From: Eledone cirrhosa | Taxonomy: Eukaryota | Direction: 5' to 3' | NCBI GenBank assembly: GCA_964016885.1 | Contig: OZ024740.1 | Location: 386,818,001-386,882,000, forward strand | DNA length: 64,000 nt | In this document: in pieces, positions 1 to 64,000 of the stretch | Numbering within the stretch: position 1 is the stretch's first letter | Layout of the letters: each line of letters starts with the position of its first letter | Position numbers and translations under genes: made by a program | The notes under the pieces: generated by a model | Database searches by the model: none | Seen by the model: only the letters and a program-made list of their open reading frames with translations | What the model was told of the DNA's origin: nothing

Positions 1-3000
1 AGTGATAGAAAGAGTAGAGAGAGAGAAGATAGCTCATTTAAGGTCAATAGGCTGGAGTGTATTGATGAGAGACTTCATATCAATCAATGGAGTGACGTTT
101 TGGTGGATATTGACTATGATGTTTATATGTTTAGCAGCAACACCATCCAAAAAGTGGGAGCAGTACACCATTTGTTGAGTCACACAAGCTGTGTAGAGTG
201 TTGCAGTTAATTGTTATGGGATGAATATTTTCTGGTCCTGAAGATGAAGGTCAGGTTTTGTGATGATCATTATTATATTGAAGTTGAAGGTGTGAGTTTA
301 CAAGAAGTTATCCTCAGTTATGGTGTGGCCTAGTATGTGCAGCAACATTTTGGTGTTGTTTATCCAATGGCATAGCTAGAGTTGGTGTCGTCCCCCAATG
401 CTGCCCCACCTTGCTTCACTTTTGCCTTCACAAAAAGCATAACCCAATATACAATGTAGAAGACCAAATGTGCTGGCTCTAAAATGAGTGCTGTCACGTG
501 TTGACCCCCACCTCACAGCTATATTACTATGTGCAGTACAGAAAAGTGTTTGGAGCTAGTGAGGACTTTTCTGTGTGCATGTATTTTTATTTTGTATGCT
601 TGTATTGAATGGTTTCAGGGCTGGATCAACAAAATATGTCCATACATAGGGCACCAAAAGAGGGGACGGTTACCACAGTTTTTTTTTCAACTGCTGGATT
701 TACCATAGTGCAAATGGTAAATTATATCGGTTTTTCAGAAAAGAAAAATGTTGAAAACTTCTGTGTTTGTATTATTGCTATCAACAGTGGTGGGTTGACA
801 GATTATTTATTCTGGCTCTTTATGTTTTAAGTTCAAATCGCACTGGGGTCAACTTCACCTTTTATTCTTTTGTGTTCGATAAAGTAAGGTACAGGGATCA
901 ATTTAGTCGACTCCCCCTCCCCACAAATTGCTGCTCTTGTGCCTATTTTAGAAACCGTTACTTATTGCTATTTAGTGTTAAATAAATAGGATGGCCTGGA
1001 AAAAAATCTGATTTTTTTTTTTAATTTCACAATCATTATCTATTGTCAGTTAGACAATGATAGAATTGAAGGTGCACTATCGCTAGGCTCTGCTTAGGGC
1101 ATTAGTTGACCTTAATCCGACCCTGTGTCAGAGTGCTAGGAAAGGGAGGGAGATCAATCATGAATCTAATGTACAACATTCTTGTTTTTTTTTCTGCTGG
1201 CCAAATGTTGAATCTGTGAGCGAGCTAAATATGTTAGGGTATCTTTTTGTCTTCTTTATTATCTCTGCTATATGTGTTGTGAGTATTGTAACTTTATTTT
1301 TAATCTTCAATGTGTCGAGGTGTGAGATGTATGGACCTGTAACCTCTGATGGAGTTGTATGGGTGCCGTTGTAATATACAGCATGTCTTGGGCATTTTTA
1401 AACCTGGACGACCCCATCTTCTCTCCAGGTCTGAACAGCCATTTTCTTCCAGAAAGGGTGAGAGAGGAAGTGAGAAAGATATATAGAGAAAGAATTGACC
1501 CCAATATCTGTCTGATAGTTTGTTTTATGATCTTGATAGGAGGAAAAGCAAAGAGTATGTTGTCTGACATTCTAATGACTTGACTGATTCTTCACCCTGG
1601 AGTGTGAGAAAGGGAAATGCAGTTTTGATTTTGCCTCTTTCTCAGCTGGCTTAACATGTTTCAGTGATATAGCAAGGTCTCTCAGTACTTGAAGAGAGGC
1701 ACACTTTTGGTACACCCAAACCACCTTAATTGACAGGTATGATACACTAGAGAAAATTTTGTGCCACACCCTCCATATATTTCACTCATTTTACGCTACA
1801 TAAGCTTTGAGGCTTATGTAGTATGAAATGAGTTCAACCAATAATTAAAACCATCTCATCTGTTTTGAACACTGTGATATATATAACTCAAGCAGATTTT
1901 CCCCCTTAGTCTTCCCCATTGGTTTGTTGTAATCATATGAACATCCTATAGAGGCTAGGCACAAATATATTTTTAGAGGGGAAATTTAGATGTGATATTC
2001 ATGGTTGACATAAGAAGATTGAAATCCTTTCAAACAAACATCAGTCTCAGTTCGCCAATTACATTTTATACAAAGCCCTGTATTATAGATGTAAAGCAGT
2101 AGAACAAAGGAAAACAGCAGATTGCCGTCATCCTTAGTAATGGGTAAAATTCCTAAACTAAAATTTAGTTTCATACTTTTATGGCCTGAGTTCAAATCCC
2201 ACTGCTCAACTTTGCCTTTCCTCTTTACGGAGTTGATAAAATTTCATGTCAGATATAGGGTTTATCTTATTGACTATACTCTATCCCATATGCGAGATTT
2301 TGATGTTATTTATTTTGAGAACAATACCTTAACATCAGTATGAATGGCCAGTTACAGCCAGTTTGAACAGAAAGAAGTGAGGGAATTCTGGCCAGATACG
2401 ACTGGTTTAAATGCTAAAAGGTTAAGGCCAGCTGCCTTATTTAAAATCAATATAGTGAAATAAAGCGGACACATCAGTCATGTATCAGAATATATAATGC
2501 TTTAGACAGGTTATTTTCCTTACTTTATTATTTTGTTAGCTTGTAAAGTCATGGAGTGAAGTAGAGCATCAAACTAAATGCCTCGAAGTATTTGAACAAG
2601 TTATTTTATATGTTATGCTCTATCAAATGGATAGCAGTAATATATTCAGGCTTATACCATAACAAATATGTGACCTGGTGAAAAATTATCATTTTTAGGG
2701 ATTATTTTTATCTATTTTCTTTTGGGGTTATTTATATCTACTAAGGCGGTGGATTAACAGAATTCTTTGAGCATTGGACAAAATGCCCTGTAGTATTTAG
2801 TAAGGTCCCTCTATGTTCTGAAACCAAATCCCACCAAAGTTAGTTTTACCTTTCATCTGTCTGCAAAATTTTCTCAGTGCCTCGGTAAGAAATCAATATT
2901 TATATCTGCATTACCTTTCATTTAGTTTGATCTCCTATCAAAACATTGTGGATGTAGATGTAAATATATATATTTATTTAATCCTTTCTTAAAAATTATA

Positions 3001-3874
3001 ATCTTAATAACATCTCATCTCGAATATTTAATCATCATTTTATTTATGTTTTATAGAAATTACTTTTAGTTTTTGCTTTGTTTTTCTCTGTTGTTTTAGC
3101 TAATCAGTGATGCATAATTATTATGCAGGATTGTTAATCCATTGGGTGTGAAAAGAAAAAATTTGAACAGTGAAAGCTCGTGAGCTGAGATCATGATCTT
3201 ATTTTCCATTCATTGATGAATTTAATTAATCTAATTCAAGTTGCAAATGACCTATATGTTCTCCTCTAAAATACATACAGTATTGTGCTTGTATGAGAAA
3301 CTATGATTATAAAATAGGTAATTTATTTGTTGCACTTAAGCAAAAACTAAACAGATGAGGGCTATAGCTTAGAAACTCAGAAATGCTACTTTGATTCACA
3401 GTTGACACCATCTAACTTCAGTTGCATATCTAAAAGATTACAGACGGGCTGGATTAACCATTAGGCAAAATGAACACAACATTACGCCATCAAGGGAAGA
3501 GGGACACAATTTTATTCAGATTAATTGTGTTTGTTATTAAAAAAAATTGTTTTTTGATAACTTTATATATGGGGTAGGGGAGTACTGTAATCTTTTAAGT
3601 ACTTAAAACCTCAAAAGGACTTAATCTGATTCTGTTTGCATAACATTTTTACAGCTCTATATATTGGAGACCTTGTGCTTATCTCAGCAATCAATACTTT
3701 TAAGGTAGCCTGAAACTTTCTCTTTTCCTGTAAGATTAATATCAAAAATCAATAAAACTGTAGAGTAGCAGAAAACGTTGAGCATTGAGTTACATTGAGT
3801 TACATTTCTTTTACATTCTGAACTCGAATCTTACCAGTGTCACTTTGCTTTTTAGCCCTTCATAGTCTTTTTCT

Positions 3875-4212
3875 TCTTCTTGCCTACTTATTCCTGAGAG
3901 GGTCATGGGGGCAGAGTCCTCAAACACTCCTTCTAGCAAGTTCGGTCAGAAGCAACCATTTCCAACTGAACCAGCTGAATCCCCAAGTGAGACCAGCCAA
4001 GTTCATGGATGTTATCCAACCATATTGCTCAGGGTCTAACCCTAGGTCTCTTGCCAGTTGGTTTTGCACGTAAAATCTGTCCAGTGATTCTTTCTTGAGA
4101 TGTTCTAACCACATGCCATAGTATCGGAGCTGTAATCTCTCAATTTGGAGAAGTAGCGGCTCTACCTGGAGTAACTCTCTGATCTCTGAGTTACACACTT
4201 TATCGAGTAATG
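3875..4212 (-). mobile_element. Old RTE-type LINE 3' relic
   Basis: NSEIRELLQVEPLLLQIER.QLRYYG, similar to RTE C-termini. Confidence 0.6.
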
Positions 4213-4417
4213 TAAGATTACACAATTCGGGAGAAGAATATAAGCTATTGAAATTATTCTAATACATGACTTGTAATTTACTGACTATAGAGGGAGGAAT
4301 CCCATTTTGCGATTACTTCACGAAATGGGATTCCTCCCTTCATAGTCAATAAATTACAAGTCATATATTAGAATAATTTCAATAGCTTATATTCCTCTCC
4401 TGAACTTTGTAATCTTA
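4213..4417. repeat. Near-perfect palindrome, ~98-bp arms
   Basis: taagattacac...gaggaatcccattt / aaatgggattcctc...gtaatctta. Confidence 0.9.
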
Positions 4418-4448
4418 TGCCAAACACAGTTAATATTACCAATTACTT

Positions 4449-4720
4449 GTAAAGACCCCCTTTGATCATAAATGACCATGGGATTTGCACCTAGAAAGTT
4501 TCCCTCCGAGGCACAAGTCCAAGCAAGGTTGTTTGTGGAAAACCAGCAGTTGCCCATGCATACCAACCTCCCCTCTTCACACAACCAATGTTGTTCAAGG
4601 GAAAGGCAATGGCTGATACAGCTTGGCACCAGTCACATCGCAATTCATTTCTACAGCTAAGTAAACTGGAGCAACATGAAATAAATTGTCTTGTTCAAGG
4701 ACACAATGCATCACCCAGTC
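4449..4720 (-). mobile_element. SINE family C, head-truncated
   Basis: Reverse complement of 4920-5190. Confidence 0.8.
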
Positions 4721-4854
4721 AGTAGAGCCACTACCATTGACAGTTATTCTGTAAAACTACAAAATTATTTTTATTTTACTTGGGAAAATTAATCCAAAAT
4801 ATATAACTGGGAATCTGAACTAAATCAAGAAATTGGTTAACTTGTATGTATGAA

Positions 4855-5190
4855 AGTACATAGATTAGTGGTTAGAGCATTGGGCTTGCAATCGGAAGGT
4901 TGTGAGTTCGATTCTTGGACCAGGTAATGCATTGTGTCCTTGAGCAAGACACTTTATTTCATGTTGCTCCAGTTTACTCAACTGTAGAAATGAGTTAAGA
5001 CGTCACTGGTGCCAAGCTGCATTGGCCTTTGCCTTTTTCTTGGACAACATTGGTGGCATGGAGAGGGAAGACTGGTATGAATGAGCATCTGCTGGTCTTC
5101 CACAAACAACCTTGCCCAGACATGTGCCTCAGAAGGGAACTTTCTAAGTACAAATCCCATGATCATTTGTGACCAAAAGTGGTCTTTACA
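4855..5190 (+). mobile_element. tRNA-headed SINE family C (same head as family B, different tail)
   Basis: TAGTGGTTAGAGC...GAGTTCGATTC head and gtgtccttgagcaagacacttt core. Confidence 0.82.
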
Positions 5191-5229
5191 TAAGGACCTT
5201 TAACTATTGATGGAGTTGAGGAGCACCAT

Positions 5230-5950
5230 ATCAACATAGGTCATGAAATTTGGCACCCACAGAAAGTAAGCAACACTTTGAGAATTGATCTGATTGATTA
5301 AAAAGAGAGTTGAAAGTGTCTCTTAAATATAAGTTGTCCCAGACTCTCAGCTTCAATCTATTCTGCTCTACATCACGAACTGACAAACTCCCCTTTGGAG
5401 CTAGACCATGTTGAAAAGAAGAGTAAATTACCCACCAGAGCATGGATAGAAGACAGAAAGCAGGGAAGTGACAGAAATGAGCATTTACATAGACCTAAGC
5501 CCCCAAACCATTTGGGAAATGCAGCCTGGTCACAGAACTCTGGAGAAAATTTGACATTGATTAAGCATTCAAGTTTCCTGAAGATTATGTTGTCAAAACA
5601 TTGCAGATGTGACAAGAATCTATATAAAGCATATACAATCACTTTAGAATTGATAGGAAATTCTTAAGTATAAAAATATAAGGCTCCTATACATCAATGT
5701 TTTGGAATAACTGCTCAAGGTTTGCCATCTTAGAGAGAAAGGAGGGCTGAAAGGCTAAGTCAGTAATTGAGGCTCCTTGATAGTTTAGAAGACTTTTAGT
5801 TTGAACCTCAGTTATGCCCACACAGCTCCTGTGATATCTTCTGCAGCACAAGTGGCATTTGATCATTTTCAAATTGTGAATTGATGGCAACTGGCTCAAA
5901 AGAAGATATTGATTAGCCTGCTCTGTTGCAAGCATTCAGACCAGGTCTTT
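5230..5950 (-). mobile_element. CRE/MoTeR-like non-LTR retrotransposon relic
   Basis: QAAFPKWFGGLGL...SLPCFLSS resembles the CRE RT motif QA.LP.R.GGLG...A.PAFL.S. An upstream segment IKCHLCCRRYHRSCVG is PHD-like. Confidence 0.55.
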
Positions 5951-6925
5951 GGTCTGAAGACAACTTTCTCCCTATCACCCACCATTCTTGGATACCTAGA
6001 GAAAGGGCATGTAGGCTGTTTTTCCTCCTTTGAATTAAAAGAAAACGTCTTTACACTTAAAATCGAAATCCATAGCATATTTGACTGACCACCAACTACT
6101 AATGCTTTTTTTACTCAATATAGAGTTAGGAAGGGCATCCTGCCGTAGAAAACCAGCCAGAAACACCCCTATAAGAGCGAGACGTGATCACCTGACCCAA
6201 CTTGCCTCTAAATGGGACACATCTAACCCATGCTAGCGTGGAAGATGGACGTTAATCGATGATGATGATGATGATGATGATGATAGAGCTTTGTAGGGCA
6301 TGAGATATATTTTATATTAATCTTTTTGACACCAAGTCACCTGAAACCACCTATAGTTCTATGATACAAAACTGCTTATTTTAAAGCATATATATATATA
6401 TATAATTTTATGTAAGAACCTTTGTTAAGTTATGTTCCAATTAGAAGATTAATAATGAGAAAATTAGAGTTATTGTTTTGGGAAACTGCTTGTTTAAATA
6501 CTAAGTTGGAGCGATGTGACATAAATTAAATATCAAGTCACTGGGATCTAATCACATTTCTAGAGTGCCCATCACACAGTAAACATATACATATAGTATC
6601 TTTCCCTTTATTATACATGTGGGGCTGGAACCTTGCCGGAAGTATAATGGCCAGTAATGTCATGGGGTTGGAGGGCTTTGCTGGAAGTAGCAGGGCACAG
6701 TGATATCATGGAATAGGGAGGCAGTGTTGTGAACTTTTCTCACTCTCTTGGTCAATAATTGTAGGGGAAGGAGGTTGTGGTTTCTTTGTTCTGTATGTAG
6801 GGGTTAGATGAGGATATTTACTGGCAATAGGGTAGAGTTGAGCTGGGCACTTAAGGACCATGGATATACCACATTCTGAAGAATATTAGTCGGTGAACTA
6901 CATTTTCTCCCCTTGTACTTCAATA

Positions 6926-7104
6926 TAATTGTTTCTACTTTAGGCACAAGGCCAGCAATTACCCAGTGCATTACTAGTACTTTATGTTATCGACCCCGTA
7001 AGGATGAAAGGCAAAGTCAACCTCGGTGGGATTTGAACTCAGATGTAAAAAGACGTAACTATGCTGGAAAGCATGGCGTCCGACCCTCTACCGATACTGC
7101 CAAT
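6926..7104 (-). mobile_element. tRNA-headed SINE family A
   Basis: Shares the gttcaaatccc..cgagg..actttgcctttcatcc..ggggtcgataa core with the other copies. Confidence 0.8.
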
Positions 7105-7300
7105 AATATTTATTGTTCAGCATAGATGGCAAACAGTATGATATATGTATCAGTTATAAGTCTGATAAAGATTCATTGCATGTGTATAAGGGTTTTATCA
7201 ACATTTATGTTCTACCGATATTGCCAGATTGTTTTTGAATGTCATATTTAAAATGTTGTGTATAAATATACACATCGGGTAATATTCTCTAGTGTTGCTG

Positions 7301-8380
7301 TAGTGGGATCACAGGTAAGCTAACTAAGAATATAGATTTTATATGTGGCCAGTGCTCTGGTCCAATAAGTAGCAGCAAGTGCCCACAGAATACTAGCTCA
7401 TTCCATTGCACAGATGGTTCTATAGAAATAGTGGACACCTTCCGTTACCTGGGTGACAAAATCAGCAGTGGGGAGGGTGCTCTGAAAGTACAGTAGCTAA
7501 AGTCAGAACGGGATGGGAAAAGTTCAGAGAGCTTATACCACTATTGGCCGCTAAAGGGTTCTCTCTAAAAATGAAAGGCAGGCTGTATGATGCCTGCATA
7601 CGAACAGCAATGCTACATGGCAGTCAGACCTGGGCATTGTGTGCAGAGGATATACGAAGACTGGAGAGGAACGAAGCTTGCATGCTCCGCTGGATCTGTA
7701 ATAGTAATATACGTGAACGGCAAAGCATAAACGAACTAAGGGAGAAATTAGGAATAAGAGGGATCAGATGTTGTTTACTCGAGAGAAGACTACGTTGGTA
7801 CGGTCACGTGATGCGCATGAAAGACAACAGCTGTATAAAAAAGTGCAGGGCGATAAAAATAGACGGTAGCCACGGAGTATGCAGACCCAGAAAAACCTGG
7901 GACGACTTGATAAATTCCGACCTCACACACTTACACCTCTCCAAGACAATGTCACTGGACCGAGATCTTTGGCGCTACACAGTAATACAGAAGACCCGCC
8001 TTGCCTAAGTACAAAGCAAAACCTACAGTCAGTAGGCACCTCTAACAAAAATACACCCCTATCCCACTACCCCCACCCCATCCACACCACCCCATTCAAT
8101 GTGAAGTTATGTTGGTACCACAACATCCAGTCCGAAACAAATGAGGTCGTGTAGGTGTCACAACAAAAAAACACACAGTCCACACTGTAATGTAGCCGTC
8201 CGTGTAGGTAACACGGTAAAAACCTCCCAGTTCCACACTGTAAACGTGGTTGGTGTTATGAAGGGCATCCAGCTGTAGAAAACCCGCCAGACAGTCCTAT
8301 ACGAGCAGGACAACCAATCTTGCCTCAAGTGGGAAAACTCCCGTCCAAACCCATGCAAGCGTAGAAGATGGACGTTAAAC

Positions 8381-8408
<28 letters not shown>
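7301..8408 (+). mobile_element. 5'-truncated RTE LINE, subfamily A
   Basis: ORF 7544-8008 is the RTE C-terminus, followed by a ~400-bp 3' UTR and (GAT)n tail. Confidence 0.93.
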
Positions 8409-8411
<3 letters not shown>

Positions 8412-9052
8412 TTTATCTTGTTAAACGGCTGATCAACTAATTGACAGAATGTTCCAGTAATGGGATAAATGTTTCCTTCTAGTCTTAGTTTTGACATCAA
8501 ATCGAAAGAAAACATTTACATATCTGATTTATTACTTATATCATATGTTATTCCTTAGCCTGCACATGTGATCTATTCTTGACAATAGATTAAAATAGAG
8601 AATATCGTATGATATTGGGTGACACATAGCACCTTTGTTTAAACAATATCTTCAAGCTCCAGTTGACTCACGCATGGGAATTTTAATTCAGTACAACAAT
8701 AATCAGTTACATAAGTTTCTTGTAGTTTGACAAATTGACAAATAGGTTAGAGTATGAGACTAAATCCTCTGAGTTCAAATCCCACCAAAGTCAACATTGC
8801 CTTTCATCCTTTTGTGATTGGAAAATAAAGTACCAGTCTAGGGCTGGTGGAGTGGCAGAATTGTTAAAGAATCAGACAAGATGCTTTGTAATATCTGATT
8901 CAGCTTTGTACATTTCCGAGTTCAAATCTCACCTTCAGCAGATAGTATCAGCAATAGACGGACCAATAATTTCCTTTTTCTAATCTGACACCATTCGCTC
9001 CTTTCTTTTCTTTGCCTAATGTTTGTTGCTGCTTATGTGGCTACACATAGTA

Positions 9053-10176
9053 CAGGGTTGCTCAGTTCTTTGAAGACATTTGTATGGATTTAGTAAAAGA
9101 CTCGTAAGTCATGAAAGAAGAGCTTTATTAGAGAAAACATTAGCATGAATAATCTTGAGACTCTTCTTGACACACTTACTTAATGAATCCACCATTAGCA
9201 TCAATGACTGCTTCACTACAAGGTATGAAACATTGACATGTCCGAATCAGATAATCTTTATCTATTTTGGACATTCTGCTAGTTATGGTGGACTTCAGAA
9301 ATTTCATAGTGTTATGGGGGCATTGATTAACTTTCTTCTAAACTATGTCCCATACATAGTAGTCCAACAGATTCAGATCTGGAGAGTTAAGCGGTCTGAT
9401 GGTTGGGGTGACATAATGGGGAGATTGTAAGTCATTCGCTTTTGGATTGTCTTCACCTTATAAGACAGTGCAGGGTCTTGTTGTTAGATGACTTCCTGAT
9501 CCATCACAGTTGCTGGAAATTTTGTATACATAACTATTGGAACAACTTTAGGATCTCTGCATAACCATCTGTCATTTTTTCCATTGACTTTTTGGTCCTG
9601 ATCAAAGTTTTTCTCATCAGAGAAAAATCAAAGCATTCTAGGCTCTTGATGTTTCAATTTGCGCAACAAGCACTTTGCACAGATCAAATGATTATCTTTT
9701 GTCTTTGCAGACATAAATTGGCCTTTCAGTATCACATATGATTTGTATTGAATGTCCTCATGCATAATTCTTCCAACAATATACTTTGGAACCTTGAGCT
9801 CTTTAGCAATGGTGCTAATTGATTTTCTGGGATTCTTATCGATAATTGTCTGAACATTTTGTACAAATTTGGGTGTTCTGATAATATTAGGACCCTTAGC
9901 AGGCATTTTACATTTGACTATTGCTGTAGACTCCCCATCAGTGGCTGCCAGAGCTTTGTGGACTTTGACATCAAACGACCGTGAAACTTTCAGGAAGCAA
10001 GCAATCTCTAAATCATTATCCTCTGCCTTTAAGGCAATGATTACAGTGTCTTACAGTTACATTTACTGAGTTAGCTTGATGTCTATCATCATTTATCTGA
10101 AAAGAAATGATAATCAGAAGTTAGAAAAAAGTTAGAGCTATTAAAAGACATCTCCTTAAAGAACTGAGCACCCCTG
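9053..10176 (-). mobile_element. Decayed Tc1/mariner (maT/DD37D-like) transposon
   Basis: TIRs cagggttgctcagttcttt / aaagaactgagcacccctg with TA on both sides. Transposase remnants include the HTH (NPRKSISTIAKEL), FSDEK and NSPDLNLLDYYVW. Confidence 0.88.
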
Positions 10177-10441
10177 TACCTATTTATAAAAAGATGATTT
10201 TGGCACATCTGAAACAGCATAACATCAGTAAGAACATAAGAAGCTATTATTATCTGACCAGACCAGTAAGAACATAAGAAGCTATTATTATCTGACCAGA
10301 CCTGACCTGACCATAGGGAAGACAAGGTGGACAAGTTGACCTATGATTTTGAAGGGGTCTTCTTCTCTTGTCAAGTCATCTCCTTTTGAAGGTGAAGCAT
10401 TCATTTTGCTTTTTCTAATGGCTGGAATATATGAACATCCA

Positions 10442-10632
10442 CGCCATCGATGTTGTCCAAGGGAAAGGCAGTGGCCGATACAGCTTGGTACTAGTCACAT
10501 TGCAACACATTTCTACAGCTGAGTAAACTGGAACAACATGAAATAAAGGGTCTTGCTCAAGGACACAACACATCACCCAGTTCAGGAATCGAACTCACAA
10601 CATCCTGATTGCAAGCCCAATGCTCTAACAAC
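10442..10632 (-). mobile_element. SINE family C, partial
   Basis: Head and core match 4860-5050. Confidence 0.75.
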
Positions 10633-11169
10633 TATTTGCCTCAAATTCCAGTTCTTTTATTCTGTTTGATATGCAGTTGCCTTGACAAAGGTAATTAATC
10701 AACTTCTTTAAGGTGGTATGTACTGGTGGTGATAGCAGTGGCTATGCTTTCTGCAACTGCCTAGAACATTTTGTCATGGTGCCAACAATAGAAAACCTCT
10801 CCTAAAGCTTTTGGACAACTACTGAGGGAATATCTTAAAGTAATGGGATAAATATTTCCTTATAGTCTTAGTTTTGACATCAAATGGAAAGAAAACATTT
10901 ACATATTTGATTTATTACTTATATCATATACTATTCTGTATCCTGCCCAAGTGACCCACTCTTGACAGTAGATAAAAGTAGAGAATATCGTAAGATACTG
11001 TTAAGAAACTTCTCAAGTTCCGGGTCACTCCCACATGGAAATTTGAATTCAGCACAATATTTGATTATACCAATTTCCTGTTGCTGGTCATAGTGACAAC
11101 AGTAGAAGCCTTCTCCAAGAGCTTTTGTACAATTACTGAGGAGATCTTTTAAAGAACCTCTTTTAGAGC

Positions 11170-12050
11170 AGAACAGACAGGAAAGTGTTTTGCTCTTGCC
11201 TCAGATGTTTACATATCTGGAATTGTAAACTGCCTGCATAAAGAACTGGCCGCACAGGAAGTTTACTAGCGTGATGATTAACCTAGTAATACTGCACTGC
11301 AGTACAATTTCCCACCACATCCATGCCTCTTGATGCTTATGTCTCACTATCCTGTTTAGTTGCTTACTTTCACACTTGCTCAAACCTCTTTCTAGATAAG
11401 AGTATGTCTCTCATGGTTCTTTGGAAGGTATCCCAAACCTGCTTTGCCAGTTGCCTTGATATCCACCAGCTCTTTTTACCTTAGGCATAGTTCTGTCACA
11501 TACATTGCTTCCACTGCTCTCTGCACCACCCTACCCCATTTTCATGAAATATTTAAACATGATTCTCTTCCAGGAAGATTTTTATTGTGGAACAAAACAC
11601 ATTTTAAAATGCATTAGTCTGTCACAAAACTATGCTCAGGAGCAAGCACAAAAACATTGTCATTGTCTACTCAAAAGATTAAATGTAAGAAGCCCTGAAA
11701 GATGTGTGGGAGGAAATTCTCACCTTTGAGTGAGGTAAATCTGCAGTACCATATGTATCATTTTTGAAAGTGAAAATACAGCCTCAAAACAGGCAGAAAT
11801 TGTGAAGCACATGCCTGTCCATACACTTGTGCTCCAGTATTTAGGGCAGAGAAATACAAGAATGATTGAGTCAGCAGTGCTGAGAACAATGTTGACCTTT
11901 GGTTTGTTGTCACCTTTGTACTGCAATATGAAGGGGTTATTAGTGCACAACTGACAAAGAGTGATATGTGGTTATGAAGGTTGAAGATAGACTTACAAGT
12001 CCTAATGACTGTCAAATACTACAGGATCATAATGCTTTTTGTCTTGTCAC
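11170..12050 (-). mobile_element. Highly decayed LINE relic, probably RTE/BovB-like
   Basis: Fragmentary RT C-terminal-like peptides across frames; weak. Confidence 0.35.
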
Positions 12051-12469
12051 ATGCACTAGACAAAATATCTTGTGACATTTAGTTGAAATTGACTTTGCCT
12101 TTTATCCTTCCAAGGGTGATAATATTATGTACCAGTCAAATACTTGGGTCGATATGACCAGTAGTACCCAAACTTATTTTATCATAAAACGCGTATAGGT
12201 TTGTTTTTTTAAGCATGGAACCCATACCTATACTTTATGGACAATTCCCAAATTGAAACCAAATTTGTTTAAGAGAGTGAATTTATTTATACAATATATA
12301 TATATAATTATATGTATGTGTGTGTGTGTGTATATAAGCAAAGAGTTATTTAATTTGTTGGTTATTCAACAAATTTATTTATAACAGATTCGAAGCACTC
12401 TACAGGATTTTTCTGGAGTCTAATATCAATAATATTAATAAATGGAAACTATCTTTCTAAAACCATATT

Positions 12470-12530
12470 TATTTTATTATATATATTTCAAAGGTACCAA
12501 AATTTTGGTACGCTCTCATCAGATAAAATA
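12470..12530 (-). ncRNA. Minimal type-I hammerhead ribozyme motif, inverted partner of 12635-12695
   Basis: Same architecture on the minus strand; stem II GUACCAA-AAUU-UUGGUAC. Confidence 0.65.
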
Positions 12531-12634
12531 CAAAAGTTGTTTTATAAATAGTGACATATCTAAAAATTAAAACAGAACTTAAAACAAAAAGTTCTTGTTT
12601 TTTGGATATGTCACTATTTATAAAACAACTTTTG

Positions 12635-12695
12635 TATTTTATCTGATGAGGGTGAACCAAAATGTTGGTACCCTTGAAATATATATAATAAAATA
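12635..12695 (+). ncRNA. Minimal type-I hammerhead ribozyme motif
   Basis: UAUUUUAU-CUGAUGA-stem II-GAAA-U-AUAU-A-UA-AUAAAAUA. Perfect 8-bp stem I; the base of stem II is imperfect. Confidence 0.65.
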
Positions 12696-12753
12696 AATAT
12701 GGTTTTAGAAAGATAGTTTCTATTTATTAATATTATTGATATATATATATATA

Positions 12754-14242
12754 TCATCATCATCATCATCATCATCGTTTAGCGTCCGTGTTCCACACTT
12801 GCATGGGTTTGGACGGGGGTTTTCCACTTGAGGCAAGAGTGATTGTCTTGCTCGCATAGGACTGTCTGGCGGGTTTTCTACAGCTGGATGCCCTTCCTAA
12901 CACCAACCACATTTACAGTGTGGGGCTGGGAGGTTTTTACCGTGTTGCCTACATGGCCACATTACAGCATGGACTGTCTGGCGGGTTTTCTACAGCTGGA
13001 TGCCCTTCCTAACACCAACCACATTTACAGTGTAGGGCTGGGAGGTTTTTACCGTGTTGCCTACACGGCCACATTTACAGCGTGGACTGTGTGTTTTTTT
13101 GTCGTGACACCTACACGATCTCATTTGTTTCGGCCTCGATGGCGCGGGCACCAACATAACTTTACATTGAAAGGGGCGGTGTGGATGGGGTGGAGGTGGT
13201 GGGACGGGGGGGGGGGGGGGGGGGGGGGGGGGGTGATAGAGATGCCTACTGGCTGTAGTAGGTTTTTACTTTGTATTTAGGTAAGGCGGGTCTTCTCTAT
13301 TACTGAGTACCGCCAAAGGTCTCGGTCCAGTGACATTGTCTTGGAGAGGTGTAAGCGTGTGAGGTCGGAGTTTATCAGCTCATCCCAGGTTTTTCTGGGT
13401 CTGCCTACTCTGTGGCTACCGTCTATCTTTATTGCCCTGCACTTTGTTATACAGCTGTTGTCTTTCATGCGCATCACGTGACCAAAACAACGTAGCCTTC
13501 TCTCGAGTAAACAACATCTGATCCCTCTTATTTCTAATTTTTTCCTTAGTTCGTTTATGCTTTGCCGTTCACGTATATTACTATTGCACATCCAGCAGAG
13601 CATGCAAGCTTCGTTCCTCTCTAGTCTGCGTATATCCTCTGCACACAATGCCCAGGTCTGACTGCGATGCAGCATTGCTGTTCGTATGCAGGCATCGTAT
13701 AACCTGCCTTTCATTTTTAGGGAGAACCCTCTAGCGGCTAATAGTGGTATAAGCTCTCTGAACTTTTTCCATCCAGTTCTGACTCTAGCTACTGTACTTT
13801 CAGAGCACCCTCCCCCACTGCTGATTTTGTCACCCAGGTAACGGAAGCTGTCCACTATTTCTATAGAACCCTCTGCGCAGTTGAAGGAGCTAGTATTTTG
13901 TGGGCACTTGCTGCTACTTATTGCACCAGAGCACCGGCTACATGTAAAATCTATGTTCTTAGTTAGCTTACCTGTGATCCCACTACATCTTTTATGCACC
14001 CATACTTTGCATTTGGGACATAAAATGGAGTTTCTACCTACGCCTTTCCTACACACTGAGCATGGCCATTTCCCAGAAGGGACCGCCGCCTTTTTTTCTT
14101 TCCTACAAACTAGAACTTTAGTCTTAGCCAGGTTAATTTTAAGGCCTTTTGATTCTAGGCCGTGCTTCCATGTTTGGAATTTCTTCTCTAGTTCGGTCAT
14201 TGATTCAGCTATGAGCGTTAGATCATCTGCGTATAGGAGTTC
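12754..14242 (-). mobile_element. RTE subfamily A, 3' part (YADD to tail)
   Basis: ORF 13277-14260 (ELLYADD...KTRLT). (CAT)n at 12754 on the + strand. About 110 bp of the 3' UTR is tandemly duplicated. Confidence 0.95.
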
Positions 14243-14375
14243 GTACATACATACATACACCGGCAGCCGGTGTATGTATGTATGTCATTCAGCGCATCGG
14301 TAGGGGTTCTCCTACATGGATATAAAGTAGTGGCCATACTCGAAAACGAGTTGGCAGCCACCATGTATGTATACA

Positions 14376-17012
14376 CTCGCAGTTTAGCCCGGCGTTGCTC
14401 AGGTTTGTTCATTTGCTATGAAAAGTTACATACAGGTAAACGTGGCTTGAAAGCGAATAAGCTTATCAATTAAGTGCATAAAGCAGTTGAACCGGTTATT
14501 AAAAGTTACGAACCAATTAGCATTTTGGACAATCAATGATGGGTTAATAATCTTCCAATAGCGAATTTAGCAGACCAAAGTTGCAAGATGGTGGCCCTGA
14601 TGCCGCTGGGTGTCAGATCTGTCCGCCATGGGTGACCCTACCAGGAAATAGTTTTCCAGACGGCATAGCTCCAACACCTCCAACACATGCACCAACATCT
14701 ATAGCACCTCTTTGTAGACGATATTTCGTGTCATCCCTTGAGGAGTGTAAGCAAAAAGTCTATTCCTGCTCCCTACGTGGGAACAGACAACATGTGTGTG
14801 TGTGGATGCTACATTATTCGAGGTTGGCGTCTACACCACTCGCCCGATCTCGCTCAAATTTGCATACATCACTCCAGCTTAGGCTACTTTGTTTTTTGAT
14901 AGGTTCCCCCCAGGGGCCCGTAATCCACCTTTTTGTCTATTTTGGGTGAAATCGGGAGATGAGGTTGCATTTTATGCACGCATGAAAACTTTTTCCTTTT
15001 GAGTTTTTTAACCCGGTTTTTTGCTAATATGGGTAGAAAAGAGTCTAAATTTTGTTGACGTGCTCGAATCATTTTGAAATTCGGTCGAGAGTGAAGCTCG
15101 AGGTCGAATCTCCACTTCGTATATAGAGAGACAGGAATAACAGGTCTTATAGTAACATTACCTTCCCCTTCCCCCTTCTTTAGAGAGAGAGAGGAAGATA
15201 GAGAGAGAAGTTTTGGGTGTCACAGAAATATTACATTCCCCTCTCCACTTTGAGGATTTGATGTTCTGCAGCACGGGAGGCGGCGGTGGATACAGCGTTC
15301 TGGGACCTTCGCATAGCTGTCTGTATCTCGGTCTGGGATGCTCTGGCAGCTGCGGTGGAGGCCGAGTCCTTGGACCTTCGGATGGCTGTCTGTATCTCGG
15401 TCTGGGATGCTCTGGCAGCTGCCTTGGAGGCGGAGTCCTTGGACCTTCGGATGGCTGTCTCCTGGTCGGTTTCTGCGGCACGGGAGGCGGCGGTTGAAGC
15501 AGCGTTCTTTGACCGTCTGGTGGCTGTTTGCTGTTTAGTTTCGGAGGCCCTTGCAGCAGCAGTAGTTGCAGCATTCCTAGCCCTACGAAGAGCTCTTTGG
15601 CTGTCACTCTCTGCTGCCCTAGAGGCGGCTGTTGCAACTGCATTCTAACAATTACGAATGGCACAATTCGAAGCGGTAACCGTAGATAGAGAGGTGCTGG
15701 GTTGGGCTGTGCTAGGGGTAATTAAGTTTGAAAGCGAAGTAACAGGGGTTTGTGGCCAAAAATGCAGTCCGGCATCCGTAGACTGCTCATTCAATCGCCT
15801 CTTTTTTGAAACAACAGACGATGTTTTCCTACGGCTAAGGGTACTCTTTCTTTTCAGTGGCATGGTTGCAATAGTACAGTAAACAGTAAAGGGGAAGCAG
15901 GTTTAGAGCAAAGGCAAAAAAGCGAAGGTGATAAGCAGTATTTTGGGGAAGGTAAAAAAAAGTGACAAATTGTTACAATTTTAAGCAAGAAAAAAGTAAA
16001 CAAAAAAAGTACTGGGAATGGCAAAGTCCGAAAGCGAGGTCACAAAATGTAATGCAGTGAGAGTGAAGCACACGTCTACACAGTAGCCTAACCAAGTAGC
16101 AAGTGTAGCGTTTGAAAACCAAAGCTTTGCAGGCCACTCAAATCAACGATAAGAGTCTGCAGAATTTTTTGATAGCAGTCTTGCCAAAACAGAATAAAAG
16201 CTGCCACTTCCAGCCGTACAGGAAATTTTTTGTTTGATTCAAGGCGAAAATTTGTCCACTTCTCGACCGAAAGAAAGCAAAAACTGACTCAACTGGTGCC
16301 AGGTGGTCAGAACTGGCAGGAACTGGTTTGTGTCACGTGAAGCTGTAACTATAGCAACAATGGTTCCCTCGGTCTCAAAGACCAAAGTAAGTGGAGAGGG
16401 GAAGGTAATGTTACTGTAACACCGACAACGTCTCTCTCTATATTCCTCGCTCAATAAAAAAAGGGGAGGGGGAAGGTAATGTTACTATAGCAACAGTGGT
16501 TCGCTCACTGACCAAAGTGGAGAGGGGAATGTAATATTTCTGTGACACCCAAAACTTCTCTCTCTATCTTCCTCTCTCTCTCTCTAAAGAAGGGGGAAGG
16601 GGAAGGTAATGTTACTATAAGACCTGTTATTCCTGTCTCTCTATATACGAAGTGGAGATTCGACCTCGAGCTTCACTCTCGACCAAATTTCAAAATGATT
16701 CGAGCATGTCAACAAAATTTAGACTCTTTTCTACCCATATTAGCAAAAAACCGGGTCAAAAAACTCAAAAGGAAAAATTTTTCACGCGTGCATAAAATGC
16801 AACCTCATCTCCCGATTTCACCCAAAATAGACAAAAAGGTGGATTACGGGCCCCTGGGGGGAACCTATCAAAAAACAAAGTAGCCTAAGCTGGAGTGATG
16901 TATGCAAATTTGAGCGAGATCGGGCGAGCGGTGTAGACACCAACCTCGAATAATGTAGCATCCACACACACACATGTTGTCTGTTCCCACGTAGGGAGCA
17001 GGAATAGACTTT
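14376..17012 (-). mobile_element. Helitron-derived composite with ~500-bp inverted arms
   Basis: Arms 14755-15252 and 16513-17012. RepHel-like N-terminal repeat reading frame at 15250-15863. Helitron-like 3' end (ctgagcaacgccggg...cgag|t) at about 14376. Confidence 0.65.
15250..15863 (-). pseudogene. Helitron RepHel N-terminal region: basic leader plus five 23-aa Ala/Arg repeats, one in-frame TAG
   Basis: Reading through the TAG at 15645-15647 gives RAAESDSQRALRRARNAATTAAA / RASETKQQ... / RASQTEIQTAIRRSKDSASTAAA. Nucleotide period is 69 bp. Confidence 0.65.
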
Positions 17013-17998
17013 CATCTCAGCATCTCAGCAACTCAGCAACTATTTCCGAAGGCCCAGCTGCCTTACCCGTCTTCATATCTTTGATTGCCTTACTTATTAT
17101 ACTACCCTCGACTAACACTGCTGGTCCCTCTATTGGGTCGATGTGGGGGAGACTGTCTTTCTACCATTTATTCTCCTCATTTAGTAGCCTTTCGTAGTGA
17201 CACTTCCAAGCTATCTTCTTATCAGCGTCGGTGATGGCAAGTACGCCATCATCATTAAGTACACACTTCTCCCCGACAATATCATGGTTTTCCTTGACAC
17301 ATTGCCTAGCAATCCTGAACACCTCACGTTTTTGGTCCTCGCGTTGTAGAACATGCTTGAACTTTCTTTCCTCTGCTTCCCTTCTTGCGAAGTACACTTG
17401 TCTCCTAGCTTCCCTCCTGGCCACTTGGTAGTCTTCTCTACTTCCCCCATCCCGCCATACTTTCCAAGCCTTCTTTTTGGCCTTAATTGACCCCTCCACC
17501 TTACTGTTCCACCACCATGTTACTCTCCTCCTGCCTACAGGCCTGCTCCAGCCACAGACTTCGTCTGCCGCCATCAGCAGGTTTGCTTTCAGGAATTCCC
17601 ACTGTTCTTCTATATTGTACGACTCTAATTGCTCTTCCTTACTGTTGAAAGTATCAAGTAGTATGCTTTTAAATTTATTTCTGGCTGTGGGGTCCTTTAG
17701 CTTTCATATTTTTCTCCTGAGGATAGTCCTCGTCTGCTGTCTAGTATGTCTCGTCCTGACTATTAGGTCGCTAATTATCAGTCTATCTTGGGAGGTGCAT
17801 TCTTCATGGGGGAGGGATTTAGTGTTTACAACAGACACTCTGTCACGTCTTCTGGTAAAGATATAAACTACCTGGCTTGTGTGTGTCCCCGATCTATAGG
17901 TGATCAGGTGATTGTCTCGTTTTTTTAAGTTAGTGTTACAGATAGTTAAGTTATTTGCGTCACAGAATTCCAGGATTCTGGAGCCTTCCTCATTTCTA
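17013..17998 (-). mobile_element. RTE subfamily A, upstream (late endonuclease/linker) part; probably the same insertion as 12754-14242
   Basis: ORF 17161-17574 (VTWWWN...KCHYERLLNEEN) is nearly identical to 20121-20710. Same strand and colinear with the 3' part. Confidence 0.9.
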
Positions 17999-18021
17999 GT
18001 ATATATATGTATATATATATG

Positions 18022-18096
<75 letters not shown>

Positions 18097-18119
18097 TTAT
18101 ATATATGTGTATATATATA

Positions 18120-18196
<77 letters not shown>

Positions 18197-18411
18197 TTCG
18201 TTTCTGAATTTTTTTAGCAAGATTCTTTATCTGAAAACGTGTGTTGAAACCGATATTGTTATACTTTGGGAGGGTCTATGTAGCCAATAAGAAACACATG
18301 CACCAGTTGCTTTCACTTCAATTTATTATAATAAATTTATAAATTTAGGAATTTATAAATTTCCTGTTGGTTGGTTGGTTGGTTCCACAACCAGATGATT
18401 GTTTATATATT

Positions 18412-18454
18412 GTCAAAGTTCTTTCGTCACACATTCTGTGACCTCTTCAGTGAC
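18412..18454 (-). ncRNA. Degenerate minimal hammerhead motif
   Basis: GUCA-CUGAAGA-G-GUCACA-GAAUG-UGUGAC-GAAA-GAAC-UU-UGAC. Confidence 0.5.
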
Positions 18455-18631
18455 TGGGATACTTTTCTTTGTTTTTGTGCCTCTCCTTTGTTCTGTCCTA
18501 CGCCATCTTGTTTTTGTGTGTGTTGTGTGCTTAGTTTGCGCATGTGTTACATCCAGGTGTCTGTGTGTGTTTATATTTATATAAACACACACAGACACCC
18601 GGATGTAACACAAGCCATTCATCTACTTTGG

Positions 18632-20097
18632 AGTAGATGAATGGCTTGTGAAATCGGTACAAGCCATGTATAGGGGAGCAGTCAGCAAAGTTAGGATTAG
18701 CAATGAGTATAGCGAGGAATTTACCGTACATGTTGGGGTCCACCAGGGCTCTGTTCTTAGCCTCCTCCTGTTCATCATAGTCCTGCAGGCAATAACGGAG
18801 GAGTTTAAGACCAGATGCCCATGGGAACTCCTGTATGCTGATGACCTCGCACTTATAGCTGAATCGATGGTAGAACTAGAGAAGAAATTCCAAACTTGGA
18901 AGCAGGGACTAGAAAGAAAGGGTCTCAAAGTCAACATGACAAAGACTAAGGTCCTTGTAAGTAGACGAGAAGACAGAATCCAGATCCCCTCAGGAAAATG
19001 GCCTTGCTCAGTATGTAGGAAAGATGTAGGTAGGAACTCCATTCTCTGCCCCAAATGCTAAAAAATGGGTACACAAGAGATGTAGTGGGATCTCAGGAAG
19101 CTTAATTAAGAATGTAGGCTTCACATGCAGCAGCTGTGCTGGGACAGCAAGCAACAAACAGCCACAGGAAACAAGTACCACCAATCTCTGGGAGGGCCCT
19201 GTAGAAACAGTAGACAGCTTCTGCTACCTAGGTGACCGAATTAGTAGCGGAAGTGGGTGTTTAGAAAGTACAATAACTAGGGTAAGAACGGGATGGAAGA
19301 AGTTTAGGGAACTACTACCACTGCTAGCTGCAAAAGGCTTCTCCCTCAAAATGAAAGGCAGACTGTATGATGCGTGTATCCGAACAGCGATGTTGCATGG
19401 TAGTGAGACCTGGGTGCTGAAGGTGGAAGGCTTACGTAGATTAGAGAGAAACGAAGCCTCCATGCTCCGATGGATGTGTAATAGTAATATACGCGAACGA
19501 CAAAGCATATATGAATTGAGAGAGAAACTGAGCATAAGAGGAATCAAATGCTGTGTGCAGGAGAGATGGTTGCGTTGGTATGTACATGTGATGCGTATGA
19601 AGGATGACAGCTGCATAAAAAGGTGCAGAGCACTAGAAGTCGATGGAAACCGCGGAGTGGGGAGACCCAAGATGACCTGGAATGAGGTGATAAAAGCCGA
19701 CCTTACCCAATTACACCTCTCAAAGGCGATGACACACGACTGTGACCTCTGGCGTCACGCAGTTATACAGAGTACCCGACCTCCATGGGTACAAGCTGAA
19801 GCTTATAGACAATATGCCCCCACACTCCCCACTGCAAGGTGATCGTGGAGGTGCCACGGCAAAAAAGCACTCAGCCCACACTGTAAAGTGGACATGTAGG
19901 CGCAACGAGAAAGCACCCAGCACTCACTGTAAATGAGGTTGGTGTTAGGAAGGGCATCTAGCTGTAGAAATCAAGCCAAATCAGTTCCTGTATGAGCAAG
20001 GCATGGTCAGCCGACCAGACACTGCCCACAACAGGACAACCCGTCTAATCCATGCTAGCGTGGAAGAACGGACGTAAAACGGTGATGATGACGATGT
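18632..20097 (+). mobile_element. 5'-truncated, disrupted RTE LINE, subfamily B
   Basis: ORFs 18648-19061 (YADD) and 19351-19842; distinct 3' UTR; GAT tail. Confidence 0.93.
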
Positions 20098-20120
20098 ATC
20101 ATCATCATCATCATCATCAT

Positions 20121-22667
20121 CTAGAGGAACAGTGGGAATTCCTGAAAGCAAACCTGCTGACGGCAGCAGACGAAGTCTGTGGCTGGAACAGGCCTGTAGG
20201 TAGGTTGAGAGTAACATGGTGGTGGAACAGTAAGGTGGAGGAGTCAATTAAGGCCAAAAAGCAGGCTTGGAAAGTATGGCGGGATGGGGGAAGTAGAGAA
20301 GACTATCAAGTGGCCAGGAGGGAAGCTAGGAGACAAGTGTACTTCGCAAGAAGAGAAGCAGAGGAAAGAAAGTTCAAGCATGTTCTACAACGTGAGGACC
20401 AAAAACGTGAGGTGTTCAGGATTGCCAGGCAATGTGTCAAGGAAAACCGTGATATTGTCGGGGAGAAGTGTGTACTTAATGATGATGGTGTACTTGCCAT
20501 CACTGACGCTGATAAGAAGGTAGCTTGGAAGTGTCACTACGAAAGGCTACTAAATGAGGAGAATAAATGGGAGAAAGACAGTCTCCCCCACATCAACCCA
20601 ATAGAGAGACCGACAGTGTTAGTCGAAGTTAGTATAATAAGTAAGGCAATCAAAGATATGAAGTTGGGTAAGGCGGCTGGGCCTTCGGAAATAGTTGCTG
20701 AGATGCTGAAAGCCTCTGGAACGGTGGGACACACCATGGTCACGCGGATAGTAAACCAAGTCATACAGAATGGGGTTGTTCCGAAGGACTGGCGTAGCAG
20801 CATCATCATTAACTGTTACAAGGGTAAAGGAGATGCCCTAGATAGGAGTAACTATAGAGGCATTAAATTAATCGACCAGGTCATGAAGGTCACGGAAAAA
20901 GTTATAGCGCAACTAATCAGAGAGAGAATTGATCTAGATGAAATGCAGTTCGGTTTTGTGTCAGGCAAAAGTACCACAGACGCTCTTTTCATTGTACGAC
21001 AACTACAGAAGTAACTAGCTAAAAGTAAACCCCTATACTTAGCTTTTGTTGACTTGGAGAAAGCCTTCGACAGAGTCCCCCGTTCCATTATCTGGTGGGC
21101 TCTTAGAAAACTAGGTGTTGACGAATGGCTTGTGAGAGCTATACAAGCCATGTATAAAGAAACAGTCAGCAAGGTTAGAATTAACAACGAATATAGTGAA
21201 GAGTTTAGCGTAAAAGTTGGTGTACATCAGGGCTCTGTTCTTAGCCCCCTACTATTTATTATTGCCCTTCAGGCTATAACAGTGGAGTTCAAGACCGGCT
21301 GCCCATGGGAACTCCTATACGCAGATGATCTAACGCTCATAGCTGAATCAATGGCCGAGCTAGAGAAGAAATTCCAAACATGGAAGCACGGCCTAGAATC
21401 AAAAGGGCTTAAAATTAACCTGGCTAAGACTAAAGTTCTAGTTTGTAGGAAAGAAAATAAGGCGACGGTCCCTTCGGGGAAATGGCCATGCTCAGTGTGT
21501 AGGAAAGGCGTAGATACAAACTCCATTTTATGTCCCAAATGCAAAGTATGGGTGCATAAAAGATGTAGTGGGATCACAGGTAAGCTAACTAAGAACATAG
21601 ATTTTACATGTAGCCGGTGCTCTGGTGCAATAAGTAGCAGCAAGTGCCCACAAAATACTAGCTCTTTCAATTGCGCAGAGGGTTCTATAGAAATAGTGGA
21701 CAGCTTCCGTTACCTGGGTGACAAAATCAGCAGAGGGGGAGGGTGCTCTGAAAGTACAGTAGCTAGAGTCAGAACTGGATGGAAAAAGTTCAGAGAGCTT
21801 ATACCACTATTAGCCACTAAAGGGTTCTCCCTAAAAATGAAAGGCAGGTTGTATGATGCCTGCATACGAAGAGCAATGTTGCATGGCAGTGAGACCTGGG
21901 CATTGTGTGCAGAGGATATACGCAGACTAGAGAGGAACGAAGCTTGCATGCTCTGCTGGATGTGTAATAGTAACATATGTGAACGGCAAAGCATAAGCGA
22001 ACTAAGGAAAAAATTAGAAATAAGAGGGATCAGATGTTGTTTACTCGAGAGAAGACTACGTTGGTATGGTCACGTGATGCGCATGAAAGACGACAGCTGT
22101 ATAACAAAGTGCAGGGCAATAAAGATAGATGGTAGCTACGGAGTAGGCAGACCCAGAAAAACCTGGGACGAGCTGATAAATTCCGACTTCACACACTTAC
22201 ACCTCTCCAAGACAATGTCACTGGACCGAGACCTTTGGCGGTACACAGTAATAGCGAAGACCCGCCTTACCTAAATACAAAGTAAAACCTACTACAGTCA
22301 GTAGGCATCTCTAACAAAATACACCCCCGTCACACCACCCCCACCCCATCCACACCGCCCCTTTCAATGTAAAGTTATGTTGGTGCCACAACATCCAGGC
22401 CGAAACAAATGAGATCGTGTAGGTGTCACGACAAAAAAACACACAGTCCACGCTGTAATGTGGCCGTGTAGGCAACACGGTAAAAACCTCCCAGCCCCAC
22501 ACTGTAAATGTGGTTGGTGTTAGGAAGGGCATCCAGCTGTAGAAAACCCGCCAGACAGTCCTATGCGAGTAAGACAATCACTTTTGCCTCAAGTGGGAAA
22601 ACCCCCGTCCAAACCCATGCAAGCGTGGAACACAGACGTTAAACGATGATGATGATGATGATGATGA
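20121..22667 (+). mobile_element. 5'-truncated RTE LINE, subfamily A
   Basis: ORFs 20052-21014 and 21054-22274 are in the same frame, separated by a stop. (GAT)n tail. Confidence 0.95.
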
Positions 22668-22701
22668 TATATTTATATATGTATATATATATGTATATAT
22701 G

Positions 22702-22743
<42 letters not shown>

Positions 22744-23112
22744 TCATCTCATCTCATCTCATCTTCCTTTAACGTCCATATTCCACGCTCGCATGGGTTT
22801 GGACGGGAGTTTTCCCACTTGAGGCAAGAGTGGTTGTCTTGCTCGCATAGGACTGTCTGGCGGGTTTTCTACGGCTGGATCCCCTTCCTAACACCAACCA
22901 CATTTACAGTGTGGAACTGGGAGGTTTTTACCGTGTTACCTACACGGCCACATTACAGTGCGGACTGTGTGTTTTTTAGTCGTGACACCTACACTACCTC
23001 ATTTGTTTCGGGCTGGATATTGTGGTACCAACATAACTTTACATTGAAAGGGGTGGTGTGGATAGGGTGGAGGTAGTGGAACGGGGGTGTATTTTGTTAG
23101 AGGTGCCTACTG
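22744..23112 (-). mobile_element. RTE subfamily A, 3' UTR-only copy
   Basis: Reverse complement of about 22300-22650. Confidence 0.88.
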
Positions 23113-23716
23113 AATGATATTTGTAAGAAGGAAAGCAAAATTATGTAGTTCATCAGTAGTAGAATATTAATTATAGGTTAACTAAATTAAAAATAGTATT
23201 ATATTAATTTCTAAAGTGTATATTAATTAGGTTTATAATTTTTAAAGCAGAATTATGTAGTTCATCAGTAGTAGAATATTAATTATAGGTTAACTAAATT
23301 AAAAATAAATTATAAATTAATTTCTAAAGTGTATATTAATTAGGTTTATAATATTTAAAGGTTTTTCTCAGTTTATGATTACACGATATTATTAATTCCT
23401 GTCGCTTATTTAATAGGATATCCTTAGATTTCATTATTTCAAAAAGTTCTTGGGAACATAATCTACATTCATTTCTACTATTTTGATAAGGGGTGGCCCT
23501 GGAGTATGCTCAAAAGGGCCACCCCTTTAATTTAGTTAACCTATAATTAATATTCTACTACTGATGAACTACATAATTCTGCTTTAAAAATTATAAACCT
23601 AATTAATATACACTTTAGAAATTAATATAATACTATTTTTAATTTAGTTAACCTATAATTAATATTCTACTACTGATGAACTACATAATTTTGCTTTCCT
23701 TCTTACAAATATCATT
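23113..23716. repeat. Inverted repeat (191-bp arms) containing ~112-bp tandem units and a GC hairpin
   Basis: 23113-23303 versus 23526-23716; hairpin ggggtggccct...agggccacccc at about 23490-23525. Confidence 0.9.
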
Positions 23717-23914
23717 TCCTAAAACTGATACCATTAAGTAAACATATATAATGCTTTAACTTCAGGTTATGAATCTATGTTCCTTGAAAACTATATATAT
23801 TTACTATTTCTCACTAATAAATTTAATCCCCCCCCCCCAATAATTATATGTATATATGAGTGTATATGTATGTCTATATATATGTGTATGTATGTATGTA
23901 TGCATGTATATATC

Positions 23915-23975
<61 letters not shown>

Positions 23976-24048
23976 ATGTATGTATATATATATATATATG
24001 TGTGTATGTGTGTGTGTGTATGTGTATGTATATATATATATATAAGTG

Positions 24049-24091
<43 letters not shown>

Positions 24092-25214
24092 ATATATATG
24101 TATATATATATATATGTATAAGTATATATATATATATATTATTTTTATATTCTTTTAATTTCCCCTCATCTTTAACAGCACTTTTCAACTGCATCTAACT
24201 CTTATTTATCATATCTATATGTATTAGTATAATTTTATCAATATAAATATACCCATCAATTAAATTAATTTATATTCTTTTCATAGATGTATTTTTTTCA
24301 CTAACATTCTTATCTTAAAACTTTAGTCACCTTAGATATTTGCATTGGCATTACTGGTTTATAACAGCAACTGCTTGTATACCTTTTATTGACCACCTGA
24401 CCTATTTTCACCCCTAAAATAAGCTTCAATTACTACTATTTTACCATTTGGCCAATTATTAACTTTCTATTGGTTAATTCTAAACCTCTTACCAAACGGA
24501 CAGAATATATTAGATCTTTGTTGGTTTTATTCAATGAACAAATAAAATTATTTCTGAGGTCAGCATAAGACCTATTTCTTCCCTAAAATAATCCTTCATT
24601 CATAATATTCTTTTCCATCCAAAATTGAAATCTACCTTCCTCTACCCATAATTTAAGGTTCTTCTACTACTATATTACTATCCTGACCCTCACTATCTCT
24701 CTATTGGTCAATTCAAAACCTGTTCCCAAACAGACTTATTGTATTAAATCTTTGTTTTTTTAATAAACAAATATCATTATTTCTGAAGACAGCATATATA
24801 TGTGTAGGTATGTATATTCCCTCTGATAGTTTGTATAAATATTGTACATAGATCTATAGAATATGCATACCAACTCTAACACATATATAACCTAGAAACG
24901 ATCGTAAAATGATGAATTTTTTTAAATATAATGAACTGTTTCTTTGTTTATTCATTATTTTATTAATTTATCTTGACTCTGTTTTCCGTTTATTTTTCAC
25001 CGAAAGTAGTTTTTGAATGCTTCTTCTCTTTGCATGATATCCGGATTACATTGAGTTCTTCATACGGATTGGACACTACCGTAAACTTTTGGTAGATTTA
25101 TCTACATATATATATATGTATATATATATATACATATATGTATATATATATATATATATGTGTATATATATATATATAAATATATATATGTGTATATATA
25201 TATATATATGTATA

Positions 25215-25253
<39 letters not shown>

Positions 25254-25264
25254 ATATGTATATA

Positions 25265-25606
25265 TCATCATCATCATCATTTCATTTTACGTCCGCTTTT
25301 CCCTGCTTGCAAGGGTGGGACGGGAACTGATTCTGGCTTGATTTCTACAGCTGGATGCCCTTCCTAACACCAACCTCATTTACAGTGAGTGCTGGGTGCT
25401 TTTTTTGCCGTGGCACCTCCACGACCACTTTACAGTGGAATGATAAGGACCTCAGTCCCTATCATCTCATTTCTACAGCTGAGTAAACTGGAGCAATGTG
25501 AAATAAAGTGTCTTGCTCAAGGAAACAACACATCACCCAGTCTGAGAATTGAACTCACAACCTTTCGATTGCAAGGCCAATGCTCTAACCACTAAGCCAT
25601 GTGCCT

Positions 25607-25608
<2 letters not shown>
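25265..25608 (-). mobile_element. tRNA-headed SINE with RTE-derived tail (family B), copy 1
   Basis: A box TGGCTTAGTGG and B box GTTCAATTC; the last 43 nt are identical to the intact RTE; (GAT)n tail. Confidence 0.88.
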
Positions 25609-25662
<54 letters not shown>

Positions 25663-25701
25663 ATATGTATATATATATATATATACATATACACACACAT
25701 A

Positions 25702-25818
<117 letters not shown>

Positions 25819-25845
25819 GTGTGTATATGTATATATATATATATG

Positions 25846-25914
<69 letters not shown>

Positions 25915-25929
25915 GTATATATAACTTTG

Positions 25930-26686
25930 AATAACTTTGAAATGTTTTGGCCAGTATTGGCCCAGGCCATGTCTAACTTAATAGCACCACCTGGTGAAGT
26001 CTTTCAATTCAGGATTTGGGCACCATGGCCCATTCGAGAAGAGAATTACTGTTTGCGGAGACATATCCGGGTGTGGGTGGTTTGTCCGGGATTACTTGGA
26101 GGAATTTGTCCAAAGACTTCTTGAATTTTGTGTGGTCAGTTTCTGTTTTGACGTGTCCTGGTGTGATGTTGAAGAGAGCAGGGCCGATTGAGGTGAAATA
26201 ATTGTGCCGTATTGTTGTTATGAGTTGCGATTTAGATTTTTGAATAGGACGGATAGCACGGGGCCCAAGCCTTGGGTGTATCTTGAAGGCGATGCCAACA
26301 TCATTTGGGCAGTGATGATGGAACATTTTCCACATCATGCAGATAATATAACGCTCACGGCGACGTTGGAGTGAGTAAAGTTTCAGGTTTTCTAATCGAC
26401 CCCAGTAGTCAAGGTCTGACATGCCAGCTATCTTTTTCGTGATTGCCCTTTGAGGAGCTTCAAGTTTCATGATACTTTGTTTCGTGTGGGGAGACCACAG
26501 TGGACAACAGTATTCAAGGTGTGGTCGGGCAAAAGTAGAGAAGAGAAGGATAATGGTGCGGGAATCTCTCGACTGGAAGGTTCTGAGGATCCAGGAACAC
26601 ATTCTGCGGGCCATGTCAACTTTGCTGCTTATATGCGTGGTCCAGCTTATGTTGCTGTCCACGGTTACTCCCAAGTCTCTGATGTT
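25930..26686 (-). mobile_element. CR1/L2-group LINE, 3' fragment
   Basis: [14 protein letters not shown]...[13 protein letters not shown]...[14 protein letters not shown] in ORF 26009-26866. Confidence 0.88.
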
Positions 26687-26852
26687 ATATATATATATAT
26701 ATGTATATATGTATATATATGTATATATATATATATATATATACATACATATATATATACATATACATATATATATATACATATATATATATACATATAT
26801 ATATATACATATATATATATACATATATATATATATACATATATATATATAC

Positions 26853-26919
<67 letters not shown>

Positions 26920-26947
26920 AATATATGTATACGTATATATATATATA

Positions 26948-27138
26948 TATTGTTATACTTGGGGAGGGTCATATTTGAGTAATATTGCCAAAATTAATAA
27001 CAGAACACACTCACTGTTTGGTTGGTTTTCGCTTTTCGCTTCTGTGTGTTTTATAAAGGTTATCAAATCAGTGAGTGTATTCTGTTATTAATTCTGGCAA
27101 TATTACACACATATGACCCTCCCCAAGTATAACAATAT
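26948..27138. repeat. Inverted repeat (~70-bp arms) between (AT)n arrays
   Basis: attgttatacttggggagggtcatat / atatgaccctccccaagtataacaat. Confidence 0.85.
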
Positions 27139-27193
27139 TTGTTTCGACACACGATTTCATATAAAAAACCTCGCAAAACTAATTCATCGCCGT

Positions 27194-27288
<95 letters not shown>

Positions 27289-27319
27289 GTATATATACAT
27301 ATATATATATATGTATATA

Positions 27320-27406
<87 letters not shown>

Positions 27407-27440
27407 GTATATATATATATATGTATACATATATATATGT

Positions 27441-27507
<67 letters not shown>

Positions 27508-27580
27508 AATACATATATATATATATTCAAAAATATTCCTACTAAAGGAATCATTTTCCTACACACACACATACACACAC

Positions 27581-27619
<39 letters not shown>

Positions 27620-27869
27620 TCTTCATCTTAACATGCTAACCATACTCCCACACACATAACACCCATACACACACATAAAAACCCCCACACCTACAACACC
27701 CTCCCCATTTCTACTAATAGAACCACTTTCCTACACACATATATATATACACACACACAAAAAATATATATTCTCTCTATCTAACATACTCGCACACACA
27801 CACATAACACCCATATACACACACACACAACTCCCTCCCCCATCTCTACTAATAGAATCATCTTCCAAT

Positions 27870-27908
<39 letters not shown>

Positions 27909-28593
27909 AGCACACAAATAAACACATATCTTCAGTCTCAATAGAAAATCTGAACTCTGACACCTGAACTCTGACAGCTAGCCATATTCACTGAACCAGA
28001 ACATTTCTCCCAATCCCTTTTCCCTTGACCACTATCTCTCCATCGTCATAACATTCACTATAGACTACAGAATAGTTTTCCAAATAAGGGCGCAAAAATG
28101 TAATGAAAACTTGTTCACGTGACAGCCAAATTTCATTTATAACCAACCAAAAAAAAGCCTTCGTGAGCCTCATTTTTTCAAGTAAAAAGAAATTCAAACA
28201 CTCATATATGAAAAAACAACCTGTGACAACCCCCCCCCCCCCCCCTCTCTTATTTGAAGAACTATTGTAACGCGAACTGGCGCGAAATTTATTATAATTA
28301 TTGACAAACCAATCAAATTACTTCTCGAAAAACTTGGTTTTCGAGCCAGTTTTTCCATATAAAACAAGTAACATTTAGAGACCAACCAGATGTGAGAAAA
28401 ACCACAGACCCTCCATCTCAACTCACCTTTTGAAAAGCAGAAGAACTGCGAAACCGGTAAAGGAATCAAATAAATATATATATTTTTAAAAAAATAAGAC
28501 TTCAGTTGCATTTTCGATTTCATCCCTTTTTCTTTATACTTCCACTCGTGTAGGACACCTCGGTTATTTTTCATTTTGTAAAAAAAACCTCAC

Positions 28594-28640
<47 letters not shown>

Positions 28641-28645
28641 AATAC

Positions 28646-28765
<120 letters not shown>

Positions 28766-30108
28766 CGACCTGACACTCATAGCGGAATCAATGGCCGAGC
28801 TAGAGAAGAAATTCCAAACATGGAAGCACGGCCTAGAGTCAAAAGAACTTAAAATTAACCTGGCTAAGACCAAAGTTCTAGTTTGTAGGAAAGAAAACAA
28901 GGCGGCGGTCCCTTCTGGGAAATGGTCGTGCTCGGTATGTAGGAAAGGCGTAGGTAGAAACTCCATCTTATGTCCTAAATGCAAAGTATGGGTGCATAAA
29001 AGATGTAGTGGGATCACAGGTAAGCTAACTAAGAACATAGACTTTACATGTGGCCGGTGTTCTGGTGCAATAAGTAGCAGCAAGTGCCCACAAAATACTA
29101 GCTCTTTCAATTGCGCAGAGGGTTCTATAGAAATAGTGGACAGCTTCCGTTACCTGGGCGATAAAATCAGCAGTGGGGGAGGGTGCTCTGAAAGTACTGT
29201 AGCTAGAGTCAGAACTGGTTGGAAAAAGTTCAGAGAGCTTATACCACTATTAGCTGCTAAAGGGTTCTCCCTAAAAATGAAAGGCAGGTTGTACGATGCC
29301 TGCATACGAACAGCAATGCTGCATGGCAGTGAGACCTGGGCATTGTGTGCAGAGGATATACGCAGACTAGAGAGGAACGAAGCTTGCATGCTCCGCTGGA
29401 TGTGTAACAGTAATATACGTGAACGGCAAAGCATAAACGAACTAAGGAAAAAATTAGAGATAAGAGGGATCAGATGTTGTTTACTCGAGAGAAGGCTACG
29501 TTGGTATGGACACGTGATGCGCATGAAAGTCGATAGCTGTATAACAAAGTGCAGGGCAATAAAGATAGACGGTAGTCACGGAATAGGCAGACCTAGAAAA
29601 ACCTGGGACGAGCTGATAAACTCCGACATCACACATTTACACCTCTCCAAGACAATGTCACTGGACCGAGACCTTTGGCGGTACTCAGTAACAGAGAAGA
29701 CCCGCCTTACCTAAATATATAGTAAAACCTACTCCAGCCAGTAGGCATCTCTAACAAAATACACCCCGTCCCACCACCACCACCCCCACCCCATCCACAC
29801 CACCCCGTTCTATGTAAAGTTATGTTGGTGCCGCGCCATCCAGGCCGAAACAAATGAGATCGTGTAGGTGTCACGACAAAAAAACACACAGTCCACGCTG
29901 TAATGTGGCCGTGTAGGCAACACGGTAAAAACCTCCCAGACCCACACTGTAAATGTGGTTGGTGTTAGGAAGGGCATCCAACTGTAGAAAACCTGCCAGA
30001 CAGTCCTATGCGAGCAAGGCAATCACTCTTGCTTCAAGTGGGACTACCCCCGTCCAAACCCATGCAAGCGTGGAACACGGACGTTAAACGATGATGATGA
30101 TGATGATG

Positions 30109-30113
<5 letters not shown>
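28766..30113 (+). mobile_element. 5'-truncated RTE LINE, subfamily A
   Basis: RT C-terminal part of ORF 28662-29714; (GAT)n tail; (AT)n on both sides. Confidence 0.95.
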
Positions 30114-30138
<25 letters not shown>

Positions 30139-30139
<1 letters not shown>

Positions 30140-30487
30140 CATCATCATCATCATCATCATTTCCTTTTACGTCCGCTTTTCCCAGCTTGCAAGGGTGAGA
30201 CGGGAACTGATTCTGGCTTGATTTCTACAGCTGGATGCCCTTCCTAACACCAACCTCATTTACAGTGAGTGCTGGGTGCTTTTTTGCCGTGTGACCTCCA
30301 CGACCACTTTGCAGTGGAATGATAGGGACCATAGTTCCTATCATCTCATTTCTACAGCTGAGTAAACTGGAGCAATGTGAAATAAAGTGTCTTGCTCAAG
30401 GAAACAACACATCACCCGGTCTGAGAATTGAACTCACAACCTTTCGATTGCAAGGCCAATGCTCTAACCACTAAACCATGTGCCTCC
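30139..30487 (-). mobile_element. SINE family B, copy 2
   Basis: Near-identical to 25265-25608. Confidence 0.88.
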
Positions 30488-31111
30488 ATATATATATATA
30501 TTTCATTTCTCACTCTTAGCATGCTAACGACCAATAGTCATACCCAACGTATCAATTGTTTTGCTTTTTGAAATGATGAAAATAGCATTTTCTATTAATC
30601 ATCACCATCAACATCACTTTTATTATTATTATTATTGTTGTTGTTGTTGTTGTTAGTGGTCGTGGTCATAGTGGTAGTAGAAGTAATACCCCTAGGCGTT
30701 ATTATTGTTCATTTAGCTTGGGTTTGAATTTATCAATAACATTTTTTTCTTTGATTTTTCTCTTGATTTCACTTGGGCTGTGTAATTTGTAGAATGGGAA
30801 TATTATAAATATTCCCTGACCACATGTTGCCAGGTGGCCGCTTAGGGGTATCTGACGGACATTTGGGTCTCTGATTTGTTGACGGTGTACCCGTGCACGT
30901 TCCGATAGTGCATTTCCATTTCAACCAGCCGTGACGCTTAAACCAATCAGCTGTAGTAATTCAGTGAAACTACACACTGATTGGTCGAAATACAGTTTAC
31001 AGGGCTTTGCATTCTGGAGCCACTTTTCTCTGTATAAAATGTATAAAAGGTAGTAAATTTACCCATCTCATTACAGTTGAAAATTGCAAACTCGACTGTC
31101 ACCACATATCA

Positions 31112-31150
31112 TGAACCTGAAGATTGCGAAAGCATGAAAGTACTTGTTCA
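31112..31150 (+). ncRNA. Minimal hammerhead ribozyme motif
   Basis: UGAAC-CUGAAGA-U-UGC-GAAA-GCA-U-GAAA-GUAC-UU-GUUCA; palindromic loop III. Confidence 0.55.
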
Positions 31151-31292
31151 ATTAACACTTAGAATTTAATATTCTATCATACTATTTCATTATAATACCA
31201 TATTATATATATTTTAAAGGACTGTAAATAAAACGAGTAAATCAGACAAAGTTGGAATTCCTCTTATTAATATATATATATATATATGTATA

Positions 31293-31642
31293 TCATCATC
31301 ATCATTTTCATCATTTCATTTTACGTCCGCTTTTCCCTGCTTGCAAGGGTGGGACGGGAACTGATTCTGGCTTGATTTCTACAGCTGGATGCTTTTCCTA
31401 ACACCAACCTCATTTACAGTGAGTGCTGGGTGGTTTTTTTCTTGCCGTGGCACCTCCACGACCACTTTACAGTGGTATGATAGGGACCTCAGTCCTATCA
31501 TCTCATTTCTACAGCTGAGTAAACTGGAGCAATGTGAAATAAAGTGTCTTGCTCAAGGAAACAACACATCACCTGGTCTGAGAATTGAACTCACAACCTT
31601 TCGATTGCAAGGCCAATGCTCTAACCACTAAGCCATGTGCCT
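31293..31642 (-). mobile_element. SINE family B, copy 3
   Basis: Near-identical to 25265-25608. Confidence 0.88.
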
Positions 31643-31726
31643 ATATGTATATATATGTATATATATATATGTATATATATGTATATATATATATGTATAT
31701 ATATATATATGTATGTATGTATGTAT

Positions 31727-31785
<59 letters not shown>

Positions 31786-32619
31786 TGTATGTATGTGTGT
31801 GTGTGTGTGTAACTTTACACATCCTCACTATTATTAACTGTCAGTTGCCCAATCGGACATTAAATCAATCAGCAATCCCTCAACTTTTTTATAGACACAT
31901 CTTCTCACACGTTCCCATCAATTTTCACCTCCATTAAGATAATACCTTCAAAATATTCCAACCTTAATCACCCATCTGTTATCATTGTCTTTTTACTTTT
32001 TATTCTTTATTTATTATTTTTTGTTTTTTTTATTCTTTATTCTTTATTTTTTTATTTCTTATTCTTTATTTTTCATTTTTCATTTTTCATTTTTATTTTT
32101 TATTTTTTATTTTTTATTTTTTATTTTTTATTTTTTATTTTTTATTTTTATTACTTTTTATTCTTTATTTCGCCAATTCATGAATTTAACCCACTATACT
32201 GGAATGGCGCCAATACACCATTTTATTACTCTGACCAGTATCTTGCTTATCATTATTATCTCTTCATACCACTTCCCTAACTTTTTCCATGTTATTATTA
32301 TTGTCATTACTATTTTATGCCTCTATCCACTCATCATTGCAATTACTACTACTACCACTACTATTATTATTATCATTAATCTTATTATTGTTGTTGTTTT
32401 CATTTATGTTATTCTCCCATGTATCTATAAATACAAGTGCCCTGTGTTATGTACATATCAGTATTCTGACACTTTGGTCGGGTATCAACTGTAATTAAGG
32501 TCGAGTGACGTAGCTTCTAACGATCAGCGACATTTAGACACACCTGACTAAAGAAACAATTGTTAATACTGTAAATAAACCCTATTGTACAGCCGACCAT
32601 GTTAATCTTCATTCATTTG

Positions 32620-32674
<55 letters not shown>

Positions 32675-32681
<7 letters not shown>

Positions 32682-33038
32682 ACTAGAAATAGATTGACAC
32701 ATAGAAAAACACATGAAACAATCTCAGGGAATAATTTATAAAGTATGTAAGCACATATAACTAGGTAGGTAACTAATTAAAGTTTAACTAGAACTTCAAA
32801 TATAGATACCTTTTTAAATGATTTACTGGTTAATTGGTGAAATATATTTTTTACTTAAAGAAATATATACAAGGGAGATTAATCATTTTAAAAGGTATCT
32901 ATATTTGAAGTTCTAGTTAAACTTTAATTAGTTACCTACCTAGCTATGTGTGCTTACACACTTTCCAAATTATTCCCTGAGATTGTTTCATGTGTTTATT
33001 TTATATATATTTGTGTCAATCTATTTCTAGTTGATATA
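32675..33038. repeat. Inverted repeat (~150-bp arms)
   Basis: tatcaactagaaatagattgacac... / ...gtgtcaatctatttctagttgata. Confidence 0.88.
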
Positions 33039-33151
33039 AAATGTTCGGATCTATTCATTGGAATCTTTGAGCTTATTCTGCAGTGAATATGGTGCCTGTC
33101 TCTCAGACATGACAACCTTAATTTAATTTTGGATATATATATATATATATA

Positions 33152-34304
33152 CTAGCTGGCCCGTCCGGGTGGCGCCCAGCTAGGTATACCAGCATTTTAT
33201 CTTTTCAGGAATCGCTCCTTCACTCCAGTGCAAAGATACTGCACACCCTCTCAAGTCAACGAGGGTGTGTGTGTGTGTGTGTGTGGGGGGGGGGGGGGGG
33301 TTAACGTGCTCTGATGTTGGGTTTGAATAGTTTTTAGGATTCCCCAGTTCAGCAGCCAGTACGTTAAAGAAAATTGATAGTTACAACAATAAAGGCTGAA
33401 CAGAGAACACAATTTTTTAACAAGCTTTACAATAGTTTGTACAACCATAATGGAAATTCCAATTAACAGAAAATACATAAATTACATTGTTAGAGCCTCA
33501 GAGTATACAATATTTTTTGTTCGGCCCTCAGGAGCAAAGATGAAGAGATTGTTTGGCGATCTCACCCTAGAGCATCCTACCTACAATTGACCACGGGAGA
33601 AGCATGGTTTTCGCAGATGAAGGCCAGCCACTTTTAGGGTTTGACCCTGAGCTTTGTTGATGGTAATCGCAAAGCTTAGTCTCTCTGTTGCTCTAGTAAC
33701 ATTTTTTCTTCTGGAAAATCTGATCTTGCGGCCAGGCTGGGACTTTTGGGTGGCATATCGGCAGTAACAATGACGATAAGCCGTCTGTGCTTTCGTGAAA
33801 TAAATATGTTTGTTTATATTTTGTTTTTGTGTATGCAAAAATATCTGTAGACGAATATATAATTATATATATATATATATATTAAAATAACAGATTAAAG
33901 TTTAAGCAAAGAACCACTGCTTTCACCCTTAACGGCATCTTCTGAAACTGAAAAATATCTGTACACGAATATATAATTATATATATATATATATATATAT
34001 TAAAGTAACAGATTAAAGTTTAAGCAGAGAATCGCTGTTTTCACCCTTAACAGGATCTTCTGAAATTGAAAAAATCAATCTGTGAACGCAGAAGTAAATA
34101 TTTCAAAAAACATTGCAACTGAAGGAAAACAGGAAGACCATACTTTGGTTCGTGAAGATGTTCCCTGGCAATGAACGGAAAAAAAAGCGAAGATAATACG
34201 TCAGCAATGAGAACAATATTTGCTCTAGGGTTCTTATATATTTTATATATATTTATCCTTATCGAGCCCTCTTTGGATTTGATCTTCACATTTATTATTA
34301 TTAC

Positions 34305-34375
<71 letters not shown>

Positions 34376-34815
34376 TTATTAAGAGGGTGTGCGGTATCTT
34401 TGCTTTGAATTAATTAAAAGTTGGTTAGAAGCAAAGTTAATGCAGACAGGCAGCCAGACAGATATTATGAGCATGCGACGTTATAGCTATGCATCTAATG
34501 CAGACAGCCAGACATACAAAGACATATTATAAGGGCGCGACATTATAGCTATGTATCTATCTAAAAGGACAGACTAAGAAAGAGAGAAGAATGTCGTATA
34601 ACCGGAAGTGTTGACATTTGAAAATTTTAAAGAAGTGGATATTTAAATAAACGATAAAATATCTTTAATCTTCTAAGGAAATTTAGAAGACAAAAAAACC
34701 CTCACTTTCTTACTTGGAAAAAGTTACATTTATGGTGCAAATTTAGTGCTGTTTGTTCCAGCCATTTGGCGAAATGTTTGTTACATACATACGGCCATCA
34801 GCTTTATAATATAGA
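33152..34815 (-). mobile_element. Non-autonomous Helitron retaining the PIF1 helicase C-terminus
   Basis: The minus strand begins A|TCTATATTATAAAGC and ends in a GC-rich subterminal sequence plus CTAG|T. Peptide RLSFAITINKAQGQTL..AGLHL..PCFS.GQL*V.CSRV at about 33500-33690. Confidence 0.88.
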
Positions 34816-34834
34816 TATATATATAAATGTATAC

Positions 34835-36770
34835 ATCATCATCATCATCATCTTCGTTTAACATCTATGTTCAATGCTAGCATGGGTTAGACGGAAGTTG
34901 TCCCACTTGAGGCAAGGTTGGTTGGGTGACCGTGTCTCGCTCATATAGGACTATCTGGCAGGTTTTCTATGGCTGGATACCCTTCCTAACACCAATGACA
35001 TTTACAGTGTGGAACTGGGAACTTTAACTTTTTACTGTGTTACCTACATGACCACATTACAGCGTGGACTGTTTTTTTGTCGTAACACCTACATGATCTC
35101 GCTCTCAATCTCATTATCTCATTTATTTGTTAACTTTGTCTTTCATCCATACGGGGGTCGATAAAATAAAGTACCAGTAATATACTGGGTAATTGCTGGG
35201 GTGTATATTTGGTTAAGAGGTGCCTACAGACTGTAGGTTTCGCTTTGTACATGGGCAAGGCAGGTCTTCTGTATTACTGTGTAGCACCAAAGATCTCAGT
35301 CCAGTGACATTGTCTTAGAGAGGTGCAAGTGTGTAAGGGCAGAATTTATCAAATCGTCCCAGGTTTTTCTGGGTCTACCTACTGCGTAACTACCATCAAT
35401 TTTGATCGCCCTGCACTTTTTTATACAGCTGTTGTCTTTCATGCACATCACGTGACCATACCAACATAGTCTTCTTTCAAGTAAACAGCATCTGATCCCT
35501 CTTATTCATAATTTCTCTAAGTTCATTTATGCTTTGCCGTTCACGTATATTACTATTACACATCCAACGGAGCATGCATACTTCGTTCCTTTCCAGTCTG
35601 CGCAGGTCCTCTGCACGCAATGCCCATGTCTCACTGCCATGTAACATTGGTGTTCGTATACAGGCATCATACAATCTGCCTTTCATTTTTAGAGAGAAAC
35701 CTTTTGTGGCCAACAGCGGTATAAGCTCTCTGAACTTTTTTCATCCCGTTCTGACTCTGGCTACTGTACCCTCCACCACTGCTGATTTTGTCACCCAGGT
35801 AACGGAAAGTGTCCACTATTTCTATAGAACCATCTGGGCAATAGAAGGAACTAGTATGCTGTGGGCACTTGCTACTTATTGCACCAGAGCACCGGCCACA
35901 TATAAAATCTACGTTCTTAGATAGTTTACCTGTGATCCCACTACATCTTTTATGTACACATAGTTTGCATTTGAGACATAAAATGGAATTTCTGCCTACT
36001 CCTTTCCTACACACTGAGCATGGCCATTTCCCTAAGGGCACCTGTGCCCTATTTTACTTTCTACAAATTAGGACTTTAGTCTTAGACAAGTTAACTTTAA
36101 GGCCTTTTGATTCTAGGTCATGCTTCCATGTTTGGAATTTCTTCTCTAGTTCAGCCATAGATTCAGCTATGAGCGTTAGATCATCTGCGTATAGGAGTTC
36201 CCATGGGGAGCCGGTCTTAAACTCCTCTGTTATAGCCTGAAGGGCAATAATAAATAGGAGGGGCTAAGGACAGAGCATTGATGAACACAAACTTCTACAC
36301 TAAATTCTTCACAATATTCATTGTTAATTCTAACCTTACTGACTGTTTCTTTATACATAGCTTGTATAGATCTCACAAGCCATTCATCTACACCTAGTTT
36401 TCTAAGAGCCCACCAGATAATGGAGCGGAGGACTCTGTCAAAGGCTTTTTCCAGGTCTACTAAAGCTAAGTAGAGGGGTTTACTTTTAGCTAGGTACTTC
36501 TCCTGTAGTTGTCGTACAAAGAAAAGAGCGCTTGTGGTACTTTTACCCGACACAAACCAAAACTGCATTTCATCTAGATCAATTCGCTCTCTGATTAGTT
36601 GCGCTATAACTCTTTCTGTGATCTTCATGACCTGGTCAACTAACTTTATGCTTCTATAGTTTCCCCTATCTAGAGCATCCTCTTTACCCTTGTAGCAGTT
36701 AATGATGAGGCTGCTATGCCAGTCTTTTGGTATGACCCCATTCTGTATTACTTGGTTAACTTGGTTAACA
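34835..36770 (-). mobile_element. Degenerate RTE LINE (A-like) with a SINE fragment nested at about 35130-35200
   Basis: Frameshifted ORFs 36230-36775, 35667-36041 and 35477-35713; (CAT)n at 34835. Confidence 0.92.
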
Positions 36771-36836
36771 TACACACATATATATATATATAAATGTATA
36801 TATAAAATAGGAAAATTTTCGCTCTACATAGCTGAA

Positions 36837-37260
36837 TACAATAAATGAAATCTAAGTTTTTCGAATATTAATATTAACATTTGATTCGTTTGCAATTATG
36901 CAAACAAACCATTTTTATAGCCATGTCAGTAGAATGAACTCTTCATTCTTGCTCTTGTGTTGGCATGTAAACAGAACTGCAGACACTAATGTTTCTGGGT
37001 ATCACCCTTCATCAGTACAGCTCACTGTTCACCTGCTAACTGTCAGAGCTAGTGAAATATACAGTGATTGATCAGCCTGATTTGCATATTAGCAGACTGG
37101 CTGATCAGTCAGATCTGCATATTAGCAGACCCACTGATGATACCCAGAAACATTAGTTCATTCTACTAACATGGCTATAAAAATGAGGCTTGTTTGCATA
37201 ATTGCAAACAAATCGAATGTTATTATTAATATTCGAAAAACTCAGATTACATTTAATGTA
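36837..37260. repeat. Inverted repeat containing one intact and one deleted hammerhead motif
   Basis: Arms share tttttcgaatattaat...gccatg..agtagaatgaact and actaatgtttctgggtatca. Confidence 0.85.
36972..37027 (-). ncRNA. Type-I hammerhead ribozyme motif
   Basis: GAGCUGUA-CUGAUGA-A-GGGU-GAU-ACCC-A-GAAA-CA-UUAG-UG-UC-UGCAGUUC; GUC cleavage triplet. Confidence 0.7.
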
Positions 37261-37432
37261 TATATACATATATATATAAATGTATATATACAATATATAT
37301 ATATATATACACACACACACACGCATATATATATATGTATATATAGATTTATATTTATATATATATGTATATATATATACACATATATATATATATATAT
37401 ATTATATATGTATATATATACACACATATATA

Positions 37433-37830
37433 TCATCATCATCAGCATCATCATTTCATTTTACGTCCGCTTTTTCCCTGCTTGCAAGGGTGGGACGGGA
37501 ACTGGTTCTGGCTTGATTTCTACAGCTGGATGCCCTTCCTAACACCAACCTCATTTACAGTGAGTGCTGGGTGCTTTTATTCCGTGGTGCCTACACATCC
37601 ACTTTACAGTGTGGGCTGGGTGCTTTTTTGCCGTGGCACCTCCACGTCCACTTTGCAGTGGAATGATAGGGACCCCAGTCCTTATCATCTCATTTCTGCA
37701 GCTGAGTAAACTGGAGCAATGTGAAATAAAGGGTCTTGCTCAAGGAAACAACACATCACCCAGTCTGAGAATTGAACTCACAACCTTTCGATTTCAAGGC
37801 CAATGCTCTAACCACTAAGCCATGTGCCTC
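37433..37830 (-). mobile_element. SINE family B, copy 4, with an extra internal repeat unit
   Basis: As above. Abuts the tail of the RTE at 37833. Confidence 0.88.
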
Positions 37831-37832
37831 TT

Positions 37833-40225
37833 TATCATCATCATCATCATCATCATCATCACCACCGTTTTACATCCGTTCTTCCACGCTAGCATGGGTT
37901 AGACGGGTTGTCCTGTTGTGGGCAGTGTCTGGTCGGCTGACCATGCCTTGCTCATACAGGAACTGATTTGGCTTGATTTCTACAGCAGGATGCCCTTCCT
38001 AACACCAACCTCATTTACAGTGAGTGCTGGGTGCTTTTTCGTGGCGCCTACACATCCACTTTACAGTGTAGGCTGGGTGCTTTTTTGCCGTGGCACCTCC
38101 ACGACCACCTTGCAGTGGGAGGGTGTGGGGGCATATTGTCTATATGCTTCAGCTTGTACCCATGGGAGGTCGGGTACTCTGTATTACTGCGTGACGCCAG
38201 AGGTCACTGTTGTGTGTCATCGCCTTTGAGAGGTGTAATTGGGTAAGGTCGGCTTTTATCACCTCATCCCAGGTCATCTTGGGTCTCCTCACTCCGCGGT
38301 TTCCATCAACTTCTAGTGCTCTGCACCTTTTTATGCAGCTGTCATCCTTCATACGCATCACATGTCCATACCAACGCAACCGCCTCTCCTGCACACAGCA
38401 TTTGATTCCTCTTATGCTCAGTCTCTCTCTCAATTCATTTATGCTTTGTCGTTCGCGTATATTACTATTACACATCCATCGGAGCATGCAGGCTTCGTTT
38501 CTCTCTAATCTACGTAAGTCTTCCACCTTCAGCGCCCAGGTCTCACTACCATGCAACATCGCTATTCGGATACACGCATCATACAGTCTGCCTTTCATTT
38601 TGAGGGAGAAGCCTTTTGCAGCTAGCAGTTCCCTAAACTTCTTCCATCCCATTCTTACCCTAGTTATTGTACTTTCTGAACACCCACCTCCGCTGCTAAT
38701 TCAGTCACCTAGGTAGCAGAAGCTGTCTACTGTTTCTACAGAGCCCTCCCAGAGATTGGTGGTACTTGTTTTCTGTGGCTGTTTGCTACTTGCTGTCCCA
38801 GTACAGCTGCTGCATGTGAAGCCTACATTCTTAATTAAGCTTCCTGAGATCCCACTACATCTCTTGTGTACCCATCGTTTGCATTTGGGGAAGAGAATGG
38901 AGTTCCTACCTACACCTTTCCTACATACTGAGCAAGGCCATTTCCCTGAGGGGATCTGGGTTCTGTTTTCTCATCTACTTACAAGGACCTTAGTCTTTGT
39001 CATGTTGACTTTGAGACCCTTTCTTTCTAGTCCCTGCTTCCAAGTTTGGAATTTATTCTCTAGTTCTACCATAGATTCAGCTATAATTGCGAGGTCATCA
39101 GCATACAGGAGTTCCCATGGGCATCCGGTCTTAAACTCCTCCGTTATTGCCTGCAGGACTATGATGAACAGGAGAGGGCTAAGAACAGAGCCCTGGTGGA
39201 CCCCAACCTGTACGCTAAATTCCTCGCTATACTCATTGCTAATCCTAACTTTGCTGACTGCTCCCCTATACATGGCTTGTACAGCTTTCACAAGCCATTC
39301 ATCTACTCCTAGTTTTCTAAGAGCCCACCAGATTACAACACGCGGAACTCTGTCAAAGGCTTTCTCGACGAATGCCAGGTAGAGTGGCTTACTTTTAGCT
39401 AGGTACTTTTCCTGTAACTGCCTTACAAGGAAGAGGGCATCAGTGGTGCCTCTTCCTGGTACAACCCCAAATTGCATTTCATCTAGTTTCATCCGGTCCC
39501 TAATCAACTGTACTATAACTCTTTCTGTTACTTTTATGACCTGGTCCATCAGCTTTATACCTCTATAGTTTCCTCTATCGAGTGCATCACCTTTACCTTT
39601 GTTGCAGTTGACAATGATGCTACTGCACCAATCTTTTGGTATGACACCTAGTATTACCTGGTTAACAATACGTGTGGTTATAGTGTGACCTACAGAGCCA
39701 GATGCCTTCAGCATCTCGGCAGCTATACCCGATGGACCGGTTGCCTTCCCCATCTTCATATCTTTGATTGCCTTACTTATTATGCTGCTGCTGACTTGTA
39801 CTGCTGGCCCCTCTATAGGGTCTTCTTCCCATGCATTCTCCTCATTTAGTAATCTATCATAATGACTCTTCCATGCATCTTTCTTCTCAGCACTTGTGAG
39901 GGCAAGCTCACCTTTATCATTCCGGATACACTTCTCTCCAATGACATCACAACTCGCTCTGACACACTGCCTCGCAATCTTGAACACCTCCTGTTTCTGG
40001 TCCTCACGTTGCAAAACATGCTTGAATTTTCTATCCTCTGCTTCCCTCCTAGCTAAGTATACTTGTCGCCTAGCTTCCCTCTTGGTCTCTATGTAATGTA
40101 CCCTGCTCCCCCCATTCTTCCATTCTTTCCATGCCTGTCTCTTGCCTCATCTACCTTATTGTTCCACCACCAAGTCACTCTCCTCCTGCTTGTGGTCTTA
40201 CTCCAGCCACAGACCTCATGTCGCC
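37833..40225 (-). mobile_element. 5'-truncated RTE LINE, subfamily B
   Basis: ORFs 38971-40014 and 38149-38652; 3' UTR matches 19800-20097. Confidence 0.94.
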
Positions 40226-40250
40226 TCTAGTAAGTTATTTTTATATATAT

Positions 40251-40255
40251 ATAAT

Positions 40256-40291
<36 letters not shown>

Positions 40292-42377
40292 TAAATATTG
40301 TGTACAGTGCTCAGGTGCACTACAACTCATCAAAAAGTGTATGTATAGTACATAGGGTAATGTACAAACGTCAGGAAAATGAACAGTGCATGAGTCATGA
40401 TATACACGTGTGCATGTGTATGGAAGGGGTACATCAGGTGTAATTTTGGCGAATTTCGGGAAGCATGAGGGTTTTAAAGGATGCAGTGTCTCAGCAGCTA
40501 ACAACTGACGCAGGCAGTTTGTTCCATGCTTCAGCAACTCTGAGCGTGAAAAAATGTTTCCGAAAGTCATGGGAGCTGTGCTGTTTTCTGATTTTGTAGG
40601 CATGTCCACATGTGTTAGACACATGGAGATCAAAAAGGTGCTCAGGGTTGTTGGCGAGATGGTTAATAACTTTGTGGGTGTTTACCAAGTCCATTGCCAG
40701 ACGTCGGAGCTTCAATGAATCCATGCCCAGGGAAGCAAGGCGTTCAGAGTATGGTAGGTGTCTGATGTAGGGTATGCGCTTGGTTGCACGTCTCTGAACA
40801 GTTTCCAGGTCAATGTTCTGAGCAAGATAGGGGTTCCAGACTGATGATGCGAATTCCAAGTGTGGTCGTACCATAGCTATATACAGCTTTAAATAGATGG
40901 CTGGAGAACGGCTAACAAAGGTCTTGCTGAGTGATGCCAAGACACCCTCGGCCTTCTTGACAATCTTAGAGACATGCTTTGTCCAACGCAAATCGCTGCT
41001 GACAGTAATGCCCAGGTCACGTTCACAAGAGGACTTCTTGATATCAGTTTTATGGAGGGAGTATGTGGACGCTGGATTTTTCCTACCAAAATACAAGGTG
41101 GTACACTAGTCCACAGCCAGCTTCAGTTGCCAGTCTGTGATCCATTGCTGCATTGTGTCCAGGTCTGATTGTAGGAAAGAGTTGTAGATTTCAGGATCAG
41201 TCCTTTTGATTTCAAGGTACAGCTTTATGTCATCTGCATATTTCAGTACTGTGGCATTCTTTAAGTTGGCATCTATGTCATTAATATATGCCACAAACAA
41301 AAGGGGACCAAGGACAGATCCCTGTGGTACACCAGATGACATCTCATATGGTGAAGAATGCTGTCCTAGAACCATGACTACCTCTTTTCGGCTGAGAATG
41401 AAGGATTTCAACCAGTCGAAAAGATCATCCCTCACACCCATTGCAGAGAGTTTTGCCATAAGTCTTTTGTGTGGCACAGAATTAAAAGTCTTAGCAAAGT
41501 CAAGGTAAACAACATCCACCAATGAGCCACTGTCAGTGATCCGGGTAATGTCTTCAAGGAACTCGATAAGCTGATCACAGCAGCTGGAGTTAGGGATAAA
41601 TCCAAACTGCGAGGGCCGGATGAGGCTGTGAGAGCTCCAGAAGTTTCAAAGTTTTTCTCTGACACAGGATTCCATCAGTTTGGCAATACAGCTAGTAAGA
41701 CTGACTGGATGATAGTTGACAGGTGACATGCGGTCACCCTTTTTGAACAGGGGAATGACCCTGGCAGTTTTCCACTGCTCCGGAGTAGCACCATTGTTGA
41801 GACAGTATTGATAGAAGAAAGAAAGCTGGTGCAAAAAGAAGTACCCGCCATGTTTGAGAAGCAGGTATGTAACACCATCAAGACCAGGGGAGGCATAGTT
41901 GTGCTTATTCTTAAGGCGACGTCGCAACATTGCAGGTGTAAATTCCATAGTTGTTATGGAATTTGATGTTAGAGATGGTGGAGATGGTACATTCTGGTTT
42001 TCAACAGTAAAAATGCTTGCATAGCACTCAGCAATGAGTTCTGCGCATTCTTTGGGATCGTCAGTGATCTGGCTTGTGTGGGGATTGCGAAGAGGACCAA
42101 CTGGAGAGTGAGGTCTCTGCTTTGAATGAACATATTTCCAGAACACCTTACTGTCAGGATTGGTTGCTATGCACTGTTCAAATTCAAGCATTGCCTTTTT
42201 TGTCACTTGCTTGAGATGGTTGGAAGATTTATTCTGTTTTTTTCTGTTGGCATCTGATTTATGCAGTTTATATTCCCGTTCAGCGTTCCGACGTTCTTTC
42301 CTGGCAAGTCGAACCGCTGTAGTTTCCCAAATTGCACTTTTGGGGTGTTTTTTTTTCTGCTTACGTGGCACCATTGT
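40251..42377 (-). mobile_element. CR1-like LINE, 5'-truncated and frameshifted
   Basis: ORFs 41646-42374, 41106-41522 (YLDFAK, GVPQGSVLGP, YADD) and 40491-41096; (TAT)n tail at about 40251-40292. Confidence 0.92.
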
Positions 42378-43248
42378 TAAATTTTATTAAGACAAGTTAT
42401 GTTGCAGTCAATCCCCTGTAACACCCAACCCCCACCAAAATACATTGGTGATTCTGTTTTAGAAATTATTACAAGTGAAGTCATCATCATTGGTGTTGTA
42501 GATTGGTAAAAGAAGACCGAAACATTATGGAATGGACCATGGACCTCTGTTGACTTCAATAATGAGTGGGTCCAGTTGTTCAAACAATGGAATGGTCTGC
42601 TTATGAAGTTAATGTGCAAGTGGCTGAGAATCTCACAGACAGGTGTACCCTTAATATGATTTTGAGGGAGATTCAGTGTGACACTGTGTGACAAGGTGGT
42701 CCCTTTCAATTACAAGTACAGTCCATCCAATCAGCTTCCAAACAGTTTCCTTCTATTCAATTTCATTCACAAAGATTAGGTCTACCAAGGCTGTGATAAT
42801 TGACACCCAAGATACCCCACCAGGGGATTGAACACAGACAGTTATGATAACAAAGTGAACTTCTGAACAATTTGACCATGCTGTGGCCAATGGGCTGAAT
42901 TAGCAGAATGTTGAACTGTTTAAGTTTTAGTAACATCACTCTGCGAAGTGTTTTCAATTTACATTGAATCAATTTTTTTTTCATATATTGTTATAGCCTC
43001 CTAAATTTGTGACCCCAGTTCCCTGTTCAACTCTCGATAATTAAGGACCTAGTTATCTATTGGAGTTAATTCAGTTGAAGAATACAATTCACTTCTCTAA
43101 AAACAAATTTGCCAAATCCTAGGTAATCCTTATTAGCAGTAGTAACATGATCTTTCATGTGTTCCACATGAAGGACAACTACTTACAACAACTAGTAAAT
43201 TTGAAGATATCTTTTGGAATAGTATAAATAGCCTAGTGTCACTAGTAA

Positions 43249-43634
43249 ATAATTGTTTCTACTTTAGGCACAAGGCCATCAATTACTCAGTACATTGCTG
43301 GTACTTTATTTTATCGGCCCCGTAAGGATGAAAGGCAAAGTTAACCTTGGCGGGATTTGAATTCAGGCCATAAAGGGACGTAACTATGCTAGAAAGCATG
43401 GCATCCAACCCTCTACCGATACTGCCAATTCACCGCCTTTTTAATAATTGTTTCTACTTTTTTGGCACAAGGCCAGCAATTATCCCAGTGTATTACTGGT
43501 ACTTTATTTTATTGACCCCGTAAGGATGAAAGGCAAAGTTAACCTCGGCGGGATCTGAACTCAGACCATAAAGGTCCGTAACTCTTTGCTGCAAAGCATA
43601 GCGTCCGACCCTCTACCGATACTGCCAATCCACC
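43249..43634 (-). mobile_element. Two tandem SINE family A copies (43249-43437 and 43443-43634)
   Basis: Direct repeat of the ~190-bp unit. Confidence 0.85.
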
Positions 43635-44562
43635 ACAGCAATACCTGCTGGCACTAGTAAATAATGACAACTGTGTAGTTGTGGGGTGAAATGTGAAGAT
43701 AGATTTCATATAATATGCATTCTGCATAATATATAAAGATGAGATGAGGTGATATATGTATTAGTTATTATTTTGTATCTTATTAGTTCTGCAACCCTGT
43801 TAGATCTTAGGGGTAGCATAGAAGATCAGAAAATGTTCAAATATTGATTCTAGTGAGTATTTATAGTTACCCACTGTACTTTTGAGATTAAGCATTAGAG
43901 CTGCTTCTTGTCATCTTCATCAGGACTACAGTGGAGTGTGAAGTAAGCACTGTAATTTAACAAAGCATTCCTCAATTATACAATACAGTATAGTATATGT
44001 ACACCATATTCATGTATGTTCTAAGTTTTTAGTATATGTACACCATATTCATGTATGTTCTAAGATGCAACTAAAAAGGAAGAGCATCTGACTGTAAAAC
44101 ATTGTCAAACCATCCTATCCAACCCATGCTAGCATGGAAAAGTGGACGTACAAATGATGATTACAACAGAGAGCTGTATTCAACAAAGCTACAGATAAAT
44201 GGATTGAGTCAAAAGGGGGTTGTATTTTGGTTATAGACACATCAGTGATGGTATAAGAATCAATCAATTCTTAAGCTGGAAGACTAATACTCCTATCAGC
44301 TCAGACATTTTAAATTCCACAGTAACAATAAAAAAAAACAAACAGATAATTACATAATTTCTGACATCATTACTTTTTTTATTTAAAAACTGAATTGATT
44401 TTGCCATATTGATGGAATTTTCCCAGTTTTCCAAATTATTTAGCAGCTATATATATAGCAGCTGCTTTTACAGCATGTAGTATGCTGAAATGGGATGGGT
44501 TGGTGCATTGTGATGTTGATTCAGTTGTGTGTACTCACATGTGTGGTCAATGTGGTGTAGAA

Positions 44563-44864
44563 CAGCGGTTGCCAACCAGTGGTCCAAGAGAAGATTTTGG
44601 TGGTCCACAGAAAAATTTGGACATTATTTGCAATTTTTATGTTTTATTAATAATAAGACAAAAATAATATTCGGGTAAAATATAATTTGTAACTCCCACT
44701 AAAAAATATTTTAATAGGTGCATTTCATATTAATAAAATGGAAGTTCTCCGGTCATTATTTTACAAAGGTATTCATCTTTTTTAAAAAATTCCTATTAGT
44801 GGTCCGTGGGATTAAAAATTATGAATTTAGTGGTCCGTGAGGTCCGTAAGGTTGGCGACCACTG
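44563..44864. mobile_element. hAT-type MITE
   Basis: TIRs cagcggttgccaacc / ggttggcgaccactg; perfect 8-bp TSD GTGTAGAA on both sides. Confidence 0.9.
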
Positions 44865-45163
44865 GTGTAGAATGTAGGCAAAAGAAGATCGGTATGTCTG
44901 ATACAGTGTGACCAGAGAAATACAGGTGTGCAAGTAAGTGAGTAGGTGTTTATTATAATGAATCACTTACCTTAGGTAAGTGATTCAAAAATAAAATTTA
45001 TTGACACAATAACACAAAGCCGCTATGTTACTAACTTATTAAATATAACTTTCGTTGGAGTTATATGACAATACATGAAGAACAAATAAACACAGTTGAA
45101 TTGTGTGATGTTGTGTATCAGGTATGATATGTATGCGTGTTTGCTGGTATTATTAAAAAATGT

Positions 45164-45357
45164 AGGGCGGTGGATTGGCAGTATTGGGAGAGGGTTGGAC
45201 GCCATGCTTTGACGTATAGAGTTACGGCCCTTGCCATTCTGAGTTCAAATCTCGCCGAGGTTAACTTTGCCTTTCATCCTTACGGGGTCAATAAAATAAA
45301 GTACCAGTAATGCACTGGGTAATTGCTGGCCTTGTGCCTAACGTAGAAACAATTATT
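45164..45357 (+). mobile_element. SINE family A
   Basis: Full unit from ggcggtggattggcag to gtagaaacaattatt. Confidence 0.85.
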
Positions 45358-45689
45358 AAAAAATGTATTTACCAAACTTCTGTCGATGTAACAAATTTTG
45401 TTAGCTTGACAGCAAGAGAGACCAAGAGAGAGAGACCCAAAGGGTTCTGTGTGTGACAGCCGACCACTACATCTTAGCTGGTCAGTAGTAACTCTGCAAC
45501 TGTCCGATTGACTGGGAGCAGCCTTTGTCCTCACAAAATGTAATCTCAAAAAATATCTAGTTGAGTTCTGTCTCTAGGCTAACTGGCATCAGTCTGAGAC
45601 AAAGAAAAACTGAACATCCATGTTGCTATAAAGGTCAGCATGTAGTCAATCTGACATTACCAAAAGTTCAAATTACTGCTACATATATA

Positions 45690-45859
45690 CAAGGTGTATC
45701 AAAAAGGCTATATTTTTTAAACAAATAACCATATAATTATGCAGTATCTAGTATAATATCTGAATTTTATTCTTTTTTTAAATTTTGTAAAGTTATTTAC
45801 ATATTGAGCATTTGTAAACACTGTAAATAAAATCAGATGAATATTTTCAAAACACCCTG
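45690..45859. mobile_element. Possible Tc1/mariner-type MITE
   Basis: TA-caaggtgt...acaccctg-TA with degenerate TIRs. Confidence 0.4.
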
Positions 45860-45909
45860 TATATTTTAATACCATAATGACAAAAAGGGGCATGATATGC
45901 ATCTGCTAC

Positions 45910-46100
45910 ACCCCATGGAGAAGATGGTGAAAGTGTTGCCAGCAATACCTGCTGCATCAGACAATCCACCTCACAGGATTCCTTTTTCATGCATGGTACT
46001 CTTATCTCAATTTGGTGGAGAAAAGAGACAATCTAGGGATTGAGGAAGCCGGAGGTCTCAATGGCAACCAGCACAAACTGTCTTGTACTACATTTAGGAA
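45910..46100 (-). mobile_element. CRE-like restriction-like endonuclease C-terminal relic
   Basis: Minus-strand translation FVLVAIETSGFLNP*IVSFLHQI, similar to F.P.AIET.G..G....FL. Confidence 0.5.
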
Positions 46101-46859
46101 CTGAACTATCTAATTTCTTTCTTTGTATTAAATATACCGCCATACCCCAATGTGATCTAACACTCTCTTATCATTGATTTCTTTCTTTTTTTTAAAAACA
46201 CAGTAGCATGTGGATTGCTGGAGATTTGATTGCTAATTCTAGCAGATCAAGCTGTCTGACTCAATAAGCATGAAAAGAAAACAACAGAAAAACATACTTC
46301 TACAACTAACATCAGTATCAATAACTTCATTAGTCTTAAATTTCGATAGGATGCACACCATCAATAAATGATAAGTATAAAGGAACAAGAACTATCACAC
46401 TCCTTCCAAGTCTACATTGTTCACACATCTACTAAGATTATCACATACATAAACAGGCTGCACAAAGACTGTGGGGCCTGGGCTATCAAACTGCACACTC
46501 TACACTGTCAAACCTGCCAACCTCTAAAAATCCAAACAAGGAGAACCATGAAAAAAAGTGTCCCAAAATGAGGAGAAATGAGGCAAAATGGGGAGATTTT
46601 ACAGAATGAAAACTATACCCATTTTAACAAGAGAAGACATCTCTCACCCACCCCAAAGTGGGTGGGAGATCTCCCCATCGGACAGGCAGAATTGGCAGGT
46701 CTGCACTGTATTGTCCTCCATAAGGAGAAATTGATATTTGGTTCCTACCTAGACACAAACCTATGTGAAATTGGCTTGTTTGATCAAGACCAATCAAAGG
46801 TAAAATAATTATAACTAAATACACAAGAAGCTGTACTGCCGAATTTAGGAACACTTTAT

Positions 46860-47300
46860 CAGAAGCTCTCGAATCTTCTCTAAATCATTATCTTGCGGAC
46901 GTTCTACCTGTCCAACACAAATGTGACACCATCCAGCACGAAAAAGTCACGGACAGCCTTGTGCATCTGCTTCCCTGTCTAGTGGTCAACTGGTACTCAG
47001 CTAGATAGCGACTGGCTCTGTACTGGTGGTTCGCTGAGGCTCGGTCTGCAAGCAGCACAAATGCTATTGCAGTTTTACACTAGACGGTTTTGGGCTCCGG
47101 TTATCATGATGTTAAAGATCGTAAGCTATCGAAGTACCGGTCACTCTCTAATAGGTTTTTCATCGAATCATTAATAGTGGAAACACCTAGCATCCTGGGC
47201 TTCCAAACTATTTCCTTACTTGCGAGAACGAGCCGCATGAGTTGGACTGACTCTTTTAGCACATCTCTCTTGTTATCCTCCTGAATAGCATATTCCCCAA
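46860..47300 (+). mobile_element. CRE-like C-terminal relic just upstream of CLNS1A
   Basis: DRKLSKYRSL..RFFIESLIVETPSILG matches the K..KY..L...F.P..VET.G..G motif. Confidence 0.55.
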
Positions 47301-47640
47301 CCTGTCCGCTGGGACCATGAAGCAACAATAAAATAGATACATTTGTATAGTGGAAGTGATGTGAAATATTTCAATGACCAAGTTTACTTACAATATTATC
47401 TGTTGAAAAATAAGATTAGAAATATTTAACTTAAACTGTCTTTAAAGAATTTATGTAGTTTGTTCAAGGGAGATAACCCTAAAGTCATATGAAACTAACA
47501 CGCAGTTTCGTCGCTTGATGGCGTTTAATTCGTCATTCCTGTTTTGTCTTCATTAGCAGAGAGGTCTTGTTATTTATTTAAAAGGTAAAAACGACCACCG
47601 AAAAAAAGTGAAAAAACGTTAACAGAGAAACCTATAAATC

Positions 47641-47759
47641 ATGGTGAAACTCACCAATTTCCCTCCACCAAATGAAGGCATTCATTGTGAACAGCCTGAT
47701 GTGGAAGTCTACGTTCAGAAAAAAACTCTTGGATTAGGTAAACTATATGTCGCTGAAAG
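47641..47759 (+). CDS. CLNS1A: CLNS1A/pICln coding exon 1 (MVKLTNFPPPNEGIHCEQPDVEVYVQKKTLGLGKLYVAE)
   Basis: ATG at 47641. The translation resembles the pICln N-terminus (FPPP.EG...QPD....LG.G.LY.AES). Donor AG|GTATAT, phase 2, joins exon 2 in frame. Confidence 0.92.
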
Positions 47760-48599
47760 GTATATTAAATATACAATAGTTTATATGTAAAATCGCTTTT
47801 ATTATATGGCGTTGTTTTCACATATATAATTATGCACCCAATTTTTCTCTCCTTTATAAACATATTGGATAATTTGGTTGTGTGTGTGTTCTCATAGTTC
47901 CATCTTGAAACTCGATTCCGATTTACGTTACCGAAATAGTTAAACCTCGTGTTCAATTCTCTTAAAATACTTGGTTTTGTTTTGATAGTTTCCAACAGTT
48001 TTTGTAGTAGTTTTATTTAAAAAAAATTTGAGTTGTTCCAATTAATAAACTATAATAATGAGACATTGACAAGTTAAATAGTATAACGTCGGTAGAAGTG
48101 AACGTATTTTTATGTAATTTTTCCCTCCACTTTTACCTTAGAAATTTACATAGGTTAATAGACGTATATTTAGAGACACTGATTTGCTATAAAGGTATTT
48201 ATATAATAATCTCTTCAGGTATTTGACAATTTCTGTCTGCTTCGCAACCACGTGTTTCTCGGTTCAAACCCCATTTACTTTTGATTTAACAACCTCTGGT
48301 GTTAATAAAACAATTATCAGTATTATCGTTCATCTTTCGATCGTAAACTCAAAAGTAAATATTAACAGAAACTAGAATAACAGAATACAATACAAACATA
48401 GACGTCGTAAAAATGTTTGAAGAAATAAACTGTTTCAAATATGTATATTTATATATTTAACAAAGATAGTATTGTTTGGTCCAGTATGCACGGTGCCACA
48501 GATGTCCTTTTTGGGAGTTACATGCAGGATTTCTTGTTTTGTCTCTTATAACAATCTGGTGAAGTCGTTAACGATATTAAATCAAACATTATTATATTC

Positions 48600-48698
48600 G
48601 TTACTTTGCCTTTCATCCTTACGGGGTCGATAAAATAAAGTACCAGTAATACACTGGGATAATTGCTGGCCTTGTGCCAAAAGTAGAAACAATTATTA
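48600..48698 (+). mobile_element. SINE family A, 3' half, in CLNS1A intron 1
   Basis: Matches the 3' half of 45164-45357. Confidence 0.8.
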
Positions 48699-50798
48699 TG
48701 TTCGTTACATATATATTTTATACTTATATATATATACATTTGAAGTATTTGTTGTTTCTTTCGTGTTTATATTTTATTTTTGTTTCTACTTTTATTTACT
48801 TTTGATTTTGCGGCCAGTGGTGTTAGTAATAAACTGACAGTTTTTTTATCTAATCAATTATGCAATTCTCCTATTACAAAAATACATCATACCGAGATAA
48901 AAGAAATATGTGGCGACATCCATCAATCATGTGAACTCTCTAGATAACTGAACAGACTCCCGGACAGCAGTATCTGCATTTCGTTTTCTCAATGAAGTTT
49001 CATACAACTAACTTCACATAACGACATCTAAACAAGTCGTTATAGTTTTAGTGATAGTCTAGACAGGCAATGTTTAACCCTAGGTCAGTTTGATATAGGA
49101 GACCTATCTCTAATCAAAGGTATTCTAGACATAACCGTTTCGTCATATATATCAGGCACAAATGAATCTTCCCTTTAAAGCCAGTATGGTTTAATATAAG
49201 CGAAATTTAACTAACTACAATTTCAGGAGGTTGTGTGACTGCAAAGATGCTTTCTTGTTGACATGATTCATTAGGATGTCTTGTACAAATTATTCCAAAC
49301 GGGTTAACTCATATATCATCATTCTTGTTTAACAACTGTTGCAAGTGACCACAATCTACATGCACCCATTGCATCTTTCATAATCCTGAGGTCGTGTGAT
49401 TACCCCTGGCTCTCTATTCCACTAATGCACTGCCATGCATTGTTACACCAAAAGGATGAAAGACAAAGTTGACCTCAATGGTATTTGAACTCCGAGCACT
49501 AAAAGCTGGAACAAATACCATAATATATTCTGACACTGTAAACTGTTATTCACATACAATCAACAAAGCAAATGGACAATAACAGTAAAAATCAATCAAA
49601 AAAGAAAAAAAAAGGCTCACATCATCAACATCACCATTTAACGTCCATTTTTCATGCTTGCATGGTTTAGATGGGTTGTCACATACTGAGACCAGACTAG
49701 TCAGGTGATTACATTCTGCTCACTGGCTCTATTTTTGGCTTCATTTCTACAGATGGTTAACACCAATCACTTTACAGCATGTACTGGGAACATTTTATCA
49801 TGAGTCTGGCACCACCTGCTGACAAGGTGGGCTGGGTGCTTTTTTTACAAGGCATCAGCACTACCACCTTTCCCTTAATTACATACTACAACAGAATACC
49901 TGGTGTTTCCCTCTAAAAAATGTAGAGGTAATTCAAAACACATCATTACTCCAGATGACTGTAATATTGAGGCACTGGGATAACTTAGCAACATCAGATC
50001 TCCAGAATAACTTCCTCCCATCAATTTTAAGCATTTTGCTAAGAGTCACATAAACTACCATTCCTCCTTTGTTTAAGTAATTTTCTTTAAAAAATGTTTC
50101 TAATTTGTATATTCATTGTCCCGCTTGTGCTACATTAGTTCTAAGAATCTCACAGAAAACTATACATCTAATATTACATAAAGCGTCCTTAACTCCTGAT
50201 GGAATCATATGAGTGCTATTGTGACACATGACATTGGGCATTTAAAACTTGGTGGAGCTCATTTCTCTCCGGGGCATAACATAGCCAGTATAGCATTTTG
50301 AGTATGTCTGTGAAATATATACATATACACCAAGTCCAAACACAAAGGAACCAAACTCCCCCGTCTCTCCAGCTCTCCCCATCTCTTACTATTATGAGCA
50401 AATAGGGGCCCACACGCTGGAAGCCCTGGCGGACAGAATAGTGAAGGCGTTTCTCTCGGGGATGGTGAGGGAAATGCGCTGGAAGAGCCATTCCAGCTCA
50501 CGAGGCTTCCAGAGAAAGAAACAGTCAGGAAGAATCAATCCCAATATTGGACTGGTGCTTCATTTAGTGATCTTGAAAGGATGAAAGGCAAAATGGACCT
50601 TGATGGGATTTAAATGCAGAGCACAGTGAATCAGAACAAATACTGAGGTATTTTTAATCTGATGCCCTAAAGACTCTGCCAATTCGTTGCCTTCTATCTA
50701 ATAATTAATTTAGCCAGTAAATAGACTTAATATACTAAACCAAACGTTTCTCTAATTGGCTATTTAGATAACAAATTCTTGTATTATTTATTTTTTAG

Positions 50799-50938
50799 TC
50801 GTCTTTCATGGGTTGGCTATGAAGATAACAAAGGTTTTTCCATTGAATATCCAGCAATATCAGTGCATGGAGTTTCTAAAGACCAGTCTAATTTTCCTCA
50901 TCCTTGTATTTATATGATCATCAACTGCCTTTTAGATG
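50799..50938 (+). CDS. CLNS1A: CLNS1A exon 2 (SRLSWVGYEDNKGFSIEYPAISVHGVSKDQSNFPHPCIYMIINCLLD)
   Basis: Acceptor ttttttAG and donor G|GTAAGT. Contains the pICln signature RLSW...GFS.EYP.IS.H..S.D. Confidence 0.95.
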
Positions 50939-51254
50939 GTAAGTACCTGTTATTTATTAATTCTAATTAATTTAATTGTTTAAACCTTTTGACACCAACC
51001 TGCCAAAATCTGTTTCTGATTCTATGAAACAAAACCACCCATTTTAAAGTGTTCCTATTTAAATTAAAATCTTCAAACATAATTTGATAAATGAATCTTT
51101 TGTTAAGTTATATTAAAATGCTACCTAAATGAAATAATTATAGTAAACCCCTCCAAAATCTTAATTAATTCAAACACAGTGCATTTCATTAGTAGCCCTC
51201 TACCCTGTAAAACATTGTTTAGAATAATTGAGTATATCCTAGAAGATAATACAA

Positions 51255-51640
51255 TACCATGTGTATGTATCTCTTTATGTATTAATAAAAACCTTGAAAA
51301 AAGAATAAATGGATGTTACATGAGACTCCTGGGACACTCTTTCAATATATCCTGGCGACAGAGATTCACAGATGGAGAACTGTATCTGGATAGTCCTCCC
51401 GCGTCAGATATTGTTAATCTAAGAAAGATACGTTTTGCAGGACATTGTTACAGGGCAAAAAACGAGTGTGTGTCAGCAGTGTTCTTTTATGGAAGCCTGT
51501 GTACAGTCATAGCAGTAGAGGTCACCCTGCAACAAAGTATCTGGATATGCTATGTGCTGACACGAGGGGAAATTTAACTGATCTTGGAGTGATAATCCTA
51601 GATAGAGACAAATGGAAAGAGTACTGTTCATTGGATTGAG
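51255..51640 (+). mobile_element. RTE-X-like LINE 3' relic in CLNS1A intron 2
   Basis: LEKRINGCYMRLL...NISWRQ...ELY...IRFAGHCYR in ORF 51179-51577. Confidence 0.7.
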
Positions 51641-52683
51641 GAAACTCAACTCGTGAGTGTGATGTATTATACACGAAACAAGAAACAATTAGATATTCTT
51701 TCAGTGTTAAAGACAGGACCAATCTCTTTATGAATATCTGTACTTTTTTTATATTAAGGTTCATATATATTTTTTAAGATTCTAAGTAATGCTTTTATCC
51801 TTTTTATATCTTGTAAAAATGGTTCCGCGTTCTTTAGTGTAGAAACAACATTAAGCTTTGTCTCCAAAGAGTTAAACTAAATATTATAAAAATTATAGCA
51901 GTCAATATTTTCTGTAAACTCCAGCACTTTCCCACTCTTATGAAAATAAAATACAGAGTAAATACACGAAATCTAAAAGAAATTCAGGGTAAGCTAGTGA
52001 AAATTACTGTTAATTTTAAGAAAGGGATACGTCGCTTTACTGACATTAGCCATGAAGCATGCAGGGGAGATAACTTCATAGGATAATATGGACAATGAAG
52101 ATTGAAGTGCATCTGGTCTATAAATTAACTGATGAAAGCAATACGTGTTTTAATTTTAGACCGAAGTGATGCGTATTTTACTCAGTTGGCAAGACTAATA
52201 GTGATCAATATGTATATATGTGATATGTGTAGAAATTGAAGAAATGTAGAGACATTGTTTATGAGTATGAACAATATGGCTTAGGGAAATATTTCAAAGG
52301 AACGTTCAGCCTACTAAATAAAAATGCAATAGGATCTCGCATATGTAATATGATTGATATTTTTTTTAATTCACTATATTACATATTTTAAATATTAGAG
52401 AAAACAGAGTTGCTCAGTAGCATAACAAAATGACTAATAAAAATAATATATAGGATATATAGGGAGCAGCATCTGTTAGGGCAAGACGTGTTTTCTTGGG
52501 CTCTGCTAGAGTCAGCAGCAACACACAACCACGTGTTGCTACACACACACAAGAGGAAAGAGAAAATTTAAAATTTATGAGACCAATAGAGATATGTACA
52601 TTTATATATTTATATCTAGATATTGCTATTATCATTTACAGTCCCTCTGTGTTTAATGTATGTTCATTAGTATATGTGTTGTT

Positions 52684-52974
52684 ATTTCTGCTTGCATTTT
52701 GCATATATCTATATATATGCTTGCGTGGACCCCTCTCAAAAATTCGTTGGATTTTCTAATTGGATACCCTAACACTGGATACCAACACTGAATACACCTG
52801 AACTTCTACCAGGAAATCTTTCGTTGTCATTTCTGCTTGCATTTTACATATATAGATATATATATCAATGGTTGCGTGGACCCCTCTTAAAGATTCGTTG
52901 GATTTTCTAATTGGATACCCCGAAACTGGATACCAATCACTGAATACACCTGAACTTCTACCAGGAAATCTTTC
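52684..52974 (+). repeat. Two tandem copies of a ~140-bp unit
   Basis: atttctgcttgcatttt...cttctaccaggaaatctttc occurs twice. Confidence 0.9.
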
Positions 52975-53304
52975 ATATCAGTGAAAATTTTCTTTTCTTT
53001 GCTTCATATATATATATTATATATACTTGTCCGCCATTGCAAAAGGCCATCAATTCAAAATTTTGAAGAGAGAGGAAAAGAGAGAAGTGATCTATGAACT
53101 TGTAACATCTCACTGACCCCCCCCCCCCCCCCCCGTCACCACACTAACAATAACGCCTACACTCGCTCCCCACCATCACCACATTACTCTAAGGTCGCTG
53201 TCCTGTCCCCTGTTGACATACTGCTGACTCTCTTTTGATGTATGTATGTGTATATACATATGTGTATGTGTGTGTATATGTATATCTCAGTGGATGCGAC
53301 CAGA

Positions 53305-53745
53305 TTTCAACACAGCAACAACTACAACAACAACAGCAGCAACACCAACAACAACAACAGCAACAACACCATCGTCTGTGTTGAATGTGTGTGTATGTAT
53401 TTGTATATATGCGACAGCAATAACAGCATCAACACCATTGTCTGCAGCAACAGCAGCAGTGAAATGAAGGACAACAACAACAGTAACAACTACAATAACA
53501 ACTACAGCACCAACAACTGCCACCACCATCACTGACCATCCACCACCACCACGCTGATACCATCCACCACCACCACACTGACACCATCCACCACCGCCAT
53601 TACCAGCGTAAACAAACAATTATTATTGTTATTGTTATTATATACAAGCCGAACTGGACTGGGAAAGGTCAACAGTTGACATGATAGTGATTTTGACGAT
53701 TTTGATTTTGATTTTGATTTTGACTTTGATTTTGATTTTGTATCA
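53305..53745. repeat. Compound simple repeats: (CAA/CAG)n, (CAC)n, (GATTTT)n
   Basis: Directly visible. Confidence 0.85.
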
Positions 53746-53897
53746 GTACTGTCGGTAATATATGTATATATATATATATGTTTGTGAGTGGTGTGCGTGA
53801 TTGTATGCATGAATGAGTGTTGGTATGTGTGGTTGTGGTTTGTATGCATGAGTATTAGTGTGTGAGTCGTGTCAATAAGTTTCCTTTTTTTTTTTTT

Positions 53898-56800
53898 TTT
53901 TTTTTTAATGACCATGCTGTAAAATGGAGGGGTAGAGAGGGCCCTTGAGTCTAGTAAGACATCCTCTCTAGTGCTGGTGGCACAAATAAAAGCACCCAGT
54001 CCATGCTGTAAAGTGGCGCTGGTGTTAGGAAGGGCATCCAACCAGTGTATCAATGCCAAAAAGCTTATCAGCACAGCAACAAAACAGCATAGAAAAATAT
54101 GAAGACGTCGCATCTCAGAGTTGCAACACTTAATGTTGGCACTCTCGGAGGTAGGTCTGCTGAAATAGCGGAGATGCTGGAGAGAAGGCAGGTGGATGTG
54201 TGCTGCGTGCAAGAGGTGAGATGGAGGGGTGCCTCTGCGAGACTAGTCGTAGGCAAGCGTCTTAGCTATAAGCTATTCTGGGTAGGTAAGGATGATGGGT
54301 TAGGGGGAGTAGGCATTTTCCTGGCTGAGAAATGGATCAATAAGACAATAGAGGTAGTTCGAGTTAGTAATCGAATAATTAAGCTTAGATTAGTTGTAGG
54401 TAGGAGACTACTGACAATCATCTCGGTCTATGCTCCCCAAGCAGGCCTAGGCAAAGATGAGAAAGACTGCTTTTATGAGCAACTTTTGCAAACAACCACA
54501 ATGACAGAGGACGGAGACATCGTTATGCTAGCAGGAGACTTCAATGGTCATGTTGGACAGCTCCAGGATGGTTACACTGGGGTACATGGTGGGCACGGTT
54601 ACGGTTCAAGAAATGAAGAAGGAGTGAGACTTCTTGAATTTTGTGATGCAAGTACATTGACTATTTGCAACACAAACTTCCAGAAACCTGCCAATCACCT
54701 AATAACCTACAAATCTGGTGAGCACATAAGCCAGATTGACTTCCTGCTAGTTAGGCAGCGGGACAGGCAGATAGTGTCTAATACCAAGGCATACCCTGGG
54801 GAAGAATGTACCCCACAGCATAGGTTAGTTGTTAGTGATATCTCAGTAAGCAAGAGATGGAATGAGACATATAGGAAGGTGTGGAGAAGAAAGGTCTGGA
54901 AGCTAAAAGACCTTTCACTAAAATTCAAATTTAGGAAAGCCCTTCAAGATGTATATGACGAAAAAGAAGACGATTTAGAGACGTATGACATAGATAATAA
55001 CTGGAAGTTCTTACGTCACAACTTGCTGAAGGCTACTGATGAAACCTGTGGCTGGAGCAGAGCTCCAACCAGACAGAGAGTGACCTGGTGGTGGAACAGC
55101 AGTGTAGATAAGGCTATTAGAGACAAAAGACTAGCATGGAAGGCTTGGAATAAGGGTGGGAGTAGGGAAGAATATACAGCCACTAAGAGAGAAGCTAGAC
55201 GTCAGGTGTACTTAGCACGCAGGGAGGCAGAGAGTAGGAGGTTTGCCAATGTTCTGCGACGGGAAGATCAGAGGCGTGCGGTGTTCCACATTGCAAGGCA
55301 GTGTGTCAATGCAAATCAGGATGTTGTTGGTGATAAATGTGTCCGGGATGATGCCGGTGTACTTAGTGTCACGAATGACCAGAAAAAGGAGGCCTGGAAA
55401 TGTCATTATGAGAGACTGATGAATGTGGAGAACGAATGGGAGAGAGAGAAATTACCCTTGGTAGATCCGACAGAGGGACCAGCTATTGAGATTGACGAAT
55501 ATAGGGTCCAAGAGGCGATTAGGGAAATGAAAAATGGTAAGGCGGCCGGACCATCGGGAATAGTTGCTGAGATGCTGAAGGCATCAGGGGACGTAGGCAC
55601 TAAACTGGTTGCACGCATAATCAATCATGCTATATATGGTGGTGTCATACCCAAAGACTGGTGCAGCAGTATTCTCATAAATTGCTACAAAGGTAAAGGG
55701 GATGCTTTGGAGAGGAGCAATTATAGGGGTATAAAACTGATAGATCAGGTTATGAAAGTGGCAGAAAGGATTCTAGCACAACTAATTAGAGAAAGGGTCA
55801 AACTAGATGAGATGCAGTTTGGTTTTGTGCCTGGGAAGAGTACAACAGATGCCCTCTTCTTGGTGAGACAAATGCAAGAGAGGTTCTTAGAGAAGAATAA
55901 GCCACTATACTTAGCCTTTGTTGACCTAGAGAAGGCCTTTGATAGGGTACCCCGATCTGTCATCTGGTGGTCCCTAAGGAAGCTGGGTGTTGAGGAATGG
56001 CTTGTAAGGACAGTGCAAACTTTGTACAGAGGTACTCTCAGTAAAGTCAGGGTAGGAATGGAGTTTAGTGAGGAATTCCAGATACAAGTAGGAGTACATC
56101 AGGGTTCGGTCCTCAGCCCGCTCTTGTTCATTATAGTCCTCCAAGCCATAACAGAGGAGTTTAAGACTGGCTGTCCATGGGAACTTCTCTATGCTGACGA
56201 TCTGGCTCTTATGGCAGAATCAGTAGAGGAGCTAGAGAATAAATTCCGGCTATGGAAACAGCAGTTGGAAGCAAGAGGACTGAGAGTAAATCTAGCTAAG
56301 ACAAAAGTGTTGATGAGTAGAAAAGAGGACAAAACCCTGATTCCGTCAGGGAAATGGCCATGTTCGATATGCAGAAAAGGAACTGGCATAAATTCTATAA
56401 AATGCACACAATGTAGGTCCTGGGTACACAAGAGATGTAGCGGGATAGCAGGCAAACTAACAGGTAGGGAGAAATATGTATGCAGTAGATGTACAGGGAA
56501 ATTAGACAGTAGAAGTCGCACTGATAGACACATTTTTCAAATGCGAGAGGGCGCTATAGAAGTGGTGGATAGCTTCCGGTACCTAGGAGATCAGATTAGC
56601 ATGGGAGGAGGGTGTTCCGAGGCCATAGTATCTAGAATAAGGACGGGTTGGAAGAAGTTTAGGGAGCTGCTTCCTCTGTTGACGAAGAAGGGTTTCTCCC
56701 TGCGTACGAAAGGCCGGTTGTATGATGCCTGTGTGAGGAGCGCGATGCTGCATGGTAGTGAGACATGGGCAGCTACCGCAGAAGATATGCGACGGCTGGA

Positions 56801-57195
56801 GAGAAATGAGGCAAGCATGCTCCGTTGGATGTGCAGTGTAAATGTGCGTGAACGACCCAGCATAAATGTGTTGAGAGAGAAACTGTGTCTGAGAGGGATA
56901 GTATGTAGTGTACGGGAGAGGAGACTGAGGTGGTATGGACATGTGATGCGCATGGAGGATGACCGATGGGTGAAGAAGTGCCAGGAAATGCCAGTTGAAG
57001 GAAGACGTGGTAGAGGTAGACCACGAAAAACATGGGCGGAGGTGGTGAGAACAGACCTCAGATCATTGAAGCTCACGGTGGAGATGACGAGGGACCGTGA
57101 CGAGTGGAGAGATGCTGTGCTGAATAAGACCCGTCCCACCCTTGCAAGCAGGGAAAAGCGGACGTAAAATGATGATGATGATGATGATGATGATG
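53898..57195 (+). mobile_element. Full-length-ORF RTE LINE (subfamily C) in CLNS1A intron 2, sense orientation
   Basis: Single ORF, 3' stem-loop and (GAT)n tail at 57170-57195. The 5' boundary is approximate and no TSD was found. Confidence 0.9.
54099..57167 (+). CDS. RTE-clade non-LTR retrotransposon ORF: APE endonuclease plus reverse transcriptase, with a PHD-like insert; uninterrupted 1022 aa
   Basis: APE motifs TLNVGTL, QEVRW, SVYAP, GDFNGH, QIDF, PQH. RT motifs NYRGIKL, DLEKAFD, QGSVLSP, YADD, FRYLG. RTE C-terminus RLRWYGHV...GRPRKTW. Confidence 0.97.
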   Translation: MKTSHLRVATLNVGTLGGRSAEIAEMLERRQVDVCCVQEVRWRGASARLVVGKRLSYKLFWVGKDDGLGGVGIFLAEKWINKTIEVVRVSNRIIKLRLVVGRRLLTIISVYAPQAGLGKDEKDCFYEQLLQTTTMTEDGDIVMLAGDFNGHVGQLQDGYTGVHGGHGYGSRNEEGVRLLEFCDASTLTICNTNFQKPANHLITYKSGEHISQIDFLLVRQRDRQIVSNTKAYPGEECTPQHRLVVSDISVSKRWNETYRKVWRRKVWKLKDLSLKFKFRKALQDVYDEKEDDLETYDIDNNWKFLRHNLLKATDETCGWSRAPTRQRVTWWWNSSVDKAIRDKRLAWKAWNKGGSREEYTATKREARRQVYLARREAESRRFANVLRREDQRRAVFHIARQCVNANQDVVGDKCVRDDAGVLSVTNDQKKEAWKCHYERLMNVENEWEREKLPLVDPTEGPAIEIDEYRVQEAIREMKNGKAAGPSGIVAEMLKASGDVGTKLVARIINHAIYGGVIPKDWCSSILINCYKGKGDALERSNYRGIKLIDQVMKVAERILAQLIRERVKLDEMQFGFVPGKSTTDALFLVRQMQERFLEKNKPLYLAFVDLEKAFDRVPRSVIWWSLRKLGVEEWLVRTVQTLYRGTLSKVRVGMEFSEEFQIQVGVHQGSVLSPLLFIIVLQAITEEFKTGCPWELLYADDLALMAESVEELENKFRLWKQQLEARGLRVNLAKTKVLMSRKEDKTLIPSGKWPCSICRKGTGINSIKCTQCRSWVHKRCSGIAGKLTGREKYVCSRCTGKLDSRSRTDRHIFQMREGAIEVVDSFRYLGDQISMGGGCSEAIVSRIRTGWKKFRELLPLLTKKGFSLRTKGRLYDACVRSAMLHGSETWAATAEDMRRLERNEASMLRWMCSVNVRERPSINVLREKLCLRGIVCSVRERRLRWYGHVMRMEDDRWVKKCQEMPVEGRRGRGRPRKTWAEVVRTDLRSLKLTVEMTRDRDEWRDAVLNKTRPTLASREKRT

Positions 57196-57260
57196 TCCAT
57201 GTGATCTTTCACCTAGCACCTTAATTTTTTAATTCCTAAATTTATTTTTTTGTTTTATAG

Positions 57261-57350
57261 AGGATGACAGAAACAATGAAAACCAGGCAGATGATGATGA
57301 TGATGATGATGTGACTGAGTTACATTTAGTACCTCAAGATGCAAATGCAT
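57261..57350 (+). CDS. CLNS1A: CLNS1A exon 3 (EDDRNNENQADDDDDDDVTELHLVPQDANA), first acidic domain
   Basis: Acceptor ttttatAG and donor T|GTAAGT; 90 nt, phase preserved. Acidic tract followed by the TE...VP.D motif. Confidence 0.92.
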
Positions 57351-57458
57351 GTAAGTGTTAAAAGTCATGTCATGTACTGTACAACTGAATGTTAAAGATC
57401 TTTCATTTGAGTTAATTTGAAGAAGTTTGGAGCCTCAAACTATTTTTTTCTCTTGCAG

Positions 57459-57560
57459 TAAATTTAATATTCCAAACACTTTCAACTTGTTCCGCCCTGC
57501 ATCCTGATGAAAACCAATTGATAGATTCGGAATTTGAAGATGTAGATGAGGAAGATGAGA
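57459..57560 (+). CDS. CLNS1A: CLNS1A exon 4 (LNLIFQTLSTCSALHPDENQLIDSEFEDVDEEDE)
   Basis: Acceptor tcttgcAG and donor A|GTAAGA. Conserved F..L..C.ALHPD motif followed by a second acidic tract. Confidence 0.95.
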
Positions 57561-57914
57561 GTAAGATGACTTATGCTTTAAAAATAACTTTTTGCAGGTT
57601 TTTATAGCTTCAAATCCATTCTTTGTTTCTATCAGTTATTAGGTGTATTCTTCATGCCACAAGCAATTGTGAGGTTGTCTGTCAGGACTTAAAAGTCCTC
57701 TCCATCTTGTATCAGTTTTTATTCAGAGGATCTGCTCTCCTAGATGGGTTGCTTTTCACTATCATTTATGGAGCATACATGTATCCCATGCAGTCTTGTT
57801 TATTTGGAGCAACAGCCCTCTTAGATAAGTTACCTTCAATGTAACTTATGGAGCCCACGTCCTGTTTCATTATTATTTTCTTTCTTTATATTAATTATTA
57901 TTATTTTCTTTTAG

Positions 57915-58052
57915 CTGATGAAGCTGCTGACTATGAAGATAGTGCCAACATTCTTTCAAACTTGTCTCTCCAAGGCCAAGAAACTTTACAGCATCTAGAA
58001 AATATTTTCATAGACAGTAGTTGTTCTACAAATGGTGTTGTACTAACTACAG
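57915..58052 (+). CDS. CLNS1A: CLNS1A exon 5 (TDEAADYEDSANILSNLSLQGQETLQHLENIFIDSSCSTNGVVLTT)
   Basis: Acceptor ttcttttAG; L..QGQ.TL..LE motif typical of pICln; donor CAG|GTATTT. The exact donor is less certain than the others. Confidence 0.85.
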
Positions 58053-59004
58053 GTATTTTATAATTTCATCTATCATTAAATAATTCAATTCATCATCATC
58101 ATGTTTCCATACTAGCAAAGGTAGGACAGATCATCTCAGGCAGACAAGGCGTTGCATCTCGCTTACATAAACTCCCGCATTCTGCATTTGGTGCTTTTCA
58201 TTATGACACCTGCACTAGGAAATTTATCATGTCTTTGACATAACTGAAGAGTCTTCTTGGTCTCTTGTTTGGTAAGTTTTTTTTAAGGCTGAATGTCCTT
58301 CCTATTACCAGCCACTTTACAGAGTGTACTGGGTGCATTTATCATGTAGATCACCATCACCAGAGAGGTTGTTGTGCCCTTGCCACAACTGAAGTGTCCT
58401 CTCAATCATTTTTTAGCATGGTTTCTACAGTGGGATGCCATTCCTTTGACAACCACCTTACAGGGTGTACTGGATTCATTTTTGAAACACCAATACCAGA
58501 GAAGTCGCTTATTGGTTCAATTGAAGAGCATTCTCTACTCTAGGAGAGGAATAGGACAGGTGTAGTGTGAAAGATGGTAAATGTGATGTAATGGAATGGG
58601 TGTATGACAAGTAAGAGGGGTGAGAAAGTATAAGTTTAGTGGGATTTGATGCGGTGATGAATTAGAGGGGAGGGGGGCTACTGTTATAATGAGACCAGTT
58701 ACTACGGAGTTATGATTGGTGTGTAAGGAGTAAAGAGGAGTGTTTCCAGAAGATTTACTTGAATTGTATGTATTGTGTATTTCAAGGCAGTAGTGTTGGT
58801 GCCACAAAAAAAATCATCCAGCCCATTCTATAAGGTGGTAGTGCCAGAGGCATGATAAACTACTAGTACACATAATAAAGGGATTGGCATTAGGAAGGGC
58901 ATCCAGCCATAGAAACCAAGTCGAAAATGGAGCGTATGAGCAAGATGTAGTCACCTGACCTATGTAGCCTCAGTACATGACGACACTGCTAACCCAAGCA
59001 ATAA

Positions 59005-59612
59005 TCTCCTTATAATATATAACCAGCAATTTGTCTGTCTGTCCGACAGTGGAAACACGTGCGCGCGTGGTTGCTATCTCTCTCTCTCTCTCTCCAGCTA
59101 TCCCTCTCTTTTAATCTGTCTGTTTCTCTCACTCTTTCTCTTTGTAACACACTAACATTTCTCCCCTCTATCGCTGTGACGAATGGGGAGATGGAGGAGG
59201 AGAGAGTCACTTCGTCACTTCACCTCTGCCTTTCTTTCTCTCCCCTCTCACTCCCTCATTACGTACAGACATTAGGGCGGTGGATTGGCAGAATCTGTAG
59301 AGAGTCGGACACCATGCTCCATAGCATGGAGTTACGTCCCTTTACGGTCTAAGTTCAAATACCGCCGAGGTTAACTTTGCCTTTCATCCTCACGGGGTCG
59401 ATAAAATAAAGTACCAGTAATGTACTGGGTAATTGCTGGCCTTGTGCCAAAAGTAGAAACAATTATTAGAAACATTGCTTCATTTTTACATATCTAAGCA
59501 TTAGTAAAATAACTAATAATTTCAAAAGTAATTTTTCAATTCCAATTGTTATGAACAGCAAAACATTAATAATAATTTTGTTCTAAGAAATATATATACA
59601 TTTCTGTGTGTG

Positions 59613-59667
<55 letters not shown>

Positions 59668-60208
59668 GAAATATATGGGCATTTCTCTGTTTGTCTGTCT
59701 GTCCTTCCCTAAAACTCAAATGTAGGTGCTACAGAAATATTACCTTCCCCTTCCTTTCTCCACTTTGGTACTACCAAGAGAAACACTGTCGCTATAGAAA
59801 CATTACCTTCCCCTCTCCACTGACTTTGGTCACTGAGGCCGAGGGAATCGCTGGTTGCTATAGAGACACCTTGCACAAGCCAGAAGTAACCAGTTCGAGG
59901 CGGTTCTGACTTGACACCATGCCAAGGACCATTTGAAGATATATTTCCATTCTTATATCATAACGTTTATGTATCATAACGTTTATATTTCCGTCACTAA
60001 TCTCTTTTTCTCCTTTTTCGTTTTAACATATATTTATTTCAAAGATTTCACCGTATAGATAACATATATATTTATACATGCATAAAAGACACACCGAGAG
60101 ACGGTAAACATGTGGTGCCGTAAACATTTCTCATCCAAATCTCAACAATATCAGTATATACACTAGATTTGCTAGCAGAAAACCGCCCACCGGGTGGTTT
60201 TCTGCTAG
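59005..60208 (+). mobile_element. Non-autonomous Helitron(s) in CLNS1A intron 5, with a nested SINE
   Basis: A|TC...TATAATATATAA...TGTCTGTCTGTC 5' signature; 3' hairpin plus CTAG at 60172-60208. Segment 59790-59920 is homologous to 16290-16420 (reverse). It may be two elements. Confidence 0.6.
59274..59467 (+). mobile_element. SINE family A, nested in a Helitron
   Basis: Full unit. Confidence 0.85.
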
Positions 60209-60653
60209 TCTATATATATAAAACTGAGGATGTCTGTCTGTGCGTCTGAGTTTGAATCCCTAAAACTCGAGAAGTACCCAACCGATTTTTTTCAAACTTT
60301 ACATGTGTATTACTTATGTTTCAGGGAGTGTTATGCCTAGGGCCCGCATTAGGTGAAAAACTTCATTTTTTCAGCTTTTTAGGGCTTTACGTCTAGCCGA
60401 TTTTCCCGAAATTTCAAGACATATTATGCACATAAAAAAAATCGTCTTCTTGGTCCCCTAGGGCCCGCATTAGGTGAAAACCTGCATTTTTCCTGCTTCA
60501 TCGAGGAAAATCTTAAAGATTATCCAGCCATCAGAGTATTCGGTTTATTTTCTTTACATATTGTCCAGGCGTGCAGTTTTTCCACGATTAGGTCTGTTGG
60601 CGGCCCATGTTCCAAAATACCTTATCCCGTGCAAAGCCGGATGCCACTGCTAG
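60209..60653 (+). mobile_element. Short non-autonomous Helitron
   Basis: Starts TCTATATATATAAAACTGAGGATGTCTGTCTG; ends ccgtgcaaagccgg...CTAG|T; internal ~35-bp direct repeat. Confidence 0.8.
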
Positions 60654-61259
60654 TAGAAAATAAACATTAAATGATGAGGATGATGGTGTGATGGTTTAAT
60701 GACCTGACTACCCAACTGACAAAATGTTACAACCCTAGCATTACATTTTGCTCATTGGCACAGCATAACATTAATCACTTACACAGCATGAACTAAAATA
60801 ATTTGGTAAATCCCTTAATTTCTGTTGTAAGGACATGATAGATGACTTAGCCTTCATGAAGTTTATCTTGGTCAAATCAGCCTAGAAAAGCCCATGCCTT
60901 CCCAAGCTTTACTCATATGAGTTGAATTTGTCATCTTCATCATCATTTTACATCTGCTTTCTTTGCTGATATGAGTTGGATGGGTTGCCAAGTTAGTACT
61001 ATTTTGTAGTTAACCCCCTCCTAGACAAAAAACAACAACAATGGAATGAGGTAAATAATATTTTGGCACTCCTAATGGCAAGCACCATAAAGTAAGGTAA
61101 ACTCCTACTACAACATCCGATTCCTTAGAGATTGTATATCAGAACATCCTCTTTTCTCTTATTTTCGTTTTAAACATTGAACAACCCAGTAAAAAAATAT
61201 ATATATATATATATTCCAACATTACTAATTTAATGTATTTTTTCCTTGTTGTTTAACAG

Positions 61260-61321
61260 AAGAAAATCAAAATGAAGAACAGCCAATGGAATCTGGACAA
61301 TTTGATGATGCAGACATTTGA
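61260..61321 (+). CDS. CLNS1A: CLNS1A last coding exon (EENQNEEQPMESGQFDDADI*)
   Basis: Acceptor tttaacAG. The C-terminal GQFDDAD matches the pICln GQFEDAD motif; TGA ends at 61321. The six exons sum to 651 nt, in frame. Confidence 0.92.
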
Positions 61322-61483
61322 AAAAGTATTACATGGTGGTACTCATGAACGCATTTCTCCAAATTCACATTAACATTGCCCCAATTCATTAAAGAAAGCT
61401 GCTAATTGATTTACATCAGACAAGAGCTTTTTTATTTTTTGTACTTTTTTTAACCATGACCATCCATTTTAAAGACTCAACAG

Positions 61484-61489
61484 AATAAA
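61484..61489 (+). promoter_or_regulatory. Candidate polyadenylation signal of CLNS1A
   Basis: First AATAAA seen after the stop codon, about 160 nt downstream. Confidence 0.5.
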
Positions 61490-61642
61490 CGAATTTGTTA
61501 TAAAAGAAAATGTGACCCACATTTTTATCATACTAGGAATTTTTTCAACATGCTGACGTGTATGTGCATACATTTATATGTATGCGTATATAAATATAAA
61601 CATGCAAACAGACACACTTGCCAAAATACACACTCAGACATA

Positions 61643-62494
<852 letters not shown>

Positions 62495-62749
62495 TACATT
62501 CACACAAACACATACACACATATACAGCATAACAAATGGAACGCCAGCTGCTATTTTGCTATAGTTTTTTCACCACCCCCTGCCTTCCTTTTACACACAC
62601 ATATATTCATGCAGGCAACAGACATAAAAGGAGGAGCAGTATGAAGTAGTCAAACCACTCCTCTCTCTTTACGTGTTGTGACAGAATCACAGAAATTTAT
62701 ATATAGATTGCAAAACTTCAAGCTATTACAATGGTTTGGGGAATTTATT

Positions 62750-63250
62750 GGTATAAAAATCTACAATCAGCCCACTGACCAAACACTATTTTAATATCCC
62801 AGGATGGCTGAGTGGTTTGAGGCGCCAAACTCAAAGATTTCCTATGTTTGTAAGAATTGTAGAGGTTTATAGTCTATAGAATGAGTATTCAAAGCAACTG
62901 TTGAGTCCATTCGCCTTTACAGATATGAGTTATGGACACTGACAAAAACACTCATATTCATCCAGATACTGAGAAAGGTCCACAACATATCCTTGAAAAC
63001 ACACATAGCAAAAATAGAATCACCCTATGGCTCACACCTTCACCTTTCTGACATAAGATGTAGGAGGTTCATATTAGCCAGACATGTGGCTTCTCTGGAA
63101 ACATGATGTGTGCAGACAATTGGGAGATCAACCACTACACTGAAGGATGTTCTTGATGATATTAGCTTGGAGGCAGAGGAAATTCAGACTGCAATGCTAG
63201 ACAGGATGAGCTGGAAAAAGAACTTTGTCATGGCACCAGTAACAGATGTA
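62750..63250 (+). mobile_element. RTE-X-like LINE 3' relic
   Basis: Decayed sequence with the same layout as 51255-51640 (N.SWK.H, LAxH, AMLDR.SW-like pieces). Confidence 0.5.
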
Positions 63251-63675
63251 TAGATGGAGAAGAATTACTGATATCTCAATTCTGTGTCATCACGCCAGTG
63301 AAGCCTAGAATCCTGAGTTCTGATTTCACTTCTTCCACTATGACTTACTTAGCCACAAATATCTCCTTAATGTTATATGGTGTCCCTAGACAATTATCTC
63401 ACTTTAATTTACAACTCATAATAAGATACATTAGCAGTATGGTAACAATTAATGTGATATATTGGATAATACTCAGTATATTCTTTCTGCAGCCAGCCAG
63501 AGATTTTCATTTCACTGACATCATTTAGAAGACTGCTGCTTTATCAACCAGATGTAGAGAATCCCTGGTTCTCGAAATGATCTGTTGCAGTTACTACTCC
63601 ACTGCTTCACTTACATTAACTGTTGTAAGCAACAATGCATTACTTGATGACAAGTTATTGTTGTGAATGGCTTAA

Positions 63676-63873
63676 CCTTTTAACATTCACATTACTCTCT
63701 ATATACTATTGTATTTTCGTGGTAAACACTTTATCTTACATAATATCGAATCTATGAGATTTTGATATTATTTATTTTGAAAACAATACCTTAACATCAG
63801 TAGAAGTGGCCAGTTACAGCCAGTTTGTACAGAAAAAGATGAGAAAATTCTGGCTGGTTTAAATGCTAAAGGG
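63676..63873. mobile_element. piggyBac-type MITE; partial second copy at about 2293-2421
   Basis: TTAA-ccttttaacatt ... aatgctaaaggg-TTAA. Internal sequence is shared with 2293-2421. Confidence 0.75.
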
Positions 63874-64000
63874 TTAACTGTTTTATATTTCCAATGAAAT
63901 ATTCTGCCTATGTGTTAAAATTTATTTTGAAAATAATGTCAAAAGAATTGGAAGGATTTAGTAAAATAAGTGGTCTTATTAAGCTGGTATTTGAAACATA

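What the first reader, a model, noticed from the sequence alone, without database searches (positions are those of the whole stretch)
12423..12742. Inverted dimer of minimal hammerhead ribozymes inside a 320-bp palindrome
Seen: each arm has the full hammerhead core (CUGAUGA, GAAA, UH), a perfect 8-bp stem I and a tiny stem III with a palindromic AUAU loop; one copy lies on each strand, pointing outwards. Established: minimal type-I hammerheads with palindromic loop III occur in Penelope-like element (PLE) terminal repeats and retrozymes and can cleave as dimers. Inference: a protein-free PLE/retrozyme-like unit that could self-cleave whichever strand is transcribed. The stem II base has decayed, consistent with CpG loss, so this copy may be inactive.
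Basis: partly seen in the sequence, partly recalled or inferred. Interest (0 to 1): 0.75.

Follow-up and report, generated by a model that had tools for sequence, protein, structure and literature searches.

The report
Back-to-back Penelope retrotransposon ends with hammerheads
The mirror-image stretch with a hammerhead ribozyme motif on each strand is real, but it is an ordinary, very common stump of a Penelope-type jumping gene: two short copies of the element's end sit back to back, were likely made in one insertion, and are predicted to pair with each other as RNA and so block self-cutting.

Summary
The palindrome and both hammerhead cores are confirmed. The unit is larger than reported: 12336-12747, junction 12566|12567. 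It is two 5'-truncated copies of the terminal repeat (pLTR) of a high-copy Penelope-like element (PLE). A 31-mer from it has 4,190 exact genomic matches. Of 20 loci picked by their reverse-transcriptase sequence, 15 carry this hammerhead in sense downstream of the ORF. The ORF has the motifs defining the Hydra clade. Outward-facing pairs are common: 32 of 68 sampled loci, 29 with the 83-nt tail on one arm only, as here. Opposite-strand hammerhead pairs and single tails are in print. Not supported: a functional dimer (each strand has one sense copy; the ribozyme fold costs 63-68 kcal/mol inside the hairpin); CpG decay (U11.1 is the family state: 4,190 TG, 23 CG, 0 CA); a separate protein-free element. 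Likely origin: two cDNAs primed from both nicked strands of a (TA)n target. The scan noted the same kind of structure before, on other DNA. No cleavage or expression was tested.

The parts
12336..12566 (-). Left arm: 5'-truncated pLTR copy with tail; from 44 nt upstream of hammerhead C3 to the long 3' end (+187)
   Evidence: blastn to family copies L052, L075
12336..12418 (-). Tail (about 83 nt, +105 to +187), present on this arm only; in ORF-linked copies it lies just upstream of the start codon
12470..12530 (-). Type-I minimal hammerhead motif, left arm (C3 12522, G12 12489, H17 12478); core intact, one rare stem II change
12567..12747 (+). Right arm: 5'-truncated pLTR copy without tail; from 76 nt upstream of C3 to the short 3' end (+104), which merges into (TA)n
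12571..12595 (+). Small hairpin belonging to the family sequence (GAACTT/AAGTTC); gives the false palindrome centre and lies at the cluster of 5' ends
   Evidence: sequence
12635..12695 (+). Type-I minimal hammerhead motif, right arm (C3 12643, G12 12676, H17 12687); core intact, stem II changes at 12653 and 12655
12281..12335 (.). (TA)n/(GT)n microsatellite, left side of the insertion target
   Evidence: sequence
12748..12777 (.). (TA)n then (CAT)n, right side of the target; an unrelated repeat follows
   Evidence: sequence

Best explanation
This is a pair of short, 5'-truncated ends of a hammerhead-bearing Penelope-like retrotransposon of the Hydra type, set back to back in a (TA)n tract, likely by one insertion in which both cut DNA strands primed reverse transcription of the element's RNA. 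Shown: family identity, linkage to the ORF, two fixed 3' ends 83 nt apart, one of each per pair, and shared rare alleles between the arms. Inferred: the element's endonuclease nicks both strands of (TA)n; one strand primes at the long start site and the other at the short one; each cDNA stops early, often about 75 nt upstream of the hammerhead; the two cDNA ends are joined head to head. The hammerhead is carried along as part of the terminal repeat. In the parent element it likely works as a dimer between two same-sense repeats through the palindromic stem III. In this palindrome it is predicted to be shut off by arm-to-arm pairing.
For: Family: 51 matches from 40 scored of 1,824 candidates, full-length hits 90-97% identical; 4,190 exact 31-mer matches, reversed control 0, shared among sibling subfamilies. 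Linkage: 15 of 20 RT-anchored loci have the hammerhead in sense 2.5-4.3 kb downstream of the RT anchor, 19 of 20 somewhere in 9 kb, 8 of 20 an inverted one upstream. ORF motifs match the Hydra definition. Architecture: 32 of 68 loci are outward pairs; 29 of 32 have one tail (binomial p 1.3e-6 against 0.5); 105 of 113 arms end at +100..105 or +176..187. Among those 29, by my count, the tail-less arm reaches further 5' in 16, the tailed arm in 9, 4 tie, so neither arm is simply a copy of the other. Arms of a pair share rare alleles: 24 against 1.3 for shuffled partners (maximum 6 in 1,000); identity 95.3% against 92.6%; the window's arms share an allele seen in no other of 91 arms. Ribozyme fold costs 63-68 kcal/mol in the palindrome against 6-8 alone. 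In vitro, another PLE cuts and extends both strands and starts at two sites that bound the tail (PMC11167929).
Against: The joining step is inferred from genomic ends only. Gene conversion between arms would also give shared alleles. No intact ORF was seen: all 20 RT-anchored copies and L037 are broken, and Pfam and PDB sequence searches did not name the RT or the endonuclease, so the clade call rests on motifs compared by eye and on unnamed homologs, not on a tree. Here the two end sites lie upstream of the start codon and 83 nt apart, whereas in the tested Poseidon element they lie inside the ORF and tails are 30-40 bp. Three of 32 pairs do not fit (2 without tail, 1 with two). Folding energies ignore tertiary contacts and proteins.
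Confidence: 0.85

Rival explanations
1. Same element, but the mirror arose by fold-back self-priming of one cDNA or of an antisense template at the small internal hairpin, the reading proposed for rotifer Penelope elements.
For: Arms share rare alleles. 28 of 113 arm 5' ends lie at -70 to -79, next to the family's own hairpin. PMC3846280 (passages) interprets head-to-head junction palindromes as self-priming.
Against: A fold-back copy of the tailed arm cannot reach further 5' than its template, yet the tail-less arm is longer in 16 of 29 pairs and in the window; a copy of the tail-less arm cannot gain the tail. Self-priming on a longer antisense RNA is not excluded by this.
Confidence: 0.08
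2. A separate protein-free, retrozyme- or MITE-like palindromic element that is mobilised as a unit and self-cleaves from either strand.
For: Short ORF-less copies dominate: only 7 of 113 arms reach 240 nt upstream. Cores are intact in both arms. Retrozymes are reported to derive from PLE terminal repeats (10.64898/2026.07.22.740005, abstract, introduction and start of methods).
Against: Junctions differ from pair to pair, so each palindrome was built anew. No head-to-tail tandem array. The sequence is continuous with an ORF-bearing element. The hairpin is predicted to block cleavage.
Confidence: 0.04
3. Two independent insertions into the same (TA)n tract, or a later inverted duplication or assembly artefact.
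For: The family targets (TA)n and is abundant. No contig of three public runs spanned the junction (a hole proves nothing).
Against: One-tail rule in 29 of 32 pairs, always outward, mostly with no target DNA between arms; shared rare alleles; arms differ at 7 of 144 sites and have different ends, unlike a mirrored assembly.
Confidence: 0.03

Closest known systems
Hydra clade of C-terminal EN+ Penelope-like elements, including Hydra-1_Obim (Craig et al. 2021, PMC8557442)
   Same: RW[RK], DKT, CxCx5C linker, CxxC..E..N..CxH, no cysteine pair inside GIY-YIG, (TA)n targets, hammerhead near the 3' end; the Hydra-1_Obim hammerhead listed in File S2 also has U before GAAA.
   Different: A different family: hammerhead and protein sequences differ from Hydra-1_Obim by eye. 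Unit about 4 kb with a 3' UTR of over 1 kb against under 3 kb; clear pLTR and tail, where Hydra-1_Obim is listed with no pLTR.
Inverted 5'-truncated pLTR insertions with an optional tail (PMC3846280; PMC8557442 Fig. 2 legend)
   Same: Head-to-head inverted pLTRs, tail on one of the two ends.
   Different: Here both arms are truncated so early that no ORF remains; the tail is 83 nt, not 30-40 bp.
Minimal hammerheads of metazoan PLEs (Cervera and de la Pena 2014, PMC4209133)
   Same: Type I, long stem II, palindromic stem III, mostly dispersed; the paper reports dual motifs 100-700 bp apart on opposite strands.
   Different: Stem I is 8 bp (4-5 bp there); 11.1 is U, not the conserved G10.1-C11.1 pair; stem II has an internal mismatch.
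Non-LTR retrozymes (10.64898/2026.07.22.740005)
   Same: Short, non-coding, type-I hammerhead, PLE-related.
   Different: Retrozymes are head-to-tail tandem units with same-sense ribozymes; this is an inverted pair tied to an ORF-bearing family.

Membership tests
Type-I hammerhead ribozyme | Core C3 U4 G5 A6 N7 G8 A9, G12 A13 A14 A15, U16 H17 | tested here: met
   Both arms; across 126 copies mean column conservation 0.97-0.99 in the core, 0.84 in stem II, 0.81 upstream, 0.92 downstream (part of the sample was selected by a pattern covering GAAA to stem I)
Type-I hammerhead ribozyme | Stems I, II, III can form and are kept across families | tested here: met
   174 motif copies (selected for at least 6 of 8 stem I pairs): unrelated stem II sequences still fold; stem III/loop TATATA in 137, TGCGCA in 8 (both palindromes), TATGTA in 14; common stem I variants are G-U wobbles
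Type-I hammerhead ribozyme | G10.1-C11.1 closing pair | tested here: not met
   U at 11.1 in 159 of 174; 4,190 against 23. A-U or G-U can close the stem; PMC3088659 (passages) reports a natural U-U start of stem II, so this lowers expected activity, not membership
Type-I hammerhead ribozyme | Self-cleavage | not testable with these tools
   No assay. No clear pile-up of genomic 5' ends at the site: 7 of 113 at +37..42, confounded by (TA)n similarity
Double (dimeric) hammerhead | Two same-sense ribozymes in one RNA or paired in trans | tested here: not met
   One sense copy per strand at this locus. Two sense copies could form it: -26.4 kcal/mol against -13.8 for two monomer active folds, but still above the best misfold at -32.4
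EN+ Penelope-like element | pLTR linked to one ORF with RT and GIY-YIG-type endonuclease | tested here: met
   met for the family, the window copy has no ORF. Pfam did not name the domains
EN+ Penelope-like element | Partial tandem or inverted insertions with a tail on one end | tested here: met
Hydra clade | RWK-like motif and DKT in place of DKG | tested here: met
   LRWRA and KSDKTNN, against the definition
Hydra clade | CxCx5C linker; CxxC and CxH around E and N; no CCHH | tested here: met
   CNCRNELNC; VYKC..YIG with one Cys; CQLCIEE..INKK..CKH
Hydra clade | Insertion into (TA)n | tested here: met
   Most 3' ends run into (TA)n
Hydra clade | RT phylogeny with reference Hydra families | not tested
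   No tree; reference sequences seen only as passages of the supplement
Non-LTR retrozyme | Head-to-tail tandem units each with a hammerhead | tested here: not met
   Window and sampled loci show single or inverted copies

The most novel reading that the evidence does not exclude
The many short palindromes of this family are a natural record of two-ended priming by a Penelope-like element: both nicked strands of (TA)n prime on the same RNA at two fixed sites 83 nt apart in the 5' UTR, and the cDNAs are joined head to head. Either arm can be the longer one, which argues against the published self-priming reading and gives a direct in-genome test of how PLE inverted ends and tails form.
Probability: 0.55. 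Interest if true: 0.45.

Novelty: new member of a known kind. Interest (0 to 1): 0.17.

Why it matters
As a locus it matters little: it is one of probably many hundreds of such stumps. The family is useful as material. Its two sharp 3' ends, the one-tail rule and the shared alleles between arms speak to an open point in PLE biology, how inverted ends and tails are made, and match in vitro results from a distant Poseidon element. It also shows Hydra-type PLEs with U11.1 hammerheads to be abundant in this genome.

Tried and rejected
Rfam scan: no hammerhead model hit. Pfam on 5 and then 4 ORF pieces and a PDB sequence search on one: nothing informative. Homolog search gave 788 relatives, almost all unnamed. 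The tandem hits on contig C1706 are a 7.5-kb segmental repeat holding several fragments, not an element array. The endonuclease ORF first seen in L040 belongs to a sister family (61%, own hammerhead), so it was not used as linkage evidence. CpG decay rejected. Cleavage-defined 5' ends: no clear peak. ADAR-type A-to-G excess, a lead from note e1-9574549: not seen among rare substitutions, 5.7 against 8.5 per 1,000 for T-to-C. RNA data: no RNA holder listed; the three runs laid are contigs of unrecorded kind and say nothing on expression. Scripts had faults (no rows; one overlong row) and were replaced. Literature searches: 'octopus' + 'hammerhead ribozyme' gave only Craig et al. as relevant; Penelope + inverted + twin priming + tail gave one unrelated review; subscription papers are not covered, so absence from print is not established. 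Search of earlier findings by sequence was blank. No structure or complex prediction was run.

Full report
Observation. The sequence and a self-alignment confirm an inverted repeat over 12423-12742 with a hammerhead core on each strand, pointing outwards. On the + strand C3 is 12643, G12 12676 and H17 12687; on the - strand 12522, 12489 and 12478. Stem I is a perfect 8-bp A-U helix. Stem III is two pairs on an AUAU loop, and A15.1 to U16.1 reads AUAUAUAU, a palindrome. The arms are 95.1% identical over 144 nt. Rfam gives no hammerhead hit.

Host. The window lies in a 3.0-Gb animal genome rich in (TA)n and LINEs. That it is an octopus is inference from these traits, a homolog named from Argonauta and earlier notes.

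It is a repeat family. One arm drew 1,824 candidates, of which 40 were scored. A 31-mer covering the 3' half of the ribozyme has 4,190 exact matches, reversed control 0; sibling subfamilies share it. Mapped on longer copies, the left arm runs from 44 nt upstream of C3 to a 3' end at +187 (window 12336). The right arm runs from -76 to +104 (about 12747). The junction is 12566|12567.

It is the end of a Penelope-like element. L037 holds a broken ORF between two inverted copies of this repeat. Starting instead from the RT sequence (3,533 candidates), I took the next 20 best loci. 15 of 20 have this hammerhead in sense 2.5-4.3 kb downstream of the anchor, 19 of 20 have it within the 9 kb fetched, 8 of 20 have an inverted copy upstream and 7 of 20 a sense copy upstream, one of those from a sister family. 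In L051 the upstream repeat and tail are followed about 50 nt later by the start codon. The protein shows LRWRA, KSDKTNN, an RT core with YRDD, CNCRNELNC, VYKC..YIGAT, and CxLCxE..N..CxH. These match the definition of the Hydra clade in PMC8557442 (section 11 read whole; other passages; supplement passages). Hydra-1_Obim in that supplement is another family of the clade. Against: Pfam and PDB did not name the domains, no intact ORF was seen and no tree was built.

The ribozyme motif is under selection in the lineage. Over 126 copies the core columns are 0.97-0.99 conserved, against 0.84 for stem II, 0.81 upstream and 0.92 downstream; part of that sample was chosen by a pattern over the 3' half, but CUGAUGA and the 5' strand of stem I were not. 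Among 174 motif copies, families with unrelated stem II sequences keep the same core and stem I, and the stem III palindrome changes from TATATA to TGCGCA. U11.1 is the family state: 4,190 TG, 23 CG, 0 CA. Decay of methylated CpG after insertion would give TG and CA alike (established knowledge). The window's cores are intact; the right arm has stem II changes at 12653 and 12655, the left arm one.

The palindrome is not a working dimer. A double hammerhead needs two same-sense copies (PMC4209133, parts 1-2 of 4 read). Here each strand has one, and its antisense is transcribed first. Forcing the ribozyme fold costs 62.6-68.2 kcal/mol in the palindromic RNA against 6.3-8.3 in an isolated arm. 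Two same-sense copies would gain about 12.6 kcal/mol by dimerising, though the predicted best fold is still inactive. That paper found low activity for such motifs and already reports dual motifs 100-700 bp apart on opposite strands. In the one PLE tested with its protein, cleavage needed the protein and was not needed for insertion (PMC11167929, parts 1-2 of 4 read).

How the mirror forms. From a pattern downstream of the cleavage site (623 matches) I examined 68 distinct loci on contig C1 (70 fetched, 2 duplicates dropped). 32 are outward pairs; 29 of these have the tail on exactly one arm, 2 on neither, 1 on both (p 1.3e-6). A first sample gave 13 pairs in 26 loci by eye. Of 113 arms, 60 end at +100..105 and 45 at +176..187. 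Up to 11 of the 36 other loci carry an inverted stub of the opposite end type, two of them only a few bases. In the 29 pairs the tail-less arm reaches further 5' in 16, the tailed arm in 9, with 4 ties; several junctions are ambiguous because of internal hairpins. Neither arm can therefore be a plain copy of the other. Yet in 26 pairs with enough overlap the arms share 24 rare alleles against 1.3 for shuffled partners. The simplest reading is two cDNAs from one template, primed from both nicked strands at two start sites. This fits the in vitro finding that a PLE protein cuts and extends both strands and starts at two sites bounding the tail. It is inferred, not shown. Gene conversion could add to allele sharing, and PMC3846280 (passages) prefers self-priming on an antisense template. 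28 of 113 5' ends lie at -70 to -79, which may be the RNA start or a stop at the hairpin.

Verdict. A real but ordinary insertion stump of a Hydra-type PLE family that I could not match to a named family in the one source checked. The arrangement is described in print, and the scan has met it before (consulted after my own tests; unchecked notes, not counted as support). Other papers were seen only as search listings, apart from PMC13282606 and PMC3088659 (passages) and the 2026 retrozyme preprint (part 1 of 5; its supplements are closed and might list octopus families). Interest 0.17.

Noticed in passing
window 36800-37300, hammerhead C3 at 37015 (- strand): A second, unrelated high-copy hammerhead family (1,876 candidates) with a short stem II followed by an extra A before GAAA and a GUC site; it also has an inverted stub beside it and sits in (TA)n.
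   Followed up: partly
window 54093-57167 (+); fragments at 13277-14284, 21015-22274, 28554-29714: LINE family with endonuclease, RT and a PHD-finger hit just after the RT; one 1,024-aa stop-free frame.
   Followed up: no
L036, L037, L054, L055, L087, L104, L113, L169 and others: A sister hammerhead family with the same stem I and core, a longer stem II and a TGCGCA palindrome in stem III. Link to an ORF not checked.
   Followed up: partly
L040:1997-4165 (- strand): Sister Hydra-type element: endonuclease ORF followed about 1.2 kb later by a hammerhead with C before GAAA.
   Followed up: partly
L057, L058, L067, L037: A common short repeat has inserted at or near the TATATA of the hammerhead in several copies.
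   Followed up: no
G000:C1706 (L032-L035): A 7.5-kb unit repeated in tandem that holds several nested fragments of these families.
   Followed up: partly
L039:1-957 (+): A 318-aa frame that looks by eye like a rhodopsin-type G-protein-coupled receptor, next to an inverted pair of this family; no family search run.
   Followed up: no

What the first reader, a model, noticed from the sequence alone, without database searches (positions are those of the whole stretch)
14376..17012. Helitron turned into a TIR-like cassette, replacing an RTE RT core
Seen: ~500-bp near-identical inverted arms (14755-15252 and 16513-17012) enclose 1.26 kb with a RepHel-like N-terminus, and a Helitron-like 3' end lies beyond the left arm. 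The block sits between two colinear halves of one RTE, from which ~600 bp (AEML to ELLYADD) is missing. Established: canonical Helitrons lack long TIRs and TSDs. Inference: either a template-switch product in which the element's 5' end was recopied in inverse, or a new foldback element family built from Helitron parts.
Basis: partly seen in the sequence, partly recalled or inferred. Interest (0 to 1): 0.7.

Follow-up and report, generated by a model that had tools for sequence, protein, structure and literature searches.

The report
Hybrid Helitron with recopied mirror arm
This is one of a handful of hybrid rolling-circle transposons (Helitrons) that carry an internal mirror copy of their front end, and here the outer arm was likely recopied from the inner arm in a DNA-copying slip that would also have removed about 590 bases of the surrounding retrotransposon, making it a damaged Helitron rather than a new kind of inverted-repeat element.

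Summary
The arms are real (491/500 identical) but not terminal. The block is a roughly 2.65-kb non-autonomous hybrid Helitron: the 5' 1.75 kb of family A (promoter region, start of RepHel), an inverted copy of 460 bp of that 5' region, then the last 418 bp of family B. Its two junctions occur at 3 and 5 loci of this genome. The other copies keep Helitron ends; one sits in an A|T site without duplication. Only the window copy lacks the 5' end. Its outer arm carries an inner-arm allele, a 16-bp deletion private to both arms, and 38 bp of family B sequence, so it was recopied from the inner arm, likely by fold-back synthesis that rejoined 587 bp further on in the RTE. At the left, the Helitron abuts an 80-bp retroposon-like stub, not the RTE itself. 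No independent reads bridged the window-only junction. The template-switch reading holds; the TIR/foldback-family reading does not. The scan had no note on this sequence but has unreviewed notes on other Helitron families here with mirrored 3' ends. Modest interest.

The parts
12749..14242 (-). 3' half of an RTE-type LINE copy (RT C-terminal part from ELLYADD, PHD-like finger, 3' UTR, (GAT)n tail)
   Evidence: 94% to the RTE at 20119-22700; RVT_1 and PHD hits; tail seen; the clade name RTE is recalled, not tested by a tree
14245..14285 (.). 41-nt palindrome at the left junction; centre 14262-14271 is RTE sequence, right arm is (GTAT)n filler, left arm is its inverse copy replacing 5 RTE bases
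   Evidence: fold -20.4 kcal/mol, 0 of 200 shuffles as stable
14286..14372 (+). Last 79 bp plus (GTAT)n tail of a high-copy, variably 5'-truncated, retroposon-like repeat ('X')
   Evidence: 837 first-look candidates, 15 other loci identical over 80 nt among 40 scored; fixed 3' end, variable 5' end
14376..14793 (-). 3' end of Helitron family B: last 33 codons of the PIF1-type helicase, 3' UTR, subterminal palindrome, terminus (CGAG here, CTAG in relatives)
   Evidence: 96-98% to many loci, 1923 first-look candidates; helicase C-terminus in L066; ends compared
14755..15252 (.). Inner arm: 14794-15252 is an inverted copy of the family A 5' region; 14755-14793 is family B sequence
15253..15256 (.). 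Junction 1 (spacer to inner arm): 4 inserted bases between two copies of a 4-nt word
   Evidence: present at 3 loci
15257..16512 (-). Spacer: family A 5' UTR (with about 130-bp repeats at 16344-16619) and truncated RepHel N-terminus with 69-bp, 23-residue STPR-like repeats (15271-15546)
   Evidence: 95-97% to family A copies; STPR hit weak, E 0.037, below cut-off
16513..16974 (-). Outer arm, family A 5' region; at least 16846-16974 carries inner-arm alleles and the private 16-bp deletion
16975..17012 (+). 38 bp of family B helicase sequence copied from 14755-14792, standing where the roughly 33-bp Helitron 5' terminus is in other copies
17013..17035 (.). Right junction filler: short tandem re-copies (4-8 nt) of the adjacent RTE sequence
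   Evidence: sequence compared with 29 RTE copies
17025..17995 (-). 5' half of the RTE copy, itself 5'-truncated against a (TA)n tract
   Evidence: 96.7-97.5% to 29 copies

Best explanation
The block is a copy of a small non-autonomous hybrid Helitron whose outer arm was recopied from its inner arm, likely by fold-back DNA synthesis at this locus that rejoined about 587 bp further on in the RTE and removed the Helitron's 5' end. Step 1 (junctions shown, mechanism inferred): a founder was made by two template switches or end-joining events, joining family A 5' part, an inverted copy of A's 5' region, and a family B 3' end. Step 2 (shown by copies and ends): this founder moved as an ordinary Helitron to at least 3 loci in full form, with derivatives at 2 more; trans-mobilisation by family A RepHel is inferred. 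Step 3 (inferred): at the window an RTE had received a 5'-truncated copy of repeat X, and the hybrid inserted at the tail of X. Step 4 (direction shown, mechanism inferred): a 3' end in the outer arm paired with the inner arm, was extended 38 nt past the limit of homology, slipped a few times and annealed to the RTE. A second, tiny fold-back made the 41-nt palindrome at the left junction. The window copy is predicted to be immobile because it has lost the 5' terminus.
For: Junction 1 at 3 loci; junction 2 at 5 loci, twice in the window. Window, L021 and L022 share 3 spacer alleles, 2 of them in 0 of 18 family A copies. L021 and L090 begin with the family TC terminus and end CTAG|T; L022 has the same 5' sequence running into (TA)n and a shortened 3' end. 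L090's flanks match uninterrupted relatives at an A|T step with no duplication (3 matches). Window outer arm: allele at 16846 shared with 3 of 3 full-length-type inner arms, 0 of 3 other outer arms and 0 of 18 family A; 16-bp deletion in both window arms and in 0 of 25 other rows spanning it; base at 17006 shared by both window arms, not by 4 of 4 other hybrid junctions. Both RTE halves carry alleles of the same 9-of-29 subgroup. 7 of 9 informative X copies have a microsatellite filler at their truncation point, as here. Helraiser needs its left end but tolerates loss or change of the right end (PMC4778049, passages).
Against: No contig or read in 4 runs bridged 16974-17028 (the tool warns that a hole proves nothing). 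Timing is not resolved: arm-to-arm divergence (7/458, 0.76% per arm) cannot be told from the copy's private divergence (9/953 in the spacer), so recopying at insertion is not excluded. The second side of X's insertion and the Helitron's original 5' flank are gone, so step 3 cannot be checked. RTE subgroup sharing is partial: one left-half allele is shared with 12 copies mostly outside the subgroup, and the 29 copies were chosen by likeness to the right half. L060 and the partial extra arm in L021 have family-type alleles at 16846. Microhomology at the right junction (4 nt) holds only for an RTE allele seen in 2 of 29 copies.
Confidence: 0.62

Rival explanations
1. Same hybrid, but the recopying happened during Helitron integration: while the second strand was filled in across the newly joined single strand, the nascent strand switched to its own inner arm and rejoined 587 bp into the target.
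For: Arm divergence and copy age are statistically alike; a single-stranded insert with 460-bp inverted arms would fold; the 3' end sits at a normal Helitron junction followed by T.
Against: Needs a donor that already had the 16-bp deletion and the 17006 change; none is among the 5 junction-bearing loci.
Confidence: 0.22
2. The whole 14243-17024 block is filler DNA copied from another locus (Helitron plus its X flank) into a break in the RTE, with templated junctions at both sides.
For: Both junctions show templated short copies; one family B copy (L030/L059) is also followed by X.
Against: X is high-copy; L030 is a plain family B copy, 93.9% identical, without the hybrid junction; none of the other 4 hybrid loci has X at its 3' end; the left junction looks like a normal X truncation point.
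Confidence: 0.08
3. A foldback/TIR-type family built from Helitron parts that moves by its long inverted arms.
For: 500-bp arms at 98%; several copies carry both arms.
Against: Copy boundaries are the Helitron ends, not the arm ends; no target duplication at the testable site; symmetric ends at 1 of 5 loci; no TIR transposase ORF in the block.
Confidence: 0.02
4. The window-only part (38-bp extension, loss of 5' end and 587 bp RTE) is an assembly or read artefact.
For: No bridging reads in other samples; inverted repeats are error-prone in assembly (general knowledge).
Against: The recopied part has since gained one CpG-type change on each arm, and the arms differ at 7 sites plus an indel; a fold-back read artefact gives identical arms and a misjoin at inverted repeats only flips the spacer (inference). 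The core hybrid is at independent loci.
Confidence: 0.06

Closest known systems
Non-autonomous canonical Helitrons (HLE1; PMC11417382, passages; PMC6544945, passages)
   Same: 5' TC, 3' subterminal palindrome and CTAG, A|T target without duplication, RepHel-coding parent in the genome.
   Different: Carries an internal 460-bp inverted copy of its own 5' region; 5' and 3' ends come from two families about 66% identical in RepHel DNA.
Chimeric/compound Helitrons such as HelibatN539 (PMC4224331, passages) and Helraiser end-bypass products (PMC4778049, passages)
   Same: 5' end of one Helitron joined to the 3' end of another and then mobilised as a unit.
   Different: The intervening DNA is not host flank but an inverted piece of the element's own 5' region, with microhomology-type junctions, which fits template switching or filler-type repair better than simple read-through.
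Quasi-palindrome template-switch mutations (PMC3820800, passages) and fold-back priming at breaks near inverted repeats (PMC10622511, abstract)
   Same: One arm of an imperfect inverted repeat is rewritten from the other and identity is extended beyond the old boundary.
   Different: Scale: 460-bp arms with a 1.26-kb loop, short extension (38 nt) and return to the chromosome with a 587-bp deletion rather than a few bases or a chromosome-arm duplication; no experiment here.
HLE2/Helentron elements with short terminal or subterminal inverted repeats (PMC11417382, passages)
   Same: Rolling-circle element with inverted repeats.
   Different: HLE2 repeats are 12-16 nt and the target is T|T; here arms are 460 bp, internal, and the ends are of HLE1 type.

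Membership tests
HLE1 Helitron (non-autonomous), the subfamily as a whole | 5' terminus TC | tested here: met
   L021 and L090 start with TC; L022 runs into (TA)n so the C is not seen. Not met by the window copy itself, which has lost it.
HLE1 Helitron (non-autonomous), the subfamily as a whole | 3' terminus CTRR | tested here: met
   CTAG in L021, L090, L060 and L022 (shortened end); window copy has CGAG
HLE1 Helitron (non-autonomous), the subfamily as a whole | Subterminal 3' hairpin | tested here: inconclusive
   A conserved GC-rich palindromic motif precedes CTAG in families A, B and D, but folding is weak: L021 -4.5 kcal/mol, 40 of 200 shuffles as stable; window -1.8, 156 of 200
HLE1 Helitron (non-autonomous), the subfamily as a whole | A|T target, no target-site duplication | tested here: met
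   L090: flanks match 3 uninterrupted relatives at an A|T step. One locus only; L021 has G|T next to another CTAG end, L022 sits in (TA)n, the window's 5' side is lost.
HLE1 Helitron (non-autonomous), the subfamily as a whole | Autonomous partner with Rep and PIF1 domains sharing the ends | tested here: met
   Family A copies of 6.7-6.9 kb with Helitron_like_N and PIF1 hits; family B PIF1 hit in L066. All ORFs seen were interrupted; no RepHel tree was built.
HLE1 Helitron (non-autonomous), the subfamily as a whole | Mobilised by RepHel in trans | not testable with these tools
   inferred from ends
TIR / foldback DNA transposon | Inverted repeats at the element's termini | tested here: not met
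   Copies extend about 33 bp beyond the outer arm and about 420 bp beyond the inner arm
TIR / foldback DNA transposon | Target-site duplication | tested here: not met
   None at L090; none at 14755/17012 in the window, where 14754 continues as family B sequence
TIR / foldback DNA transposon | Multiple copies bounded by the arm ends | tested here: not met
   Outer 38-bp extension at 1 of 5 junction-bearing loci
HLE2 / Helentron | Short (12-16 nt) end repeats and T|T target | tested here: not met
   TC/CTAG ends and A|T target; transposase clade not tested

The most novel reading that the evidence does not exclude
The window is a fossil of Helitron integration going wrong: the mirrored 5' region let the single-stranded intermediate or its nascent second strand fold back and prime on itself, rewriting the element's own 5' end and deleting 587 bp of target. 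The mirrored arm would make this subfamily a self-rearranging Helitron (4 of 5 loci have a further breakpoint inside an arm) and one route by which rolling-circle elements seed long inverted repeats and local deletions.
Probability: 0.2. Interest if true: 0.5.

Novelty: new variant of a known kind. Interest (0 to 1): 0.27.

Why it matters
It is a well-resolved natural record of two known processes acting in series: Helitron end swapping between families, and rewriting of one arm of a long inverted repeat from the other. Sister copies preserve the 'before' state, so the direction of copying can be read from alleles. It shows that long inverted arms in a Helitron context can mimic a TIR element and mislead annotation. 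With 3-5 copies and no sign of a new transposition chemistry it does not change the classification of transposons.

Tried and rejected
L030/L059 (family B copy followed by X) as the donor of the block: rejected, X is high-copy and the locus lacks the hybrid junction. L021's apparent 'filler' after its partial arm: mostly the normal family A sequence that the window has deleted. Public runs: the look-up of sequencing runs gave 7 holders, all as short-read contigs; laying 4 runs on 13600-17700 and 4 runs on 16860-17075 showed family alleles and the normal 5' end but nothing across 16974-17028; these are probably other individuals or species, so this neither confirms nor refutes. Pfam at E<=0.01 found nothing in the spacer peptides; at E<=5 only a sub-threshold STPR hit. 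Folding did not single out the 3' hairpin. Dating the recopying relative to insertion failed for lack of sites. Look-ups of earlier scan notes by sequence and near this place gave nothing. Genome DNA searches score only 40 candidates, so copy counts are lower bounds; the two pattern searches scan by motif and would miss diverged junctions (one search missed L021). No RepHel or RTE tree was built. Supplements of papers were not read.

Full report
Observation. No other close copy of the arms or spacer lies in the window apart from a 73-78% fragment at 59725-59910. The flanks match the RTE-type copy at 20119-22700 at 94-95% and are colinear with it. Against 29 genomic copies picked by likeness to the right half, 602 bp separate the two match ends in 19, range 505-611. 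The clade name RTE and my guess that this 3.0-Gb animal genome is a cephalopod are recalled, not tested.

What the parts are. A search of the genome with 14230-17030 (40 of 2670 candidates scored) showed that 15257-16974 is the 5' part of a Helitron family, here called A, at 92-97% identity. In 18 fetched copies the sequence continues past 16974; 17 of the 18 show the same terminal block (L015 does not), ending in TC or running into (TA)n. Two measured copies are 6.7 and 6.9 kb; family A ORF pieces hit Helitron_like_N and PIF1, and all were interrupted. An arm 30-mer has 52 exact matches, 5 of them in the three hybrid loci. The spacer peptide is 117/118 identical to the family A N-terminus; its 23-residue repeats are STPR-like, below the Pfam cut-off. 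The stretch 14376-14793 is the 3' end of another family, B (1923 first-look candidates): the last helicase codons, 3' UTR and a CTAG end, mutated to CGAG in the window. A and B are about 66% identical over RepHel DNA. The first 38-39 bp of the 'arms' are therefore B helicase sequence, not A.

The hybrid is a small mobile subfamily. Junction 1 (spacer to inverted arm) occurs at 3 loci with up to 2 mismatches allowed: the window, C3:40.16 Mb (L022) and C4:360.95 Mb (L021). Junction 2 (inverted arm to B) occurs at 5 loci, adding C14:11.23 Mb (L090) and C1:176.28 Mb (L060), and twice in the window. Window, L021 and L022 share three spacer alleles, two absent from 18 of 18 family A copies. L021 (3011 bp) and L090 (about 1020 bp) run from TC to CTAG; L022 has the same 5' sequence against (TA)n and a 3' end lacking half of the palindrome. 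L090's two flanks match three uninterrupted relatives across an A|T step, with no duplication. These are the HLE1 rules as stated in PMC11417382 (passages) and PMC6544945 (passages). L090 has lost the spacer; L021 has an extra partial arm; L060 is a third family (D, with RepHel) whose last 145 bp, present in 11 of 11 fetched D copies, are replaced by part of the arm and the B end at a 3-nt match. So 4 of 5 loci have a further breakpoint in an arm. By coordinates, 3 of the other 37 top-scored family A loci are broken in or beside that region, but top-scoring favours unbroken copies, so this contrast is weak.

The window copy alone was rewritten. In an alignment of 28 arm rows (sites listed) the window's outer arm has the allele at 16846 found in the full inner arms of the window, L021, L022 and L090, in 0 of 3 other outer arms and 0 of 18 family A copies; L060 and L021's partial arm have the family allele. 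It also has the inner arms' six-G run at 16862, a weaker marker since G-run length varies. Both window arms lack the same 16 bp, present in 25 of 25 other rows that span the site; among all stored loci only those of the window carry the deletion allele. Both share a base at 17006 that the four other hybrid junctions lack. In place of the 5' terminus the outer arm continues with the 38 bp of B that follow the inner arm. The direction of copying, inner to outer, over at least 16846-17012, is thus read from the sequence. The join to the RTE shows 4-8-nt tandem re-copies of RTE sequence; a 4-nt microhomology exists only with an allele seen in 2 of 29 RTE copies. Since the copying, the arms have come to differ at 7 of 458 sites, against 12 of 475 and 29 of 474 in L022 and L021 and a mean 2.9% between family A copies.

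The left side. 14286-14364 is the 3' end of a high-copy repeat X (837 candidates; 15 other loci identical over 80 nt) with a fixed 3' end, a (GTAT)n or (AT)n tail and variable 5' truncation, from about 190 to 660 bp; that pattern suggests retroposition, which I did not test further. Seven of nine informative truncated copies have a microsatellite filler at the truncation point, as here (rows dropped: one without flank, one duplicate, eight whose match began within the reference's own microsatellite). The 41-nt palindrome at 14245-14285 contains 10 nt of RTE at its centre and replaces 5 RTE bases on its left, a miniature of the same fold-back event. The main RTE loss is therefore about 587 bp. 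The two RTE halves share alleles with the same 9 of 29 copies (two sites right, three left; Spearman 0.79 across copies), which favours one original copy, though one left-half allele points to a different group.

Mechanism. Most likely order: RTE, then truncated X into it, then the hybrid Helitron at X's tail, then fold-back recopying with deletion. A plus-strand 3' end in the outer arm pairing with the inner arm and extending 38 nt reproduces 16975-17012 exactly; rejoining in the RTE removes the 5' terminus, the far side of X's insertion and 587 bp. This resembles quasi-palindrome template switching (PMC3820800, passages) and fold-back priming near inverted repeats (PMC10622511, abstract). 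Because loss of the left end abolished Helraiser transposition while loss of the right end did not (PMC4778049, passages), the window copy is predicted to be dead, and swapping of 3' ends among families A, B and D is expected; a compound element from two Helitron ends is described in bats (PMC4224331, passages). Whether recopying followed or accompanied insertion is open: 0.76% per arm versus 0.94% private change in the spacer (9/953 after removing four shared alleles) cannot be separated. The shared private deletion favours a later event unless the donor is missing from the assembly.

Assembly check. No contig or read of the runs laid bridged the window-only junction. Against artefact: each arm has its own CpG-type change inside the recopied part, and the core hybrid occurs on other contigs.

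Novelty. Three searches (listings only unless cited above) found no report of a Helitron with an internal inverted copy of its 5' region; the library lacks most subscription papers. PMC13282606 (passages) gave only repeat-class counts. Unreviewed scan notes describe other Helitron families in this genome with mirrored 3' ends; I did not test them, and the present case differs in mirroring the 5' region and in having few copies. Verdict: real, explained by known processes, a low-copy structural variant of HLE1 plus a one-off rearrangement. Interest 0.27.

Noticed in passing
L059 (G000:C3:205199000-205208900), about 624-2816 versus 6914-9233: A family B Helitron 3' end with its X flank and neighbouring RTE 3' end is present twice in opposite orientation, a multi-kilobase inverted duplication at another Helitron locus.
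   Followed up: no
L060 (G000:C1:176281000-176290900), 3446-9392: A RepHel-coding family D Helitron has swapped its own 3' terminus for part of the inverted A arm plus the family B end, a three-family chimera.
   Followed up: partly
L022 arms (G000:C3:40.16 Mb): Both arms share one transversion seen in no other row, a hint of arm-to-arm conversion; its B part has family-majority alleles at three sites where the other four hybrids differ.
   Followed up: no
window 12423-12742: MITE-like element with 144-bp arms at 95% and a 32-bp spacer, directly beyond the RTE tail.
   Followed up: no
window 20094-20121: The 5'-truncated RTE copy at 20119 starts with an inverted run of tail-type (CAT)n repeats next to the tail of the preceding copy; tail-derived filler at 5' junctions may be common here.
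   Followed up: no
window 14286-14372 and loci L068-L081: Repeat X, up to about 660 bp, young and abundant, often has (GTAT)n on both sides; its mobilising partner was not identified.
   Followed up: partly
window 59725-59910: Fragment 73-78% similar to the family A 5' repeat region, apparently part of a related non-autonomous Helitron.
   Followed up: no
L010 (G000:C12:34961138-34965855), 308-1728: The 69-bp STPR-like coding repeat of family A is expanded to about 20 units, a minisatellite grown inside the Helitron ORF.
   Followed up: no
window 12854-13093: 113-bp tandem duplication in the RTE 3' UTR, also split at the same place in the copies at 22440-22700 and 29885-30137.
   Followed up: no

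What the first reader, a model, noticed from the sequence alone, without database searches (positions are those of the whole stretch)
36837..37260. Second hammerhead palindrome, containing the best-formed ribozyme in the window
Seen: the minus-strand motif at 36972-37027 has an ~8-bp stem I, 4-bp stem II, 3-bp stem III and a GUC site. The mirrored + copy (about 37131-37160) has lost part of stem II and stem I. The outward-facing geometry matches 12423-12742 but the sequence is unrelated, so the architecture recurs across families.
Basis: partly seen in the sequence, partly recalled or inferred. Interest (0 to 1): 0.7.

Follow-up and report, generated by a model that had tools for sequence, protein, structure and literature searches.

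The report
Inverted retrozyme insertion with hammerhead ribozyme
The palindrome is one broken, back-to-back insertion of an abundant 437-base non-coding repeat that carries a hammerhead-shaped RNA predicted to cut itself and that was likely pasted in by Penelope-type jumping-gene enzymes, a known kind of element whose unusual features here are a mismatched pair in the ribozyme core and a likely borrowed small-RNA promoter.

Summary
The minus-strand type I hammerhead is real, with the predicted cut after 36982; its 45-nt core occurs unchanged at 683 genomic places. The insertion is 36802-37261. It belongs to a 437-bp ORF-less repeat that forms partial tandems. The + arm is no decayed mirror: it is an inverted copy truncated inside stem II, and its CUGAUGA is a junction accident. 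Inverted 5'-truncated arms, a ~35-nt tail on one end only (24 of 42 head-to-head pairs) and microsatellite flanks (77 of 86 ends) are published Penelope-like-element (PLE) insertion marks. So this is a non-autonomous PLE-type retrozyme insertion and the outward geometry is ordinary. Two variant features: A·A in place of the G10.1-C11.1 pair (U·U in a sister family), and an upstream box matching this genome's U6/MRP promoter element. Cleavage, transcription and the partner PLE are unshown. This copy has one usable ribozyme, predicted to misfold alone, and a damaged promoter region. The scan reported this family and its promoter box before, at other places in this genome.

The parts
36802..37261 (.). 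Whole insertion: two head-to-head, 5'-truncated arms of a 437-bp repeat unit, set in (TA)n
   Evidence: BLAST and pairwise alignment to the family unit
36802..37138 (-). Long arm, unit positions 124-480 (runs about 43 nt into the next unit); 89% to the family consensus including gaps
36802..36835 (-). One-sided ~35-nt tail at the 3' end, ending at the position of the family's T6 run
   Evidence: tail as described in PMC8557442 and PMC11167929
36962..37037 (-). Type I hammerhead: extended stem I, core 37015-37009, A·A at 37008/36996, stem II 37007-36997, self-complementary stem III 36992-36983, predicted cut after C opposite 36982
37080..37087 (-). ATGCAAAT box (within TATGCAAATCAGG) like the element at -76 to -78 of this genome's U6 and RNase MRP genes; likely promoter part
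37058..37062 (-). Site of a 19-nt deletion in this copy between the box and the TATA-like element
37069..37134 (.). 33-bp sub-repeats that carry the box and a TCAGT word
   Evidence: (D7)
37139..37261 (+). Short inverted arm: starts inside loop II (unit position 279), ~47-nt deletion at 37156-37157 removes the cut site, ends at the short 3' end; ribozyme non-functional
   Evidence: read from the sequence
37134..37140 (+). Accidental CTGATGA made by the inversion junction
   Evidence: sequence compared with the unit

Best explanation
The stretch is a single truncated insertion of a 437-bp non-coding repeat with one type I hammerhead per unit, likely copied from RNA into a TA microsatellite by the enzymes of a Penelope-like element, whose usual inverted second copy would account for the palindrome. 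Shown: the unit, its partial tandems, two fixed 3' ends about 35 nt apart, variable 5' ends, microsatellite flanks, no ORF. Inferred: tandem source loci are transcribed (possibly from the U6-like box), the hammerheads cut multimers to unit length by pairing two ribozymes through the self-complementary stem III or with protein help (about 0.65), the units may circularise, and a PLE RT-endonuclease starts cDNA at either of two sites, giving one long and one short end. This copy is most likely inert (chance that it yields a cleaved unit RNA about 0.1).
For: 683 exact 45-nt cores, control 0; 3,304 matches to a looser core, control 0. In 60 loci (113 arms): 44 short ends, 42 long ends, 27 other; 77 of 86 defined ends lie next to microsatellite; of 42 head-to-head pairs 24 are long+short, 1 long+long, 0 short+short, 17 have an interrupted end; no tail-to-tail pairs; head-to-head in 18 of 31 loci picked by core alone; 19 of 60 loci have an arm longer than one unit. 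Junctions vary over the whole unit. The circular unit folds at -168 vs -101±5 kcal/mol for 40 shuffles. Stem I pairs differ but hold in families A, B and D, and stem III is self-complementary in all three. These features match PMC8557442, PMC11167929, PMC4209133 and PMC7229834. One locus (L045) joins the unit head-to-head to a truncated RT-GIY-YIG ORF.
Against: No autonomous parent found. The unit has no similarity to the pLTR region of the PLE family at L045. Only 1 of 80 loci has a PLE ORF abutting a 5' end, and that junction could be a later deletion. No Rfam match. A·A at 10.1/11.1 would be rejected by published search rules (PMC3088659). The active monomer is 6.2 kcal/mol above the minimum fold, and the best predicted dimer (-56.2) is an inactive one, below the active dimer (-48.2). 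5' ends do not pile up at the cut site (3 of 128 within 299-301). In a published test only 1 of 9 predicted retrozymes cleaved (bioRxiv 10.64898/2026.07.22.740005).
Confidence: 0.85

Rival explanations
1. The unit is simply the detached pLTR (3' end) of an autonomous PLE that was not sampled, and the copies are ordinary 5'-truncated PLE stubs, not a self-standing retrozyme.
For: The insertion marks are those of autonomous PLEs; an unrelated ORF-bearing PLE in L106 has the same inverted flanks next to (TA)n. Only a small part of the thousands of copies was examined.
Against: In the loci mapped, arms that extend upstream run into another unit, closing a 437-bp circle. 19 of 60 loci hold more than one unit. 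Sister family D forms arrays of at least 6 units without an ORF. No locus of 80 has an RT/EN ORF upstream in the same orientation and continuous with the unit.
Confidence: 0.08
2. A fold-back/MITE-like DNA element that moves as a palindrome with paired outward ribozymes.
For: Arms are 87% complementary; head-to-head pairs are common (41 of 60 loci).
Against: The ends are asymmetric by the tail, the centre differs from copy to copy, 13 of 31 core-selected loci have no inverted arm, and the + ribozyme here is destroyed.
Confidence: 0.03
3. The hammerhead in this family is a relic that no longer cuts, kept only as a structural or protein-binding signal; the A·A pair marks loss of activity.
For: Predicted misfolding; no 5'-end peak at the cut site; PMC11167929 found cleavage unnecessary for insertion in vitro; mismatches at 10.1-11.1 lower activity (PMC3088659).
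Against: All catalytic nucleotides, an NUH site and covarying stems are kept in three diverged families. A U·U mismatch at this spot is compatible with cleavage in the axolotl retrozyme (PMC7229834).
Confidence: 0.25

Closest known systems
Metazoan non-LTR retrozymes (Cervera and de la Pena 2020, PMC7229834, parts 2-3 of 6 and passages read; Li, Clavereau and Pollet, bioRxiv 10.64898/2026.07.22.740005, parts 1-3 of 5 read)
   Same: ORF-less unit of 150-450 bp, GC under 50% (39%), one type I hammerhead per unit, tandem copies, highly self-paired predicted circle, PLEs in the same genome; a mismatch at the base of helix II has a precedent (U·U, axolotl HHR_Amex2).
   Different: Mostly dispersed 1-2 unit insertions with inverted arms and PLE tails; A·A rather than U·U; U6-like box inside the unit; expression and circles not shown; this copy has only one intact ribozyme.
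Penelope-like element insertions and pLTR hammerheads (Craig et al. 2021, PMC8557442, passages; Cervera and de la Pena 2014, PMC4209133, parts 1-2 of 4; Frangieh et al. 2024, PMC11167929, parts 1-2 of 4)
   Same: 5' truncation, partial tandems, inverted 5'-truncated copy, 30-40-bp tail at one end, (TA)n targets, palindromic helix III, opposite-strand hammerhead pairs 100-700 bp apart.
   Different: No RT-endonuclease ORF; no parent pLTR found; long extended stem I; lacks the conserved G10.1-C11.1 pair next to G12.
Newt satellite 2 and Schistosoma hammerhead SINE-like repeats (seen only as cited in PMC2220036 and PMC6765202, passages; Coats 1994 itself not held)
   Same: Hammerhead repeat that carries its own promoter inside the unit, so that one unit drives the next.
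   Different: Newt: Pol II snRNA-type promoter, tested. Schistosome: Pol III promoter. Here the box resembles the U6/MRP upstream element, and its function is untested.

Membership tests
Type I hammerhead ribozyme | Core CUGANGA, GAAA and NUH in type I order | tested here: met
Type I hammerhead ribozyme | Stems I-III supported by covariation | tested here: met
   First six stem I pairs hold in families A, B and D, with both partners changed at pairs 1 and 4; stem III differs in length and stays self-complementary. Three related families, not many independent events; some single copies break pairs.
Type I hammerhead ribozyme | Watson-Crick pair at 10.1-11.1 | tested here: not met
   A·A in 93 of the first 100 listed of 1,249 matches; 87 of 88 family A, 7 of 7 family B, U·U in 22 of 22 family D cores in fetched loci, many of them selected with this motif
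Type I hammerhead ribozyme | Match to an Rfam hammerhead model | tested here: not met
   none among 123 hits at E<=1
Type I hammerhead ribozyme | Mg2+-dependent self-cleavage | not testable with these tools
   needs in vitro transcription
Non-LTR retrozyme | 150-450-bp ORF-less tandem unit with one type I hammerhead, GC under 50% | tested here: met
   437 bp, 38.9% GC, 19 of 60 loci hold more than one unit
Non-LTR retrozyme | Two consecutive intact hammerheads at the locus (Li et al. 'active' rule) | tested here: not met
   This copy has one; other loci have two, 437-438 bp apart
Non-LTR retrozyme | Highly self-paired circular form | tested here: met
   Prediction only: 69% paired, z about -13; partly due to internal sub-repeats, and the antisense strand scores z about -10
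Non-LTR retrozyme | Expressed as unit-length linear and circular RNA | not testable with these tools
   no RNA holder listed
Non-LTR retrozyme | No LTR, PBS or PPT | not tested
   no dedicated search run
Autonomous Penelope-like element | RT plus GIY-YIG ORF between pLTRs | tested here: not met
PLE-type insertion | Inverted 5'-truncated copy and partial tandems | tested here: met
PLE-type insertion | 30-40-bp tail at one end only | tested here: met
   24 of 42 pairs long+short, 1 long+long, 0 short+short
PLE-type insertion | Microsatellite target | tested here: met
   77 of 86 defined ends
PLE-type insertion | Homology to the pLTR of an autonomous partner | tested here: inconclusive
   none with the one family compared in DNA; the genome was not searched exhaustively
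MITE / fold-back DNA element | Symmetric fixed termini and constant body | tested here: not met
U6-type (Pol III type 3) promoter | Upstream box as in host U6/MRP genes | tested here: met
   TATGCAAATNAG in families A, B, D; family B matches MRP over 14 nt; 3 distinct top-scoring U6 upstream regions and 1 MRP examined
U6-type (Pol III type 3) promoter | Box-to-TATA spacing as in host genes | tested here: inconclusive
   46-48 nt in genes; 45 (A), 43 (B), 42 (D) in repeats
U6-type (Pol III type 3) promoter | Drives transcription | not testable with these tools
   needs 5' RACE or a reporter

The most novel reading that the evidence does not exclude
A superfamily of at least 20,000 retrozyme units in this genome carries the host's U6/MRP promoter box inside each unit and a hammerhead whose stem II closes with a non-Watson-Crick pair that swaps between A·A and U·U. 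The units transcribe themselves with Pol III, the T-run terminator sets the long end of the PLE tail, and the weakened core makes cutting depend on dimer formation or PLE protein.
Probability: 0.3. Interest if true: 0.65.

Novelty: new variant of a known kind. Interest (0 to 1): 0.35.

Why it matters
The palindrome itself is ordinary PLE insertion anatomy. The family is of some use. It shows PLE insertion marks (one-sided tail, inverted truncated arm) on an ORF-less hammerhead repeat, which supports by insertion structure the proposal that animal retrozymes ride on PLE enzymes. If the A·A core cleaves, standard descriptors that demand a 10.1-11.1 pair miss thousands of ribozymes. If the U6-like box works, it explains how such repeats are transcribed.

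Tried and rejected
Rfam scan: no hammerhead hit. Search for an autonomous parent: same-strand core pairs 3.8 and 11.5 kb apart and a divergent pair 7.4 kb apart (L061-L064) enclose unrelated LINE or PLE pieces; the PLE family at L045 has its own, different hammerhead; the PLE in L106 is a separate insertion next to a family B copy. My first guess that the family restores a U-A pair at 10.1-11.1 was wrong: Watson-Crick versions are 4 of 100 listed. 5'-end pile-up at unit 241-243 as a transcription start: 6 of 128, P=0.08 against uniform, not accepted. U1/U2-type TCAGT element: best unit site reached by 12 of 500 shuffles, weak in family B, and part of a hairpin in the repeats, so left as a hint. 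A 3'-box-like word near the short end is not seen in family B and was dropped. Expression: no RNA holder listed; two runs of unrecorded type were laid, contigs only, which say nothing on expression or ends. Target-site duplication cannot be called inside (TA)n. A scrambled-order hammerhead, noted elsewhere in this genome, is not needed here since type I stems covary. Lunse et al. 2017 and Coats et al. 1994 were not held. Searches showed no natural A·A 10.1-11.1 case in the listings and passages I read, but Lunse 2017 and the supplements of PMC4209133, PMC7229834 and PMC8557442, which I did not open, may hold one.

Full report
Observation. On the minus strand lies a type I hammerhead: CUGAUGA at 37015-37009, a 4-bp stem II at 37007-36997, GAAA, a 3-bp stem III and GUC with C17 opposite 36982, closed by an 8-bp stem I that continues past a 2-nt bulge. 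A strict descriptor finds this one site in the window and none in 100 locally shuffled windows. Rfam lists no hammerhead at E<=1. The inverted arms are real and unrelated to 12423-12742.

The family. The window lies in a 3.0-Gb genome. The 45-nt core occurs unchanged 683 times and a looser core 3,304 times; both controls gave 0. From 27 near-complete copies the unit is 437 bp, 39% GC, without an ORF, and its end runs into its own start. I mapped 60 loci: 29 picked by likeness to the window (including the window's own copy), and 31 picked by the core pattern; overlapping duplicates L028, L039, L048, L062, L065 and L066 were dropped, L035/L036 were kept though they look duplicated. Of 113 arms, 44 end at a short site, 42 at a site about 35 nt further and 27 elsewhere, several of these at a later insertion. 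77 of the 86 defined ends touch a microsatellite. Of 42 head-to-head pairs, 24 join a long with a short end, 1 two long ends, none two short ends, and 17 have an interrupted end. No tail-to-tail pair was seen. Head-to-head pairs occur in 18 of the 31 core-picked loci, and 19 of 60 loci have an arm longer than one unit. Mean identity to the consensus is 92.8%. 5' ends are spread over the whole unit.

This copy. The insertion is 36802-37261. The minus arm covers unit positions 124-480, carries the tail and has a 19-nt deletion upstream of the ribozyme. The plus arm starts at 37139 inside loop II. So there is one usable ribozyme, and its partner is on the other strand and destroyed.

What it is. 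Craig et al. (PMC8557442, passages) describe PLE insertions as 5'-truncated partial tandems, often with an adjacent inverted 5'-truncated copy, a 30-40-bp tail often at one end, and microsatellite targets. Frangieh et al. (PMC11167929, parts 1-2 of 4) tie the tail to two reverse-transcription start sites. Cervera and de la Pena (PMC4209133, parts 1-2 of 4) report opposite-strand hammerhead pairs 100-700 bp apart. ORF-less hammerhead units of this size are non-LTR retrozymes (PMC7229834), proposed to be non-autonomous PLE derivatives (bioRxiv 10.64898/2026.07.22.740005). The family fits both. The circular unit is predicted at -168 kcal/mol against -101±5 for 40 shuffles, though the antisense strand also folds well. 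I did not find the partner. One of 80 loci, L045, joins the unit head-to-head to a truncated RT/GIY-YIG ORF ([GIY-YIG E 0.0013, below Pfam's cut-off], 36, 74), but that PLE family has a different hammerhead and no likeness to the unit.

The ribozyme. Sister families B and D were found by relaxed patterns. The first six stem I pairs hold in A, B and D with both partners changed at two positions, and stem III is self-complementary in each (ACAUUAGUGU, ACAUGU, ACUAGU), the mark of ribozymes thought to cut as dimers (PMC4209133; PMC6765202, passages). Stem II is closed by A·A in A and B and by U·U in D (93 of the first 100 listed matches; 87 of 88, 7 of 7 and 22 of 22), which reads as a non-canonical 10.1-11.1 pair, not two bulges. 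U·U has precedent and can cleave (PMC3088659 section 8; PMC7229834). I saw no A·A case, with Lunse 2017 and supplements unseen. Against activity: the lone RNA is predicted to pair its core with the stem III strand (active fold -18.0 against -24.2), the active dimer (-48.2) only ties two misfolded monomers (-48.4) and lies above an inactive dimer (-56.2); 3 of 128 5' ends lie at the cut site; 1 of 9 predicted Xenopus retrozymes cleaved in the published test; and a PLE hammerhead needed protein to cut and was dispensable for insertion.

Promoter lead. Three distinct top-scoring U6 upstream regions and the single RNase MRP gene carry TATGC(A/T)AAT(G/T)AG at -76 to -78 and a TATA near -30; only 5 of 48 U6 hits were printed and examined, and one array copy (L123) is interrupted by an insertion. 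Families A, B and D carry the same box 87-92 nt before the core; a box-to-core pattern matches 20,286 places, control 0. In A and D2 the first T-run of four or more after the predicted start is the T6 at the long end; in D1 it is a T4 followed by a T7 at the same place. Against: box-to-TATA spacing is 42-45 nt against 46-48 in the genes; in D the box is one arm of a hairpin; about half of the arms include upstream sequence, so templates must read through the T-runs; the 5'-end peak near the predicted start is not significant. I put a working promoter at about 0.5. A hammerhead repeat with an internal snRNA promoter is known in newts (cited in PMC2220036). In this copy the 19-nt deletion shortens the region, so it is probably silent.

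Earlier notes. After these tests, one search showed that the scan had reported this family (438-441 bp) and the U6-like box at other places in this genome. They agree with my reading but are not independent evidence; one adds that many U6 upstream regions lack the box, which I did not test.

Verdict. A real hammerhead-bearing repeat, here as an inert PLE-type insertion; the outward-facing geometry is known. The A·A core and the promoter box make it a variant of a known kind. Interest 0.35.

Noticed in passing
window 12335-12742: The other palindrome also has a one-sided extension, here about 85 nt, (TA)n flanks, and a centre that differs between copies (124-152 nt between cores in 15 of 20 loci where both cores were found), always in one short zone upstream of the ribozyme. 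All 40 best hits span nearly the whole element. It looks like a PLE-type insertion of another family with a hot spot for inversion.
   Followed up: partly
L161-L167 (G000:C1:5539210-5545179), L174/L175: Family D: young, near-identical 430-500-bp units in arrays of at least 6 plus an inverted copy, with a (TA)n stretch inside the unit and a U·U-closed hammerhead; the best candidates for live source loci.
   Followed up: partly
L045:1405-2990: Two-ribozyme partial tandem joined head-to-head, with 2-nt microhomology, to a 5'-truncated RT/GIY-YIG PLE; a possible template switch.
   Followed up: partly
L004, L030, L045, L049, L052, L055, L058, L090, L169: A similar short repeat has inserted many times at unit positions about 400-427, in the AT-rich hairpin before the short end.
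   Followed up: no
L126-L151 (U1, U2, U5 genes): Pol II snRNA genes here share AATTA near -90, (A)TCAGT at -55 to -58 and a TATA-like word near -30, a different set from U6 and MRP; U1 and U2 share an AAAA(N)CAGA word after the 3' end.
   Followed up: partly
window about 36233-36823, minus strand (L001:898-1488): LINE reverse-transcriptase remnant next to the microsatellite that received the insertion (RTE-like by my recall, not tested).
   Followed up: no
window 37761-37824, 25538-25601, 31578-31635: Weak tRNA-like matches (28-30 bits), probably heads of tRNA-derived SINEs.
   Followed up: no
L106:1039-3510: Nearly full-length broken PLE with 256-bp inverted flanks (94%), unrelated to the unit; shows the same inverted geometry on an ORF-bearing element.
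   Followed up: partly
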